A stretch of DNA of 63,992 bases, counting the filler, from an uncultured bacterium (lineage in GTDB: Bacteria; Hinthialibacterota; Hinthialibacteria; Hinthialibacterales; Hinthialibacteraceae): the NCBI GenBank assembly GCA_964449065.1. It is 10 parts of 10 records of this genome, joined end to end, with 100 filler letters (N's around TTAATTAATTAA, not from the genome) between each part and the next. Parts side by side here need not be neighbours in the genome. Positions count along the whole stretch, not along the records: positions 20,339 to 26,988 come from CAYVAZ010000296.1; 9 more parts are not named here. One strand, given 5' to 3'. The notes below the pieces were generated by a model. That model saw only the letters and a program-made list of their open reading frames with translations. It ran no database searches and was not told where the DNA came from. The position numbers were made by a program, and so were the translations under genes. This document shows, one piece after another, positions 1-63,992 of this stretch; position 1 is the first letter of the stretch, and each line of letters begins with the position of its first letter.

Positions 1-258
1 GTCATAATATCCCTCATGCATGAGCAAGGTGCCCCGCATATAGTGTTCATACGCTGTATCCCGGTCAATCCTAGGTGTAGGGGTTGCTGTCGGAGTCGGT
101 GTGGGCGGAACCGGAGTCGGTGTGCGGGTTGGCGTTGGTGTGGCCTTAACCTCGGGTAAAGGTTCAATCTCTTCGGTTTGATGTTCAGGCGTATTTTGGC
201 ATCCGCTCGAACAAAACATCCCGATCACCATCAACAATGTAAAACATGATTTCATCAT
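1..258 (-). CDS. Lipoprotein with Pro/Thr linker and probable TPR start (partial, runs off window; not in ORF track)
   Basis: Manual translation MMKSCFTLLMVIGMFCSSGCQNTPE...TPTPTRTPTPVPPTPTPTATPTP...AYEHYMRGTLLMHEGYYD; lipobox-like SSGC. Confidence 0.7.
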   Translation of the reverse strand, partial: MMKSCFTLLMVIGMFCSSGCQNTPEHQTEEIEPLPEVKATPTPTRTPTPVPPTPTPTATPTPRIDRDTAYEHYMRGTLLMHEGYYD

Positions 259-380
259 GTAGATTCGGTCCAGACCCTGAAAAGTTTACACGAAATGAAT
301 TATACGGCGTGAATACAAATTCTGTAACGGATTTTGCCGGGAATCGCACTGGACACGCTTGGTTCTGAACAACGGAGGGA

Positions 381-728
381 TCATCCCGGAGGCCACCGCA
401 TCACCCGGCCGCCCAACAGATGCATGTGGATGTGATACACCGTTTGCCCGCCGTTATCTCCGGAATTGATAACCAGACGGTACCCCTCATCGATCAATCC
501 TTGTTCCTTCGCCAATTGCTTGGATACGGCAAACATCTTGGGCAAGAGGTGGCCCGTTTCCTCAGACACATCACCGATTTTAGGGATATGCTCTTTGGGG
601 ATGATCAATATATGAACCGGCGCCGCCGGGTTAATATCGTGAAACGCGAGCACGTCATCGTCTTCATACGCAATATTGCTTGGTATTTCTTTTTGGATAA
701 TTTTACAAAAAATGCAATTTTCAGACAT
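381..728 (-). CDS. hinT: Histidine triad (HIT) nucleotide-binding protein
   Basis: CIFCKI, GQTVYHIHMHLLGGR, C-terminal WPPG. Confidence 0.95.
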   Translation of the reverse strand: MSENCIFCKIIQKEIPSNIAYEDDDVLAFHDINPAAPVHILIIPKEHIPKIGDVSEETGHLLPKMFAVSKQLAKEQGLIDEGYRLVINSGDNGGQTVYHIHMHLLGGRVMRWPPG

Positions 729-829
729 CTCGGCCTCGTTTCTTCTGCTTTACAGGATATACAAATTCATGTTGCATACTGCATACAAAATGTCTAGGGT
801 TCAACCTTCAGCGAAACAAGAATAATCTC

Positions 830-1654
830 ATGCATTTACACTTTATCCCGTTTGAAATCTACCTAATCTGGTTCGGCATCGTTGGCGCCGCTGCCGGGAG
901 CTTTTTCCATGTCTGCATTTGGCGTATTCCAAAGGGCACTTCTGTCGTCACTCCCGCCTCTCATTGTCCTCACTGCCAAACCCACTTGCGCTGGTTTGAT
1001 AATTTGCCCTTAATCAGCTACATCGTTTCTCTGGCCAAATGCCGCTATTGCGGAGCGCGTATCCCTATCCGTTACTTTCTGTATGAATTGACCACGGCTG
1101 CGGGTTTTATGGGGATCTTTTTCATCTATGGGCTTACCTATACAACGTTTGTCTATATCGCGGTAACCTCCGTCTTGATCATCGGTTCCGGAATAGACCT
1201 GGATTACGAATTTATCCCGGATTTTCTTTCTCTTCCCATGATTTTTCTTTCCCTGATCGCTGCCGGATTATTACAATTCACGTCACAGCCGGAGCACGCG
1301 CTCGTCACCAATGTGAGCGATGCCGCCTTGGGTATCCTGACCGGGGGGGGGCTTGTTTGGATTGTACGGATTGTGGGGGGGATCATTTTTCAACAGGAAG
1401 CAATGGGGTTTGGAGACGTGAAACATCTGGCTGGAATCGGGGGCTTCTTAGGCTGGGAATATGTTCTGTTGTGCTTCTTCTTGGCTTCTCTTTATGCTTC
1501 GATTGTCGGATTAACGTTGAAATTCACCGGCAAAGTTGGGAAATACGGTCATCTACCGTTTATTCCCTATTTGTCTTTGGGGGCTTATTCAACCTTTTTA
1601 TTCGGCAAGCCCTTGCTGGACTGGTATTTGGCGCCGTTTTACGTTGGGTATTGA
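830..1654 (+). CDS. pilD: Type IV prepilin peptidase/N-methyltransferase (A24)
   Basis: GSFFHVCIWRIP, two CxxC (CPHC, CRYC), IDL..IPD, MGFGDVK, PFIPYL; multiple TM segments. Confidence 0.93.
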   Translation: MHLHFIPFEIYLIWFGIVGAAAGSFFHVCIWRIPKGTSVVTPASHCPHCQTHLRWFDNLPLISYIVSLAKCRYCGARIPIRYFLYELTTAAGFMGIFFIYGLTYTTFVYIAVTSVLIIGSGIDLDYEFIPDFLSLPMIFLSLIAAGLLQFTSQPEHALVTNVSDAALGILTGGGLVWIVRIVGGIIFQQEAMGFGDVKHLAGIGGFLGWEYVLLCFFLASLYASIVGLTLKFTGKVGKYGHLPFIPYLSLGAYSTFLFGKPLLDWYLAPFYVGY

Positions 1655-1984
1655 TGACCGGAATTGTTTCTGGAAATGATAACGCTCCAATTCAGACAAA
1701 AATTTCTTAAATTATCTTATTGAATATTTTGAAATTATGTGCTTATATATTACAATAAAGATTGTATATCTGTGTGGTTAGGGTGAATTCTGTTGAGTTT
1801 CGGCTAGAATTGAAAGAACCGTAACGTTTCAAGCCGGAAACGTTATGAAACTCTTCTCATTCAATTCTATGACCATTTTGATGTATGGTTTGAGTTGATA
1901 GTGAAAAAAAACTTGAAGGAAATGTGTGTGGAAACATTCAATCAACTTCATCAATCATTGATTGAATCTGGGGGGCTATTATAA

Positions 1985-2788
1985 ATGGAACAAGGTGTTA
2001 CAGCATCAAATCTTGCTTCAAATCTTTCTCATTCAGAAAAGACAGAAGACCAATCGTATGTTCATCCTTCCTGTGTTATTGACTCTACTGTTTCAATCGG
2101 ACGCAATGTAAAGATTCACCCTAAAGTTGTTATTGATCGCAGCGTAAAAATTGGAGATGGTGTGGAAATATTTTCCGGGTGCTATATTGCCGAAGATTGT
2201 TCGGTTGGCGATCAGACGGTTTTGCGCTCTATGGTAACACTTCGGGAGAAAACCCGTGTCGGAAAAAATGTAATAATCGAATCGGGTGTCGTCATCGGAA
2301 GCGACGGTTTTGGGTATGCCAAAGAACGCAACGGCATCAACTGCAAAGTCCCTCAAGTCGGTTATGTTGTAATCGGTGATGATGTCCGCATTGGCGCAAA
2401 CACAACGATCGACCGCGCCACCTTAGGCGAAACCCGCATCGCCAAAGGCAGCCGCGTCGGCAGTCTGGCGCAAATCGGCCACAACGTCATCATTGGTGAA
2501 AATTCCGTAGTTGGTGACAGCGTGGGGTTATGCGGCAGTTGCAAAATCGGCAGTAAAACCACCATCGGTCACGGGGTCGGCATGGTCGGCCATATTAAAA
2601 TCGGCAATAATGCCAGAGTCAGCGACGGCGCCGGGGTCAGCAAAGACATTCAAGACGGCGACCACATCATCGGCGTGCCGGGGCTGCCGGAAAGTGATTA
2701 CATTGCGTTCCAAAAAAGCATCGAAATGCTGCCGGAACTGGCCAAGCGCATCCAACTGCTGGAAAAACAAATCGGGCGGCACGATTAA
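1985..2788 (+). CDS. LpxD-like hexapeptide-repeat acyltransferase lacking the N-terminal uridine-binding domain
   Basis: IGSDGFGY, KVPQVGYV, IGANTTIDRATLGET, QIGHNV, C-terminal helix LPELAKRIQLLEK. Confidence 0.8.
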   Translation: MEQGVTASNLASNLSHSEKTEDQSYVHPSCVIDSTVSIGRNVKIHPKVVIDRSVKIGDGVEIFSGCYIAEDCSVGDQTVLRSMVTLREKTRVGKNVIIESGVVIGSDGFGYAKERNGINCKVPQVGYVVIGDDVRIGANTTIDRATLGETRIAKGSRVGSLAQIGHNVIIGENSVVGDSVGLCGSCKIGSKTTIGHGVGMVGHIKIGNNARVSDGAGVSKDIQDGDHIIGVPGLPESDYIAFQKSIEMLPELAKRIQLLEKQIGRHD

Positions 2789-2796
2789 CTCGCCTT

Positions 2797-3789
2797 CTAA
2801 CCCGGCTTACGGCCGTAACAAACAAAACTCTTCACCGGAATTTTGTTTTTGCCAATTTTGTTCTTTCCGTCCTTATTCTTCGAATCCGGCAACGGAAACC
2901 CTTCAATCCACCGGAACGCTTCGAACCCCGCTGCAATAAACCATTCTTCCAGTTCTTCTTTCGAAAATCCCAGCCAGACATGCGCCAATTCATCCCGCAT
3001 CCATTCTTCCTGATGGCTTTGAAAATCAATAATGGTCACCGTCCCGCCCGGTTTGATCACCCGAAACATCTCCCGAAGCGCCAGGGACGGGTCCGGCGAA
3101 TGATGCAGCACCAATCCCGCGACCGCTGCATCCACTTCTTCATCCTGCAAGGGCAAATCTTCCATCTTGCCGGTACGAAACTCAATATTTCCGATCCCTT
3201 CCGTCTCGGCTTTGAACTTGGCCTGTTCCATCATCTCCACCGATGGATCAATCCCAATCACATGCTTCACAATCTTCGCCAAATGCAAGAGGAGTTGCCC
3301 GGTTCCTGTCCCGATGTCTGCTACGGTCAGCGTATTGGGGATTAAAGACTCCATCGCTTGCAGCGTGACATACTCGCCGCATAACGTGCTGCGGATGTGA
3401 TCCCACCGCTGGGCGTGCTCACCATAAAAATCCAAGCTGCGTTCGATCTTTTTTTGCAGCACCGTTTGCAGCTTCTTTTGATCCTGCGTATGCTGTTCAT
3501 CCTCCGCGTCCCACATCATCACCAGGTTCCATGCTTGCAGCACTTCCGGCTTCATCGACCGCTGCGAAGGCTTGCGATAATACACAGATGTCCCATCGCG
3601 CCGTGAAGTCAAAAACCCCGCGCCGCGAAGATTGGTCAAATGCCTGGAAACCCGCGATTGCGTCACATCCAGAATCTCAACAATCTCATTCACGCTTAAC
3701 TCATGCTCGGAAAGAGTCCGCAATATACGCAGCCGCGTCTCATCCGAAAGCGTCTTAAATATATCCGATGCATTAATATCTGGGCTCAA
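2797..3789 (-). CDS. sahR: ArsR HTH + SAM-methyltransferase fusion regulator (SahR type)
   Basis: FKTLSDETRLRIL...QSRVSRHL (ArsR) plus VADIGTGTG, VLHH, HVWLGFS; divergent from metK-ahcY. Start placed at TTG 3789 after AGGTGA SD; the ORF track uses 3822. Confidence 0.82.
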   Translation of the reverse strand: MSPDINASDIFKTLSDETRLRILRTLSEHELSVNEIVEILDVTQSRVSRHLTNLRGAGFLTSRRDGTSVYYRKPSQRSMKPEVLQAWNLVMMWDAEDEQHTQDQKKLQTVLQKKIERSLDFYGEHAQRWDHIRSTLCGEYVTLQAMESLIPNTLTVADIGTGTGQLLLHLAKIVKHVIGIDPSVEMMEQAKFKAETEGIGNIEFRTGKMEDLPLQDEEVDAAVAGLVLHHSPDPSLALREMFRVIKPGGTVTIIDFQSHQEEWMRDELAHVWLGFSKEELEEWFIAAGFEAFRWIEGFPLPDSKNKDGKNKIGKNKIPVKSFVCYGRKPG

Positions 3790-3976
3790 TTGTTTCACCT
3801 TTTTCGATTTCTTCCTCACCATGCATCAATGCTTGGTAAAACTGAGACCTTTTCTCACTCGCTTCCCGCAAACGGCGAACCGCATCCCGAACCAACTCCG
3901 TCTCATTCATGTAGTATCCATGCTGAACCTGAGCCTTGATAAACCTTTCATCTACTTCGGAAAAATTTACATGCAT
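3773..3976 (-). CDS. ParD-like (RHH) antitoxin, orphan and possibly truncated
   Basis: MHVNFSEVDERFIKAQVQHGYYMNETELVRDAVRRL matches the RHH ParD pattern (V..G.Y.N.SE.VRDA.R). Confidence 0.72.
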   Translation of the reverse strand: MHVNFSEVDERFIKAQVQHGYYMNETELVRDAVRRLREASEKRSQFYQALMHGEEEIEKGETIEPRY

Positions 3977-4121
3977 CTTAAAACTCCTGTCTATACAAAA
4001 ACAATCCTTAAATCATACATAATCATGACATAGATAGGATAAATCCCCTATAAAAGTCACAAAGATTCAAAGAATTAAATAAAATAACACGCATTTTTAT
4101 TCGTTATTCTCCATTCTCTTC

Positions 4122-4150
4122 TTGCATATATCCGCATAAACGAATATAAT
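4122..4150 (+). promoter_or_regulatory. sigma70 promoter of metK-ahcY with overlapping 20-bp palindromic operator
   Basis: TTGCAT(4122-27)-N17-TATAAT(4145-50); imperfect palindrome ATATCCG-CATAAA-CGAATAT at 4128-4147. Confidence 0.72.
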
Positions 4151-4218
4151 CATATCATCTTTTCAATTATTTCAAAATAGGACTTAACAAACAAATAGAA
4201 AAAGAAAGTGAGAGAAGC

Positions 4219-5361
4219 ATGGTGCAAGAACGTATTGTTACATCCGAATCCGTAACGGAGGGCCATCCCGATAAAATCGCGGATCAAATTTCTGATGGAG
4301 TGGTGGATGCCCTTTTTGAACAAGATCCCCATTCCCGTATCGCCTGTGAAACAATGATCACCACCGGGTTGATCGTTTTGGCAGGAGAAATCACCACAAA
4401 CGCAAAAGTCGAGTACAACCAGTTGGCACGGGACGTAGTCAATGATATTGGATACAACAATGCCGATTACGGTTTTGATTGCAATACCTGCGGCGTGTTG
4501 ATCAGTTTGGATCGCCAATCTCCCGATATTGCGATGGGGGTAGACCAAACCGACGACCACGAACAGGGCGCCGGTGACCAAGGGATGATGTACGGCTACG
4601 CATCCAATGAAACGCCTGAACTCATGCCCGCTCCCATCCTGTACGCGCACAAATTGACCAAACAGCTTTCCGAAGTCCGCAAGAACGGCACCTTGCCCTG
4701 GGTTCGTCCCGACGGAAAGTCCCAGGTCAGCATTGTGTATGAAGGCAACGAGATTAAGCGCGTTGATGCCGTGGTTATTTCAACCCAACACGCTGCCGAT
4801 ATTTCCCAAAAAGACATTCACGAAGCCATTATCGAAGAAGTCATCAAAAAGATCATCCCCGAAAACTTGATGCACAAAGACACCAAGTTCCATGTGAACC
4901 CCACCGGCAAATTCGTGGTCGGCGGCCCGATGGGCGACTGCGGGTTGACCGGCCGTAAGATCATCGTCGATACCTACGGCGGTGTCGGCCGTCACGGCGG
5001 CGGCGCGTTCTCTGGAAAAGATCCATCCAAAGTAGACCGCAGTGCCGCTTATGCCGCGCGCCATACCGCGAAGAATATCGTCGCTGCCGGCTTGGCGGAA
5101 AAATGCGAAGTTGCTCTTGCTTATGCCATCGGCGTTGCCCAACCGGTATCCGTAAACGTCGAAACCTTCGGCACCGGAAAGATGGATGACGACAAATTAT
5201 CCAATATGGTAAAAGAGCGCGTCGATCTGCGCCCGGCAGCCATTATCGACAAATTAAATCTCCGCCAGCCTATCTACCGCAACTCGGCGGCCTATGGACA
5301 CTTCGGCCGTCCTGAGTTCCCATGGGAAGAAACCAATCTGGTGGATACATTGAAAGCGTAA
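4219..5361 (+). CDS. metK: S-adenosylmethionine synthetase
   Basis: [39 protein letters not shown]. Confidence 0.98.
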
Positions 5362-5405
5362 TCCAATGAACACGTATCAATAAACAAATTTAAAGGAGAA
5401 ACACA

Positions 5406-6690
5406 ATGGTAGGTACATTAGAACAACCCGTAACAACGAAAATTGAATTGCCCGATTATTCCGGCTTACCCTACAAAGTCGCGGACATCTCGCAAGCCGA
5501 TTTCGGCCGCAAGGAAATCAACATTGCCGAAGACGAAATGCCCGGCCTTGTTGCCGTACGCGAAAAGTATAGCGACAAGCCCCTGGATGGCGTTCGCATC
5601 ACCGGTTCACTCCACATGACCATCCAAACCGCTGTGTTGATTGAATCACTTAAAGCCTTGGGCGCCGATGTCCGCTGGGCATCCTGCAACATCTTTTCAA
5701 CCCAAGACCATGCCGCCGCGGCCATCGCCGAAACCGGCACCCCGGTATACGCGTGGAAAGGCGAAACCTTGGAAGAGTATTGGGAATGCACCTTGCAAGC
5801 CCTTAGCTTCTCAAATGGCAATGGCCCGCAATTAATCGTGGACGACGGCGGCGACGCCACCCTGTTAATTCACCGTGGATATGAAGCCGAAAACGATCCG
5901 TCCATCTTGGATGAACCGACCGATGTGCATGAACTGCAAGTCATCAACGCCATCCTCAAGCGTGAACTGGAAAAAGACAACCAAAAGTGGCACAAAATCG
6001 CCAAAGAAATCAAAGGCGTTTCCGAAGAAACCACCACCGGCGTGCACCGCTTGTATGAAATGCAGCGCGACGGCAAGTTGCTCTTCCCGGCCATTAACGT
6101 GAACGACTCCGTCACCAAATCCAAGTTCGACAACCTTTACGGCTGCCGTGAATCCCTCGCGGACGGCATCAAGCGTGCTACTGATGTGATGGTTGCCGGT
6201 AAAGTCGCTCTGATCTGCGGATACGGCGATGTTGGTAAAGGCTCCGCTCAGTCTTTGCGTCAGTTCGGCGCCCGCGTCTTGGTTACCGAAGTTGACCCGA
6301 TTTGCGCCTTGCAGGCCTGCATGGAAGGCTTTGAAGTCACCACGGTTGAAGACGCCCTCGCCGAAGCGGACATCTTTGTCACCACCACCGGAAACAAAGA
6401 CATCATCCGCATTGAGCACATGGAAAAAATGAAAGACCAAGCCATCGTTTGCAATATCGGCCACTTTGATAACGAAATTCAAGTGGACAAACTCAACAAG
6501 TTTCCGGGCATTGAAAAGATCAACATCAAGCCGCAAGTTGACCAATACACCTTCCCGGATGGACACTCCATCTACTTGTTGGCAGAAGGCCGTTTGGTGA
6601 ACTTGGGTTGTGCAACCGGACACCCATCCTTTGTGATGTCGAACTCCTTCACCAACCAGGTGATGGCACAACTCGACTTGTGGCAAAACG
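5406..6690 (+). CDS. ahcY: S-adenosylhomocysteine hydrolase (3' truncated at contig end)
   Basis: [56 protein letters not shown]. Confidence 0.98.
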
Positions 6691-6790
6691 NNNNNNNNNN
6701 NNNNNNNNNNNNNNNNNNNNNNNNNNNNNNNNNNTTAATTAATTAANNNNNNNNNNNNNNNNNNNNNNNNNNNNNNNNNNNNNNNNNNNN
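6691..6790. other. Artificial contig linker (N44-TTAATTAATTAA-N44); same at 13465-13564, 20239-20338, 26989-27088, 33736-33835, 40387-40486, 47033-47132, 53667-53766, 60278-60377
   Basis: Identical six-frame stop linker; contig lengths decrease from 6674 to 6511. Confidence 0.98.
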
Positions 6791-7047
6791 TTTTCGGTCT
6801 ATCCCTCAAGGCTTTTTTGAGGGTTCGGTGCTCGTCACTTGTCACGAATCACTGTTTTTAGGATAATGGCTGCATATTAAATACTTAACATCTTCTTTTC
6901 GCTAAGCTTACTCCGCGCTTATCAGGCATTATTGATTTGAAGTGGTATTGTTTGAATGAAAATCAAATTCCATGTATTTTTTAAGACCGGCATAGGGCTA
7001 TGAATCCAAATGAATTGTTTTTACTATACTTCTTAAAATGATGTCTA

Positions 7048-7806
7048 TTGTGTGTATGGATTTTACCATTGAATGATCTAGGACAAGCAAGAAAACAACC
7101 GCGGTACGCGGTAATACGGGATACGCTTCGGCGTGAAATTCTCACCGGATTGTATCCGGCGTTTTCGGCTTTGCCCTCTGAAAAAGAATTGGCGGAGCAG
7201 TTTGAGGTATCTGTGCTTACCATTCGGCAGGCGGTTTCTGACTTGGAGGGTGAGGGCTTGGTGGAAAAATCGCAAGGCAAAAAAACCACCGTATGCCCTC
7301 CGAAACAAGTCGAGCCGATTTTTGTGCTGCCGAGCGGCAATACCGATTATGCCGCTTCCAAAGAAAATGTAGAGTATGAACTGATTCGTTGTGATCTGGT
7401 AAACCCTCCTAACGATGTGCGCGAAAAGTTGGAGCTCTCTTGGACGGAAGAAAATGTCATCTGTATCAGCCGTATCCGCTCCATCAATCAAAGCCGGGTG
7501 AGTGCCTATGACGCGTATTTTAATCCGGACATCGGCAAGCCGCTTATGAATGAACGGTTTGAGAACCGTTCACTTATTCTAACGATACGCGAAAAGTACA
7601 ATCTTCTACCCTCAAAGATTACTCATCAAGTAGAAGTGATCAGCGCAACCAAAACTATCGCTGAGTATTTGGGGATTCGGGAAAAGAAAAATGTCATGTT
7701 GATTGAATCCACTGAGTACGATCAAGAAGGCAAACCGTACATGCATCTTATAGAATACTACCCTGCCGACCGCTACAAATTTCTATTCACCATCACGAAC
7801 TTGTAA
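7048..7806 (+). CDS. GntR (HutC/UTRA) family transcriptional regulator; start uncertain
   Basis: LPSEKELAEQFEVSVLTIRQAVSDLEGEGLV..QGK; UTRA-like C-terminus YPADRYKF. Confidence 0.88.
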   Translation: MCVWILPLNDLGQARKQPRYAVIRDTLRREILTGLYPAFSALPSEKELAEQFEVSVLTIRQAVSDLEGEGLVEKSQGKKTTVCPPKQVEPIFVLPSGNTDYAASKENVEYELIRCDLVNPPNDVREKLELSWTEENVICISRIRSINQSRVSAYDAYFNPDIGKPLMNERFENRSLILTIREKYNLLPSKITHQVEVISATKTIAEYLGIREKKNVMLIESTEYDQEGKPYMHLIEYYPADRYKFLFTITNL

Positions 7807-7807
7807 C

Positions 7808-7835
7808 AAAGGGGTGGAACGAGTCCACCCCTTTT
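7808..7835. terminator. Bidirectional intrinsic terminator between gntR and thiC
   Basis: AAAGGGGTGGA-ACGAG-TCCACCCCTTT(T). Confidence 0.8.
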
Positions 7836-7855
7836 CGATAATGTTTCCGTTCAGT

Positions 7856-9445
<1,590 letters not shown>

Positions 9446-9500
9446 TATTTTTATTATCTTGATTGAAAGATACATTGTCAAGTAAGATTGGAATAACATA

Positions 9501-9550
9501 ATACCAACCGAAAAATGTAATGTCCGTTTTCGGTACGCATGTTGGGCTAC
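9501..9550. repeat. Dispersed repeat with ATACCA terminus; inverted copy at 27089-27138, partial copy at 43947-43977
   Basis: Reverse complement GTAGCCCAACATGCGTACCGAAAACGGACATTACATTTTTCGGTTGGTAT vs GTAGCCCACCAGTCATACCGAAAGCGGACATTCCATATTTCTTTTGGTAT. Confidence 0.8.
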
Positions 9551-9608
9551 CGGACAAAAGCAGTTTGATTTGATTCAGGCTTTCTCTCAACTTTAATTTT
9601 GGTCACAA

Positions 9609-9700
9609 CCCCCTCTGTGTCTCCCCGAACTTGGGGGGGAAGATATTGCTTAATTTTTGACATTGCGCCCAACCCCTCTTAACCAGGGGAAACAACGACA
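9609..9700. repeat. Degenerate C-run/G-run REP-like hairpins
   Basis: CCCCTCTTAACCAGGGGAAACAACGACA resembles 26954-26980 and the reverse complement of about 14417-14445. Confidence 0.6.
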
Positions 9701-9723
9701 AAACCCTATTTGCGAACATATAC

Positions 9724-10260
9724 CTACTTCGCTTGGGCTTGCTTTGATAGGTATTGATCGTAATAAATCTTGCGGATTTTGAGAAACAACTCTTTGTTGC
9801 CGCTGTAGTCCGGATAGGTCCACGGCAGATCGTGAAAGTTCCCTTTTTGGTAGATCATATTCAGGTCTAAATACACGCCGCGGCCGATGTACACCCGCTG
9901 GCAATATTTTTTGGCGGTGGATAACACCAGTTGAGACGGCCCGATATATCCCGGATCAATGTTGATTTTGCGGTTGCCGTTTTCGGAATTTTCTTCTTCC
10001 CACAAGGTGGCGAGTTGTTTGAGATGAATGATTTCATCCGGGCGGATTAGCGTTTCCAGTGAGAGATAGCGGCGTTTGAGCCCTTCGCCCATCTCTTCGT
10101 TGTAATAATCCGAATGGGAAAAGGGGATTTCATCGCCGGTAAAATCGATGGCGCCGAATTGCGATTCAATGCGTTTGCGCACCGCCTCATACACCGAATC
10201 ATCAATGTATAACAATCCAAAAAACGCTTTCACCGGATCAGGGCTTTTCAATTGTGCCAA
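9724..10260 (-). CDS. DUF4416 family protein
   Basis: FG.ID, F.HSDYYNEEMG, RKINIDPGYI, LVLSTAK, RVYIGRGVY, LPWTYPDY. Confidence 0.85.
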   Translation of the reverse strand: MAQLKSPDPVKAFFGLLYIDDSVYEAVRKRIESQFGAIDFTGDEIPFSHSDYYNEEMGEGLKRRYLSLETLIRPDEIIHLKQLATLWEEENSENGNRKINIDPGYIGPSQLVLSTAKKYCQRVYIGRGVYLDLNMIYQKGNFHDLPWTYPDYSGNKELFLKIRKIYYDQYLSKQAQAK

Positions 10261-10275
10261 GTTGGTTCTCCTGCT

Positions 10276-10674
10276 TTATGGTAATTCTATGTTGTTCGCT
10301 TCTAAAAATTCTTTCATTCGGGTAACGAATTTCTTTGCTTGTTCAAATAATGTTTGCGCACTCTCAAACGGTATGTCATGGTCCGCAATGTAATCCGCAA
10401 CCACCCGATTTCTGTATGCAATATGCAAGATGTTTGCCCATTTCTTTTCAATGTCTCCGTTTTGAACAAGATACAAACCAAATGCTTGCCGTAAATGGTT
10501 ATGGCTTTTTGGTACGACATTATGAATCAACAAAGCAGCACGGGCAGCATGCAATATAGCATAATAAGAACGCGAAACCGAATCAAAATGACTGTCATGC
10601 TTAAGAAGGATTTCCGAAGAAGAAAGAGCTTGTTGCGACCTGCGCCAATGATGCATGATCTCATCTTGTATCAT
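10276..10674 (-). CDS. HEPN domain protein (MNT-HEPN TA partner)
   Basis: SRSYYAILHAARAAL, KSH, R-x4-Y (RVVADY); overlaps the MNT stop. Confidence 0.88.
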   Translation of the reverse strand: MIQDEIMHHWRRSQQALSSSEILLKHDSHFDSVSRSYYAILHAARAALLIHNVVPKSHNHLRQAFGLYLVQNGDIEKKWANILHIAYRNRVVADYIADHDIPFESAQTLFEQAKKFVTRMKEFLEANNIELP

Positions 10675-11030
10675 GAGACCTTTATCCCTTCCTCCAACAC
10701 ATTGGCATAAAAAGAAGATTGCCGTTCGGCCATCTCATCTTTTTCATGCTCATTGAAGATCATGATTGTTGGGATGGTATTGGTCCCGATAGCCAATTCG
10801 CTACCTACTTCTTCCAGTTCCCATTTCAGGCGCCAGTCACCTTCGCGGATGACCATGAAGACATCGAAGTCTGAGTATTGCCGGTCGTCTCCCCGGGCTT
10901 TTGAGCCGAAGACAATCATTTCCCGCACTAAGCCGGGGTACTTTTCCGCCAAGGCGTTTTGATAGGCATCCAGCCAGCGTTGATCTTCTGCGTTGAATGG
11001 TTTCATGGTTTTCACTTTAATTATCAACAA
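10671..11030 (-). CDS. Minimal nucleotidyltransferase (MNT)
   Basis: FGSKARGD...SDFDV (GS-x10-DxD). Confidence 0.88.
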   Translation of the reverse strand: MLIIKVKTMKPFNAEDQRWLDAYQNALAEKYPGLVREMIVFGSKARGDDRQYSDFDVFMVIREGDWRLKWELEEVGSELAIGTNTIPTIMIFNEHEKDEMAERQSSFYANVLEEGIKVS

Positions 11031-11106
11031 TTTATATGGGTATATTATAGGAAGGAAAAACCGAAATAGTAGCGGGTTAAATTGGAGGCTGATTGTGTGG
11101 CCGCAA

Positions 11107-12012
11107 CTATCCTCCGATCTTGTTATAGGCTAATTCGATAAAGGGTTTTACTTGTTCGAAATCATCTTCGTTTGTTATTTTGAATTCTGAATTTCCCAAA
11201 CAACGGTATTCGATTTTGGATACATCACGATAAAATACAGGTGGAGATTTTATGCTATCCTTCTCTAACTTCAGATTTATTATTAGCCGATTCTTTGTCA
11301 TTCTTACCCATACAATGCTTTGTGAAGTTTTGTAAGCAATATATTGTTGTTTCGGAGCTTCCTGAAACGCTGGATCAAGACCGAGGATGTACTCTTTTAT
11401 GCTGTAAAAGAGAGATTGAATGTCTTGAGATTTACCTTGTAAATGTTGTTCAATGGTATGGTAAGCCTTTTTGCCTTCCTTATTTGTCTCTGTTGAGGTT
11501 GATGTCTTTGATGCTTGGTAGACTTCTTCTAGATAAAGTGAATTGTTTGTAAATAAACTATATTTCCACAATTCAATATTCGCCCCCATGACTTGCACCG
11601 CATGAAGGTCATATTTTTTGTAATTGGGAGCGATGCAGATTACGCGGACGTCAGACCAATCAACTTCAACGTTGTTTCCCAAAGCCTTTTGCACTGCGAT
11701 TTCATAATCTCCTTTATGGTCTTGTATCCAATGCAAATAAAACAGGCTCTGAGTAACTAGATCGGATGATTCCTTGATTTTATATTCGATAATGACTGGA
11801 TTATTATCTTCGGATAATGCAAGCGTATCGATTCGACCAGCATGGTCTTTGCCGGTGGAAAACTCTGATTCAACGAAACGGCAATTGAAAACGGTCTCAA
11901 GATTCTGCTCGATCAAATTTTGCAAATCTTTCTCAAAAGAAAATTTCTTCTTCTCAATGCGTCGAAGAGTTTTGTTTTGAATCTCAAATAACGGCATTTC
12001 TCTCATCCCCAA
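11107..12012 (-). CDS. NucS/PD-(D/E)XK-like endonuclease domain + DUF5655
   Basis: EKDLQ, GRIDTLAL...PVIIEYK, QSLFYL.W; C-terminal KQQYIAYK, RDVSKI..GNSE. Confidence 0.8.
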   Translation of the reverse strand: MGMREMPLFEIQNKTLRRIEKKKFSFEKDLQNLIEQNLETVFNCRFVESEFSTGKDHAGRIDTLALSEDNNPVIIEYKIKESSDLVTQSLFYLHWIQDHKGDYEIAVQKALGNNVEVDWSDVRVICIAPNYKKYDLHAVQVMGANIELWKYSLFTNNSLYLEEVYQASKTSTSTETNKEGKKAYHTIEQHLQGKSQDIQSLFYSIKEYILGLDPAFQEAPKQQYIAYKTSQSIVWVRMTKNRLIINLKLEKDSIKSPPVFYRDVSKIEYRCLGNSEFKITNEDDFEQVKPFIELAYNKIGG

Positions 12013-12092
12013 TCAGGCTGTAGCACATCTACAATGCTGCTATATGTTATATAATTTCTCACTCAAAGTTTACTGATAAGTGCGATTTTTTA

Positions 12093-13399
12093 ATGAACAA
12101 AAAGACACCATTCTTCCAATGGGAATTCACGCTCCCGGCATTGATCTTCATAGCAGCCGTCTTATGGCTGTTGTGGGGAATCATCGAGTCATGCGGGCGG
12201 GTGGTTTATCCGATTGATGACCCTTACATCCATCTGGCGATGGCNNNNNNNNNNNNNNNNNNNNNNNNNNNNNNNNNNNNNNNNNNNNNNNNNNNNNNNN
12301 NNNNNNNNNNNNNNNNNNNNNNNNNNNNNNNNNNNNNNNNNNNNTGGCGGTAATGCTGCGGTATGAATCGCTGTTCGTCGCGGCTCCGTTGGGATTAATT
12401 CTTGTCATGCAATCGCATTGGAAGCGTTTGATCTGTTTGGTTGCGGGGATGTGGCTGCCGGTGGTTTTGCTGGGCTGCTTATACCTCTCGCAGGGATGGT
12501 ATTTCTTCCCCAATTCCATCATCGTTAAAAGCGCGATCAGCACCCATGAAGCCAGCCTGTTTTTGGGCATCATCGATAGGTTATACAATCAAATCTACAC
12601 CAATCCCCATATTGCGGTTTTGTTTGTGGTATCGGCTGCGATCATGGTTGGGAATCTGCGTGAACAAAAATGGTATCAACAACCGCGAGCGGTTTGGTTG
12701 TTCATATTTCTTGTCACAACCGTTCTTCACTGCGCGACGGCATCAATGGGATGGTTCTTTCGGTACGAAAGCTATTTGCTGGCAACCGGTTTACTTGGTA
12801 TCGTTCCGTCTATCCATGATCTGGTGCAATCTCTTTTTGCGCGAAGGTTTGTATGGAAAGATTACATGATTCCCATACCGGTGAGCATTCTATTGGCCGG
12901 ATTATTAATTACACCCTTACATACCCAATTTCTCTCCATTCAAAAGATTGTGCCCGGGGCTAAAAATATTTATCATCAGCAATATCAAATGGGACGCTTT
13001 CTCAAAACGTATTACAATGAGGAGACGGTTGTGGCCAATGATATTGGCGCCATCAATTATTTGGCAAATATTTATTGTTTGGATATCATGGGACTCGGCA
13101 GCATGGAACCGCTGAAAGCCAAAGCCCGGGGACGACTTTCACCGGAGTTTATTGACGCGTGGGCCCGGTTAAAAAATGCGAACATCGCTGTAACGTATGC
13201 AAGTTGGTGGAAGGGTGCGGTACCGTCAACATGGATATTGGTGGGGACCTGGACGGTTCCGGAGAAGGTAACGGTCTCAGACCGGACGGTTTCGTTTTAC
13301 GCGTTGAATGGCGATGAAGCACAAAGAATAGCGTCGAATCTGCTTGCGTTTAAAACTAATTTACCGAATGATGTTGATGTACGATTGTATTTTCCATAA
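12093..13399 (+). CDS. Polytopic membrane protein, GT-C-like glycosyltransferase, interrupted by an N gap
   Basis: YPIDDPYIHLAMA after TM1; RYES, FFPNS..VK, NDIGAINY, DIMGLG. Confidence 0.6.
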
Positions 13400-13565
13400 A
13401 ACGTGTCTGAATTATTTATTAACTGACGTTACGCAAAATTCTATACGGTAGGTATTGTTGCGAGNNNNNNNNNNNNNNNNNNNNNNNNNNNNNNNNNNNN
13501 NNNNNNNNTTAATTAATTAANNNNNNNNNNNNNNNNNNNNNNNNNNNNNNNNNNNNNNNNNNNNG

Positions 13566-14387
13566 GACGGATTAATATGGGTCAAGAGTGGAGCCGACAA
13601 AAGAAAAGTGACATCCCGTGAAGAAATGCTGCGTTTGTTTCAAGAATCCGACCTTATTCATGCCGACGAAGTTCCGGTTGCAGGGACATCGGTTCAAGAT
13701 ATTGATCAACGGTATTTTGAGGAATTTTATCAACGTGTTTATCATGAGGAAATCGATCGGACTAAGATTTCTTGTTTGCAATTAATGGAAAACATGAATC
13801 TCGCAGCCAAGAGGAATTTGAATTTGGCGGGATTGTTATTGTTTGGAAAAAATCCACAGCGGTGGAAACCTGTTTTTGTTGTAAAGGCAGTATCTTTTCT
13901 GGGGAATAGCGTCACAACAAATCATTACCGTGATAGTGAAGACATTGGCGGAACGATCGCAATGATGTATAAAAATTCGGTTTCGTTTTTGACAAGAAAT
14001 TTGCGAAAGGTTCAGGGTAACAAGGGAATCAATTCTCTGGGAGAAATGGAAGTCCCTATCATCACATTGGAAGAGTTAGTGGTTAATACGCTGATTCATA
14101 GAGATTTTTTTATAAATTCGCCCTGGAAAATATTTATTTTTGATAACCGCATCGAATTAATCAGCCCCGGTCATTTGCCAAACAACTTAACTGTTGAGAA
14201 TATCAAAACGGGCAATTCAAACATCCGAAACGATGTGTTAGCCTCTTTCGCCACGAAAGAATTACCCTACCGCGGATTGGGGACGGGTATCATGCGGGCG
14301 TTGGAACATTATCCCCATATCGACTTTGACAACGATACCGATAACAACCGGTTTGTCTGCACGATTCACCGGCCGCGGCAACCTTAG
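13566..14387 (+). CDS. AlbA_2/Schlafen-associated RecG C-terminal (HATPase_c_4)-like protein, 5' partial
   Basis: Frame open to the contig edge (DGLIWVKSGADKRKVTSREE); EELVVNTLIHRDF, IFDNRIELISPGHLP, RN..LA, GLGTGI. Confidence 0.82.
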   Translation, partial: DGLIWVKSGADKRKVTSREEMLRLFQESDLIHADEVPVAGTSVQDIDQRYFEEFYQRVYHEEIDRTKISCLQLMENMNLAAKRNLNLAGLLLFGKNPQRWKPVFVVKAVSFLGNSVTTNHYRDSEDIGGTIAMMYKNSVSFLTRNLRKVQGNKGINSLGEMEVPIITLEELVVNTLIHRDFFINSPWKIFIFDNRIELISPGHLPNNLTVENIKTGNSNIRNDVLASFATKELPYRGLGTGIMRALEHYPHIDFDNDTDNNRFVCTIHRPRQP

Positions 14388-14498
14388 CGCCTTTCAGAGT
14401 TGGATAGACAGAATCTGTCGTTGTTTCCCCCCTTATTAAGGGGGGTAGGGGGGATCAAAGACGATCTCATTCTATCTACGCAAACCTGAATAGCTCTA
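14385..14498. mobile_element. MITE-like element with TAGAGC/GCTCTA-type imperfect terminal inverted repeats (copy 1)
   Basis: TAGCGCCTTTCAGAGTTGGATAG...CTACGCAAACCTGAATAGCTCTA; same ends at 26817-26910, 27208-27302 and degenerate 33489-33578. Confidence 0.78.
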
Positions 14499-14515
14499 AT
14501 CATGACATAAAAAAA

Positions 14516-15118
14516 TTACACTCTTGATTGAATGAATTTCAGTCCGTCATCAAATTGCGGAATCATGGTGCAGTTGTATTGCTTCAGTTCTTCGGTGATG
14601 GCGGGGTTATTGAAATCTTTTGAGTTTCGGTTCAAAAAACAGCTGATTCGCGGTTGATTTTGCTTGAGATGATCTATGACAGATGAATAAACAAATGCAT
14701 CTTGTGGAGAGAGATTGTATAGCGATTCAAAGTGCGAAGATTCTCTCAAAATCGTTTCTGTTAGCGGTATGATATTGGAGGTGTTTAATAAATTATCACG
14801 GATAATAGCGAATCGCATCATATCTTCTTTGATACTTTCCATCAAAAACCCGTAAGCATCTGAAAACGTCAATACTCTATTCTTGTATGAAGAAGTTCGA
14901 AAAAGTTGGTTTAATTCTTGTTTAAGTTTTCTGTATAACTCTTCGCGGTTTTTTTCTAGGCGAGTCAGCGTCTCATGTGGTTCAGCAAGACTGTACGCTG
15001 GTATGAACAAACTTGCTTCATTTGTATTGCATACCTGCATTACTTGTTCACAGCTTTCATGCTGTTCTTGTTCCAATATCAGTTCCAATACGAAGTTAGT
15101 TTCCGCGTAAACATTCAC
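14516..15118 (-). CDS. PIN domain protein
   Basis: VYAETNFVLE, IPAYSLAE, LSPQDAFVYSSV, FLNRNSKDF. Confidence 0.8.
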   Translation of the reverse strand: MNVYAETNFVLELILEQEQHESCEQVMQVCNTNEASLFIPAYSLAEPHETLTRLEKNREELYRKLKQELNQLFRTSSYKNRVLTFSDAYGFLMESIKEDMMRFAIIRDNLLNTSNIIPLTETILRESSHFESLYNLSPQDAFVYSSVIDHLKQNQPRISCFLNRNSKDFNNPAITEELKQYNCTMIPQFDDGLKFIQSRV

Positions 15119-15627
15119 ACCAAAGCCTCATCTACTAGCGTGCCATTTGCAATAACTTCATAGAGACCTGAATCGATGGCCCATTGTTCGTAAGGTTCTA
15201 AATCTTCTGGTTTCTTCACAATCAAAAACCCAAGCCAGGCTGAGAAGATCATTTCAAGTCCATCATTTCCGATTTGGTCTGCCGTATATTTTGTATTTCT
15301 CAGGTAGGGATGAAAAATTGGATTCGCATCCACAACATAAGTCGGTTCAACCGGTTCAGGGCTGGCGGGTACGTCTTTCCATAAGAAAAAACGGTCGGGG
15401 AACGCAAACATAAAGAAGAGGGGATTCAGCAAAGTCTTATCGGTCATGAGATTGCGCCGGTATTGCGATGCCCACTCAATCGGCGCATTGAGTTTGTTTT
15501 TCACTTCCACACCTAGAACCAGTTGATCGTTCCGGTCAAATACCTCTAAATCCCATCGTTGCCTCATGATGATATCCTCAAGAAAGTTTCCTAATCTGTT
15601 TTCTATTATATCATGAATTGTTCTCAT
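15115..15627 (-). CDS. Hypothetical protein with PD-(D/E)XK-like motif, translationally coupled to PIN; start may be about 15567
   Basis: WDLEVFD...LGVEVK; 4-nt overlap with the PIN gene. Confidence 0.65.
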   Translation of the reverse strand: MRTIHDIIENRLGNFLEDIIMRQRWDLEVFDRNDQLVLGVEVKNKLNAPIEWASQYRRNLMTDKTLLNPLFFMFAFPDRFFLWKDVPASPEPVEPTYVVDANPIFHPYLRNTKYTADQIGNDGLEMIFSAWLGFLIVKKPEDLEPYEQWAIDSGLYEVIANGTLVDEALV

Positions 15628-15650
15628 AAAGAAAACAGTTATGGTCCGGT

Positions 15651-16910
15651 TTACCTCACCACCAGCGGTTGCGAATACGCCATCTCGAATTTCTCCGTCT
15701 CAATTGGATTTTCTTTTGGTTTATCCGACATAATTTTGGCGCGGACATACAACTCATCGCCATTGGCGGTGTATGAAGCCGTAGTGCCTTCTACCTCTTT
15801 TAATACAATTCCGATTTCATTACTGTACTTCATGGAGGTATACACATCATCGCTGCTGGTGCGCGGTTTGCCTACCAGGTTTACTCCCTTTTTGGTGCCG
15901 ATGAACTGAATGGTGTAGTTCACGCCTTCTTCTTCATCCACTGCAAGCGAAAGCGTTCTGCCCTCCATTTTGACGTCTTTGAGGGTGACGCCTGTGCTAA
16001 TGTAAAAGTCGCCGCGCTTCATGGCTTCGGTGATGGTATTGGGTGTGAGGCGTTTGGCGCGAACCATCACCCAGCCGCGGCCATAGTTGCTGTGGCTGCT
16101 GCTGAGATCCATATAGTTGTGGGTGTCGTCGCTCCCAACTCCATAAATCACATCCATATCAAACTCGCCCAGGCGTTTGGCCAAGGTGATATCCCACATG
16201 CGCTCGGAAGAGGGATGCAAGTCATTGCCGAAGTTGTTGACGCTGGGGTGGCCGTTAAAGATTTCGAAGAAGGATTTGCCTTTGACATCCCAAAAGTCTT
16301 CGACACGGTTGCTGTAATGAAAGTTGGGGTGGTTTAAATGCGCGAACATGGGCTGTTGGAATTCCATGCTTTGCGCCCGTACCGCGTTGATGTTGTTTTT
16401 GATGGCGTTGGCGACATTGTTCCCACCGCGCGGCATGATGAGTTCAATCAGGTTCACGCCATTCACATGAACCGGACGTCCTTCTACACCATCGGTGATT
16501 TCTTCGCCGGGGATAAAGATAAATTCGCCCGCTTCTTCAAACAGGGCGCGGTATTCGGCCAGAGGTTTCAGTTTGACTTCATGGCGGCCGGGGGATTTGC
16601 GTTCTTCCACCCAGTCTTCGCCGAAGAGGTTTTTGTATTTCTCCAACGCCAACTGATGGGTTGGGGTACGCAGGCGGTACCATTTGACTCCTTCGGCCAT
16701 AACGTTGTGTTCGCTGAGCACCAGAAAGTTGTAGCCGTTGGATTTGTACCAATCGGCGGCGATTTCAGGCGGGGCGTCTCCGTCGCTCCACCATGTGTGG
16801 GTGTGGGTGTTGCCTTTCCACCAGCGTATTTCTCCTTGATATTCGTTTGCAATAGCCGGAGTCGAAATTGTGAGAAGGATTCCAGTAAGTAAAATCAATA
16901 GACGGTTCAT
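15651..16910 (-). CDS. Secreted PHP-family metallohydrolase
   Basis: Signal peptide; KGNTHTHT..SDG, SEHN, GEEIT, NHPNF, EIFNGH, SDDTH. Confidence 0.85.
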   Translation of the reverse strand: MNRLLILLTGILLTISTPAIANEYQGEIRWWKGNTHTHTWWSDGDAPPEIAADWYKSNGYNFLVLSEHNVMAEGVKWYRLRTPTHQLALEKYKNLFGEDWVEERKSPGRHEVKLKPLAEYRALFEEAGEFIFIPGEEITDGVEGRPVHVNGVNLIELIMPRGGNNVANAIKNNINAVRAQSMEFQQPMFAHLNHPNFHYSNRVEDFWDVKGKSFFEIFNGHPSVNNFGNDLHPSSERMWDITLAKRLGEFDMDVIYGVGSDDTHNYMDLSSSHSNYGRGWVMVRAKRLTPNTITEAMKRGDFYISTGVTLKDVKMEGRTLSLAVDEEEGVNYTIQFIGTKKGVNLVGKPRTSSDDVYTSMKYSNEIGIVLKEVEGTTASYTANGDELYVRAKIMSDKPKENPIETEKFEMAYSQPLVVR

Positions 16911-17021
16911 GTTCCATTCCTCTTATACTTGAATTGTAGTAAAACGTATTATGTCAAAGTTTTACCATTTAGTGAATTCAACCGGAAACGATTAGCGAAC
17001 TTTTAATTGAAGGAGAAAATC

Positions 17022-17495
17022 ATGGAAAAAGTCATGTTTGGCGCGGGATGCTTTTGGGGTGTGGAATCCTCGTTCCGCGGCGTAAACGGTGTGATTGATG
17101 CCCCTTGCGGCTACAGCGGCGGACACAAGTCGAATCCTACCTATAAAGAAGTATGCACGGGCACGACCGGCCATGCCGAAGTGGTTGAGGTGGAGTATGA
17201 TCCCTCAGTGGTATCGTTTGATCATCTGCTGGATGTGTTTTTCAAGATTCACAACCCCACCACCCGCGATCAGCAAGGGCCGGATGTGGGCTCCCAATAC
17301 CGTTCGGCAATCTATTTCACCACTCCGGAACAAGAAGCGGCTGCCAAAAAGAAAATGGAAGAGTTGGAACAAAAAGGGCGCTTTCTCAATCCCATCGTAA
17401 CTGAAGTCGCTCCCGCGAAAACCTTTTGGCGTGCGGAAGAATACCATCAGCGCTATAATGAAAAACATAACCGGGCTTCTTGTCATGTGATTTAA
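17022..17495 (+). CDS. msrA: Peptide methionine sulfoxide reductase A
   Basis: GAGCFWGVE, TGHAEVV, QGPDVGSQYRS, AEEYHQRY; AAGGAG SD before ATG 17022. Confidence 0.96.
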   Translation: MEKVMFGAGCFWGVESSFRGVNGVIDAPCGYSGGHKSNPTYKEVCTGTTGHAEVVEVEYDPSVVSFDHLLDVFFKIHNPTTRDQQGPDVGSQYRSAIYFTTPEQEAAAKKKMEELEQKGRFLNPIVTEVAPAKTFWRAEEYHQRYNEKHNRASCHVI

Positions 17496-17535
17496 GTTTT
17501 TGTCTGCGTTATGTATTCCACACAAAGGATATACC

Positions 17536-19650
17536 ATGAAACATTCACTCAACATAGTTCTGTATTTATTTGTAGGAGCGTTATTCGTGAACAGCCAAAC
17601 TCTTGATTATCCCAAAGCGCGTAAAGGCGATGTAGTCGATGATTATCACGGCACCAAGGTCGCCGATCCTTACCGCTGGTTGGAAGACCCGGATTCGGAA
17701 GAAACGCTTGAATGGGTGGAAGCCAATAATGAAATCACCCGTAAATATTTAGAATCCATACCATCGCGGGAAAAAATCGAAGAGCGTTTGACGGAGATTT
17801 GGGATTACCCCAAGTATTCCGCCCCATCAAAAAAAGGCGAATGGTATGTCTTCTCCAAAAATGACGGCCTGCAAAATCAGAGCGTGATGTACCGGCAAAA
17901 AACATTGGATAGCGAGCCGGAAGTTGTGATTGATCCCAATAAATTAAGTGAAGACGGTACCATTGCGCTCAGTGGGACGTATTTTAGCGATGACGGCAAT
18001 TTGTTGGTCTATGGCACTTCCAGCAGCGGCAGCGATTGGAAGGAACTCCATATCCGTGACCTGCGAACCGGAGAGGATTATGACGAAGTCTTGCAGTGGG
18101 TGAAGTTTTCCGGTGCCGCGTGGAAGCATGATAACTCCGGTTTCTATTACAGCCGCTATCCGCTTTCGGAAGACGATAAATACGAAGCGCAAAACACATT
18201 TAATAAATTGTATTGGCATAAACTGGGCACTCCCCAATCGGACGATGTTTTGGTGTATGAACGGCCGGATGAAGAGCACTATAGCTTTCGACCCTACATT
18301 ACGGATGATGGGGATTATTTGCTGCTGAATGTGGGGTATCCGGATTTTGCCACCAGCCGCTATTACGTGCGCCGGGTGGAGAGCGGCGGCGATTTTATCC
18401 GCCTGTTGGATCAAGCGGATGCCATGTATTCGTATGCCGGTAACGAAGGGGATTTGTTTTATTTCAAGACCGATCTTGACGCCCCCAACAGCAAACTGGT
18501 CGCGATTGATATTGATAAACCCGAACCGGAGCATTGGAAAACCATTATCCCTGAGCAATTGAACGTGATGGATTCGGTATTTTTGATCAAGGATATGTTC
18601 GTGGTGCGGTGGAAGAAAGACGCGCATCATGTTTTGACGCTCTACAGCAAAGAAGGAAAAATGATCAAAGAGATCGATCTGACCTCGTTGGGTACGGTTG
18701 GTTTCAGTTCAACCAAACAGGATGCGGATGAGTTTTTCTATTCGTTCACTTCGTTTTTGTATCCGGCCTCTATATACCGCTATAATTTTAAACGCGGTGA
18801 GAGTGAGTTGATTCGCGAAACCGAAATCGATTTTGATGCGTCAAAATATGTCACCAAGCAAGTGTTTTATCCATCCAAGGATGGCACCAAAATCCCGATG
18901 TTTATCACGCATAAAAACGATATTGAATTGGATGGTAAAAATCCCACATTGCTTTATGGATATGGCGGCTTTGATATCAGCTTGATGCCTTCGTTTTCGA
19001 TTTCGCGTACATTTTGGATGGAACAGGGCGGCGTGTTTGCACTCGCCAATTTGCGCGGCGGTTCGGAATACGGCCGTTCCTGGCATGAAGCGGGGATGCT
19101 GGAGAAGAAGCAGAATGTGTTTGACGACTTTCATGCCGCGGCGGAATATTTGATTAAGAGCAAATACACAAGTTCAGAGAAATTGGCAATCCAAGGAGGC
19201 AGCAATGGGGGGCTATTGGTCGCCGCTTGTATGCTGCAAAGGCCGGATTTGTACGGCGCGGTGCATTGCGCTGTTCCGGTAATTGATATGCTGCGCTTTC
19301 ACAAATTCACCATTGGCTATTATTGGACAGGTGAATTTGGCAACGCGGAAGAGAACCCAGAACACTTTGAGTTTATGTATGTCTACTCCCCTTTGCATAA
19401 TGTGAAAGAGGGCGAAAGTTACCCACCGGTTTTGGTCACCGCTGCGGATACCGATGACCGGGTGGTGCCCAGCCACGCGAAGAAGTTTGTTGCGACTCTG
19501 CATGAAAAAGCCGCGAAAGAGAACCCCATCTTGCTGCGAATTGAAACCAAAGCGGGGCATGGGGCTGGTAAGCCGACATCCAAACGGATCGAAGAAACAG
19601 CGGATGTGTATGCGTTTTTGTTCGAGCAGTTTAATATGGAAGTGAAGTGA
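17536..19650 (+). CDS. Prolyl oligopeptidase (S9A), secreted
   Basis: DPYRWLED, YGYGGF, GGSNGGLL, DDRVVP.H, AGHGAGK; N-terminal signal peptide. Confidence 0.95.
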   Translation: MKHSLNIVLYLFVGALFVNSQTLDYPKARKGDVVDDYHGTKVADPYRWLEDPDSEETLEWVEANNEITRKYLESIPSREKIEERLTEIWDYPKYSAPSKKGEWYVFSKNDGLQNQSVMYRQKTLDSEPEVVIDPNKLSEDGTIALSGTYFSDDGNLLVYGTSSSGSDWKELHIRDLRTGEDYDEVLQWVKFSGAAWKHDNSGFYYSRYPLSEDDKYEAQNTFNKLYWHKLGTPQSDDVLVYERPDEEHYSFRPYITDDGDYLLLNVGYPDFATSRYYVRRVESGGDFIRLLDQADAMYSYAGNEGDLFYFKTDLDAPNSKLVAIDIDKPEPEHWKTIIPEQLNVMDSVFLIKDMFVVRWKKDAHHVLTLYSKEGKMIKEIDLTSLGTVGFSSTKQDADEFFYSFTSFLYPASIYRYNFKRGESELIRETEIDFDASKYVTKQVFYPSKDGTKIPMFITHKNDIELDGKNPTLLYGYGGFDISLMPSFSISRTFWMEQGGVFALANLRGGSEYGRSWHEAGMLEKKQNVFDDFHAAAEYLIKSKYTSSEKLAIQGGSNGGLLVAACMLQRPDLYGAVHCAVPVIDMLRFHKFTIGYYWTGEFGNAEENPEHFEFMYVYSPLHNVKEGESYPPVLVTAADTDDRVVPSHAKKFVATLHEKAAKENPILLRIETKAGHGAGKPTSKRIEETADVYAFLFEQFNMEVK

Positions 19651-19830
19651 TATAACAAAACGTTAAAACCTGCCTTATAAAGCAATAATCATAGCAGCGA
19701 TTAATGTAATACATAAATCCACAGAAGTTGCTCTCTGATTTGTTTTATTACAAGAATCAGGCTAATCCCTATATACATAGAATCATCCTGGAAATATATT
19801 CCATAAATATATCGTTCTATGAGGTGATTA

Positions 19831-20115
19831 ATGTCGAAGCATTCTGTAGAATCTATGGTGAATATGTTGGCCGCTATTGAAGCGGATATGCTGTTTCATA
19901 AGCATGGATTTTATGGCGCTTTGCAGCAAATCGGCCATGTGGAGTCCTTCCACGCATCGGTTTTGCTGTCAAAATCACTCAAGACGTTTGAAACCAAATT
20001 TTGGGAGCGGGTACGTTTGTTTATCGAAATCAAACACCCCGAAATGCTGGATCCGGAACCGGCTGAGAATGAACCGTTTCCGTTTGAGGATGCCGAATTG
20101 GATGAGTTTAAGTAA
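19831..20115 (+). CDS. Small hypothetical protein with acidic tail
   Basis: GAGGTG SD, ATG start; no recognised motif. Confidence 0.55.
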   Translation: MSKHSVESMVNMLAAIEADMLFHKHGFYGALQQIGHVESFHASVLLSKSLKTFETKFWERVRLFIEIKHPEMLDPEPAENEPFPFEDAELDEFK

Positions 20116-20381
20116 TTTTTATTTAGTTGTTATTGGAAAGAATATCTGCATCCAACCTATCTTTTTCTCTATTCGTTGAACGTTTATTTTTTATGAGGTA
20201 TTCTTTAGAAATGAGTGGTACAATATTGCCATTCGATCNNNNNNNNNNNNNNNNNNNNNNNNNNNNNNNNNNNNNNNNNNNNTTAATTAATTAANNNNNN
20301 NNNNNNNNNNNNNNNNNNNNNNNNNNNNNNNNNNNNNNTCCCCATGACGCAGTAGCGTAATTAGAGGTTTATTCCTCCCGA

Positions 20382-20418
20382 CCCCTCACCCCGGCCCTCT
20401 CCCGGTGGGAGAGGGTGA
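20382..20418. repeat. REP-like palindrome
   Basis: CCCCTCACCCCGGCCCTCTCCCGGTGGGAGAGGG, a widespread bacterial hairpin repeat type; near a contig end. Confidence 0.7.
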
Positions 20419-20594
20419 TAGATTAAGCGAACGATTAGAAAAATGGGCATATCATAATGTAGTGCGTAACGTGAGTTACTAATGTAATACTAAAAATCTT
20501 TTCAAAATTTTACATTTTTTATAATTTCTTTAATTCAAATTGATTTTTCATGCCCGATCTACTATAATGGTTTATCGAATCCCGGAGACAAACC

Positions 20595-21131
20595 ATGGAT
20601 ATCTTTTCTGAAATCATATTCTTTTTCTTTAGTTCCATACCGGATTTATACGTCCAGGACTTTCAATTTGGCGGTGATTCCCCTAAATTTTTTGACAATA
20701 AAGGGATGGATCCCCAGATTTTGGTCTGGATACTTGTATCACTTGCTTTAATCATTTTTGGATTGGTATATGGCCTGCACCGGTACAACAAATGGAAAAA
20801 ATTTAAAGCGTTTGAAGATGAAATGCGTACGTTGGATTTGAATCCGGACGATGAAAGTACCTTTGCAGGTATGGTGAAACGCTTTGAAATGGAAGAACCC
20901 GTAAATGTTCTGATGTCTGCGAGACTGTTTGATGAAATGGCCACTAAAGAAATTGAAAAAGTTTTAGGAAGCTCCGGCTCAAAAAGTTCAAAAGAAAATT
21001 TTATTCAACAGGTTTACCGCATCCGCACCAAAACCTATCATCCCGATTGGCTGCGCACGAACGAGATGGAAGTTCCCGTCTTATCCGCCCGGCATCCGAA
21101 AGACGCGGAAAGCGAAATGGCAGTCAGTTAA
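20595..21131 (+). CDS. Single-TM hypothetical protein
   Basis: GGAG SD; TM ILVWILVSLALIIFGLVYGL followed by a helical cytoplasmic domain. Confidence 0.7.
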   Translation: MDIFSEIIFFFFSSIPDLYVQDFQFGGDSPKFFDNKGMDPQILVWILVSLALIIFGLVYGLHRYNKWKKFKAFEDEMRTLDLNPDDESTFAGMVKRFEMEEPVNVLMSARLFDEMATKEIEKVLGSSGSKSSKENFIQQVYRIRTKTYHPDWLRTNEMEVPVLSARHPKDAESEMAVS

Positions 21132-22064
21132 TTGCCCATAATACGTTTTAACCCCGCCGAACCGCTCTTTAAATTGTTCGATGCCTTTGATTCCCGCGCT
21201 GGCACCAAAATTGATCAAACCATATCCGCGCTCACATGCGTCTTGAATCACTTCGCTCATCATCAATTTGGGCGCGTTCAGTTGATCATAATCCGCTTGC
21301 TTCGCGCCCGTAAAATATTGCACTTCCCGTTTCCCATAAAGCATTACATCAAAGGCGATAATTTGCCCTTCGTATTCCGCAATCCAAACCCGAATTTCTT
21401 CTCCCGGTTTATCAGCCAATGCATTATAAAAGTTCAAGGGAACAGCCAATTCGCCGCCCCAACGCTCTTGCGCTTTTTGATAGATGTTTTGACAAGTTTC
21501 AACCGTTTTCCGGTCGTTAGCCCACCGAACCGAAACCCCATCATGCGCGGATTTGCGAATGGCCGTGCGCAGCCGCGACTGAAACCGCTGCTGTTCAATA
21601 TCCTCATACGGTTGATTTAAATGAAGAATATGTGTGTAGAGTTGACGGATCGATAGGCTTCCTGAGTTTTGCCGGTCTATTCTCCCATAAAACGAGGGAT
21701 GAAGTGTAAAACTTACGATGGGTTGTTTCCATGAAATTGGGTGTTTGCTCAAGACTTGAAGATGTTCTATAGAAACCCCTTCCCCAACCGGATTGCCATA
21801 CGTTCCCCACGGCAGCGCTTCATATTTATGAAACCCAAACCTCTTTGGAACAGCAAATCCCGGCATGATACATTCCACACCATCGTCAAACTGCACGTAA
21901 TGATGAAGCGGGTGAATATTCGGCAATGTTTCTTGCAATAGCCGGCACCAAGATGGCGTATGAAAATACGAATGCACCGGCAAAGTATCCACGATTGATT
22001 GCCAAACCGCAAATGGCTTTTCATCGGGGATGGCATGAATTGTTTGAATGGTAGGTAATGACAT
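21081..22064 (-). CDS. GNAT/FemAB-like acetyltransferase (polysaccharide-associated)
   Basis: YFHTPSW, LPWGTYG, RTAIRKS..GV, INFGAS..GIEQFKERFGG. Confidence 0.85.
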   Translation of the reverse strand: MSLPTIQTIHAIPDEKPFAVWQSIVDTLPVHSYFHTPSWCRLLQETLPNIHPLHHYVQFDDGVECIMPGFAVPKRFGFHKYEALPWGTYGNPVGEGVSIEHLQVLSKHPISWKQPIVSFTLHPSFYGRIDRQNSGSLSIRQLYTHILHLNQPYEDIEQQRFQSRLRTAIRKSAHDGVSVRWANDRKTVETCQNIYQKAQERWGGELAVPLNFYNALADKPGEEIRVWIAEYEGQIIAFDVMLYGKREVQYFTGAKQADYDQLNAPKLMMSEVIQDACERGYGLINFGASAGIKGIEQFKERFGGVKTYYGQLTDCHFAFRVFRMPGG

Positions 22065-22084
22065 AACTTCCCGCTCTATTCACA

Positions 22085-23659
22085 CTAGTGTATCGCGATT
22101 ACACGTATATCCCCAAACTGCTTTACCGAGGATTTATCGTCCAAAAGCGAATAGGCCGTAGGTATGATACTGAGTTTGATGTGAAACCGTTTGCATACCG
22201 ATTGAATGGTTTGAATCTGATCGTTGGGGATGTTGGTAGTGACAAACACAACCTCATCTATCTTTCTGGCGGGAAGCAGCCGTTCTAAATCGTTTACCGT
22301 CCCCAGATATGGAATGGATTGAGAGCGGGTTTGGTTGTCCGGTGTAGATACATATCCTGCCAGATACAATCCCCATTCGGGATGCTGTTGGATCGACGCA
22401 ATTAGGGCTTCACAAAGAGTCTCGTCTCCCACCAAAATAACCCGGTCTATGCTGATGCCCTTGCGGTGCAGCCAGCGCTCCAACTGCCGGAACAAAAGTC
22501 TCCAACTCAGGATTCCCAACCCCAACAATATACCGAACACGCCAAATACACCGCGGGAGAATCCGGCAATATCAGCAAACAAATTTTTAAACACAAATTG
22601 AAATCCGGTAATAATCAATACCGCCAGCACCGCGGCCTTGATACACTGCATGCTCAACCGGTATGAGCTGATGTACGGATTTCGCCGGTACAGTTTGGAA
22701 AAATAGTTGGCAGGCAAACACAGCAGCGGAATATAATAGAATAACTCACCATACGCTTTGGTATCCAATATCGGCATGTCCGGATAGGGATCCTGTTCCG
22801 GCAGCAACAGGCGGAAATAGAACCAGTATGAAAGCATATACAAAATCATCGCCAACACGGCATCTACAACCGCGAGCAAAGCAGGGCGCATCCACCGTGC
22901 CATCCGTTTTTGATGCGCGTAAGACAGCCGGTCAATCATCAACAAAAAATACACCGGCGCTCCGCCAAATACCCGTTTGCCAACGGTGACGGGACGCTGC
23001 AGCATGCGGTACACCCATTCAAAGCCTAACTTCTGCATCCAAACCGGAGCGCGTTTCTCCCGCCCGGTGATAAAGTTGAATGTGCCGCCTACTCCAAAAC
23101 TCACTGGAACCTTCATCACATTCTTACGCCGCCGAATCCATTTTTCCTGCCGGGGTGAGGCCAGCGCTGTAAACAAAATATCCGCGCCGGAATCACGAAT
23201 CATTTCTATTACTTTATTTTCTTCGGTTTCGGATTGTTCAAACCGGTATGGCGGGCTGTAGGTACCGGCCACTTTTAATTGTGGATACTGTTTTTGCATG
23301 ATGCGGGCCACTTCATCCGCGACGCCTTCATCTCCACCCAAAAAGAATACCGAATAGCCTTTTTGGGAAGCCATTTCGCATATTTTCGGTAGCAAATCGG
23401 AACCGGTGACCCGTTCTTTAAGAGGGGTTTTGTGAAGCCAGGCCGCTAATGTTACAGATACACCATCTGCCACAACCAAAGCGGCTTCATTGACCACCAG
23501 ATTAAATTCGGGATCACGGCGGGTTTGGATAATCTGATCGATGGCGGGAGATACAATCTGCCGCGGCGTGCGGTCAGCAACCATTTCATCAATGCGCCGC
23601 AGAACCTCATCATAGGTCATATTATCAAATTGCACGCCCAGCAATTCTATGCGGTTCAT
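22085..23659 (-). CDS. WecG/TagA glycosyltransferase fused to the TM + Rossmann-like N-terminal part of WcaJ/WbaP-type PGTs
   Basis: ADGV, ERVTGSDL, ASPRQEKWI, GVGGTF, RAPVWMQKLGFEWVYR; then TMs, SRGVF, RVILVG, YLG, IDEVV. Confidence 0.85.
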   Translation of the reverse strand: MNRIELLGVQFDNMTYDEVLRRIDEMVADRTPRQIVSPAIDQIIQTRRDPEFNLVVNEAALVVADGVSVTLAAWLHKTPLKERVTGSDLLPKICEMASQKGYSVFFLGGDEGVADEVARIMQKQYPQLKVAGTYSPPYRFEQSETEENKVIEMIRDSGADILFTALASPRQEKWIRRRKNVMKVPVSFGVGGTFNFITGREKRAPVWMQKLGFEWVYRMLQRPVTVGKRVFGGAPVYFLLMIDRLSYAHQKRMARWMRPALLAVVDAVLAMILYMLSYWFYFRLLLPEQDPYPDMPILDTKAYGELFYYIPLLCLPANYFSKLYRRNPYISSYRLSMQCIKAAVLAVLIITGFQFVFKNLFADIAGFSRGVFGVFGILLGLGILSWRLLFRQLERWLHRKGISIDRVILVGDETLCEALIASIQQHPEWGLYLAGYVSTPDNQTRSQSIPYLGTVNDLERLLPARKIDEVVFVTTNIPNDQIQTIQSVCKRFHIKLSIIPTAYSLLDDKSSVKQFGDIRVIAIH

Positions 23660-24102
23660 TCTGGATTACTTTTCTTAAAGATCTCAAAGAATATATACCC
23701 TATCTTAAACCTCTGTTCGTTTTCATAAAGTATACGCTAAAAAATTTAGTGAGGTCATCTATTCTGAATTCAACTATACGCGCAAATTACGTTTGGTTTT
23801 TTAAGTTCTTTCCCCCCCTCTAACCCACCCCAGTCTTGGAGGAAATTTCTCTGGCAGGCACCGTTTTGAGTATGCCGATTTCAAACGAATGAAATCTGTA
23901 TTTTTTTATGATATAATGTTGATATTGTGAATATAATTTGATACAATTTGAAAGTTTAAGAAATCTGTTTATACCAATTTTATTTAGGATTGTAGAGAAC
24001 GAAAAACGATCGGTCTTTTTTTACTGAAGGTTATCGCCGCGCTTCCTCTAAAATTCAAAATGTAACCGGTATAATTAAACCCCAAATTCAGGAGGTAAGT
24101 AG

Positions 24103-25161
24103 ATGGATTTCAGCAAGATTTTATGCAGCACGCTCGCTTTATGTTTTTCGGTAGTTGTGTCGAATGACTCCTCCGCCCGTCCGTTCCGCCCCGGCCAAAT
24201 GCCTAACGGAAATGTATTTAACTGTGCCACATGCCATATCAGCGAATTCGGCGGCGGCCCCCGCAACCCTTTTGGTCAAGATGTGTTTCCCCGCGTCAAT
24301 CCCGGACAGCCTACGGTATTTTGGGGACCCGAACTCGCCATGATCGATTCCGATGGCGATGGATTTACTAACGGTGAAGAACTTCTTGATCCAGAAGGGA
24401 CATGGCAGCAAGGCGATCCGCAGCCGGGTGATCCCAGTCTTGTTACCCATCCGGGCGATCCGGATTCCAAACCGGCGCAAGTCATTGAACCGGCTGAACT
24501 CCCGTTTATGGAAGATTTTGAAAGCGCCGCGTTGGGTGAAAGCATAGAAGAAGAAGTCAGCGCCACAGGTGTCTGGACCAATCAAACATTTAACGGTTGG
24601 AGCGTAGACAACAGTGGTGTTGTGGGAGCCGACCAAGGTTTGGGTGTAGACGAGTGGATTGGCTGGACATTTGCTGATAAAAACTGGTGGGCGGATACTG
24701 CCGGAGATCAGCAGCGGACACTATTTACCAATGCATCCGGCGTTGTCGCGGTTGCCGACCCAGATGAATGGGACGACATCGATTCACCTGGAAGCCAAGG
24801 GACGTATACGTCTTTCCTCAGCACCCCGCCGATCAACGTGTCTGGTGCCGCACCGGAATCCATCCTTTTAACCTTTGATTCCAGCTGGAGAGACGAAGAT
24901 ACCCAAGCCGCAAATATTACGGTTACCTTTGATAGTGATTTCCCGGAAGAAATTTTATTTTGGTCTTCCGACCCCAATGACCCCGCCTTTCATGATGATG
25001 CGCCGAATGAAACCGTAAATATAGAAATCAACAATCCGGCAGGAGCATCCGAAATGGTCATTACCTTTGGCATGCTCGATGCAACCAACGACTGGTGGTG
25101 GGCCATCGACAATGTTCAAGTCACCGAAAGTACCAAAATCGGAACATGGGAACTCTATTAA
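24103..25161 (+). CDS. Secreted protein: CxxCH temptin-like domain + acidic Trp-rich beta-sandwich + C-terminal W-motif
   Basis: AGGAGG SD; signal peptide; CATCH; RNPFGQD; DSDGDGFTNGEEL; NDWWWAIDN; ends IGTWELY. Confidence 0.8.
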   Translation: MDFSKILCSTLALCFSVVVSNDSSARPFRPGQMPNGNVFNCATCHISEFGGGPRNPFGQDVFPRVNPGQPTVFWGPELAMIDSDGDGFTNGEELLDPEGTWQQGDPQPGDPSLVTHPGDPDSKPAQVIEPAELPFMEDFESAALGESIEEEVSATGVWTNQTFNGWSVDNSGVVGADQGLGVDEWIGWTFADKNWWADTAGDQQRTLFTNASGVVAVADPDEWDDIDSPGSQGTYTSFLSTPPINVSGAAPESILLTFDSSWRDEDTQAANITVTFDSDFPEEILFWSSDPNDPAFHDDAPNETVNIEINNPAGASEMVITFGMLDATNDWWWAIDNVQVTESTKIGTWELY

Positions 25162-25186
25162 ATTCACCTGTAAACATTATCCACTC

Positions 25187-25218
25187 AAAGAGCCTTCATT
25201 TTTATGAAGGCTCTTTTT
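25187..25218 (+). terminator. Intrinsic terminator
   Basis: AAAGAGCCTTCAT-TTTT-ATGAAGGCTCTTTTT. Confidence 0.8.
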
Positions 25219-25314
25219 CTTTTCTCTCATGACTCTCCTCATAACCGAAACTTTCGAATATGATTCTGATTGGTATTAAATAAGTTTATTCATTGTGTTT
25301 TTTGGGAGGGTTGT

Positions 25315-26730
25315 ATGTCGGAACCGGTGAAATTTTTTCAGCAGGTCAATAACTATTTTGATAAAGCCGCGCCCTATACGGATTACCATCCGGGTCTTCT
25401 CGATCAACTCAAAAATTGCAACAGCGTTTATCACATGACGTTTCCGTTGAAGAAAGATGATGGGACGATCGAAGTCATCCACGCATGGCGGGCGGAACAC
25501 AGCCACCACCGCTTTCCAACCAAAGGCGGAATCCGCTATGCCGCGAACGTGCATGAAGATGAGGTCACCGCGTTGGCGGCATTGATGAGTTACAAATGCG
25601 CTGTTGTGGAAGTTCCGTTTGGCGGTGCCAAAGGCGGCGTGCAGATCGCGCGCTATAAATACAGTGACGCGGAAATTGAGCGCATTACCCGCCGCTATAC
25701 CAGTGAACTGATTGCCAAAAACTTCATCGGTCCCGGCTTGGATGTCCCCGCGCCCGATTACGGCACCGGCCCGCAAGAAATGGCATGGATTTCTCACACC
25801 TACGGCAAACTTACCAGCGACCAACTCTCGGCAACCGCTTGTGTTACGGGAAAACCCATCGCCCACGGAGGGGTACGCGGCCGCACCGAAGCCACCGGAC
25901 GGGGAGTATTCTTCGGCATTCGGCAAGCCTGTGAACACAAAGAGGATATGGAACTGCTGGGGTTGCAGCCCGGTTTGGGAGGCAAAACGGTCGCCGTGCA
26001 GGGGCTGGGCAATGTGGGGTATCACGCGGCCAAGTTTCTTGCGGAAGGCGGGGCCAAAGTGACCTGCGTGACCGAATACGAGGGCGCCATCTACAACCCA
26101 AAAGGCTTGGATATCGATGCCCTGTATGAATACCGGCGGGAACACGAATCGCTATTGGGCTTTCCCGGATCAACCAAACTGAATTCGCGCGAAGAGGGGC
26201 TAGAAATCGAATGCGATATACTGATTCCCGCCGCGCTGGAAAACGTGATTACGCCCGATAACGCCGGCCGCATCAAAGCAAAAATTATCGCCGAAGCCGC
26301 CAATGGCCCGGTCACTTCAGAAGCCAACGATATGCTGGTCCGCAATGGAAAAATGATTATTCCGGATTTATACCTCAACGCGGGCGGGGTGACGGTCTCA
26401 TATTTTGAGTGGATTAAAAATCTTTCGCACATGCGGTTTGGCAGATTGGACAAACGCCATGAACAAGCAGCTCATACCAAGGCCATAGAAATTATGGAAC
26501 AACTCACCGGGAAAAAAGTGGATCGCCACTATTATGAGCAATACACCAAAGGCGCGGATGAGGAAGATTTGGTGAATTCTGGGCTGGAGGAAACGATGGT
26601 CACCGCCTACGAGCGCATTCGCCAAACCCAAAAGAAGCACGACGGTAAAATTGATCTGCGCACCGCCGCCTTTGTCGAAGCCATCAACAAAATCGCTGTC
26701 TTCTACCTCGACATGGGCATCTTCCCTTAA
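25315..26730 (+). CDS. gdhA: Glutamate dehydrogenase
   Basis: PTKGGIRY, PFGGAKGG, DVPAPD, GRTEATG.G, QGLGNVG, EAANGP, NAGGVTVSYFEW; GGAGG SD. Confidence 0.95.
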   Translation: MSEPVKFFQQVNNYFDKAAPYTDYHPGLLDQLKNCNSVYHMTFPLKKDDGTIEVIHAWRAEHSHHRFPTKGGIRYAANVHEDEVTALAALMSYKCAVVEVPFGGAKGGVQIARYKYSDAEIERITRRYTSELIAKNFIGPGLDVPAPDYGTGPQEMAWISHTYGKLTSDQLSATACVTGKPIAHGGVRGRTEATGRGVFFGIRQACEHKEDMELLGLQPGLGGKTVAVQGLGNVGYHAAKFLAEGGAKVTCVTEYEGAIYNPKGLDIDALYEYRREHESLLGFPGSTKLNSREEGLEIECDILIPAALENVITPDNAGRIKAKIIAEAANGPVTSEANDMLVRNGKMIIPDLYLNAGGVTVSYFEWIKNLSHMRFGRLDKRHEQAAHTKAIEIMEQLTGKKVDRHYYEQYTKGADEEDLVNSGLEETMVTAYERIRQTQKKHDGKIDLRTAAFVEAINKIAVFYLDMGIFP

Positions 26731-26816
26731 CTGGCGAGTCGCCGGAGACACTTTCGCACGATGAAAATACTGCGAAGGGTGAAGGCCCGGCATTCCTTTC
26801 GCTTGCCTTCGGGCGC

Positions 26817-26988
26817 TAGAGCAATTCAGGTTTGCGCAAAGGTACAACGGTACATCCATGTACCGGCTGGAAGCCGATGCTGCCCGGCTATTCAACTCTG
26901 AAACGCTCTAGTACTGTGTCAACGTTTTATTGAGGGGTATCGACCCCCCCTAGCCCCCCTTAACAAGGGGGGAAACAACGGATAACCA
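26817..26988. mobile_element. MITE copy 2 (26817-26910) abutting a CTAGTACTGTGTCAACG end and a C6/G6 hairpin
   Basis: TAGAGCAATTCAGGTTTGCGCA...CTATTCAACTCTGAAACGCTCTA; the following motifs recur at 43789-43805 and about 44075-44110. Confidence 0.78.
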
Positions 26989-27088
26989 NNNNNNNNNNNN
27001 NNNNNNNNNNNNNNNNNNNNNNNNNNNNNNNNTTAATTAATTAANNNNNNNNNNNNNNNNNNNNNNNNNNNNNNNNNNNNNNNNNNNN

Positions 27089-27460
27089 GTAGCCCACCAG
27101 TCATACCGAAAGCGGACATTCCATATTTCTTTTGGTATTATTTGTTCAGAAGAAAAAAACTCATAATACGATTTTAATAAAATCGTGATGCATCCACTAT
27201 TCCTCTCTAGCGCGTTTCAGAGTTGAATAGCCGGGGAGCACCGGCTTCCAGCCGGTAGATGTATGTACACGTTACACCTCTGCGCAAACCTGAATTGCTC
27301 TAATATTTTGAGTGAAGTTAGAGTGGTTGCCAAATCTATTTTCGTTTTGGGAGGGCGAGGCTCCCGCCGAGCCGGAAGTATCGTTCGTTTTAATCAGAAC
27401 GTATTTTTACAACCGCTATAAAGGGGATGCCGCAGGGGCACATTGCAATGTGCCCCTACC
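27089..27460. repeat. Repeat cluster: ATACCA-type repeat, MITE copy 3 (27208-27302), GGGAGGGCGAGGCTCCCGCCGAGCC and G(C/T)AGGGGC...GCCCCTAC REPs
   Basis: Direct comparison with 9501-9550, 26817-26910 (inverted), about 43820-43846 (inverted) and 47133-47140. Confidence 0.78.
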
Positions 27461-27504
27461 ACGAATGCGAAATCAATTCTCCCTCTATCCAATTCTAAAA
27501 CACA

Positions 27505-30500
27505 TTAGTTTGAAAGATCATCAAACACCTTCACATTGTGCAGGATGACCTGTTCTTCGTCGTCTCCGGCAATTTGCACTGCCGCGAACATTTCGCCCAG
27601 ACCCTCCGTAGTGTTGAGGCCGTTGAGGCGTATGGTATGCAGCTCTTCTTCCGGTAGGATGAACAGCGGGATATTGAACTGCGTGGAACTGGGGCCGTTG
27701 GTTAATACGACGGTGAAGGTTCCCGTATCGCCCCGAATTTTTTCCACATCCATCTCTATGGCGGTTCGGCTGGGAATATGGCCTTGCGTGAATGGGGCCA
27801 CGAATTGAGTCAACTGCTGATTTTCGGTTTTGTTCATCATCAGCGTATTGCCTTGTTTGATGGCGATTCCCGTATTGTCTTGCGCGAACAAGTTGGCTTG
27901 CCAATCGACTTCCAATTCATTTGCGAAAGAAAAGCCGGGCTGCAAATCGATTTCAAAATTGTCGAGTAAGACCGAGGCGGCGGATTGTCCACTGTTGACC
28001 AGGATGATAAACGGGGTAATACGCGAAGCGTTGCCCAGCCCGGCCATTTTGGCTTGATGCCAGGTTCCCGGAGTGAATTCAGGCGAGCCTTTCAGAGTGA
28101 ACATGTTGGAGCCGCCGCTGTTGTTGATCTCAACAAAGCCGCCCACGGCTACTTGCACGTTCGCGCTGGACGCGTTGAACCAGGCGCGAACTTCCACCGG
28201 TTCGGATGAGACATCGATTGCCGGCGCGTTGATGGTCACAAACACACCCGGCGGGACGCTAACGCTCAGCCCGACTCCATTGGTGGCTTGAGGCTGATCC
28301 TCATCCTCCGGCATATCGAAATCGATTCCGGCGCCGGTGTCCACCGGATTGACGGAGAAGTCTAACGTATCCAGTGACTGATCAATCGAGTTGAACGGGT
28401 AGCGAATCACGGTAACCGGAGTAGGGGTGACCGTGGGGGTATTGGTCGGCGGCGGTGTGTTGGTTGCCGTTGGAGATGGCGTGGGAGTGTCATCCAGCGC
28501 CGTTGGTGTTGCTGTTGGCGTTACGTTTGGTTCAGATGGTGTTGGCGTGTTTGCCGGTGGGTTCGTTGCCGTATTCGTAGGTGAAGGCTCTACCACCGTT
28601 GGTGTTGGTGAAGGCTGGGCTGGGTCTTGAGTCGGTGTCGGGGATGGATTCGGCAATGGTGCGGACGTGAAAGTTGCCGTTGGAGTATGGGTGGCAGTGA
28701 ACGTTGGCGTGATGGTTGCTGTATTTGTTGGTGTGTTGGTAATGGTAAAGGTCGGCGTAAACGTCGGAGTAACGGTTGCCGTTGGTGTATGAGTTGCCGT
28801 GTTGGTTGGCGTCGGTGTGGGCAGCACATTGTCTACTATATTAACGCGCACGGTGACGGTTGGGTTGTCTATGTCATCGGAGGATATGACGATATCGCGT
28901 GTGCTGTTGCCTTCGGGCGCTTGGTCGAAGTTGACAGAGACGGATATTTTCTTGCTGTCATCCGGTGCGATTGGTGCGGATTCGTTCGGGACGGCTGAAA
29001 TCCAGGGGCCGTTTTCGATGGTCATGCTGCTGACGGTTAAGCCGCCGGTGCCGTCGTTGAAGATATCAAACGCGCCGGTGGAATCGGTTTGCTGGAAGGC
29101 TTCACTAACCAACGAAAACTCAACCGGCCCTTCAGGGATTGTTCTTCCGTGAACTTCAATCGTCCACAATCCGGCCTCGGGATTGGTGACCACGGTTTGC
29201 TCGACGTTATCCACGGTGTTGGTTCCGGTAATGGCGGAACTGTTGGGATTGTTGGCGTTTAATACCCACGGTGAGAACGTGTTGCCGGATGGCGATTTCA
29301 GCACCAAATCCAAATCGTTGACCAAGGCTTTAGATGCGGAAGCGGTCCCGGCTACATCGAGCCAAACAAGAGTGGCTTTTAATTCCGTTTCATTTTCACC
29401 AACGGAGATCGAGAAAGGGATAAAGGTATCGGCGGAGATGCTGCCGTTGCGGTATAAGGTATCCGTAATTAATCCGGCGGAAGCGACGGAATCGATGAGT
29501 CCCCAGCCGAAGGTATAGTCAGGGCCGGGATTGCCTAAATCGCGGGCTCCATGAACCAGTAGGGCTTTCATCAATTGAGAAGATGGTTCCAAATCGGTTA
29601 GCTGCATGAAGTATTGGTACAAAAGGGTTGCGGCCCCGCACGCGCTGGGTGTGGCCATCGAGGTACCGGAAAACTGCCCATATTGATTGCCCGGTAATGT
29701 GGATAGCAAAGAGACTCCGTTGGCGGTGAGGTCGGGTTTTACGCGGCCGTCATCGGCGGGGCCTTTGCTGCTGAAACTGGCGATGCCGTCGTTATCTTTG
29801 GAGGCGGCGATGGTGATGATATTTTTGGGCACACCCATCGGGCCAATGGTATCAAACGGACGGAAATTGCCGTCATTGCCGGCGGCTTTAAAGACGATGA
29901 GGCCGGTGTCGTAGACCACTTCATCCCACGGGATGCTGTAGATGTTGTAGGTACCATAGAGTTGTGGTGCGGAATCCAGTACCAGCCCGTAGGAGTGGTT
30001 GGAGAGGCGAATGCCTTCATTGAACGCGCTGCGCATTTCGGTATCGTCGTTGTTCCAATCGTAGGCATGAATGAATGCACTGGATGCCATGCCTTCCGCC
30101 TGGCCGAAGCCCGCGCCGGACCCGGCAATCGTGCCGGATACATGAGTGGCATGATTATCATTCGTCGCGCGGGGAAACGTTTCTTTATTCGTTAGCCGTG
30201 AGCCGAAATCGGAGTGGGAGGAGACAGACCCCGCATCCCACACACCGACCGTGATGCCTTTCCCGGTAAGGTCAAAGGGGATTTCTTGCAGGTCGTTCAC
30301 ACGGATACGTTCTTGGGCCGTCAGGTTGTTGGCCTGGTATTCGGGTTTGTCGGGTTCCACCCACTCAACGGCATCCAGTTGTGCGAGTAACGAAACGTTT
30401 GATAAGCCGATCTCAACGCGGACGACATGCGGGTGTGGAGTATCAATAATGCTGCCGCCTAGTGCTGTGATACCGCCTTCAACATCATTGAGTTCCATAT

Positions 30501-33342
30501 CTTTAAAGAGGGCAACATAAACTCTAACGGTATCGCCGTTGACACGGGCGTAATCCGGAAAGTTATCTGCTTCGGCTAAGGGTGATAGCCGGTTGAATTC
30601 GGCTGCGTTTGCCATCCAGCGTACATTGCCCATATTGCTGAGCGGCGATACGCCTTGCGGCTGTGGAGAGACAGCAGCCCAGTAGGCATAATTGGGAACG
30701 TAGGATAACAATTCAACGCCTTGATTATTGAGCCGCGCTTTGTCTTCATCCGTTGGCAATTCATAGAACTGAATCAGCACATGGCGTTTGTTTTCTTCTT
30801 GGGTGCGGAGAGCGCTTAGAGTTAAGCCCGCGGCGTTTTGCGGTGCTGGAACCCGCTCATTGGTTTTGACGTGCAGGGTGTAATCGCGCTGATTGATCGG
30901 GCGTTTTGCCAGCAATTTTGCTTGCGGCTCATCGGCAACAATTTTCCCGCGTGAAAAGGTAAGTTCGGATGGTTCAACGCGAATGGCCGGCGGGCCCGCG
31001 GGTATGGTTGGTGTCGCGGTCGGTGTCAATGTTGGCGGTATTGTCGGAGTAAAAGTATTGGTTGGTGTTGATGTTGAACCAACCGGCGTATTGCTGGGTG
31101 TTGGTGTAATCGTTGGGGTGTTGCTGGGCGCAATCGGAGTATTCGGGTTTGGAGTTGATGTCGGGCCGGGCGGTGTTGCTGTGCTTGTATGGGTTGGTGT
31201 AGATGTTGGCTGCCCCGGCTGTGGTGTATTGGTTGGTTCTTCGGATGGTGGAACCGCTTGGGTGTTTGTCGCGGTGGGTTGACCGGGCTGCGGAGTATTG
31301 GTTGGCGGCGCGGTAGTCGGTGTATTGGTTGGTGCGCTGCTTGTTGGGGTTGATGTCGGTAAGGGTACCGGCGTAAAGGTGGCGGTTGGCAGCACCGGAA
31401 TAGGTGTATTTGTTGGGCTAGGCAAAGGCGTGTTGGTTGGTACCGGCACAACCGGTGTAAATGTATTGGTTGGCGGCTGCGGGATCGCGGTTGGAGTGTT
31501 GGTTGCCGTGGGCGGTTCGCTCGTTGGTGTTGCTGTTGGCGGTATGGGAGTTGGTGTTGGTTCCCCCAATTCGTTTTTGAATGTAATTGTGCCGGCGTTT
31601 TCAAATGGACCAAAGAATGGCGGGTTGCCGACATTGGTGATGAAGAAAACGCGGAAGCGGTATTCATTGTCAAACTGCGGGCCGCTGATAAAGCCGGATT
31701 CGATTCCGGTACCATCGGGTTTCCATTCTAAAAACGATGCGCTTCCACTGCCGGTTTTGCCCAGCAGTTCAAATATACCATCACCGTTGGTTTCGACAAA
31801 GACAAAAACATCTTCGACCATAGAGGTATCAACGCGCTCCAAATCAAAATTCCAACGTATCACTAAATCACGTTGGCCGGGCGGATCAAAATCTTCATGG
31901 CCGCTTAAATCGAGTTGATCGTTGACGGTGTCGCTGACAAAGACAGAATTTTCCGGATTGTTGTTGAGCGCGATGACGGTTAAGGTGTCGGATGCTGGGG
32001 CGTTGACTTGATCATCAACGGTTAAACGAAGGACGTATGTTCCCGGCGTGCTGGGGGTAAAGATTGGATTTAAAATATCAGACGCTGAGAATTGCGTGGT
32101 TATGGTATCCGGGCCGGATGCGATCTCCCAGGTGATGACAAAGTTGCCGTTCCCGCCGCCCGCAGCGCCTTCCAGTTGAAAGGGCTCATTCACCGGAACC
32201 GCGACACTGATGCCTGCCCCGCCAGAGAAAGCATCGGCTTTCACTTCAGCCTGCTGGCCGATCTTGCGGATTTTGTGGTTGCTCATATCCGCGATATATA
32301 CATTGCCGCTGGAATCAAGCGCCAGTCCTTCCGGTTCGAAAAAGGAAGAATTGATGATCAAGCCATCGTTTGAACCTTCGGTTCCGTTGCCACCGATGGT
32401 GGAAATATTTCCGAGTGAGTTGACTTGACGAATGCGGTTGTTGCGGGTATCCGAGATATACAGCACTCCAGTCTTGGTGGATATCACATCGAAGGGCTGG
32501 CTGAGTCTGGATTCGACTGCCGGTCCGCCATCTCCGGTAAAGCCGGATGTATTGGTACCAGCCACGGTAATGATGGTTCCGGAGGGCAGGATTTTACGTA
32601 CAACATGGTTAAAGGAATCGGCAATCAACAAATTTTCGATGCCGTCTTGAAACACGCTGGTGGGGTTGTGTAAAAGCGCTAGAGTGGCCGGTCCGGTGTC
32701 GCCTTCGAATCCAAAAGAGCCTCCTTGACCGGCGACGGTTGTAATAATTCCGCCGGAATCAATTTTACGGATGACATGATTGGCGGTATCGGCGATGAAG
32801 ATTTCTCCGCTGTCGTTCACGTACACATCATTAGGGCGGAACAACTGAGCGTTGACGGCTTGGCCGCCGTCGCCGGAGAAACCAGATGCCCCCGTGCCCG
32901 CAATGGTGGCAATGGTGCCTTCGGTATCGATTCGGCGGATTTTATGGTTTTGGCGGTCGGCAACATACAGATTGCCTTGTGTGTCAAAACTTAGGCCGGC
33001 AGGACGGTTGAATTGGGCGTTGAGCGCGGAACCGCCGTCTCCGGATGAACCTTCAACTCCGGTGCCCGCATAGGTAGATATCTTACCGCTTTGATCAACT
33101 TTGCGGATAACGTTGTTGTCAGTATCGGCAATATACATATTGCCGAACGGGTCGAATTCAACATCGGCGGGGAAGTTTAATCCGGCAAGAGTGGCTAAAT
33201 CTTGATCGCCAAAGAAGCCTTGCACCCCCGATCCGGCTGCTATACTCACTAAATTACCAGGTATTTGTGCTGAAACGGTTTGGATAAAACTAGTCAACAA
33301 TACGGCAAAGCAGGCCGATATTAAGCGAGATAGATCTTGCAT
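27505..33342 (-). CDS. Giant secreted protein: NHL repeats, PKD-like domain, unknown domain, PT linkers, S8 subtilase with prodomain inside an Ig domain, C-terminal beta-sandwiches
   Basis: YIADT.N..IRK repeats; triad [44 protein letters not shown] before ATG 33342. Confidence 0.9.
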
Positions 33343-33365
33343 AGGGTTCACCCTCCCGATATCGA

Positions 33366-33392
33366 ATATCGGCTTTTCATCCAATAACTTTA
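33366..33392 (-). promoter_or_regulatory. sigma28 (FliA/SigD)-type promoter
   Basis: Minus strand TAAA-GTTATTGGATGAAAA(15)-GCCGATAT. Confidence 0.78.
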
Positions 33393-33611
33393 AAACATTT
33401 TGCAAATAATTATAACATAAAACCGGAATTCATGTATTATTTTAATTCGTGTTTTAGATGAATTTAAACAAATCAAGTTTGGGTAACATAGAGAGAATTA
33501 TTTATATTCCCCCTTCCCTCCCTTAATAAGGAAGATCAACAACGGCAGGAACTATCTATCCATCCTTTAAACGCTCTATAAGCGTCAACACTTAATTTTT
33601 TGCTATGTAAA

Positions 33612-33643
33612 AAAAAACGGCATCTCAAGAGATGCCGTTTTTT
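33612..33643 (-). terminator. Intrinsic terminator
   Basis: AAAAAACGGCATCTC-AA-GAGATGCCGTTTTTT. Confidence 0.85.
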
Positions 33644-33671
33644 ACAATAATGTATTTGAAATTTTATGAAT

Positions 33672-33734
33672 CTAGTTCATGATCATCCAGTCTTGGACAC
33701 TTGTATCGATACCATCTAGATGATTTGAGGTGAT
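33672..33734 (-). CDS. 3' end of a gene cut by the contig edge
   Basis: ITSNHLDGIDTSVQDWMIMN*, followed by a terminator. Confidence 0.55.
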   Translation of the reverse strand: MTSNHLDGIDTSVQDWMIMN

Positions 33735-33835
33735 GNNNNNNNNNNNNNNNNNNNNNNNNNNNNNNNNNNNNNNNNNNNNTTAATTAATTAANNNNNNNNN
33801 NNNNNNNNNNNNNNNNNNNNNNNNNNNNNNNNNNN

Positions 33836-34199
33836 GCCCGAGCACACGCGCGCCGACGACCCCGCCCTCATGCCCGCGCCAGGGCTCACCGACTGGCTCA
33901 CCCTCAGGGCTCCAGAGGCGAAGGGTCTTGTCCCAGCTCCAGGACAGGATGCGGTCGGGCCCGAGCGCAAGCGCGCCATTGACCGGGCCCTTATGCCCCA
34001 TCAGGGTCGCGTCCGAAAGCGGAAGGGCTTGGCGTCCTGGGTGTGTCGATGGGACAGCTTGACCCTTCAAAAGATCAAAGTCGGCTAGAAAGTCCAGATA
34101 GGTTGCAGCATTTTTCTGCCTGGGCATCCCGGCAAGGCGCGATGACAAGCCAGAATAGTTACGCCAGAAACGCAAATGATCTTCAGGGTTTACCGTCAT
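33836..34199 (-). CDS. WD40-repeat protein (3' partial)
   Basis: LMGHKGPVNG...ILSWSWDKTLRLW, WRGHEGGVVG. Confidence 0.8.
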
Positions 34200-34458
34200 T
34201 CTGCGCCCTCGTCCGCCACGAAGAAACGTTACAGCGCGTGTCGAGACTAATGCAACATCGGATTGCCGCCTTTGCCTTCTTGTGTGATCATCTGCTCATG
34301 TTCCGGCATACGGGTCCCAAGAGGCGGGAAGATCACCACCCAATGCAAGCCGCCTCTGCTCAGATCAATGACTGGAGATGAAACCCGCTGCACAGCTATC
34401 GATCGCATTTATCCACGCGTTTCCAACAACAACGCAACTCTCAGTATGGACCTCCAAC

Positions 34459-34842
34459 TCACGGCCGCTCACCTTGCGTCTCCCGTAGTCTGTGCGCCAC
34501 TTGCGCTGCGAAATGCTCATATCGACGCCTTCCCAGTGCCTGCGCTGCATCGCGCTCGCCCTCCGGAATTGGTTCCAACCGGGTGAGCCAGTACAGCACG
34601 TAGTGACCGAGCGTTTCAGTGCAGAGGCGCAGGTCGGCTTCCATGCGCCCCTGTCTTATATCAAACTGGTCCAAACGTGACAGCAGCCGCGGCTCACGTG
34701 GATGGGTCTCCTCAGGATGAAAATACTGAGCGAGCGCGGCTTCGATAATCGCCGTCATGGTCGATCCGTGCACGGAAGCCTCCAGCTGCAGTCTCTCCCA
34801 AATTTCATCAGTGACCCGAATGTTTATGCGATTGGGCTTCAT
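34459..34842 (-). CDS. CopG/RHH protein of conjugative elements
   Basis: RINIRV..., IIEAAL, RLD...ETL...V.YWL...P.P, AQALGRRRYEHF; directly after traG. Confidence 0.85.
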   Translation of the reverse strand: MKPNRINIRVTDEIWERLQLEASVHGSTMTAIIEAALAQYFHPEETHPREPRLLSRLDQFDIRQGRMEADLRLCTETLGHYVLYWLTRLEPIPEGERDAAQALGRRRYEHFAAQVAHRLRETQGERP

Positions 34843-34846
34843 GGGC

Positions 34847-36811
34847 TCAATATCCTGGCATTGCATCGGGATCGACTTCATCAAGCGCCACGGCCCGCTT
34901 TATGGCATCGAGGTGCTGCGCGTCGGCAGGATCAACCGGTTCATCCTCGGGATCGTCATCGCGAGGCACCTCCAGGTCCCGATCAGGCGGCGGTTCCTGT
35001 TGCATCTCATGACGGATCTCGCGCCCGGTCTCGTCATCCTTCGAGATCGCCCCGATCAATCCGGCAGTATCCGGCTCGGCCCGAAGCCCTACCCAGTCAG
35101 AGGCAGGCGCTTGCGACCGAACCACACCAGCTGCAGCAGGCAGCACGCGCCCGGTAAAATTGCGATCCTCGAAATAGCGCAGCTTCTTAGCCAAAATGGG
35201 CGGCGTGCCTGACACCATCACCACCTCGTCCGTGGGCGCCATCTGCATGACCTCGCCGGGCGTCATCAGCGCCCGCTGGGTTTCCTGGCGCGAGACCATC
35301 ATGTGCGAAAGCCAGGGTGCGAGCCGGTGGCCGGTATAATTCTTCTGCGAGCGCAGCTCGGTCTTGGCGCCCAGCGCCTCGGATATTCGCTTGGCGGTGC
35401 GTTCATCATTGGTCGCAAAGGCGATACGCACATGGCAATTGTCGAGGATGGCATTGTTCGGCCCGTAAGCCTTTTCGATCTGGTTCAACGACTGGGCGAT
35501 CAGATAGGCCCGCACGCCATAGCCTGCCATGAAGGCAAGCGCGCTCTCGAAAAAATCAAGCCGTCCCAGCGCCGGAAACTCGTCCAGCATCAGGAGCAGT
35601 TTCCGCCGCTTCGTATCGGGCAATGATTCGGTCAGCCTCCGTCCGATCTGATTGAGGATGAGCCGCACCAGCGGCTTCGTCCGCGACAGGTCCGAGGGCG
35701 GCACGACAAGGTAAAGCGACACTGGTCGCGGCCCCTCCACCAGATCGCTGATCCGCCAGTCGCTCGCCGATGTCACCGCCGCCACAACCGGGTCGCGGTA
35801 GAGCGAAAGGAAGCTGAGCGCCGTGGACAGAACACCAGACCGCTCGTTCTCCGACTTGTTCAAAAGCTCCCGCGCGGCCTGAGCGACAACGGGATGAACA
35901 GAACGGCTCCCACCCTCAGCCACAACGTGCTTCGTCGTCAGCATTCGCGACAGCGTTTCCTTGAACGGGCGGGATGGGTCGGACAGGAAGGCCGCGCAAC
36001 CAGCCAGCGTCTTGTTCTCCTCCGCATAAAGAACATGCAGGATCACGCCGACCAGCAAGGAATGACCGGTCTTTTCCCAATGGTTGCGGCGCTCCAGCGA
36101 GCCTTCCGGATCGACCAGAATGTCGGCGATGTTCTGGACGTCGCGCACTTCGCCTGCACCCTTGCGTACCTCCATCAGCGGATTGAAACGCGGCGAGCTT
36201 GCATCGGTCGGATCAAAGCGCAGGCACGTCGCAAACCCCGATCGCCATCCCGATGTCAGATCCCAGTTCTCGCCCTTGATGTCATGCACCACGGCGCTGC
36301 CCGTCCACGAGAGCAGCGTCGGCACAACCAGCCCCACCCCCTTGCCTGACCGGGTTGGCGCAAAGGCCAGCACATGTTCCGGCCCGTCATGGCGCAGATA
36401 GTCACCCTTCCAGCGCCCGAGGAACACGCCGTCACCGCCAAGCAGCTTCGCGCGCACAAGATCGCGCTTCTCGGCCCAGCGAGCCGAGCCATAGGTCGTG
36501 ACGCGCTTTTCCCAACGCGAGCGCCAGACCGAGCCGATGACGGCCGCCAGAATGCCGAGCAGTCCGCCACTGGCAGCAATCGCCCCACCGCGCGCGAATA
36601 CGGTCGGCGCATAGGCCTCATAGGCGTACCACCACTGGAATAGCCGCCAGGGCCGATAGACCGGCCAGCCGTCAACGACAAACCATGGCCGCCCCAAAGC
36701 TGGCTGATATCCGAACGCATGCGCCACCCATTGCGTCGCGCCCCATAGGGTCGCCACGATGATGGTCAGGACAATGAGAAACTGACCGATGAGAATCTTC
36801 GATGGCGACAT
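34847..36811 (-). CDS. traG: Type IV coupling protein TraG/VirD4
   Basis: TYGSARWA, FAPTRSGKGVG, HDIKGENW, LDEFPALG, AQSLNQI. Confidence 0.96.
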   Translation of the reverse strand: MSPSKILIGQFLIVLTIIVATLWGATQWVAHAFGYQPALGRPWFVVDGWPVYRPWRLFQWWYAYEAYAPTVFARGGAIAASGGLLGILAAVIGSVWRSRWEKRVTTYGSARWAEKRDLVRAKLLGGDGVFLGRWKGDYLRHDGPEHVLAFAPTRSGKGVGLVVPTLLSWTGSAVVHDIKGENWDLTSGWRSGFATCLRFDPTDASSPRFNPLMEVRKGAGEVRDVQNIADILVDPEGSLERRNHWEKTGHSLLVGVILHVLYAEENKTLAGCAAFLSDPSRPFKETLSRMLTTKHVVAEGGSRSVHPVVAQAARELLNKSENERSGVLSTALSFLSLYRDPVVAAVTSASDWRISDLVEGPRPVSLYLVVPPSDLSRTKPLVRLILNQIGRRLTESLPDTKRRKLLLMLDEFPALGRLDFFESALAFMAGYGVRAYLIAQSLNQIEKAYGPNNAILDNCHVRIAFATNDERTAKRISEALGAKTELRSQKNYTGHRLAPWLSHMMVSRQETQRALMTPGEVMQMAPTDEVVMVSGTPPILAKKLRYFEDRNFTGRVLPAAAGVVRSQAPASDWVGLRAEPDTAGLIGAISKDDETGREIRHEMQQEPPPDRDLEVPRDDDPEDEPVDPADAQHLDAIKRAVALDEVDPDAMPGY

Positions 36812-36988
36812 GGATCAGGGGCTCCCAAAGTGAAAACCCCTTCAGTGTTCCGCACACGCCCCGCCCTGCACAGTGTGAATGGCGGCAAATGGCGGCATAA
36901 TGCTCCGTATCGACCCGTAGGGGTCAAACCGCTATTCGCCGGAAGTTGCCGTTGTGCGCTGTGCTGCTATGTCAGGTTCTGCGTCCCT

Positions 36989-37225
36989 TCAGGAGCCCTT
37001 GGGCCCTGATTCTTCTTGCCGGACAAATTCCATGAGGTCTCCGGGCTGACAGTCAAGGACATCACAAATTTTAACCAAAGTTTCGAAACGGACCCCTTTG
37101 ACCTTACCTGTCTTGATCATTGAGAGTGCCTGTTCGGTCAAACCAATAGTTGCGGCAAGCTCTTTCAGGCGCATCTTTCGCTTGGCGAGCATGACATCAA
37201 GATTGACAACAATCCTCATCTCCAA
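36989..37225 (-). CDS. XRE/Cro-C1 HTH regulator (YozG-like)
   Basis: IVVNLDVMLAKRKM..ELA...KTGKVKGVRFETL..IC..LDCQPGD. Confidence 0.92.
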   Translation of the reverse strand: MEMRIVVNLDVMLAKRKMRLKELAATIGLTEQALSMIKTGKVKGVRFETLVKICDVLDCQPGDLMEFVRQEESGPKGS

Positions 37226-37231
37226 AGCAGC

Positions 37232-37786
37232 CTAAAGAAAGCTGTCATTTTCATCCTTAATATTTTTTGTTTCGGCAAAGATACCTGCAACGAAGACTAG
37301 GAGAGTTGCTGCAAAAATCGCCTTGATTTCAGGCGTGCCGAATTTCACCGAGATGCCTGCCGGCATGGCTGGGTCCGCTATAGAGAATATTGCAAAAAGC
37401 GCAGAATGCTGAATGACTCCGTAGAATACGAGAAACAGGCTCACCCAGGCGAACCGTCGAAAGCCTTGAAGTGACTTTTCGGAGAACGCCCGGCGATCAC
37501 GCGCTTCGAGGAATGTCTGACGCAGTCCCAACAATCCGTATACCCCGACAAGTGTTCCGACGAAGGACACAGCAAAGCCAGCTAAGCGCCCAGCTAGTCC
37601 GAGTGCTTGCGGGTCGAACGCGCCCGACAGATTGCTGGGAGCAATTTCGGAATACACTCCCCAGAATAGCCAGACCGATGCAATGAACACGGGCTGCGCG
37701 ATCGCGGCGATCAGGGTAACGGACGCCAGAGTGCCCGCCAGTCTTGATCCTTCGGGCTTCCCCTTGGCGATTGTGCGCGGGCTCAT
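37232..37786 (-). CDS. DUF2975 membrane protein
   Basis: Four TM segments, ends IKDENDSFL, precedes a YozG-type HTH. Confidence 0.8.
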   Translation of the reverse strand: MSPRTIAKGKPEGSRLAGTLASVTLIAAIAQPVFIASVWLFWGVYSEIAPSNLSGAFDPQALGLAGRLAGFAVSFVGTLVGVYGLLGLRQTFLEARDRRAFSEKSLQGFRRFAWVSLFLVFYGVIQHSALFAIFSIADPAMPAGISVKFGTPEIKAIFAATLLVFVAGIFAETKNIKDENDSFL

Positions 37787-37803
37787 GGTTGCTGCGTCCT
37801 CAT

Positions 37804-39033
37804 TCAGTGGGGTACCGCGGGCAGTTGAATGGTTGATTGTCGACCTTCACGGTTGACGATCATTTCCGCAGCAGCCGTCCGATCAAACGTTTCGGTAAGC
37901 CAGCGGACTTGCCCGCAAACATTGCCGGAATCGTCATCTTCAAATTGATGCCCATTGATGGAGGTCACATGATCTCCAAGTCTCAAACCAGCCTGCTGTG
38001 CCTGACTGCCGTCAAACAGCTGTGTAACGGTAACTGCGCCGTCGACGATCGAAACAGCATAGCCCGGCTCTGGGGTCTCGGGCTGGCGGCTAGTGCGGTC
38101 CGTCAGTATGAACTGGCCGGCTTCATAATCGAGAGTCGCGACATAGCGCTCGAGAATGGCCGTTCCAATAAGTGTCGGCGCGACGGCGCGGGTTGTGGCC
38201 CGCACAGGTCCAGCATTTTCCGAACCAATAAGGAACTCCGACAATGTGAACTGGGTTAGGTCCCGGATTTCTCCCGGCCCACCGGCAGAAACGCCTTCTG
38301 ATCCGCGGCCCCGCACAAGCGATCCATCTGCAATGGCCCGACGAACTTTCCTACTGTGTGTCACACCTTCGTACATGGCGACTTCTGCAGCACTGCCCGT
38401 GTCGAAGATTGCCTTGTCGCGAACGTCTTCGACCGAATAGTCTACAATGGGTGTGTGGGGATATCCGAAATCATACAGTGGAGCCTTCAGTACGGCTTCA
38501 TTTGACGATGTTGTCGCGCCGGGCGCTGAAATTGTGAGACGGCGATGTTCCGTATCGATATTCCAGATGCTTCCCGGAAGAATCTCTGAACCAATAACCC
38601 CGCCATCAAAGATGCATGATGCGAGTTCCAACCGACGAGGATCAAAGATCAGAACCGGCACTTCCCGGAACGTCACATCGCCCAGTGTGAGCGTCTCCAC
38701 AATCGCAATGTCCATAGTCACTTCGCGGCCGTTTGCATCTGTCCCGGTATTCTGTCCGATGACCTCGATATCAAGGGCGTTTGCCAGATCTGACGTCAGT
38801 ATCGTTGGAGTACCGGTGTCAAAAATGAACTCTCTGGTTTCGCCTTCGACGGTCGCATCGATGAAGAGTTTTCCCATCCTGACGTCCAAAGGCACTTCTG
38901 TGATGGGTGCATTTCTCTCAATTTTTGGCGGCTTTGAGAGAATGGTGCCCGCGCCGGGCTCCTGAGCCGCTGCGAAGCCAATGCTCAAGCAGAACGCGAC
39001 CGAGAGCTGGGAAAATATACGAGAACTTTTCAT
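37804..39033 (-). CDS. Secreted double retropepsin-like aspartyl protease with PDZ
   Basis: Signal peptide; FIFDTGT and AIFDTGS; GSQAQQAGLRLGD..TSING. Confidence 0.88.
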   Translation of the reverse strand: MKSSRIFSQLSVAFCLSIGFAAAQEPGAGTILSKPPKIERNAPITEVPLDVRMGKLFIDATVEGETREFIFDTGTPTILTSDLANALDIEVIGQNTGTDANGREVTMDIAIVETLTLGDVTFREVPVLIFDPRRLELASCIFDGGVIGSEILPGSIWNIDTEHRRLTISAPGATTSSNEAVLKAPLYDFGYPHTPIVDYSVEDVRDKAIFDTGSAAEVAMYEGVTHSRKVRRAIADGSLVRGRGSEGVSAGGPGEIRDLTQFTLSEFLIGSENAGPVRATTRAVAPTLIGTAILERYVATLDYEAGQFILTDRTSRQPETPEPGYAVSIVDGAVTVTQLFDGSQAQQAGLRLGDHVTSINGHQFEDDDSGNVCGQVRWLTETFDRTAAAEMIVNREGRQSTIQLPAVPH

Positions 39034-39056
39034 TATGGACTCACGAAAAACCTGAC

Positions 39057-39092
39057 ATAAATGAAAGTGCCCCTTTCATTTATTAATGTCAA
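39057..39092 (-). promoter_or_regulatory. Promoter -35 with 11-bp perfect inverted repeat (probable operator)
   Basis: ATAAATGAAAG-N5-CTTTCATTTAT at 39057-39083; TTGACA on the minus strand at 39087-39092. Confidence 0.65.
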
Positions 39093-39308
39093 GGGGTGTT
39101 TTTTGTCTTCAAGACAGCTGCGTGAGAATTCACCAATCGCTTGTTGACTGGTAACTGAATGCGGCGTGCGGACCGGATGCGCATGTCGTTTTGCTGGATG
39201 TTGCGGAAGTGCATATTCCCGCTCTGTACGGCGCCTTTGGGCCAATGATGCCCCGATGGTTCCCTTCGGCGGTCGGCAGAAAACATCTCCTTTGCGGCCA
39301 TTCATCCC

Positions 39309-40385
39309 TTACCGCCCAAGCCCCCTTTGCCTCCCGCTGGGCAGCGTCCAGCCGATCCCCCGCTCGCGCGCCTCGATGACAAGCGACCGTCCCCGCTGGC
39401 GTTCGAGGTCCGGCCGCCACGGCACCATGGCGAAGGCTTTCTCGTTTCCGACAAGCGCCATGCGGCCTGAGGCCAGATCGACTGTCTTTTCGAACCGGCC
39501 TTCGAAACCGTCACCATTCGCAAGGGCAATGTGATCCCTGCCTGTGCGCCGGGCCTCAGTGCTCGCGGCCCGTTTCAACTCGCCAGCATGCAGGCGCTGC
39601 TTCACATCATCCGAAAGCTGGCCTTCCCCTTCACGCAGGAGGCCCTGACTTTGCAGAAAAGCAAGGCGTGCGGCGCGGGCTTTGGTGATGCGTGCCGATG
39701 ACAGGTCGGCTTCGGGCGGGGCATCATCAAGCCAGGTGACCGCTTCCGCCCTGATCTGTGCGTCCAGCGTCATCCACGACCGCACCGCAATCTTCACCCG
39801 TCCACCCTGATGCACCTCATAATCGGTCGCTCGTTTGAGATAATCGTCGCCAATCTCCCAGACGCCGTCCTTACGGCGGTTAACTAGCCCCGCCCGCCGC
39901 ATGGCTTCGAGCCTGCGTTTGTGCGCCTCGCGGTAAGTGTAAGAGGCTGTCGGATCGGCTTCGGCATGAAGCGCATCGGAATAATACCCGCCGGTCTGGC
40001 CGGCAATCTGCGCAATCGTTCTGTCGGCGGCGCGCGGTGCAGGCTGCGAAGCGGCTACATCCACAATCGCGCCGCGCGGCGGCAAACCGCCAGGCTCGAT
40101 CCCTTCTGCTGAAACATGCCAGCGCGTACCGCTCAAATCTTCGACCAGAAGGAAGCGCGTGCTGCGCAATTCATCATCCGGGCCTTGGGAAATCACCACG
40201 CCCGTCATGGGCTTTGCACCCATGGGCCGCTCCTCGAAGAAGCGTAGGCCGCGCGCCGTCTCGCCGGGCTCAAGACCGGCCGCCAGCGTGCGCACGATAT
40301 CGCCGCGCCGCCCCATGGCTTTGAGGGCCTGCTGCCAGCCTTCCTTCAGGCGCCAGACCCCGGCGCTTTCCTCAGCGGCCAGATG
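39309..40385 (-). CDS. VirD2-like relaxase, DUF3363 C-terminal part (5' partial)
   Basis: MGRRGDIVRT, HKRRLEAMRRAG, TWLD, LASGRMALV, FAMVPWRP, RQRGLGR. Confidence 0.9.
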   Translation of the reverse strand, partial: HLAAEESAGVWRLKEGWQQALKAMGRRGDIVRTLAAGLEPGETARGLRFFEERPMGAKPMTGVVISQGPDDELRSTRFLLVEDLSGTRWHVSAEGIEPGGLPPRGAIVDVAASQPAPRAADRTIAQIAGQTGGYYSDALHAEADPTASYTYREAHKRRLEAMRRAGLVNRRKDGVWEIGDDYLKRATDYEVHQGGRVKIAVRSWMTLDAQIRAEAVTWLDDAPPEADLSSARITKARAARLAFLQSQGLLREGEGQLSDDVKQRLHAGELKRAASTEARRTGRDHIALANGDGFEGRFEKTVDLASGRMALVGNEKAFAMVPWRPDLERQRGRSLVIEARERGIGWTLPSGRQRGLGR

Positions 40386-40487
40386 ANNNNNNNNNNNNNN
40401 NNNNNNNNNNNNNNNNNNNNNNNNNNNNNNTTAATTAATTAANNNNNNNNNNNNNNNNNNNNNNNNNNNNNNNNNNNNNNNNNNNNA

Positions 40488-40838
40488 GCGGGTCTTGGAT
40501 TGAATGAACTGGCGCAAGCCAACTTACGCAGCGCACGGATGATCACCGGTGAAATCAACGTTTTCGTCAGCAATCCGTCCAATGATCTGCTTTCTGAACG
40601 GGAATCCAACGAAGCCTATTGCCTTGCCAATCCCGGCAAGCAGTACGCCGTGTATTTCCCCAACGGCGGCGAGGTGGAATTGGATGTCTCGGATGCCAAA
40701 AGCGGGTTGACGCTTAAATGGTTGAACATCCTGAAGAGCGAATGGAGCGGAGAAGAGAGGGGTTCCAGCGGTGATTCTTTGACGCTGAAAACGCCGGGCG
40801 AAGGGCACTGGGCGGCGGTGATATCGCTCGTGAATTGA
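40488..40838 (+). CDS. C-terminus of a glycoside-hydrolase-like protein with a putative collagen-binding domain (5' partial)
   Basis: GLGLNELAQANLRSARM, AYCLANPGKQYAVYFPNGGEVELD. Confidence 0.65.
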   Translation, partial: AGLGLNELAQANLRSARMITGEINVFVSNPSNDLLSERESNEAYCLANPGKQYAVYFPNGGEVELDVSDAKSGLTLKWLNILKSEWSGEERGSSGDSLTLKTPGEGHWAAVISLVN

Positions 40839-40955
40839 TCGGATCTTCCCGCGTCACTTAAGCAAATCAAGTATGGGTAGAGGGGTCAACTTCTACCTAG
40901 GTTTTCGTGCCGATTACCTATTTTTCCTCTTTGAGTATGATTGTAAAAAACCCAA

Positions 40956-42035
40956 TTGTTCCTGAAAGAGAAAATGGTTATTGAACGTACACCCCCGATT
41001 GAATTTGACCGCCGGCAATTTGGCAGCGATAACTATTCCGGTGTGTGTCCGGAAGCATGGCAGGCGATGGTGGAAGCCAACCAGTCCCATGTTGCGCCAT
41101 ACGGGGATGACCCGTGGACGCGCCGGGCCGCCGATTTGCTTCGAGACTTTTTTGAACGCGAATGCGAGGTATTTTTTACGTTTAATGGCACGGCGGCAAA
41201 CTCGCTGGCGTTGGCGTCAATGTGCCGTTCATATCACAGCATTATCTGTCAAACCACAGCGCATGTAGAGACCGATGAATGCGGCGCTCCGGAATTTTTT
41301 TCCAATGGAACCAAGGTGCTTTTGGTGCCGGGTGAAAACGGGAAAGTGGATTTAGATGAAGTGGAACAGACGATTAAAAAACGCAAGGATATTCATTACC
41401 CGAAACCGAAAGTGTTAAGTCTGACGCAGGCGACCGAACTTGGCACGGTCTATACCCCGCTGGAATTGCGCGAGGCTAGCGCCCTTGCCCAACGCTATGA
41501 CATGAAGGTTCACATGGATGGCGCGCGCTTCGCGAACGCGCTGGCTTCGTTAGGATGCTCGCCCAAAGAAATTGCATGGCAAGCCGGTGTGGATGTTCTC
41601 TGCTTTGGCGGCACCAAAAACGGGATGGCGGTGGGTGACGCGGTCATCTTTTTTGATTTGGATTTGGCATACGAGTTTGACTTCCGCTGCAAACAGGCGG
41701 GGCAGTTGAGTTCAAAAATGCGGTACCTCTCGGCGCCGTGGGTCGGGATGCTGGAAAGCGGGGCGGTCACTGGCAATGCCAAGAACGCCAACGAGAAAGC
41801 GAAGTATTTAGAACAAAAATTCCGCGAAATTCCGCAAGCGGAGATTATGTATCCAGTCGAGGCGAATTCCGTGTTTTTGCAGCTGCCGCAGGAGGCGATT
41901 GAGCGGATGCATAGGATGGAATGGCACTTTTATGACTTTATTGGCAATGGCGGCTGCCGGTTTATGTGCACATGGGATACGACGAATGAGGATATAGATC
42001 ATTTGTTGAAAGATTTGCAATTGGTTTTACAGTAA
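40956..42035 (+). CDS. ltaE: Low-specificity L-threonine aldolase; start probably downstream of 40956
   Basis: FGSDNY, YGDD, NGTAAN, DECGAPE, HMDGARFANA, FGGTKNG, KQAGQLSSKMRY. Confidence 0.93.
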   Translation: MFLKEKMVIERTPPIEFDRRQFGSDNYSGVCPEAWQAMVEANQSHVAPYGDDPWTRRAADLLRDFFERECEVFFTFNGTAANSLALASMCRSYHSIICQTTAHVETDECGAPEFFSNGTKVLLVPGENGKVDLDEVEQTIKKRKDIHYPKPKVLSLTQATELGTVYTPLELREASALAQRYDMKVHMDGARFANALASLGCSPKEIAWQAGVDVLCFGGTKNGMAVGDAVIFFDLDLAYEFDFRCKQAGQLSSKMRYLSAPWVGMLESGAVTGNAKNANEKAKYLEQKFREIPQAEIMYPVEANSVFLQLPQEAIERMHRMEWHFYDFIGNGGCRFMCTWDTTNEDIDHLLKDLQLVLQ

Positions 42036-42052
42036 AATTCTACAGTAAAATT

Positions 42053-43495
42053 CTATCGTCTGCCGCGTTGCAGTTTTTTGGGATTGACCATGCCATGGGT
42101 TTTCTTTTTGGCTGTGGTTGCGTTTGGTTTTGGTGCAATGCGTTTGGGTATGCCGGGCGGGTCTGTCGCGGTGGTTTGCGTCTGCGTGCGTTCAATGGCA
42201 TCTTGAATGAGTTTTTGTTGGATGTCAATCAATGAGAATTGGCTGCGCAGGACATCCAAGCGGCGGCGGGATTCTTCGATTTTTTTTTCGATTAAGCGTT
42301 TTTGACTGATGAGGTTTTCGAATTCAATGGAATCTTGGTTTACATCAGCAGAACGGGTTTCGATGAGGCGGGTGATTTCATCCAGTTCTTTTTTGACGGC
42401 GTCGATATCGTCTTTCTGTTTTTGGTGAAGGTGGTTGATGATATCTTTTTGGAGATTCAGCACAGCCTTTTGCCGGACGAACAGAGTGCGCTGAACCGGA
42501 TGCAGCCGGTTGAAATCAAACGCGACAGTAGATTGCACGCGGGAATATTCATCTTTCAGGCTGTAGATCTTCTTGCTGAGATAATCGGGCGATTCAATGC
42601 AAGGCAAGCCTAACTTGTCATTGATTAACGCGCGCACATAGCGGGGGAACTGTGTTAAAACGGGATATTGCTCCAAATGCTTGAAAATGATTTGCTCGAC
42701 TTCACACAAGTCTTCAACGGCTTTGTTTAATGCCGAAGCCGCGTGTTCGTGCCGCTCGGTATATTCCAAAAGTTTTTCGTCATCTTGCAGTTTGTCTAAA
42801 AAATAGGAGGACATGATCAACAACAAGTATCCTGTCATTTCGTTAAAGCGCACGATGTCACAGGCATGGTGAAGAATATAGGTGAAAAAGCGGGCCATGG
42901 GGTCGTCTTTTTTGAGTTCGGGCATTTGCATCTGCATGGCGGTGACTTCTTCGGGCGAAAATTGCAGGTGCACGGTCCGTTTGTATTCCGGTTTCAAAGA
43001 GCCGTTGTTTTCATGAAGGCGAAAAAAATCATCCAATTGTACCCGGACGCTGATGAGGCCGTTTGACCGGCGGGTGCAAATTTGACTAATGATGTTTACA
43101 AGGGAAGAAAAAATATGAACGGCTTCATCGATTTCTTTTCCAGAGACATGTTCTTCCAGTCGTTCCAAAATGTTGTACACTTGTTCCTGCTTATCGATGA
43201 TGTGTTTTGCTTCTTGATCGCTCAACACAGCGTGAAGAGATTTTTTTGAAAACACAAAATTATCGGAATAACTGTCCTGAATGATTTCGTTTATTCCATT
43301 GCGGATGACAGCTTGCGCGTTCGTTCCAGCGTTGATTTTCTTAATGATATTGCGTACAACATGAATGGAGTTTACCAGTTCTTGGTCATCTTCTTCCGCA
43401 GCTGCATGGTTCAATTCTTCTTCAATATCGAACAGTTCTTTCGGGTTTACGGAGTTTAGCAAATGCAGAAATTCCTTTGTTTTTTTGGTAACCAT
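42053..43495 (-). CDS. Unknown coiled-coil protein, paralog A
   Basis: 480-aa ORF collinear with 44376-45830. Confidence 0.85.
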   Translation of the reverse strand: MVTKKTKEFLHLLNSVNPKELFDIEEELNHAAAEEDDQELVNSIHVVRNIIKKINAGTNAQAVIRNGINEIIQDSYSDNFVFSKKSLHAVLSDQEAKHIIDKQEQVYNILERLEEHVSGKEIDEAVHIFSSLVNIISQICTRRSNGLISVRVQLDDFFRLHENNGSLKPEYKRTVHLQFSPEEVTAMQMQMPELKKDDPMARFFTYILHHACDIVRFNEMTGYLLLIMSSYFLDKLQDDEKLLEYTERHEHAASALNKAVEDLCEVEQIIFKHLEQYPVLTQFPRYVRALINDKLGLPCIESPDYLSKKIYSLKDEYSRVQSTVAFDFNRLHPVQRTLFVRQKAVLNLQKDIINHLHQKQKDDIDAVKKELDEITRLIETRSADVNQDSIEFENLISQKRLIEKKIEESRRRLDVLRSQFSLIDIQQKLIQDAIERTQTQTTATDPPGIPKRIAPKPNATTAKKKTHGMVNPKKLQRGRR

Positions 43496-43788
43496 TTAAA
43501 GTCGAGCCTTTTGTTATCAGTTATAGAATGGAATCAAAGTGTCAGAAGATAAATTTTCTTGCATACAGGACTTCATTAATCGGGATGGGGAAATTCCCCA
43601 TATTTTTACATACTATAGCGTTTAATAGATAAAGATAAATACGACTGAAGTGTTTTATGCCAATTTTCTCTCAAGTTTTTGAGTGACTGATGTTGCGCAA
43701 ATATTGTTTGGCTGCAGCTGATAATGAATTGTGGTTCAAGGCCGAATATTTTAGGTGGAACGCAAGGTCTATCGTCTTCTGCCTCTGG

Positions 43789-44290
43789 CTAGTACTGTGT
43801 CAACGATTGAATTGTGCTTCCGGCTCCGCGGGAGCCTCGCCCTCCCAGGGGTCGCTTCGTAAGCGGTGGGTTAGAACGGCGTGACCCACACTACGGGCAG
43901 AACCGTATATAGAAGCAGACTGGATGCCGGTGCTCCCCACACAATTGAAACGGACATTTTTAATTGCAGATGGTATAAGCAACACTATCTATCCAATCGG
44001 GTGCATGTCATCTCTCTCAGTAAAAAAAGATTGGTCCAGAGAAGCAATGAAATTGAAGTGTACTGTCAGCCTATCGATCCCCCCTAGCCCCCCTTAACAA
44101 GGGGGAACCTCATTACAAGCAAGAACGCCGTACCAACCCCCCCTTGCATAAGGGGGTGGAGCCGCAGGCTCCGGGGGATTTGCGCCGTTGGGATACGCTT
44201 CGATATTCACGACTTCGCGAACCCAATCGGAAATTGGTTAAGCCGCATAAAGCCGCATAACCAGCGAGAGAAGTGACATGCACCCTATCC
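43789..44290. repeat. Dense mosaic of REP/MITE-like modules between the paralogs
   Basis: Modules shared with 26908-26980, 27233-27255, 27349-27375 and 27108-27138; inverted pair GGGTGCATGTCA / TGACATGCACCC. Confidence 0.75.
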
Positions 44291-44375
44291 AATCTTGAGA
44301 TGCATTCAACATGAATTCACTTTTGGCAATGGATTCGAGTTCGGAGGGGGCGAAGTTAAGGAGGAAGTAAAGGAG

Positions 44376-45830
44376 TTATCGTGTGAGGCGTTTGGGGTTG
44401 ACCATGCCTTGTGATTTCTTTTTTTCTTTGGGTGCTGTTTTTTTGGTAACAGCCCGCTTGCGGTGGGCAATAATCTTATCGGAAACTTCTTTTTGGTTGA
44501 CTTGGTACCGCTGAATGGCATCGGCGATCATCGTTTTGTGGACATCAACCAAATGGTTTTGGCAGCGCAGGACATCCCGTTTGCGGCGGGCTTGTTCGAT
44601 GCGTTTTTGGAGGAGTTCTTTTTTGTGCATCATGTCTTTGTATTCGGGCGTGCCGGGTTTGAGTTGTTGGGAGTTGGTTTCGATATCTTTCACAATCTGG
44701 TTGAGTTCTTTTTCAATGGTTTGCATTTCTTGTTCTTGCTTATCCTGCATATAGCAAATGACATCTTTTTGGAGATTGAGGACGGTGCTTTGCCGCAGAT
44801 GAACGTTGTGCTGGAGGGAGGGGAGGAGATCGAAATCAAAGGCGACTGCCGACCGGGCGCGCGAGTATTCTTCTTTGGCGCCGGCGATTTTTTTGACAAT
44901 CGCTACCGCCGATTCGCCGCCGGGAAAGCCAAGGCGGATGTTGATTAAGGCACGCAGCAATCTGGGCAGTTGGGATAAGATTTGCCGTTCATCCAGGTGC
45001 CGGTTCACTTTTTTTTCGGCTTCGCAAAGGTCTTCGATGGCTTTCATCATAGCGACTTCGAGACGCTCGAGGCGTTCTTTGAATTCGGCGATAAGTTCTT
45101 TTTCGCGTTCGGTTTCGCCTTTGGAATTTTCGATGAAATACTTCGACATCACCAGCAACAAGTTGCCCGTCATTTCATTGAATTTCACCACATCATAGGC
45201 TTGGTCTAAAACCGCGGTAAAGAAATTCGCCATGGGGTCGTCTTTTTTTAGGGAGGGAAGTTGGATCTGCATGGCGGTGATTTCTTCCGGAGAGAACATC
45301 AGGTTGACTTCGCGTTTGTATTCCGGTTTTAACTTGCCATCGCCCTCATAGAGGGAGAAGAATTCATCCAAGCGGATGCGGATGCTGATGACGCCATCGG
45401 TGCGTTGCGTACAGATTTGGCTGAGGATATCCATAATGGTGGTAAAGACGGCGGTGGCTTCTTCCATGTTTTCGCCGGAAACACGTTCATCGAGGTTGTT
45501 CAGGATTTCATAGATTTGTTTGCGTTTTTCTTGGATGCGTGTGTCATCTTGATTGCTGAGAAAGTGGGTGACGCTTTTTTTGCCGAAGACCTCTTGGTTT
45601 TTGTAGGATTGCTGGACGACATCATGCACGCCATCGCGAATCACGTTTTGAAAGTGTTTGCCGGAATTGATGCGCTTGATGATGCGCCGCATGACTTGAT
45701 AGGTGTTGACCAACTCTTCGTCATCGGTCTCTTCCACGGCCTCACTCAGGTCTTGGTCGATTTCCACCAATTCGTCTTTATCGACCCGGTTTAGCAGTTC
45801 AATGAATTTTTTGGTTTTTTCAGAGACCAT
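44376..45830 (-). CDS. Unknown coiled-coil protein, paralog B
   Basis: 484-aa ORF; shares LKPEYKR.V.L.FSPEE.TAMQ.Q.P.LKKDDPMA.FFT with paralog A. Confidence 0.85.
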   Translation of the reverse strand: MVSEKTKKFIELLNRVDKDELVEIDQDLSEAVEETDDEELVNTYQVMRRIIKRINSGKHFQNVIRDGVHDVVQQSYKNQEVFGKKSVTHFLSNQDDTRIQEKRKQIYEILNNLDERVSGENMEEATAVFTTIMDILSQICTQRTDGVISIRIRLDEFFSLYEGDGKLKPEYKREVNLMFSPEEITAMQIQLPSLKKDDPMANFFTAVLDQAYDVVKFNEMTGNLLLVMSKYFIENSKGETEREKELIAEFKERLERLEVAMMKAIEDLCEAEKKVNRHLDERQILSQLPRLLRALINIRLGFPGGESAVAIVKKIAGAKEEYSRARSAVAFDFDLLPSLQHNVHLRQSTVLNLQKDVICYMQDKQEQEMQTIEKELNQIVKDIETNSQQLKPGTPEYKDMMHKKELLQKRIEQARRKRDVLRCQNHLVDVHKTMIADAIQRYQVNQKEVSDKIIAHRKRAVTKKTAPKEKKKSQGMVNPKRLTR

Positions 45831-46026
45831 AATAATATTTGCCGTGACTGTGATGTTGACATTCTATTTAAAATTTTAACTTTATCTAACGGCAGAAAGA
45901 AAAGCAAAAAGTATTTTCTTAGTATGATCAGTAAATGTTGCAGGATATTCATTTTTTATCAATCTCTTAACAAAAATTTAACGAAAATAATCTAAATTTA
46001 TATGTTCTTATAATTGAAGGTGAACT

Positions 46027-46629
46027 ATGTCTAAGATAAAGAAAAAATCAAAAGAAAAAAAGGCGTTCACGTTGATTGAATTGCTAATTGTGGTTGCGAT
46101 CATTGGAGTGTTGGCGGCGATTGCAGTCCCGAATTTTTTGAGCGCGCTAACGCGTGCAAAAGTATCAAGAAACTTTTCAGACTTTAAGGCGCTTTCTACG
46201 GCGATGTTTACGTACCAGATTGATCACGGGGAGTTCCCGCACGACCCCAACGATGTGCCACCCGGCAAATCATGGCTCGTCAATGTAACCATGACCGCTC
46301 TCACTACGCCACTCGCTTATATGTCCAGCATTCCGCAAGACCCGTTCTCATCTTCAAAAGAAGTGGAGGGCTATTGGGGCAGCGAGTGCTGCCAACTGGG
46401 ATCCTACATCTACTCGGCCGAACAAGACCCCAAGCTGCGCATTTCCGGAATCATGTTTAAGGATACTTTTTCGTTCGGCAGCATCGGGCCAGACAGGGAT
46501 TGGGATATGGGGATGAATTTCAAGGCCTCCCGGTATGATATTAGCAATGGGGTGAATTCAAGCGGGGATGTGGTGATGTTCTTTCCCGGAGAGGATGACA
46601 GCGAAGATCCGGGATTGACGCCGTTTTAA
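46027..46629 (+). CDS. Type IV pilin/pseudopilin-like protein
   Basis: KKA|FTLIELLIVVAIIGVLAAIAVPNF..A..RAK; LTTPLAY, DPF, SIGPD, YDISNG.SSGD. Confidence 0.9.
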   Translation: MSKIKKKSKEKKAFTLIELLIVVAIIGVLAAIAVPNFLSALTRAKVSRNFSDFKALSTAMFTYQIDHGEFPHDPNDVPPGKSWLVNVTMTALTTPLAYMSSIPQDPFSSSKEVEGYWGSECCQLGSYIYSAEQDPKLRISGIMFKDTFSFGSIGPDRDWDMGMNFKASRYDISNGVNSSGDVVMFFPGEDDSEDPGLTPF

Positions 46630-46974
46630 TTTGGCTTGGGGCATCGATTCACCAATGCCAATGCCTGCTCGATTAACATTTCAACCGGCATTTCACCCAA
46701 ACACGTCTTGCAGATGTATTCATACCCGCGAAAGCTGTTTAGTCATCTTTTACCATGATGCAGCCGAAGGCATCGTTGGTTACTTCCAGAAAGAAGTTGT
46801 GCTCGCCGTGCATGTTGCGTTTAAGATAATAGCCGATATTGGATAATGCTTCGCCGGGAATGGTCGGCATCTGTGGGTTGCCGATGTTTACCACCGCAAC
46901 TCGACATAGTCGTTGCCTTGTTCATCGGGGAAGATGTAGATATCGGGCGCGCTGTGAGTTTGGGTGGAACCGAT
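46626..46974 (-). pseudogene. Degraded neutral-ceramidase-like hydrolase gene
   Basis: Fragments IGSTQTHSAPDIYIFPD..*, VVNIGNPQMPTIPGEALSNIGYYLKR...TNDAFG..DD*, NSFRGYEYICKTCLGE..* joined by frameshifts and stops. Confidence 0.65.
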
Positions 46975-47430
46975 TGGTTCGTTTGATTGCCCAGGAAACT
47001 ACTTCTAAACAATCGGTTGAATCATTCTGGTTNNNNNNNNNNNNNNNNNNNNNNNNNNNNNNNNNNNNNNNNNNNNTTAATTAATTAANNNNNNNNNNNN
47101 NNNNNNNNNNNNNNNNNNNNNNNNNNNNNNNNGCCCCTACAATCGTATGGCAATGTATAAATACCATTTTCACTGCAACTTGGTATTGGAATAGTTGGCT
47201 CACAACAAAAACCATGTTCAAGCAATAGTCAAACATTTTTTGCGTAATATCAGTTATTAAGTCAATGACATTTGGGGGGATCGACACCCTTCAATCAATC
47301 GATGACAAAGTACTAGCCGATTGCCGGTACGAATTTTGTGACGGAATCAATAATTTGACATTCATGGTATGACGATTATAGTAAAAAAAGATAACATACA
47401 ATATATATTCTATGGATTCGTATAGAAACA

Positions 47431-48450
47431 ATGAATGAATTTGTTCGAAGCCTTTCACCGGAAGACCGCCGGAAATTAACGTCTGCTTTAAAAAATGAAA
47501 CGGCCAAGAATAAAGCCGGTGAAATGGGTGCGTCAAGTCAAGACCTTAGCCAGCGGGTTATAGATGGGAAATATCAGTGGGTAAAAAAAGCGGAATTGCT
47601 CAAAGAGGAAGAAAAGCGAAAGCAGCTAACGAAAAACAAACGGCCGGTACGGGCGCTTCGGGACGGCGAAAACAGCTTGGTTCATTTAATCCAAAAAACG
47701 CTGACCCGCCTCGAAAAAAAAGCCGAAGAACTGGAGCGCCTGGCATGCATCAACACGATGGAAAAGTTGGATTATTTTAACAGTACCAAAACCATTCAAA
47801 CCCGCACCAATACCTTAGTAGACGATCTGCAAGAAATTGAAAATCAAATCGAAGATACAAAACGTCAAAATCCCTTGTTTGCGGAAGCGGAAAAACTGCT
47901 ATTGCTGTTAAGTCAGTTAAAGAAAAAAGGCGATATGGATCAATTTTACCAACTGCAAAAACAATACGCTTCTGTATTGCTGAATTATCAACAACAACGG
48001 AAATCGTTAACCCCGCTGATTGAAAGCGCGCGGCATCAACGGGAAGGATTGCAGCGTGAATATTGGAGAGGATTGCAGGGTGTGTGGTCATTGTTGGAAA
48101 AAGAACTGCAAAAAAATCTTGCCGCTTTGGCGGAAAAAGTGAACGCAATCGCGTCCGGAAACCTCAAATCCGATATTCAAGATGAAATGAGAGAAGCGTA
48201 CCGGCAAATCGATTATTTATTTGAACGGAAAGAAACTCTCGGCAATTGTATTCCGTCTACCATGAACGCGGAAACAGAAGAACAAAAATCCTGGGATGAT
48301 ATTCTTCCATCGATGACCGCGTTTTTGGATGAGTTGGAATTCATGATTGAAGTGCTAAAATCGATAGATTCAAAAATAGAACCGCTAAAAGAAAGCAAAT
48401 CCACGATCCCATCCCAGCGAATGGCCTTTGCCGATAAAAAACAAAAGTGA
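47431..48450 (+). CDS. Unknown coiled-coil protein
   Basis: 339-aa helical ORF rich in E/K/Q/L; ends QRMAFADKKQK. Confidence 0.8.
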   Translation: MNEFVRSLSPEDRRKLTSALKNETAKNKAGEMGASSQDLSQRVIDGKYQWVKKAELLKEEEKRKQLTKNKRPVRALRDGENSLVHLIQKTLTRLEKKAEELERLACINTMEKLDYFNSTKTIQTRTNTLVDDLQEIENQIEDTKRQNPLFAEAEKLLLLLSQLKKKGDMDQFYQLQKQYASVLLNYQQQRKSLTPLIESARHQREGLQREYWRGLQGVWSLLEKELQKNLAALAEKVNAIASGNLKSDIQDEMREAYRQIDYLFERKETLGNCIPSTMNAETEEQKSWDDILPSMTAFLDELEFMIEVLKSIDSKIEPLKESKSTIPSQRMAFADKKQK

Positions 48451-48543
48451 AATCCCCCCATCCGCTCATTTATTGAATCCTTAACATCATACAAATAAGA
48501 TGTACTCTCTATCTACAGGCACGAATCCACAGGAGATGATCAC

Positions 48544-49326
48544 ATGAAAATTTGGTTCACCGCGTATTTGGTATTGTTTGGAGTCACGGCCATGCATGTA
48601 CAATCACAGCCCGTAGTTATTGCCCACCGGGGCAACAGCAGCGCCGCGCCGGAAAACACGGTTGCCGCTGTCAAAAGTGCCGCTGCATTGAAACCGGCAC
48701 CCCGCTATATTGAAATCGATGTTCACCGCTCCCTAGACGGAGTGATTGTTGTCAGCCATGACGCCAATACGCTTAAAACGACTGGTGTTGATGCCCTCAT
48801 TCGTGAGAAACCGTTTGCATGGCTGCGGACTCTGGATGCCGGCTATAAAAAAATGTTTGGCGGCCGCTTTGCCAATGAACGAATGCCACGCTTGGAAGAA
48901 GTCTTGGATGTGGTAAAAGAATTACCCATCGGTATTATGATTGAAAGCAAGCAGTTGCTGTTGGAAGATCAAGTGATCGACATGTTGCGCGAACGCAATG
49001 AAATTAAGAAACATGTATTTGCCAGCTTTGATGAACTGTCGGTCTACCGGGCGAAACAGATCGAACCCGAACTGAAGACGCTGTATTTGCATGGCGACTT
49101 CAATCCATCCACCTTATGGCGGGCAAAGGATGTCCAAGCGGATATCATCGGGATGCAATACAAAGGGATCGAACCGGAAGAGGTGGAACAAATCCAGCAA
49201 AACGGTTTTCAATTGTGGTTATGGACTATAAACGATGAAAGCGTAATGAAACACTGGATCGAAGCGAATGCCGATGGCATCATAACCAATTACCCGGAAA
49301 AAGCGTTGACTTTGGTAAAGCAGTAG
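48544..49326 (+). CDS. Glycerophosphodiester phosphodiesterase, secreted
   Basis: IAHRG, APENT, IEIDV, VSHD, IESK, WTIND, DGIITNYP. Confidence 0.93.
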   Translation: MKIWFTAYLVLFGVTAMHVQSQPVVIAHRGNSSAAPENTVAAVKSAAALKPAPRYIEIDVHRSLDGVIVVSHDANTLKTTGVDALIREKPFAWLRTLDAGYKKMFGGRFANERMPRLEEVLDVVKELPIGIMIESKQLLLEDQVIDMLRERNEIKKHVFASFDELSVYRAKQIEPELKTLYLHGDFNPSTLWRAKDVQADIIGMQYKGIEPEEVEQIQQNGFQLWLWTINDESVMKHWIEANADGIITNYPEKALTLVKQ

Positions 49327-49360
49327 AACACAAAAGCGGGTTCTCTTTAGGAATTGCGTT

Positions 49361-50500
49361 ATGGATAAAAAAATTGTGTGGAGTGTCCGGCTGGCATTGC
49401 TGGTGTTGTTGGGGTTATTGTTTATCTCGTTGCTAAACATGCTGGGGATTTCGAACCCCTTTTATAACCCATTCAGCAGGCCCGCAGCTCTGCCAAAGCC
49501 GATTACACCTGTTGAGGGAAATTTTGGCGCCGACGAAAAAAACACCATTGAAATTTTTAAACGAATTTCCCCTTCGGTTGTGTTTATTCAAAGTTCCGAA
49601 GCGGATATCAATCCCTTTACCATGGATGTATACCGCATCCGCCAGGGAACGGGATCCGGGTTTGTCTGGGATCACAATGGGCACATTGTGACGAATTATC
49701 ATGTCATTAAAAACGCGCGGTCAATCAAAGTCCGCTTTCAAGATGAAATGGCGCCCTGGAATGCCGCGGTTGTGGGAGTGGACCCTGAAAATGATATTGC
49801 CGTGCTGCGCTGCGGTGCCCCACCCGACAAGTTACAACCGGTCATCATTGGCGACTCCACCAACTTGCAGGTAGGCCAAAAAGTACTAGCAATCGGCAAC
49901 CCGTTTGGCTTGGATTCCACACTCACGGTGGGGATTATTAGCGCGCTTGGCCGCCAAATCCGCACGGATGAAGGATGGACCATCGACGGCTTGATTCAAT
50001 CGGATGCCGCGATTAATCCGGGAAACTCCGGCGGACCGCTTTTGGATTCATTTGGCAGGGTAATTGGGGTAAACACCGCTATCCTCAGCCCCAGTGGGGC
50101 CAATTCTGGAATCGGTTTTGCGGTTCCTATTGATCGCGTGAATGAAATTGTGCCGCATCTGATTACTAGCGGGAAAGTTCCAAGACCGTTTTTGGGAGTC
50201 AGTATTTTGCCGCCGCATGTAGAGCGTATGTTTGATGTGGAAGGAATGGTGATTCGCGGCATTGTGGAAAACAGCCCGGCCGAAAAAGCGGGACTGAATG
50301 GGTTGCAGCAAAGCCGGGATGGCGACTTTATCTTGGGAGACGTTATCTTAAAAGTAAATGAAGATTCCGTCAGCGGTGGAGAAGAACTGATCCGGGTTTT
50401 ACGCAAATACAACCCCGGTGATACGGTCACGTTAACCTTGTTGCGCGATAACAACGAAATCCAAAAAAAAGTTCGGCTGGATTTGAAACCGGAACTTTGA
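49361..50500 (+). CDS. HtrA/Deg-like serine protease with one PDZ
   Basis: GTGSGF, VTNYHV, DIAVL, IQSDAAINPGNSGGPL. Confidence 0.94.
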   Translation: MDKKIVWSVRLALLVLLGLLFISLLNMLGISNPFYNPFSRPAALPKPITPVEGNFGADEKNTIEIFKRISPSVVFIQSSEADINPFTMDVYRIRQGTGSGFVWDHNGHIVTNYHVIKNARSIKVRFQDEMAPWNAAVVGVDPENDIAVLRCGAPPDKLQPVIIGDSTNLQVGQKVLAIGNPFGLDSTLTVGIISALGRQIRTDEGWTIDGLIQSDAAINPGNSGGPLLDSFGRVIGVNTAILSPSGANSGIGFAVPIDRVNEIVPHLITSGKVPRPFLGVSILPPHVERMFDVEGMVIRGIVENSPAEKAGLNGLQQSRDGDFILGDVILKVNEDSVSGGEELIRVLRKYNPGDTVTLTLLRDNNEIQKKVRLDLKPEL

Positions 50501-50515
50501 AATTGAAGTTCACAT

Positions 50516-53500
50516 GTGAAGAATCAAACCAAACCTCAACGCAAACGAAGGGTATGGCGGTGGATATTTCTACCCGCCGCTGTCTACCTGTTGCTATGGG
50601 GCGGTATAAATCTGCTGCTGAATTCGCCTTCCATTCGGACTTATATTCTTACACGGATCCAGCAATCTTCGGGAGTGGAAATTCAATACGCAGGCTGGGT
50701 ATTGATGGGTCCGACCGGCAACCTATCCTTGGCGGATGTCAGCCTGCTCACCACGCTGCAAGAAAGCCCGGTTGAACTATCTCTTGATATGTTAACGTTG
50801 AAATATGTAGGATACCCCCAGCCTTATTTGCAAATCAAAGGCCTGATCACTCCGTGGGGACGATTCCAAACAAGCGGTGTGAAAATCATTGGCGGATGGA
50901 CGCAGCCACGTTATCGGATATCGATTGATCAAGCAACGGTAGATGGGAACGCGGTATTGGCGCTAGCCGGTAATGAGGATGAGGCGGTTTCTACAGAAAA
51001 CACCTTTCAAAATCCTGTTGATTCGATCGAAATAACCAATTCGCAAATCCAACTGCCATGGCTTTCCAATTCACTGCGGTTTGATTTGAATTTCGAACAG
51101 AAAGAAGAAAGAAAAGCAAAGGGAAGGATTACGCTGTTTAATCCGAATGAAGATGGGAGTATACGCACGGCAATAGAATGGAGCGATTTTCCGGCAGACA
51201 TAGCCGGCGCGAAGGGTAGGTTTGATTCGTACCATTGGAATGATACGTTGCATGCTGTTTCCGGTATCATCGATGGATCGTTCGAACTCAATCAACAAGA
51301 CAATCAATATCAATCTTACGCGAAGACAACCCTTCGGGAGGTTTCGTATTCGTCCCAATATTTTTCCAACCAGGTTCAAATCGAAACCGAAGGCATATTC
51401 AATTCCACATTCCAGCCGGTACGCCTTTATGCCAACATACAGCATGAATGGATCACCAATATTCCACCGGGATGGCGTGTACCGGCGGGAAGTATTCAGA
51501 TTTCGTTTACGCAATCGGACGCAGACGGTCAGATTGCTGCGATTCGCATACGAAATGCTTCGTTGGGTGAGATATACCTGAATACAAAACGGGATGTCCA
51601 GACCCATCCGAATCTCCTATCCAGTGAACTGGTGATTGGATCGATGGATGTTCATAATGTGATTGCCAATCTCCCCGCAATTTGGCAGACAGAGGAAATC
51701 CAGCCGCGCGGCATTTTTAATGCGACCGCGAATGCCGCTGTCACAACGGATGGCGCTGTACAAGAATATGATGCTGTGTTCGATCTTCACCAATTGAATC
51801 TCGATTACGCGGATGTGATATTGCAAAATGCGAAAATTACCGGAACCGCAAAGGGAAAGATGAATTCTCATGAAGCACGGTTCATGGCGAATCTGGGCAA
51901 AATGGAAATACACAGTGTTTCTCCTTCGTTGGTCATTCCGGTTGAGCCGTTTGAAATTCACGGAGACTATGATCAATCAGATCATACGTTTCAGATCCAA
52001 TCTACAGACATTCACAGCGAATGGTGGGATCAACTCACGTTTTCTTATGCCGCGGGAAATAAGTATGCTATATCCCTGCAATCGTCCGTCGAAAAACTTT
52101 TGCCGGTTGTTATGTCAAATTTTGTTTCGCACAGTACCCGCGCGTTTGAAGGGACCGGCGATATCGGTATTCATATTGAAGGCGACTCTTCCGTCCTGAA
52201 TGTAAAAGCAAAAAGTGAGGATTTGTCCGTTTTTTCTTTTGACGCGGAACCCTTTATCGGCGCTCAGATTCGAAATGTGGAAAGTAATGCGGCGATCCGG
52301 TTTGGCGGGCGATTTTCCGCGGCCATTCAGGCGGCCACACCTTATGTGTTTTATGGTGATTTTGAATTGGAACGTCCAGGGGATTCATTTGTTGTCTCTG
52401 CATCTTCTCCCAGCGGAATGGATGACATTACCTATCAAGTTAAATTACCAAACGGCGGACGGATAGCCGGGTTCTCTAAGCAGGATGGGTTTCATGAATT
52501 GGAGTGGGAGAGGGTCGATCTGCAAACACTTTTACTTCCGGCTTTAAAGAACTACATGAAAAGCGGGATGGAGCCGCTCACGTCTTTGCATGGGTATTTG
52601 AATGGCTGGCTTCAGTATGGAACAACACTTCGGGGCGAATCCACTCTGATTATAGAAAAATGGCGCCGCGATGAAGAACCCGCAATGGGCGTGCAAAAAG
52701 CTTTGTTAACCGTTCCGTTTGCTTATCCGTTGAAAGTGGAACTGTTTCCCAACCGAACCATTCACTTTGATTCTGAAATGGTCAGGTGGCAGGATAACTT
52801 TTATTCGGATGTCAAAGCCGATTTGCATATCGGAAATGAGGCGATTCGGTATCTGGCATCGCTTACGTTGCCGTTGTTTGGCGGGGAATTGGTCGCGAAC
52901 GGGTTGGCGTTTCGGGATTGGCAGCGTGGCATACCTACCATATCAGGAGAGATTCAAATCATCGGTATGGATATGAAGCAAGCGAGTGAACTGATTCCAT
53001 ATTTGGGCGGCGAAGGGACGTTAACGCTGTACGCGACAGAAATTGTTTGGCGGGGCGACCGCTTTTCGCTGCAAGGAAGCGTTTCTTGGAACGCCTTTGG
53101 GGGAACGATTGCGATACAGGATGTGTTTTATCAGCCCGAAACCCGGCTGTTTGGCATGGATATGTTTTTAATTGATGTGGATATGGAACAACTCTCCGCG
53201 TTTTTTAATTACGGAAAAATTACCGGCACACTGGGCGGTCATATCAAAGACCTGCTCATCCGCTTTCCAGAACCGGATTCGAATGAGATTCCCAAACCGG
53301 TGGCTTTCAATTTGAAGTTGCAAAATAAAACGGAAAACGAGAAGATCATCAGCGGTTCCACGCTGAAAAAATTGATGGAATTGGGCAGCACTTCAGTTCC
53401 GTTTCAGAAAGAACTGTATCACCGTGATTTTAAATACTCCGGTTTGGGACTGCGGGGGATTCACAACGCCACGCAAACCCAAATCTATGGGACATTAAAA

Positions 53501-53650
53501 GATAACTATTTTATTGCGCCTTCGACGGGATTGTTTGCGGATAAAGTGGGGATTCGTATACAAGTCGCCAAGAATCAGAGTCACAAGCACAATATGGATT
53601 TTGAACGGGTGTGGAAAACATTGCTGGAGCAAATGAAAGAAGACCAATAG
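50516..53650 (+). CDS. AsmA/YdbH-like intermembrane bridge protein
   Basis: N-terminal TM, long beta-rich body, LPLFGG, AFGG, GKITGTLGG.I, F.YSGLG. Confidence 0.6.
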   Translation: MKNQTKPQRKRRVWRWIFLPAAVYLLLWGGINLLLNSPSIRTYILTRIQQSSGVEIQYAGWVLMGPTGNLSLADVSLLTTLQESPVELSLDMLTLKYVGYPQPYLQIKGLITPWGRFQTSGVKIIGGWTQPRYRISIDQATVDGNAVLALAGNEDEAVSTENTFQNPVDSIEITNSQIQLPWLSNSLRFDLNFEQKEERKAKGRITLFNPNEDGSIRTAIEWSDFPADIAGAKGRFDSYHWNDTLHAVSGIIDGSFELNQQDNQYQSYAKTTLREVSYSSQYFSNQVQIETEGIFNSTFQPVRLYANIQHEWITNIPPGWRVPAGSIQISFTQSDADGQIAAIRIRNASLGEIYLNTKRDVQTHPNLLSSELVIGSMDVHNVIANLPAIWQTEEIQPRGIFNATANAAVTTDGAVQEYDAVFDLHQLNLDYADVILQNAKITGTAKGKMNSHEARFMANLGKMEIHSVSPSLVIPVEPFEIHGDYDQSDHTFQIQSTDIHSEWWDQLTFSYAAGNKYAISLQSSVEKLLPVVMSNFVSHSTRAFEGTGDIGIHIEGDSSVLNVKAKSEDLSVFSFDAEPFIGAQIRNVESNAAIRFGGRFSAAIQAATPYVFYGDFELERPGDSFVVSASSPSGMDDITYQVKLPNGGRIAGFSKQDGFHELEWERVDLQTLLLPALKNYMKSGMEPLTSLHGYLNGWLQYGTTLRGESTLIIEKWRRDEEPAMGVQKALLTVPFAYPLKVELFPNRTIHFDSEMVRWQDNFYSDVKADLHIGNEAIRYLASLTLPLFGGELVANGLAFRDWQRGIPTISGEIQIIGMDMKQASELIPYLGGEGTLTLYATEIVWRGDRFSLQGSVSWNAFGGTIAIQDVFYQPETRLFGMDMFLIDVDMEQLSAFFNYGKITGTLGGHIKDLLIRFPEPDSNEIPKPVAFNLKLQNKTENEKIISGSTLKKLMELGSTSVPFQKELYHRDFKYSGLGLRGIHNATQTQIYGTLKDNYFIAPSTGLFADKVGIRIQVAKNQSHKHNMDFERVWKTLLEQMKEDQ

Positions 53651-53869
53651 TCTGACAGAGTCCTAANNNNNNNNNNNNNNNNNNNNNNNNNNNNNNNNNN
53701 NNNNNNNNNNTTAATTAATTAANNNNNNNNNNNNNNNNNNNNNNNNNNNNNNNNNNNNNNNNNNNNTCCAGCAGAGATTGACACACAAACATTTCCAAAC
53801 GCGGCTGTACAGACCAGCGTTGTTGTTCACCGGTTCATCCTTCCCATAACCGCTTGCATCCAATCCCTG

Positions 53870-54358
53870 TTAGTTTACCACTTGAATGTGAACATCGGTA
53901 ATGCCATCGTGTTCAAAATCCAGTTCGCGGGCGGCGGCGCGCGACACATCAATGATACGGCCTTTCACAAAGGGGCCGCGGTCATTGATGCGTACAATGG
54001 TTTCTTTGCCGTTTTTCATGTTCTTAACCCGCACCTTCGAGTTAAACGGCAATGTGCGGTGGGCCGCGGTGAGGGCATACATATTGTATTTTTCGCCGCT
54101 GGCGGTGGTTCGGCCATGAAATTTACGGCCATACCAGGATGCCAAACCTTGCGCTTCCCCCTCTTGCATCACCACTTTGTCTTCGGGTTCTTTGGAAAGC
54201 ACGGTTTTTTGGTCTTCGCTGCCGCCGCCTAAACCAAATGTTGGAATGGGGATGGGAATATGGACGATCTTCATGCCGGCACAGCCGTTCAAGCCGATGA
54301 GCAGCAAACCGATCCATACACCCCGGACACAAGTACGGAATACGTGCATCGTTTTCAT
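53870..54358 (-). CDS. rlpA: RlpA-family lytic transglycosylase lipoprotein (DPBB only)
   Basis: LNGC lipobox; [39 protein letters not shown]. Confidence 0.92.
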
Positions 54359-54553
54359 AATACCTCAACCTCATATCAGAAATAAACAGGATGATTGTAT
54401 TTTGCTCTCTTTTTTACTTTTATCAACCGGAAATTTCTTCTAATTTTTGGTATCGGTTTGTACGCTTTTCAAATCATGAATATCCAATCATGAATTGACA
54501 CCGGACTGCTTTGTGGTATCTTGCTGGAAAGATAGGTAAGAGGAAAACCGCTT

Positions 54554-55003
54554 ATGCCGACCAAACGATGCGAAATTTGTGGCAAAGTCACCCGAATCGA
54601 AGAAGTCGATACGGCCTGCAAAAATTGCGAAGAAAAAGAACTCGATTTGCTGATCGCGGTCTATGCATATATTCACTGCAACAATTCCGACTTTGTCCCC
54701 CCAAAAGAAATTATGATGAATGTCGGTCCCATTAATGGGTTAAAACCCAATCTTTCTTTTTTGCGGAGTTGGGCTTTAAAGAATTGGGTGGAAAAAAACT
54801 ACTTTGAGGCATTGGGCGTACCGCTTCCGATTGGTGAAATTATTGAAAACGGCGGTTTTAATGTCACGGAATCAATGAAAACGACCCTCGCATATCAAAA
54901 AGCCAAAAAACCGAAAATCGAACCGCAAATGCCGCGGGAGGATCATTCGGAGGAGTCGAGAGACCGGCGAACCGGTATGGTATTTATGGAAAAGAAAAAA
55001 TAA
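54554..55003 (+). CDS. YvyF-like (flagellar operon) Zn-ribbon protein
   Basis: CEICGK...CKNCEEKE..L.AVYAYI. Confidence 0.6.
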   Translation: MPTKRCEICGKVTRIEEVDTACKNCEEKELDLLIAVYAYIHCNNSDFVPPKEIMMNVGPINGLKPNLSFLRSWALKNWVEKNYFEALGVPLPIGEIIENGGFNVTESMKTTLAYQKAKKPKIEPQMPREDHSEESRDRRTGMVFMEKKK

Positions 55004-55044
55004 AAGCTGTTTGTGAATTGTTTATTCCAGCATAACAATCCATC

Positions 55045-55263
55045 ATGGAAATGAATATCATGAGAAATTTTACACTAATATATTGGGAAAATGACGGTTG
55101 GTTGGTAGGCCAATTAAAAGAGAGGCCCGATGTATTTTCTCAAGGCAAATCATTGAATGAATTGGAAGAAAACATAAAAGAAGCATTAAGACTTATGGAA
55201 GAGACCGATTTTATTGACTTGCCTGAACAACACCAAGAAAAAGAAATCGTGTTGCACACTTGA
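55045..55263 (+). CDS. hicB: HicB-family antitoxin (short)
   Basis: FTLIYWENDGW.VG, SQG..L.ELEENIKEA. Confidence 0.88.
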   Translation: MEMNIMRNFTLIYWENDGWLVGQLKERPDVFSQGKSLNELEENIKEALRLMEETDFIDLPEQHQEKEIVLHT

Positions 55264-55451
55264 AACGCACAAAATTAATAAAACTATTAAAGGCGAATGA
55301 TTGTGTATTGCTTCGGCATGGTTCCAACCATGATATTTTCATCAATCGCAAAACAAATATACGAGCACCCATTCCAAGGCATAATGAAATTCCCGATCAT
55401 CTTGTTAAACTGATTATCAAACAATTATCCATTGAAATAGATAAACACTAA
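55260..55451 (+). CDS. hicA: HicA-family toxin
   Basis: LLRHGSNHDIF.N, IPRHNEI; 4-nt overlap with hicB. Confidence 0.9.
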   Translation: MKRTKLIKLLKANDCVLLRHGSNHDIFINRKTNIRAPIPRHNEIPDHLVKLIIKQLSIEIDKH

Positions 55452-56266
55452 TTCCCCTCGCTGATATATCCTTTCAACATTTCCGCTTCTACCGATTGTT
55501 TGAAAGACGTAAATATCTGCCGCTTAATCTCTTCCTTTAACTGGTTATCCCCGGTTACTTCATACAGGGTCAATAAGACAAATGAACGCAGGTCCGAATC
55601 CGGATAGTCTTGCAGCCATTGTTTGAGTTCCGGCTCAACGGTTGCGGGTTCCTGCAATCTCATGCGGGCAAAGATCGCAGACAGTTGCACGGCATCCAAA
55701 CGGTCTTGCGCCAGTTCGACTACAGGGTTCTGCTGCAATTGAATGACCCGCTGAGCTTCGCGGCGGTGATGGGCCAATAAAATCAATTGCATATATACTT
55801 GTTGACGCAAAACATCGGGTTTCTCCGGAATACTTTCTGCATCATCTGCCGGAGACAACAATGCATTCATGTTCTCCCAAATTTGAATCTCCGATTCGCT
55901 ACCAAAGCGTTCGCTGCTCATTAACAAAATGGGGATATAATCAATCACCGCCTGCTGCGCCCAGGCGGATTGGGGCCATTGGGTTACGATAGTTAAATAG
56001 TATTGAGCGAGCAATTCGCAATCGGTTTCGTTTTGCGCCAGCCGGTAATAATTTTTGGCCAGGGGAAGAATGTAGCCCACCCCGTTGATGACTTTTGTGA
56101 TGAGTTCTGTCGCTTGTTTGGAATCGCCTAAATTGATGAGTTGCTCCAACTTCTGCAAGGTTTGCTGTGTGCTGCGGTCGTAATTTTGGTACATGCCGGT
56201 TTGAGCGTTCGCGTTTGTCAAACCCGCGCCCAGTAACAGTATGACCGCCAAGCTCAAACTACGCAA
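55448..56266 (-). CDS. Secreted TPR-like helical protein
   Basis: TTG 56266 after AAGGA; signal peptide LRSLSLAVILLLGAGLTNANA; QWPQSAWA, DYPDSDL. Confidence 0.7.
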   Translation of the reverse strand: MRSLSLAVILLLGAGLTNANAQTGMYQNYDRSTQQTLQKLEQLINLGDSKQATELITKVINGVGYILPLAKNYYRLAQNETDCELLAQYYLTIVTQWPQSAWAQQAVIDYIPILLMSSERFGSESEIQIWENMNALLSPADDAESIPEKPDVLRQQVYMQLILLAHHRREAQRVIQLQQNPVVELAQDRLDAVQLSAIFARMRLQEPATVEPELKQWLQDYPDSDLRSFVLLTLYEVTGDNQLKEEIKRQIFTSFKQSVEAEMLKGYISEGN

Positions 56267-57620
56267 TTTTCGCTTCCTTTCGCAGTCGAAACGATTCACA
56301 TGGCGTGCCATAAAGCGTATAAGCGGTGCTGCGGTTGATATGCACATCAAACAAATCCCCCACTTGATGCGATTCATCCAACTCATCCACGATCACAATT
56401 TTGTTGGTGCGGGTGCGGGTGTGGTAGACCAAACCTTTTTCGGGATGATCTTCGGTTTTTTCCACCATCACTTCCGCGGTGGTGCCCACCCGTTCGGCGT
56501 TGATTTCTTTGGCGATTTGATTCTGCGTTTCAATCAGTTTTTCCAAACGCTGCGATTTGGTGATTTCCGGCACTTGGTTTTCCATCTCAGCCGCCGGGGT
56601 GCCGCGGCGGGGAGAGTATTTAAACATAAAGGCGTGATCAAAGCGGATGGTTTTCACCAAATCCAATGTCTGCTGAAAGTCATCTTTGGTCTCACCGGGA
56701 AAACCGACGATGATATCGGTGGATAACGCCGGCTTGATGGGCAAATCTTTAAACAACGAGCGGAAATAGTTGATGTATTCGATGTATTGTTCACGCGTAT
56801 AAGTACGCTTCATGGCCTTTAATATCCGGTTGGAGCCGGACTGAAACGGCAGGTGCAAATATTCACACAATTTGTCTAGCGATGCCATTGCTTCCAACAT
56901 CGATGGTAAAGAAGTGCTTGGGTAAGAAGTGGTAAACCGCAGCCGCTCCAAACCGGGGATGTCATTGACCATCTTCAGCAATTCCGGAAAGCGAACGCCG
57001 CTATGCCGGTATGAGTTAATGGTTTGGCCGATCAATGTAATTTCTTTATACCCGCGCTGCACCAAGGTTTCGGCTTCCTGCAAAATGACGCGCGGTTCGC
57101 GCGAGCGTTCCGGGCCTCTAGTGTTTGGGACCACGCAAAACGTACAGCGTTTGTTGCAGCCTTTCATCACCGAAACAAAACGGGGGTATTCTACCGGGCC
57201 TTCCGCTACGGGATTGGGTTGATCGTATTCGTCTTCGATTCCGGTAATGTCAATCACCGGTTCGCGGCTGCGCTCCAGTTCATTAACAATCCGCGCAACA
57301 GATCCAATGGCACCAGGCCCCATGACCAAATCCAAATGGGGGATGGAATCGGTGAGGCGTTGGCCTTCTTTTTGTCCCATGCAGCCGCAAATGCCGATGT
57401 ATTTTAACATGCCGTGATCTTTGTGGCGCTTAAGCTGCCCCACGCGTCCACGCACACGGTCTTCCGCGCCTTCGCGAATCGAGCAGGTGTTGAGCAGAAT
57501 CAACTCCGCCTCTTCTTCACGCTCTACCGGTTCATGCCCGGCTTGATTCAACAGCCCGAACATGGAATCGGTGTCGTAAACATTCATTTGGCAGCCAAAG
57601 GTTTGAATCCAATATTTCAT
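56259..57620 (-). CDS. miaB: tRNA methylthiotransferase
   Basis: TFGCQMN, NTCSIRE, GCNKRCTFC, DIIVGFPGET, YSPRRGT, TRAM domain. Confidence 0.95.
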   Translation of the reverse strand: MKYWIQTFGCQMNVYDTDSMFGLLNQAGHEPVEREEEAELILLNTCSIREGAEDRVRGRVGQLKRHKDHGMLKYIGICGCMGQKEGQRLTDSIPHLDLVMGPGAIGSVARIVNELERSREPVIDITGIEDEYDQPNPVAEGPVEYPRFVSVMKGCNKRCTFCVVPNTRGPERSREPRVILQEAETLVQRGYKEITLIGQTINSYRHSGVRFPELLKMVNDIPGLERLRFTTSYPSTSLPSMLEAMASLDKLCEYLHLPFQSGSNRILKAMKRTYTREQYIEYINYFRSLFKDLPIKPALSTDIIVGFPGETKDDFQQTLDLVKTIRFDHAFMFKYSPRRGTPAAEMENQVPEITKSQRLEKLIETQNQIAKEINAERVGTTAEVMVEKTEDHPEKGLVYHTRTRTNKIVIVDELDESHQVGDLFDVHINRSTAYTLYGTPCESFRLRKEAKIA

Positions 57621-60274
57621 GATACGCCTAACAAGTCCAGTTGGTTTTGCAGCCGTTCGGCTTCCTGCTTTTCTTGTTCAAATTTTTCGCGTTCTTGCTG
57701 AACAATATCGGCAGGCGCTTTTTCGACAAACTTCTCGTTCGAGAGTTTTTTCTCGCGGCCGGCCACAACTTTTTCTAAATTCTCAATTTGCTTTTGCAGC
57801 CGAACCACTTCTTTCTTTTGTACTTCTTCCGTCCAATGCACGCGGATTTCCATGCCGTCTACCATGCCGATGGATGACGCCGGATTTTCAGGCATGTCGT
57901 CACCAGCCATCAATTCTCCGTTTATTTTACACAGCGTTGTGACATGGGGATAGTAATCTTTTAAAAACACTGCATGTTCGGCCGTCTTGGTTTTGAATTC
58001 AACCGTGGTTTCCGCTGAGGGCGATACCCCCAATTCCCCGCGAATGTTGCGGATGGTATAGACGACTTCTTGGAACAACGCGGCTTGTTTTTCCAAGTCG
58101 GTTTCAATCAACGATTCATCGACAACCGGATAGTTGGTGCTGGAAATACTCACAACATCCTTCGGCGCAATGCCTACATTCTTCAACGTTTGCCACAATT
58201 CTTCGGTGATGAACGGGCAGAAGGGATGCAGCAAGCGCAGTGTGGTTTCCAACACTTGCAGAGCGACATTCTTTACCGCTTTTTGGGATTCGGCATCATC
58301 GCTATAAAGGCGCGGTTTGATTAGTTCAAGGTACCAATCACAGTATTCATGCCACACAAAGTGATAGACCGCGTCGGATGCTTCGTTGAATTTGTATTCT
58401 TCCATCCCTTTGCGGGATTTTGCTACCGCTTCTTGCAGGCGGGAAAGAATCCATTGATCGGCCCAATCCAATTGAGATGGCAATTTCGCCGAGAGTGTTT
58501 CGCCTTCATCGATAGTGGCAAAAATCAGGCGGGAGGCGTTCCAAATTTTGTTGGTGAAGTTGCGGTAGCCCTCAATGCGGTCTTCCGCCAGATTGATGTT
58601 GCGCCCCTGTGCCGCCATGATCGCCAGCGTAAAACGAACGGAATCGACGCCGTATTTGTCAATCACATCGATCGGGTCGATCGCGTTGCCCAGCGATTTC
58701 GACATCTTGCGGCCCTGCTCGTCGCGTACCAGCGCGGTGATATAGACATCGCTGAAGGGCACGTCCTTCATGATGTACAACCCCATCATCATCATGCGGG
58801 CTACCCAAAAATAAATGATGTCATGACCGGTGACCAATGTGGTTGTGGGGTAAAATGATTCAAGTTCCTTAGTTTCTTCCGGCCAGCCCATGGTTGAGAA
58901 GGGCCACAAAGCGGAAGAAAACCACGTGTCAAGCACATCTTCATCCTGCTGTAAATTTGTACCGCCGCATTGGCGGCATTGAGTAACATCTTCGCGCGAA
59001 ACGTTCTCTGCCCCGCAATCCTGGCAATACCATACCGGAATTCGGTGTCCCCACCAGATTTGGCGGGATACCGGCCAGTCGCGTACGTTTTCTACCCACG
59101 AAAAATAGGTGTTTTCCCAGTTTTTGGGGATGAATTTGGTGCGCCCGCCACGCACCGCTTTGATGGGTTCTTCCATCAGCGGTTTCATGCTGACAAACCA
59201 TTGCAGCGATAAATAGGGCTCGATAACGTCGTTGCAGCGGTAGCAGGCGCCCACGCGGTGATCATGCTCTTCGATATGGTCAAGCAGGTTTTGTTCCTGC
59301 AAATCTTTGACGATTTGCTTGCGGGCGGCAAAACGGTCCATGCCTTGGTACTGCCCGCCATTTTCATTAATAGTGGCGTCTTCGTTGAGGATGTTTATTT
59401 CTTCCAAATGATGGCGTTTGCCGACTTCAAAGTCGTTGATGTCATGTGCCGGGGTAATCTTTAGCGCACCGGTACCGAATTCTCGATCCACATACTCATC
59501 CGCGATAACCGGGATGGGTTTATTCAGCAGGGGAAGGATAACCTTCTTCCCAATTAAATTTTGATAGCGTTCATCTTCAGGGTGCACCGCGATTGCGGTA
59601 TCGCCCAGCATGGTTTCTGGGCGGGTGGTCGCGATGGTGAGACGGCCGCTGCCGTCTTCATAGGGGTAATGGATATGATAAAAATTGCCCTGCTTATCGG
59701 TATATTCCACCTCATCATCCGACAAGGTGGTGTGGCAGCGCGGGCACCAGTTGACCAAAAAGTTGCCGCGGTAAAGGTAACCGTCTTCATACAAGCGGCA
59801 AAAGACTTCGCGAACCGCTTTTGAGCAGCCTTCATCCATGGTAAAGCGCAGACGCGACCAATCGCACGAACAGCCCATGTATTTCAATTGGCGGATGATG
59901 GCATCGCCGTATTCCTGCTTCCATTCCCAAATGCGTTCGACGAGTTTTTCCCGGCCCATATCATGCCGGCTGATTCCGTCTTTCTGGAGTTGCTTTTCGA
60001 CCACGTTTTGGGTGGCGATTCCCGCATGGTCGGTGCCCGGCATCCACAGCACTTCAAAGCCTTCCATGCGCTTCCAACGGCTCAAAATATCTTGCAGGGT
60101 GTTGTTGAGCGCGTGGCCGATGTGCAGCTTTCCCGTCACGTTCGGCGGCGGAATGACTATCGAAAACTTGGGCTTACCGCTGCCGGGGTCGGCCGTAAAT
60201 AACCCGTGGTCCTGCCAAAATTGATACCAATGTTCCCGCGAGGAAGCGGGATCATAGCGTTTTTCTAGTTCCAT
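57617..60274 (-). CDS. valS: Valine--tRNA ligase
   Basis: PPPNVTGKLHIGH, DTWFSSALWPF, KMSKS, C-terminal coiled coil. Confidence 0.98.
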   Translation of the reverse strand: MELEKRYDPASSREHWYQFWQDHGLFTADPGSGKPKFSIVIPPPNVTGKLHIGHALNNTLQDILSRWKRMEGFEVLWMPGTDHAGIATQNVVEKQLQKDGISRHDMGREKLVERIWEWKQEYGDAIIRQLKYMGCSCDWSRLRFTMDEGCSKAVREVFCRLYEDGYLYRGNFLVNWCPRCHTTLSDDEVEYTDKQGNFYHIHYPYEDGSGRLTIATTRPETMLGDTAIAVHPEDERYQNLIGKKVILPLLNKPIPVIADEYVDREFGTGALKITPAHDINDFEVGKRHHLEEINILNEDATINENGGQYQGMDRFAARKQIVKDLQEQNLLDHIEEHDHRVGACYRCNDVIEPYLSLQWFVSMKPLMEEPIKAVRGGRTKFIPKNWENTYFSWVENVRDWPVSRQIWWGHRIPVWYCQDCGAENVSREDVTQCRQCGGTNLQQDEDVLDTWFSSALWPFSTMGWPEETKELESFYPTTTLVTGHDIIYFWVARMMMMGLYIMKDVPFSDVYITALVRDEQGRKMSKSLGNAIDPIDVIDKYGVDSVRFTLAIMAAQGRNINLAEDRIEGYRNFTNKIWNASRLIFATIDEGETLSAKLPSQLDWADQWILSRLQEAVAKSRKGMEEYKFNEASDAVYHFVWHEYCDWYLELIKPRLYSDDAESQKAVKNVALQVLETTLRLLHPFCPFITEELWQTLKNVGIAPKDVVSISSTNYPVVDESLIETDLEKQAALFQEVVYTIRNIRGELGVSPSAETTVEFKTKTAEHAVFLKDYYPHVTTLCKINGELMAGDDMPENPASSIGMVDGMEIRVHWTEEVQKKEVVRLQKQIENLEKVVAGREKKLSNEKFVEKAPADIVQQEREKFEQEKQEAERLQNQLDLLGVS

Positions 60275-60381
60275 GATNNNNNNNNNNNNNNNNNNNNNNN
60301 NNNNNNNNNNNNNNNNNNNNNTTAATTAATTAANNNNNNNNNNNNNNNNNNNNNNNNNNNNNNNNNNNNNNNNNNNNCAGC

Positions 60382-60437
60382 AAAAAATTAAGCCATAACA
60401 TCGCATCCCGGCCAAGAGAGTGAGTTATGGCTTAATT
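60382..60437 (-). terminator. Long hairpin with U-tail
   Basis: AATTAAGCCATAAC(60386-99)...GTTATGGCTTAATT(60424-37); T-run on the minus strand. Confidence 0.65.
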
Positions 60438-60552
60438 GAACCGCTGCAGCCACTGCAGATGGAACTGCAGGAGCTACGCTGATAAGTGCAGTTTTACGTG
60501 CAAATTTTCGGCGCATACGGACGTCTGTCCGTACTCGAATAGCCTTCTCTCA

Positions 60553-60579
60553 TTATAGGCAGAATCCGCAAAAACTTTA
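60553..60579 (-). promoter_or_regulatory. sigma28-type promoter, divergent from the flagellin genes
   Basis: TAAA-GTTTTTGCGGATTCT(15)-GCCTATAA. Confidence 0.6.
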
Positions 60580-60631
60580 GGAAAATCTGCGGGTTGTGTT
60601 GGAAAAAATCATCTATAATGGGAGACGAACA

Positions 60632-63034
60632 ATGGCAATCGAAAATGTAATAGGAAACGTAAATGCTCTCAACATCATCAGTGAGATTCGTAAAACAGAA
60701 AGCCGTCTGCAACAAAACATTGAACGCATCAGCACCGGGCTGCGAATCAACAGCGCGAAAGACAATTCCGGCTTATTTGTCCTCAGCCAAGAATTAGACA
60801 CGCAAATCCGCGGATTGGACCGCGCCTCCGAGAACATCCAACAAGGTGTCAACTTCGTCAACGTCGCCTTGGGCGGTGTAGATGACATTTTAGAAATTGT
60901 GCAAGATATCCGCACCAAAGCGCTGGAAGCGGCCAACTCAAGCGCCGGAGACACTTCACTTCGAACCACCCTGCAATCCGATATTCAAGAACGATTGGCG
61001 GAAATCGACAAACTGACCAGTACCATTGCCTTTAACAATCAGTCCCTTCTCAATGGCACATTTGCATCCGTCGTCGGCTTCAAACCCGGTACACGAAACT
61101 TTGGCGCCAATGTGGCCTTTGGACCGGATTCCACCAATTTAACGCAAAACGCATTTTTGAAGATCGGTCAAGTCGCCGAAGGATCGGCGCGATTGAAATC
61201 GGGATCGGATACAGGATTCAATACCGGGATTGCCCTGCAGACGGATGTGGCGGTTTCTACAGCTCAATTTGTGGACACAACCGGTCCAGCAGCCGCCACC
61301 ACAGCGACCGCTCTTGATTCCGGAAATATAACCATCAATAAAGTGTCTGTTGTCGCCACGGATGTCATTAGTTTTTCCGGCAATTTGGCGAATGGAAAAA
61401 CCTCGTTTGCCGGGTCGTTAACCATTGCGGCCGGATCCACCGTGCAAGATTTACTCAGCACCATCCAAACTTCGATTGATATCGCGGAAAACATTATTGG
61501 CATTGATTCCGGTGGCGGGACAAACGGATTAGAAACCAATGTGACCATTTCCAATCAAGGTCGTTTGAATTTTTTTAGCGGCGCCAGAGGAACCGCTTCT
61601 GAATTCGACATTAATTTTACGATTCAAAATGCCGCTGATGTGACCAGAACGTCGTTTGATGTGACCCGTGAACAAACGATATCAAACGATGAATTGGGGA
61701 ATACAACAACGGATGCGCGTATCGGCAATAGCACAACAGCCATTACGGGGTCAACATTTGAAGACGGTGAATTTACCATCGATGTATCGAGTTTGACGAC
61801 CGCGGCGAATCAAACGGTCGAGTCAAACAGCGCGTTTTTTGCCGACGCGGCCCAAACAACTCCGGTAGTTGCGGGCACCAACGTGAACGCTTCCTTTCTG
61901 GGAAGTATCAGCTTAGAAGACAATGATACCATTGAGATTAATGGAACGGACCCTGATGGTTCCACGTTTAGCACGGAATTCACGGTCGGCACCGACACCG
62001 GGGTTGGAGATGGAATTGTTGAGACATTTCAAAACGTTATTGATGAACTCAATAACCGTGACCGGAGTGATGTCAGCACCGGGTTTAACCAAGCAACGGC
62101 TACCTTGACTGCTTCGGGAACCATTCGAATCGTGGATGATGTCGCGCGTACTTCATCCACGGATTTGACGTTTACCGCGACGGAAAGCGCCAGCAGTACC
62201 GCCGTGACCGTGAACTCTACCATTACCGCCACCGGAACGGAAGAAAAAGCGAATTTCTCCATCAACGGTGGAGATACAATCACGGTCAATGCGGGCGAAG
62301 TCGTCACGCTGTTTGGTGATAAAGAACAATCCGTGACAGGAGTCGCGCCGCAAGTCACTCTTCGAGCCGGCCGCGGATTCACAACCGGATCGGATACGTT
62401 GGTGAATACTTCTGATGTATTTCAAGGTCAGCTAAATGGTGGCGGTGTTGTGAAATTCTCTAACGGCGATAAACAGGTCACTTTCTTCGGCAATCCAGCC
62501 ACGACCAGTTCGACCGAACAACAGCAGCGTGTCACGTTGGATTTTGACTCTGTCGTGGATATTACCACGCCATTTACGGATGGAGGGGATACCTTTGTCC
62601 TCTCTACCAATGCCCGAACCTTAAACTTCCAAATCGGTTCGGAAAGCAACGATGAGAAATTTTTTACGCTGACCGACTTGCGGCCTGAGAGTTTGGGCAG
62701 CAGCGCCGACGCCACCTTGGAGGATATTAATGTAACCACAATCAGCGGGGCATCGGCGGCGTTGGATATCTTGGATGACGCAATTGATCAAGTCACGCAA
62801 GTCAGCAGCCAGTTCGGCGCGTTTTCCGACCGGCTATCCGACCGCGCGAATAGTTTGGATTTTCTTTCGCTCAATTTAGAAAACGTGCGCAACCAAATCA
62901 TCAGCACCGATTTCGCCAAAGAAACCACGGAACTGACGCAAAATACCGTTCTTTTGGAAGCGCAAACTGCGGTGTTATTGCAAGCGAATTCCACATCACA
63001 AACCGTCTTCCAGTTGTTGATTGGCATTCAGTAA
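60632..63034 (+). CDS. fliC: Large divergent flagellin (about 800 aa)
   Basis: ERISTGLRINSAKD, FNNQSLLNG, LNFQIG, ISTDFAKE, QAN..Q.V.QL. Confidence 0.88.
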   Translation: MAIENVIGNVNALNIISEIRKTESRLQQNIERISTGLRINSAKDNSGLFVLSQELDTQIRGLDRASENIQQGVNFVNVALGGVDDILEIVQDIRTKALEAANSSAGDTSLRTTLQSDIQERLAEIDKLTSTIAFNNQSLLNGTFASVVGFKPGTRNFGANVAFGPDSTNLTQNAFLKIGQVAEGSARLKSGSDTGFNTGIALQTDVAVSTAQFVDTTGPAAATTATALDSGNITINKVSVVATDVISFSGNLANGKTSFAGSLTIAAGSTVQDLLSTIQTSIDIAENIIGIDSGGGTNGLETNVTISNQGRLNFFSGARGTASEFDINFTIQNAADVTRTSFDVTREQTISNDELGNTTTDARIGNSTTAITGSTFEDGEFTIDVSSLTTAANQTVESNSAFFADAAQTTPVVAGTNVNASFLGSISLEDNDTIEINGTDPDGSTFSTEFTVGTDTGVGDGIVETFQNVIDELNNRDRSDVSTGFNQATATLTASGTIRIVDDVARTSSTDLTFTATESASSTAVTVNSTITATGTEEKANFSINGGDTITVNAGEVVTLFGDKEQSVTGVAPQVTLRAGRGFTTGSDTLVNTSDVFQGQLNGGGVVKFSNGDKQVTFFGNPATTSSTEQQQRVTLDFDSVVDITTPFTDGGDTFVLSTNARTLNFQIGSESNDEKFFTLTDLRPESLGSSADATLEDINVTTISGASAALDILDDAIDQVTQVSSQFGAFSDRLSDRANSLDFLSLNLENVRNQIISTDFAKETTELTQNTVLLEAQTAVLLQANSTSQTVFQLLIGIQ

Positions 63035-63227
63035 ACTTGGCTCCATTTGCTTGTGAAAGAGCAAATTTCATTATCATCTTCCCAAATGGATTTGGGAAAA
63101 TCGACTCGGAGTGGCTCTCCAAGTCGAGCCTTACAAGGGATTGGTCATGCGATGTATACCCGGGATACTATCTCGGGTTTTATTTTGTCTTGAAGTTTCA
63201 AAAAAAAGAACACAAAAAAAGAAGTTG

Positions 63228-63256
63228 TTGCGCACTTGCGTTCCCGCCTTTATACT
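63228..63256 (+). promoter_or_regulatory. sigma70-type promoter of the second flagellin
   Basis: TTGCGC-N17-TATACT. Confidence 0.55.
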
Positions 63257-63292
63257 ATGGGAAATACATTCAAATCATATAGGTGATCACCT

Positions 63293-63992
63293 ATGGCGAT
63301 TGGCGGAATCGACAATAATGTTACCTCTCAGATTCAACGCAATTTTACGAACTTAATCACGCGAAATCTGAAAGCGGCTACCCAAGAACTTTCTACCGGT
63401 CTGCGTATCAATCAAGCGGCCGATGATGCCGCCGGTCTGCAAAACGCCAACCGCCTGATCGCTCAAATCGAAGGCATCAACACTGCGATCGATAACTCGC
63501 AAAGCGGAATCCATTTAGCCAATACGGCCGATCAAGGATTGGAAAGCATCACGGACTTACTCGGCCGTATTCGGGAACTGTCTATTCAGGCCGGCAACGG
63601 TACCTTGGATCAAGACGGTCTTACATCTATTCAAAACGAAATCAATCAAAACATTGCCGAAATCGACCGGATCGCCACATCAACTTCTTTTGGAAGAAAT
63701 CAACTCTTAAATGGTGATTTGTCTTCTACATCAGAAAGTGGTGGAGAAGATGCGTCCATCCAAACTGGAGCGAATCCAGGCGAGAGTATTTCGTTGAACT
63801 TTGGCAATGTACGCTCCCAGTCATTAGGGTTGGGAGAAGGGTTGACCGTGGAGGCTATTGACATCACCCAACCCAATGGAGTGTCGCAAGCGATTCAGAT
63901 TGTCGATGCCGCTATCGGACAAGTTGGCGGCATTCGCGCGGAAATTGGCGCGGGGATCAACCGCTTAACTTCTACCATCAACAGTTTGTCTG
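63293..63992 (+). CDS. fliC: Short flagellin (3' partial; not in ORF track)
   Basis: AGGTGA SD; LSTGLRINQAADDAAGL, LGRIRELSIQAGNGT, IQTGAN, IRAEIGAGINRL. Confidence 0.93.
   Translation, partial: MAIGGIDNNVTSQIQRNFTNLITRNLKAATQELSTGLRINQAADDAAGLQNANRLIAQIEGINTAIDNSQSGIHLANTADQGLESITDLLGRIRELSIQAGNGTLDQDGLTSIQNEINQNIAEIDRIATSTSFGRNQLLNGDLSSTSESGGEDASIQTGANPGESISLNFGNVRSQSLGLGEGLTVEAIDITQPNGVSQAIQIVDAAIGQVGGIRAEIGAGINRLTSTINSLS

Follow-up and report, generated by a model that had tools for sequence, protein, structure and literature searches.

The gene described here lies in a window of 63,992 nucleotides, the whole stretch of DNA analyzed, which joins parts of ten contigs from the genome of an uncultured bacterium of the Hinthialibacterota (GCA_964449065.1). 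Its contig, C296 (CAYVAZ010000296.1), spans window positions 20339-26988 (6,650 bp). The window genes outside this interval are uninformative about the gene because they are on other contigs. The gene stands alone. A divergent WecG-type glycosyltransferase gene is its neighbor on one side, and downstream a terminator-like hairpin is followed by a glutamate dehydrogenase gene. Two such hairpins were found in the region, where 1.7 are expected.

We found that the predicted product can be divided into a signal-like segment of 25 residues, a Temptin_C domain of 97, a beta-sandwich of approximately 215 and a short C-terminal tag (Table 1). The signal peptide was placed by conservation among homologues, without SignalP. 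Residues are numbered below from the predicted mature start, unless stated otherwise. The Temptin_C domain consists of a haem half (residues ~1-50) and a calcium-loop half (~51-97).

Table 1. Features of the temptin-like gene and its surroundings (positions in the window)
Feature	Position	Strand	Remarks
Ribosome-binding site AGGAGG	24090..24095	+	7 bases 5' of the ATG; from reading the sequence
Whole gene, ORF of 352 aa	24103..25161	+	Lone gene
Predicted Sec signal peptide, 25 aa	24103..24177	+	Cleavage after SSA; mature start Arg26 of the ORF
Fixed-length N-terminal arm RPFRPGQMPNG	24178..24210	+	Alpha-amine of Arg1 is the candidate sixth haem ligand
Temptin_C domain, mature residues 1-97	24178..24468	+	Pfam PF24784, E 2.6e-13
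CxxCH motif for haem c attachment (CATCH; Cys16, Cys19, His20)	24223..24237	+	In 138/138 sequences of alignment A1
RNPFG motif and the helix that it begins	24262..24294	+	In register with the Cyc2 haem head; helix 31-39 in the model
DxDxDG-type 12-residue calcium loop DSDGDGFTNGEE, Asp57-Glu68	24346..24381	+	Putative calcium binding
THPG, His91	24445..24456	+	Not a family-wide ligand: Asn 71, His 21, Leu 18, Ala 7 of 138
Trp- and acid-rich beta-sandwich, MAM / cleaved-adhesin / CBM-like jelly roll	24487..25128	+	Model pLDDT 83.2; Foldseek
C-terminal tag ending W-x-L-Y	25132..25158	+	Lineage-wide
Intrinsic-terminator-like hairpin, 13 pairs and T tail	25187..25216	+	Match to consensus only

Judged by its sequence, the first domain of this exported protein is related to temptin, a pheromone protein of sea slugs, as the initial annotation had proposed. 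Pfam model PF24784 (Temptin_C) matched the ORF at 50.7 bits against a cut-off of 27 (ORF residues 32-118 on model positions 10-97 of 98). A BLASTP comparison with Aplysia californica temptin (P0265) gave 33/74 identities (45%; E 3e-15), and profile-profile comparison of the bacterial with the eukaryote-type domains gave a probability of 99.75 (E 2.7e-27). All the motifs quoted in that annotation were found in the ORF after the signal-like segment, in the order PNG, CATCH, GGGPRNPFGQD, W, ELAMIDSDGDGFTNGEELLDPEGTW and THPG. The domain has in common with Aplysia temptin, and with temptin-DBH-like monooxygenase hybrids, Pro9-Asn-Gly, the His, N-x-F-G, the Trp, the DSDGDG loop and the PG end. As in Aplysia temptin, it starts at the signal site, and the N-terminal arm is in the same register there. 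With bacterial and eukaryote-type sequences combined, the domain has 1,864 representatives at 50% identity (E up to 0.001).

The window protein differs from temptin in three respects: CxxCH replaces G-x-G-H, the disulfide cysteines are absent, and the loop before the His is shorter. In the BLASTP alignment, His20 of CxxCH falls on His51 of the Aplysia temptin precursor, in agreement with the earlier suggestion that CxxCH stands in place of the temptin GVGH. The absence of the disulfide cysteines was also seen as described. The two of CxxCH are the only cysteines in the protein, which has Ala54 and Gly74 at the columns where eukaryote-type domains have Cys (51/52 at each, in a set for which the search pattern had preselected Cys at both). 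Temptin proper is described as having two disulfides (PMC2762978), and DSDXD is named as its calcium-binding motif (PMC10075465). The window protein has the latter motif (DSDGD, residues 57-61) and lacks both disulfides. It is a member of PF24784 but not a temptin proper, because the disulfide cysteines are absent. Attractant activity would hardly be expected of a bacterial protein. The partner differs as well, being a beta-sandwich with a bacterial tag in the window protein and a copper monooxygenase in the temptin hybrids. The roles so far reported for temptin are those of pheromone, calcium binder and shell protein, and it is often found fused to electron-requiring enzymes.

The second half of the domain carries the annotated loop, which reads as a canonical 12-residue DxDxDG calcium site. 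Asp61, Asn65 and Glu68 are invariant in alignment A1, the loop aligns to calmodulin EF loops, and TSP3_bac was matched by 53 of the 55 members with E values of 5 or less. Like the loops of EF-hands, TSP3_bac (PF18884) and Excalibur, it has 12 residues with Asp at 1, 3 and 5, Gly at 6 and Glu at 12. Unlike them, it is a single loop with short flanking helices, and the window protein scores below the Pfam cut-offs. An AlphaFold2 model of the Temptin_C domain (pLDDT 95.6, pTM 0.88) has five short helices. Searches of the PDB with this model (Foldseek and VIA-align) gave no fold match, which is no proof of a new fold.

We found that CxxCH is conserved in the bacterial homologues, as the initial annotation required of a haem domain. 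It was present in 250/252 homologues from two homology searches, both of which ranked sequences by their likeness to the CxxCH-bearing query. The two homologues without it begin inside the motif and look mis-started. Because of this ranking, we ran a further search on the 35 phylum genomes in which the Pfam model took the place of the window query; 25 of them had the domain. With the window gene excluded, CxxCH was present in 28/28 readable loci; a 29th locus is N-masked at the motif, and four further matches that came without loci are outside this count. The exact spacing of the motif is constant throughout alignment A1 (138/138). Carriers among the best 80 GTDB loci include Ignavibacteria, Kapabacteria, Latescibacterota, Verrucomicrobiota and Planctomycetota. 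An ESM Atlas cluster places the domain in Myxococcota; this is a lead for the bridging forms described below only.

Exported CxxCH motifs are the substrate of the System I and System II haem synthases. The genome has adjoining System II genes on contig C47, where a CcsA/ResC-type gene (185.1 bits with the CcsB-type model, just below its cut-off of 187.6) lies beside a ResB gene (E 5e-12). The initial annotation had named Ccm for maturation. We rejected Ccm as the native route: the only PF01578 match of the genome is the System II-type gene. CxxCH occurs in 115 of the 11,601 ORFs of the genome. Maturation genes were found in 24/25 phylum genomes with the domain versus 33/35 overall, and since they are near-universal in the phylum, their co-occurrence with the domain is uninformative.

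The protein thus has the marks of a c-type cytochrome, a conserved CxxCH in an exported protein and a maturation system in the same genome. From established cytochrome c biology, it is likely that haem c is attached to the domain. The protein is probably an unrecognized small cytochrome, and the domain a probable new variant of c-type cytochrome. Membership of class I cytochrome c was rejected, with no match by phmmer, profile or fold: Pfam Cytochrom_C gave E 0.1, below the cut-off, and the Temptin_C family has neither a conserved Met nor a second conserved His as distal ligand. We found no match to any solved cytochrome by sequence or fold. A BFVD search returned one row, at E 6.

We looked for eukaryote-type relatives in metagenomes using a pattern made up of the calcium loop and its two flanking cysteines only, with the His outside the pattern. 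At least 122 stretches were found, of which 71, including one from a viral contig, had a parsable N-terminus. Among the matches listed, 10 of these 71 had CxxCH and 61 did not. The alignment took 52 of the 61, with near-duplicates and mis-registered rows left out; such metagenome rows are called eukaryote-type by motif, not by taxonomy. Among the matches listed, the His was kept in 51 of the 52 domains, and none (0/52) had Cys at the column of the second CxxC cysteine. Homologues of one eukaryote-type domain gave a similar picture: of 97 parsed among 120 listed, 94 had GH, one a lone His, two neither, and none CxxCH.

Bridging forms have CxxCH and the temptin disulfide cysteines together. In a quick, unrooted tree (156 rows, 106 columns), they fell between the bacterial and the eukaryote-type groups, and 68 eukaryote-type rows formed one side of a branch with SH-aLRT 94. 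The tree is silent on the direction of evolution because it is unrooted and short. In our reading, eukaryotic temptins are the same fold minus the thioether cysteines. Fusions to redox domains were found in 19 of 31 scanned eukaryote-type ORFs, many of which end at locus edges. The partners were a copper monooxygenase (11), a desaturase (4), a ferric reductase (2), b561 alone (1) and DOMON (1). A temptin-monooxygenase hybrid has been described in print (PMC2762978).

We found that the haem half of the domain resembles the haem head of Cyc2. Like the Cyc2/Cyt572 cytochrome-porins, as these are described by Keffer et al. (10.1101/228056), the window protein has a single CxxCH near the mature N-terminus and then an N-x-F-G helix. 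The haem c of Cyc2 is reported to be covalently bound and redox-active (10.1101/228056, PMC13692758). Our Cyc2 set consisted of proteins with the published motif, AXPXFAR[Q/K][T/Y] before CXXCH (10.1101/228056), of which 53 (30 + 23) were fetched and translated. Proteins with the motif were found in 65/401 genomes in one phylum, 3/81 in another and 0/151 in a third, and a search of viral contigs for the motif found nothing.

The N-terminal 40 residues of the bacterial domains matched the 30 Cyc2-motif heads of the first set with a probability of 95 (hhalign, E 2.3e-8), and against 269 other CxxCH windows, all 30 heads scored above the 95th percentile. A CxxC-free query profile, built from 97 eukaryote-type N-halves, gave at least 10 bits in 11/30 and 5/23 Cyc2 proteins (16/53; E 0.0025-0.018) and in only one of 11,601 ORFs of the genome, the window gene. 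Scored with a Cys-masked Cyc2 profile, 82 of the 97 eukaryote-type domains exceeded the 99th percentile of 1,940 shuffles, and 29 exceeded the maximum. The reverse profile separated the bacterial temptin heads modestly (median 11.1 versus 5.1 bits). The similarity extends beyond CxxCH and is in register with the His, and it is weak for one Cyc2 subgroup. On these comparisons, we consider it likely that the temptin and Cyc2 heads are of common ancestry.

The same likeness could be convergence on a short helix-capping motif after CxxCH, in a cytochrome with a separate small fold. The matches are 13-25 residues long, and the high scorers are related sequences, mostly from one phylum; 14 of the 23 second-set Cyc2 proteins gave under 5 bits, and the weak subgroup under 3 bits. 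Residues 1-11 of the bacterial temptin heads align poorly to Cyc2. These points fit convergence. Against it, the matches keep one position with respect to the His, on the helix that follows it, in 43 of the 53 Cyc2 proteins (30/30 + 13/23), and an x-P-x-[FY] start at the signal site is common to Cyc2 and the eukaryote-type and bridging temptin forms. In addition, the motif CxxCH-x(4,14)-[NT]x[FY]G was found in 39/53 Cyc2 proteins and is rare after other CxxCH motifs (2/218 genome CxxCH windows). We consider convergence unlikely and prefer common ancestry of the two heads.

The window protein itself is not a Cyc2, because it has neither the Cyc2 motif nor the barrel. It starts RPFRPGQMPNG where Cyc2 has AXPXFAR[QK][TY], it lacks the PXL motif, and its His is at 20 versus 16. 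It has a calcium-loop subdomain instead of the fused outer-membrane beta-barrel, its C-terminal domain is a jelly-roll sandwich, and iron oxidation is not indicated.

A second family of barrel proteins is found next to some copies of the domain. At 16 of the best 80 GTDB loci, nearly all from Ignavibacteria, the next co-oriented gene encodes a CxxCH-headed predicted beta-barrel protein of approximately 370 residues. These proteins end in an aromatic residue, two relatives have Porin_4, and the family has invariant His and Met residues. Their heads matched the temptin N-half with a probability of 97 (median 23.1 bits versus 7.1 for 278 other CxxCH windows). We found no match to this family in the window genome, which is 86.7% complete. 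A predicted complex of a Melioribacter domain with the neighboring barrel, two haems and two calcium ions had a score of 0.00 and no contacts, and it counts neither way.

We found that the position of the mature N-terminus is fixed relative to the domain. Pro9 is invariant (138/138, alignment A1), and we located the predicted signal site of each homologue by counting eight residues back from it. Residue -1 was small (Ala, Gly, Ser or Cys) in 218/222 bacterial and 83/87 eukaryote-type proteins; at other offsets in the bacterial proteins, a small residue was found in 0-50%. A hydrophobic stretch preceded the site in 222/222 bacterial and 86/87 eukaryote-type proteins, and His was at mature position 20 in 216/222 bacterial homologues. 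Truncated proteins and those with an unparsed motif are not in these counts (30/252 bacterial, 33/120 eukaryote-type). YceI was used as the control for fixed spacing and was uninformative, with only four close sequences. The cases with long leaders that we inspected all had a hydrophobic stretch and a small-residue site directly before the domain. Internal or repeated copies of the domain, which would contradict an amine ligand, were not found among the collected proteins. Different side chains occur at position 1 (Arg, Lys, Phe, Gln, Tyr, His), and the spacing is constant.

Some of these observations might also indicate that the domain carries no haem. Its CxxC could form a disulfide, or a zinc or copper site could be made with His20 and the N-terminal amine, and the domain would be a calcium-stabilized metal-binding or adhesion module in bacteria and eukaryotes alike. 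The eukaryote-type copies work without CxxC and retain the His and the N-terminal spacing; residue 1 is His in 17/87 of them, and many are fused to copper enzymes. We regard this explanation as improbable. An exported CxxCH is a System I/II substrate in a genome that has System II, its spacing never varies in alignment A1, and the flanking helix matches the Cyc2 haem head.

Assuming a haem c with His20 as proximal ligand, we looked for a sixth ligand. The initial annotation had suggested the His of THPG. We rejected this residue: only 21 of 138 sequences in alignment A1 have His in that column, which is Asn in 71 and Leu in 18. No second column of His, Met, Lys, Cys or Tyr is conserved, the best being Lys13 (52/138). 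The fixed N-terminus, the variable side chain at position 1 and the lack of internal copies are as a backbone amine ligand predicts. There is a precedent in cytochrome f, in which the alpha-amino group of Tyr1 coordinates the c-type haem trans to His25 (PMC4704743). By analogy, the N-terminal alpha-amine could be the sixth ligand, a tentative proposal whose chances we place slightly below even. A structural salt bridge accounts for the fixed N-terminus equally well. The likeness to cytochrome f is one of proposed amine chemistry only, an analogy and not a relationship; membership of that family was rejected, with no match by phmmer, profile or fold.

The iron of haem c could instead be five-coordinate, or take its sixth ligand from water, a substrate or a partner protein. 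Such a domain would bind gases or other ligands, serve as a sensor or act as a small catalyst, and it would behave like cytochrome c'. The N-terminus would then be fixed for structure, for example with its amine salt-bridged to a conserved acid. The lack of a conserved second His or Met is consistent with this reading, and the invariant acids Glu68 and Asp71 could hold the amine. Weak ligation by Asn10 (Asn 119, His 13, Tyr 5 of 138) or by Asn30 is possible; however, only 4/8 bridging forms have Asn10. The variation of the position 1 side chain at constant spacing fits a backbone amine, and the haem of the related Cyc2 is reported as low-spin with two axial ligands (PMC13692758). We find an open or exchangeable sixth site somewhat doubtful and keep the amine as our candidate.

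What is known of Cyc2 bears on this candidate. Cyt572 begins directly after its signal site, as determined by Edman sequencing (PMC13741234). As in the window protein, the sixth ligand of Cyc2 lacks an assignment in the accounts of its haem in PMC13741234 and PMC13692758. AlphaFold 3 models of Cyc2, Cyt572 and Cyc2PV-1 show one axial ligand each, according to a 2026 review (PMC13741234). Among our 30 Cyc2-motif proteins, whose barrels align poorly, the only conserved His or Met column was the His of CxxCH. Amine-ligated cytochrome f has a gz near 3.5. Because this value is the higher one, the EPR spectrum of Ghiorsea Cyc2, with gz 2.94 and gy 2.25, counts against an amine ligand in that protein. 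It was recorded from purified Cyc2 with its native N-terminus and a C-terminal His tag, which was low-spin with two axial ligands, and the authors read these values as His or Met ligands with the residues unassigned (PMC13692758).

The C-terminal part of the window protein is a predicted Trp-rich beta-sandwich, a point on which Foldseek bore out the earlier reading. The best matches were MAM, gingipain cleaved-adhesin and CBM folds (E 3.3e-6 to 1.1e-5; TM ~0.5), and in the ESM Atlas the domain was near cleaved-adhesin clusters (0.90-0.92). The modeled fold is like that of the MAM, gingipain cleaved-adhesin and CBM4/CBM61 jelly rolls, but identity to these is only 10-16%, and the sandwich has no Pfam match. 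Elsewhere in the genome, we found five other copies or part-copies (tblastn and ORFs), spread over three other contigs and all in proteins that lack the haem domain. From this distribution of its sequence, the sandwich is a mobile module. Only four of the homologues listed were seen to pair the temptin domain with the sandwich; in most, its place is taken by a type IX sorting tail, FlgD-Ig, dockerin, CHRD or Ig repeats. The tag also recurs. W-x-[LIVM]-[YFH] ends 46 of 3,510 closed ORFs of at least 200 residues, compared with 0-2 at 11 control offsets, and it is probably a lineage-specific sorting signal. The haem domain thus appears to be a plug-in head that the rest of the protein positions.

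Our results are most consistent with an exported monohaem c-type cytochrome module carried on a surface-adhesion module, an overall explanation in which we have fairly good confidence. In the proposed sequence of events, Sec export and signal cleavage would expose Arg26 of the ORF as the new N-terminus, as the conserved sequence suggests. A System II synthase (CcsA/ResC and ResB) would then join haem to Cys16 and Cys19 with His20 as proximal ligand, as in cytochrome c biology generally. The haem pocket would likely be that of a Cyc2-like head, made of the N-terminal arm, CxxCH and the N-x-F-G helix and closed by the calcium-loop subdomain rather than by a beta-barrel. The N-terminal alpha-amine would serve, on the tentative proposal above, as a cytochrome f-like sixth ligand. 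Single-electron transfer would take place at or beyond the cell envelope, with the sandwich and tag only positioning the domain. Given the redox fusions of the eukaryote-type ORFs and the CxxCH-headed barrels beside some bacterial copies, we lean moderately toward such an electron-transfer role outside the cytoplasm. Against it, the bacterial domains are mostly fused to anchors or Ig/CHRD repeats and not to redox enzymes. Some bacterial copies adjoin multihaem cytochromes or are fused to GSDH domains.

The Pfam family PF24784 and its catalogued bacterial members are already known. Added here to the initial annotation, from sequence comparison, are the apparent resemblance to the Cyc2 head, the fixed position of the predicted mature N-terminus, and the bridging forms with both CxxCH and disulfide cysteines. 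A literature search, with most subscription journals outside its reach, found nothing on PF24784, on bacterial temptin members, on haem in temptin, on a link between temptin and Cyc2, or on Cyc2 with an N-terminal amine.

These findings allow a wider reading, which we hold to be speculative and, taken as a whole, unlikely. Temptin domains and Cyc2 heads might form one superfamily of minimal haem heads with a free N-terminal amine as sixth ligand. In bacteria, the head would be a plug-in surface cytochrome on many stalks and anchors. In eukaryotes, the form with CxxCH and disulfides would have given rise to the temptins through loss of the thioether cysteines, in a secretory pathway unable to attach haem c. 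Eukaryotic temptins would still bind haem b or a metal, with the N-terminus on one side and the conserved His on the other, and would pass electrons on to their fusion partners, the copper monooxygenases, b561, ferric reductases and desaturases. If this wider reading were true, sea slugs would have put a redox domain to new use as a pheromone protein, and Cyc2 would supply its missing ligand from its own N-terminus.

Being soluble and only 100 residues long, the domain would, as a relative of the Cyc2 head, be an easy model for the membrane protein Cyc2, for which the accounts in PMC13741234 and PMC13692758 give no solved structure. The likeness also opens a direct test of temptin biochemistry, the binding of hemin or copper at the conserved His. 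If the haem is confirmed, PF24784 would contain a widespread small cytochrome, with no fold match in the PDB, that has been hidden under the name of a pheromone.

Genes adjoining the temptin-domain gene in other genomes recurred in two arrangements. In Ignavibacteria, the gene directly after it encodes a β-barrel protein of ~370 amino acids headed by CxxCH (the locus in the table and 15 further loci). This family has 662 homologues and no name in Pfam or NCBIfam. It is Cyc2-like, but differs from Cyc2, the iron-oxidising cytochrome-porin, as a motif variant; His and Met residues are invariant in its barrel. In the second neighbourhood (L018, L021, L043, L045 and L077), the gene set comprises a small lipoprotein resembling a CxxxxCH-type cytochrome, a YceI protein and a DUF5777 β-barrel. 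Multihaem cytochromes adjoin the temptin-domain gene at two loci; one of these cytochromes carries CxxCH nine times and has a type IX sorting tail.

The domain itself varied. CxxCH and the temptin disulfide cysteines occurred together in domains of ten loci (L085, L124, L134, L136, L155, L156, L164, L165, L193 and L203), with two such genes in L155. These combined domains are probably bacterial. Separately, 21 of 222 bacterial homologues (P0076, P0115, P0118, P0127 and others) had a cysteine at mature position 3, and some of the 21 had an additional second cysteine at approximately position 45. From the sequences, this pairing suggests a disulfide that would pin the N-terminal arm. A eukaryote-type temptin domain was also present on a 104 kb viral contig catalogued in IMG/VR (L205), and may be either a giant-virus gene or host DNA.

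The β-sandwich of the window gene was found in three further proteins. It is a tandem triplicate in one exported protein and single in two others, and two of the three genes adjoin genes for pilin-like proteins that have the N-terminus of a type IV prepilin.

Two features lie on other contigs of the window. The large exported NHL/subtilase protein is encoded on a contig other than that of the temptin-domain gene. The presumed conjugal coupling region on contig C299 has a sequence style unlike that of neighbouring contigs, and could represent either a mobile element or contamination of the bin.

Coordinates of features in the window and at related loci
Feature	Location	Strand	Details
C-terminal tag	window 25132-25158		ends W-x-[LIVM]-[YFH], often preceded by V-x-x
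Exported protein, 1,966 aa	window 27505-33405	-	NHL repeats, Pro/Thr linkers, subtilase domain
Conjugal coupling gene region (presumed)	window 33780-36811		VirD4/TraG-like; contig C299
β-sandwich proteins	L207:4012-5976, L208:2921-4672, L206:1541-6865		
Multihaem cytochromes	L011:1601-5819, L003:8587-9708		
CxxCH-headed β-barrel protein	L007:6612-7724		Ignavibacteria
Eukaryote-type temptin domain	L205:1359-1763		

The C-terminal tag was not confined to the window gene. The same pattern ended 46 of 3,510 long ORFs of this genome (the window gene and 45 others), compared with 0-2 in controls. Many homologues from the phylum end in the same tag, which looks like a lineage-specific signal for sorting or anchoring.
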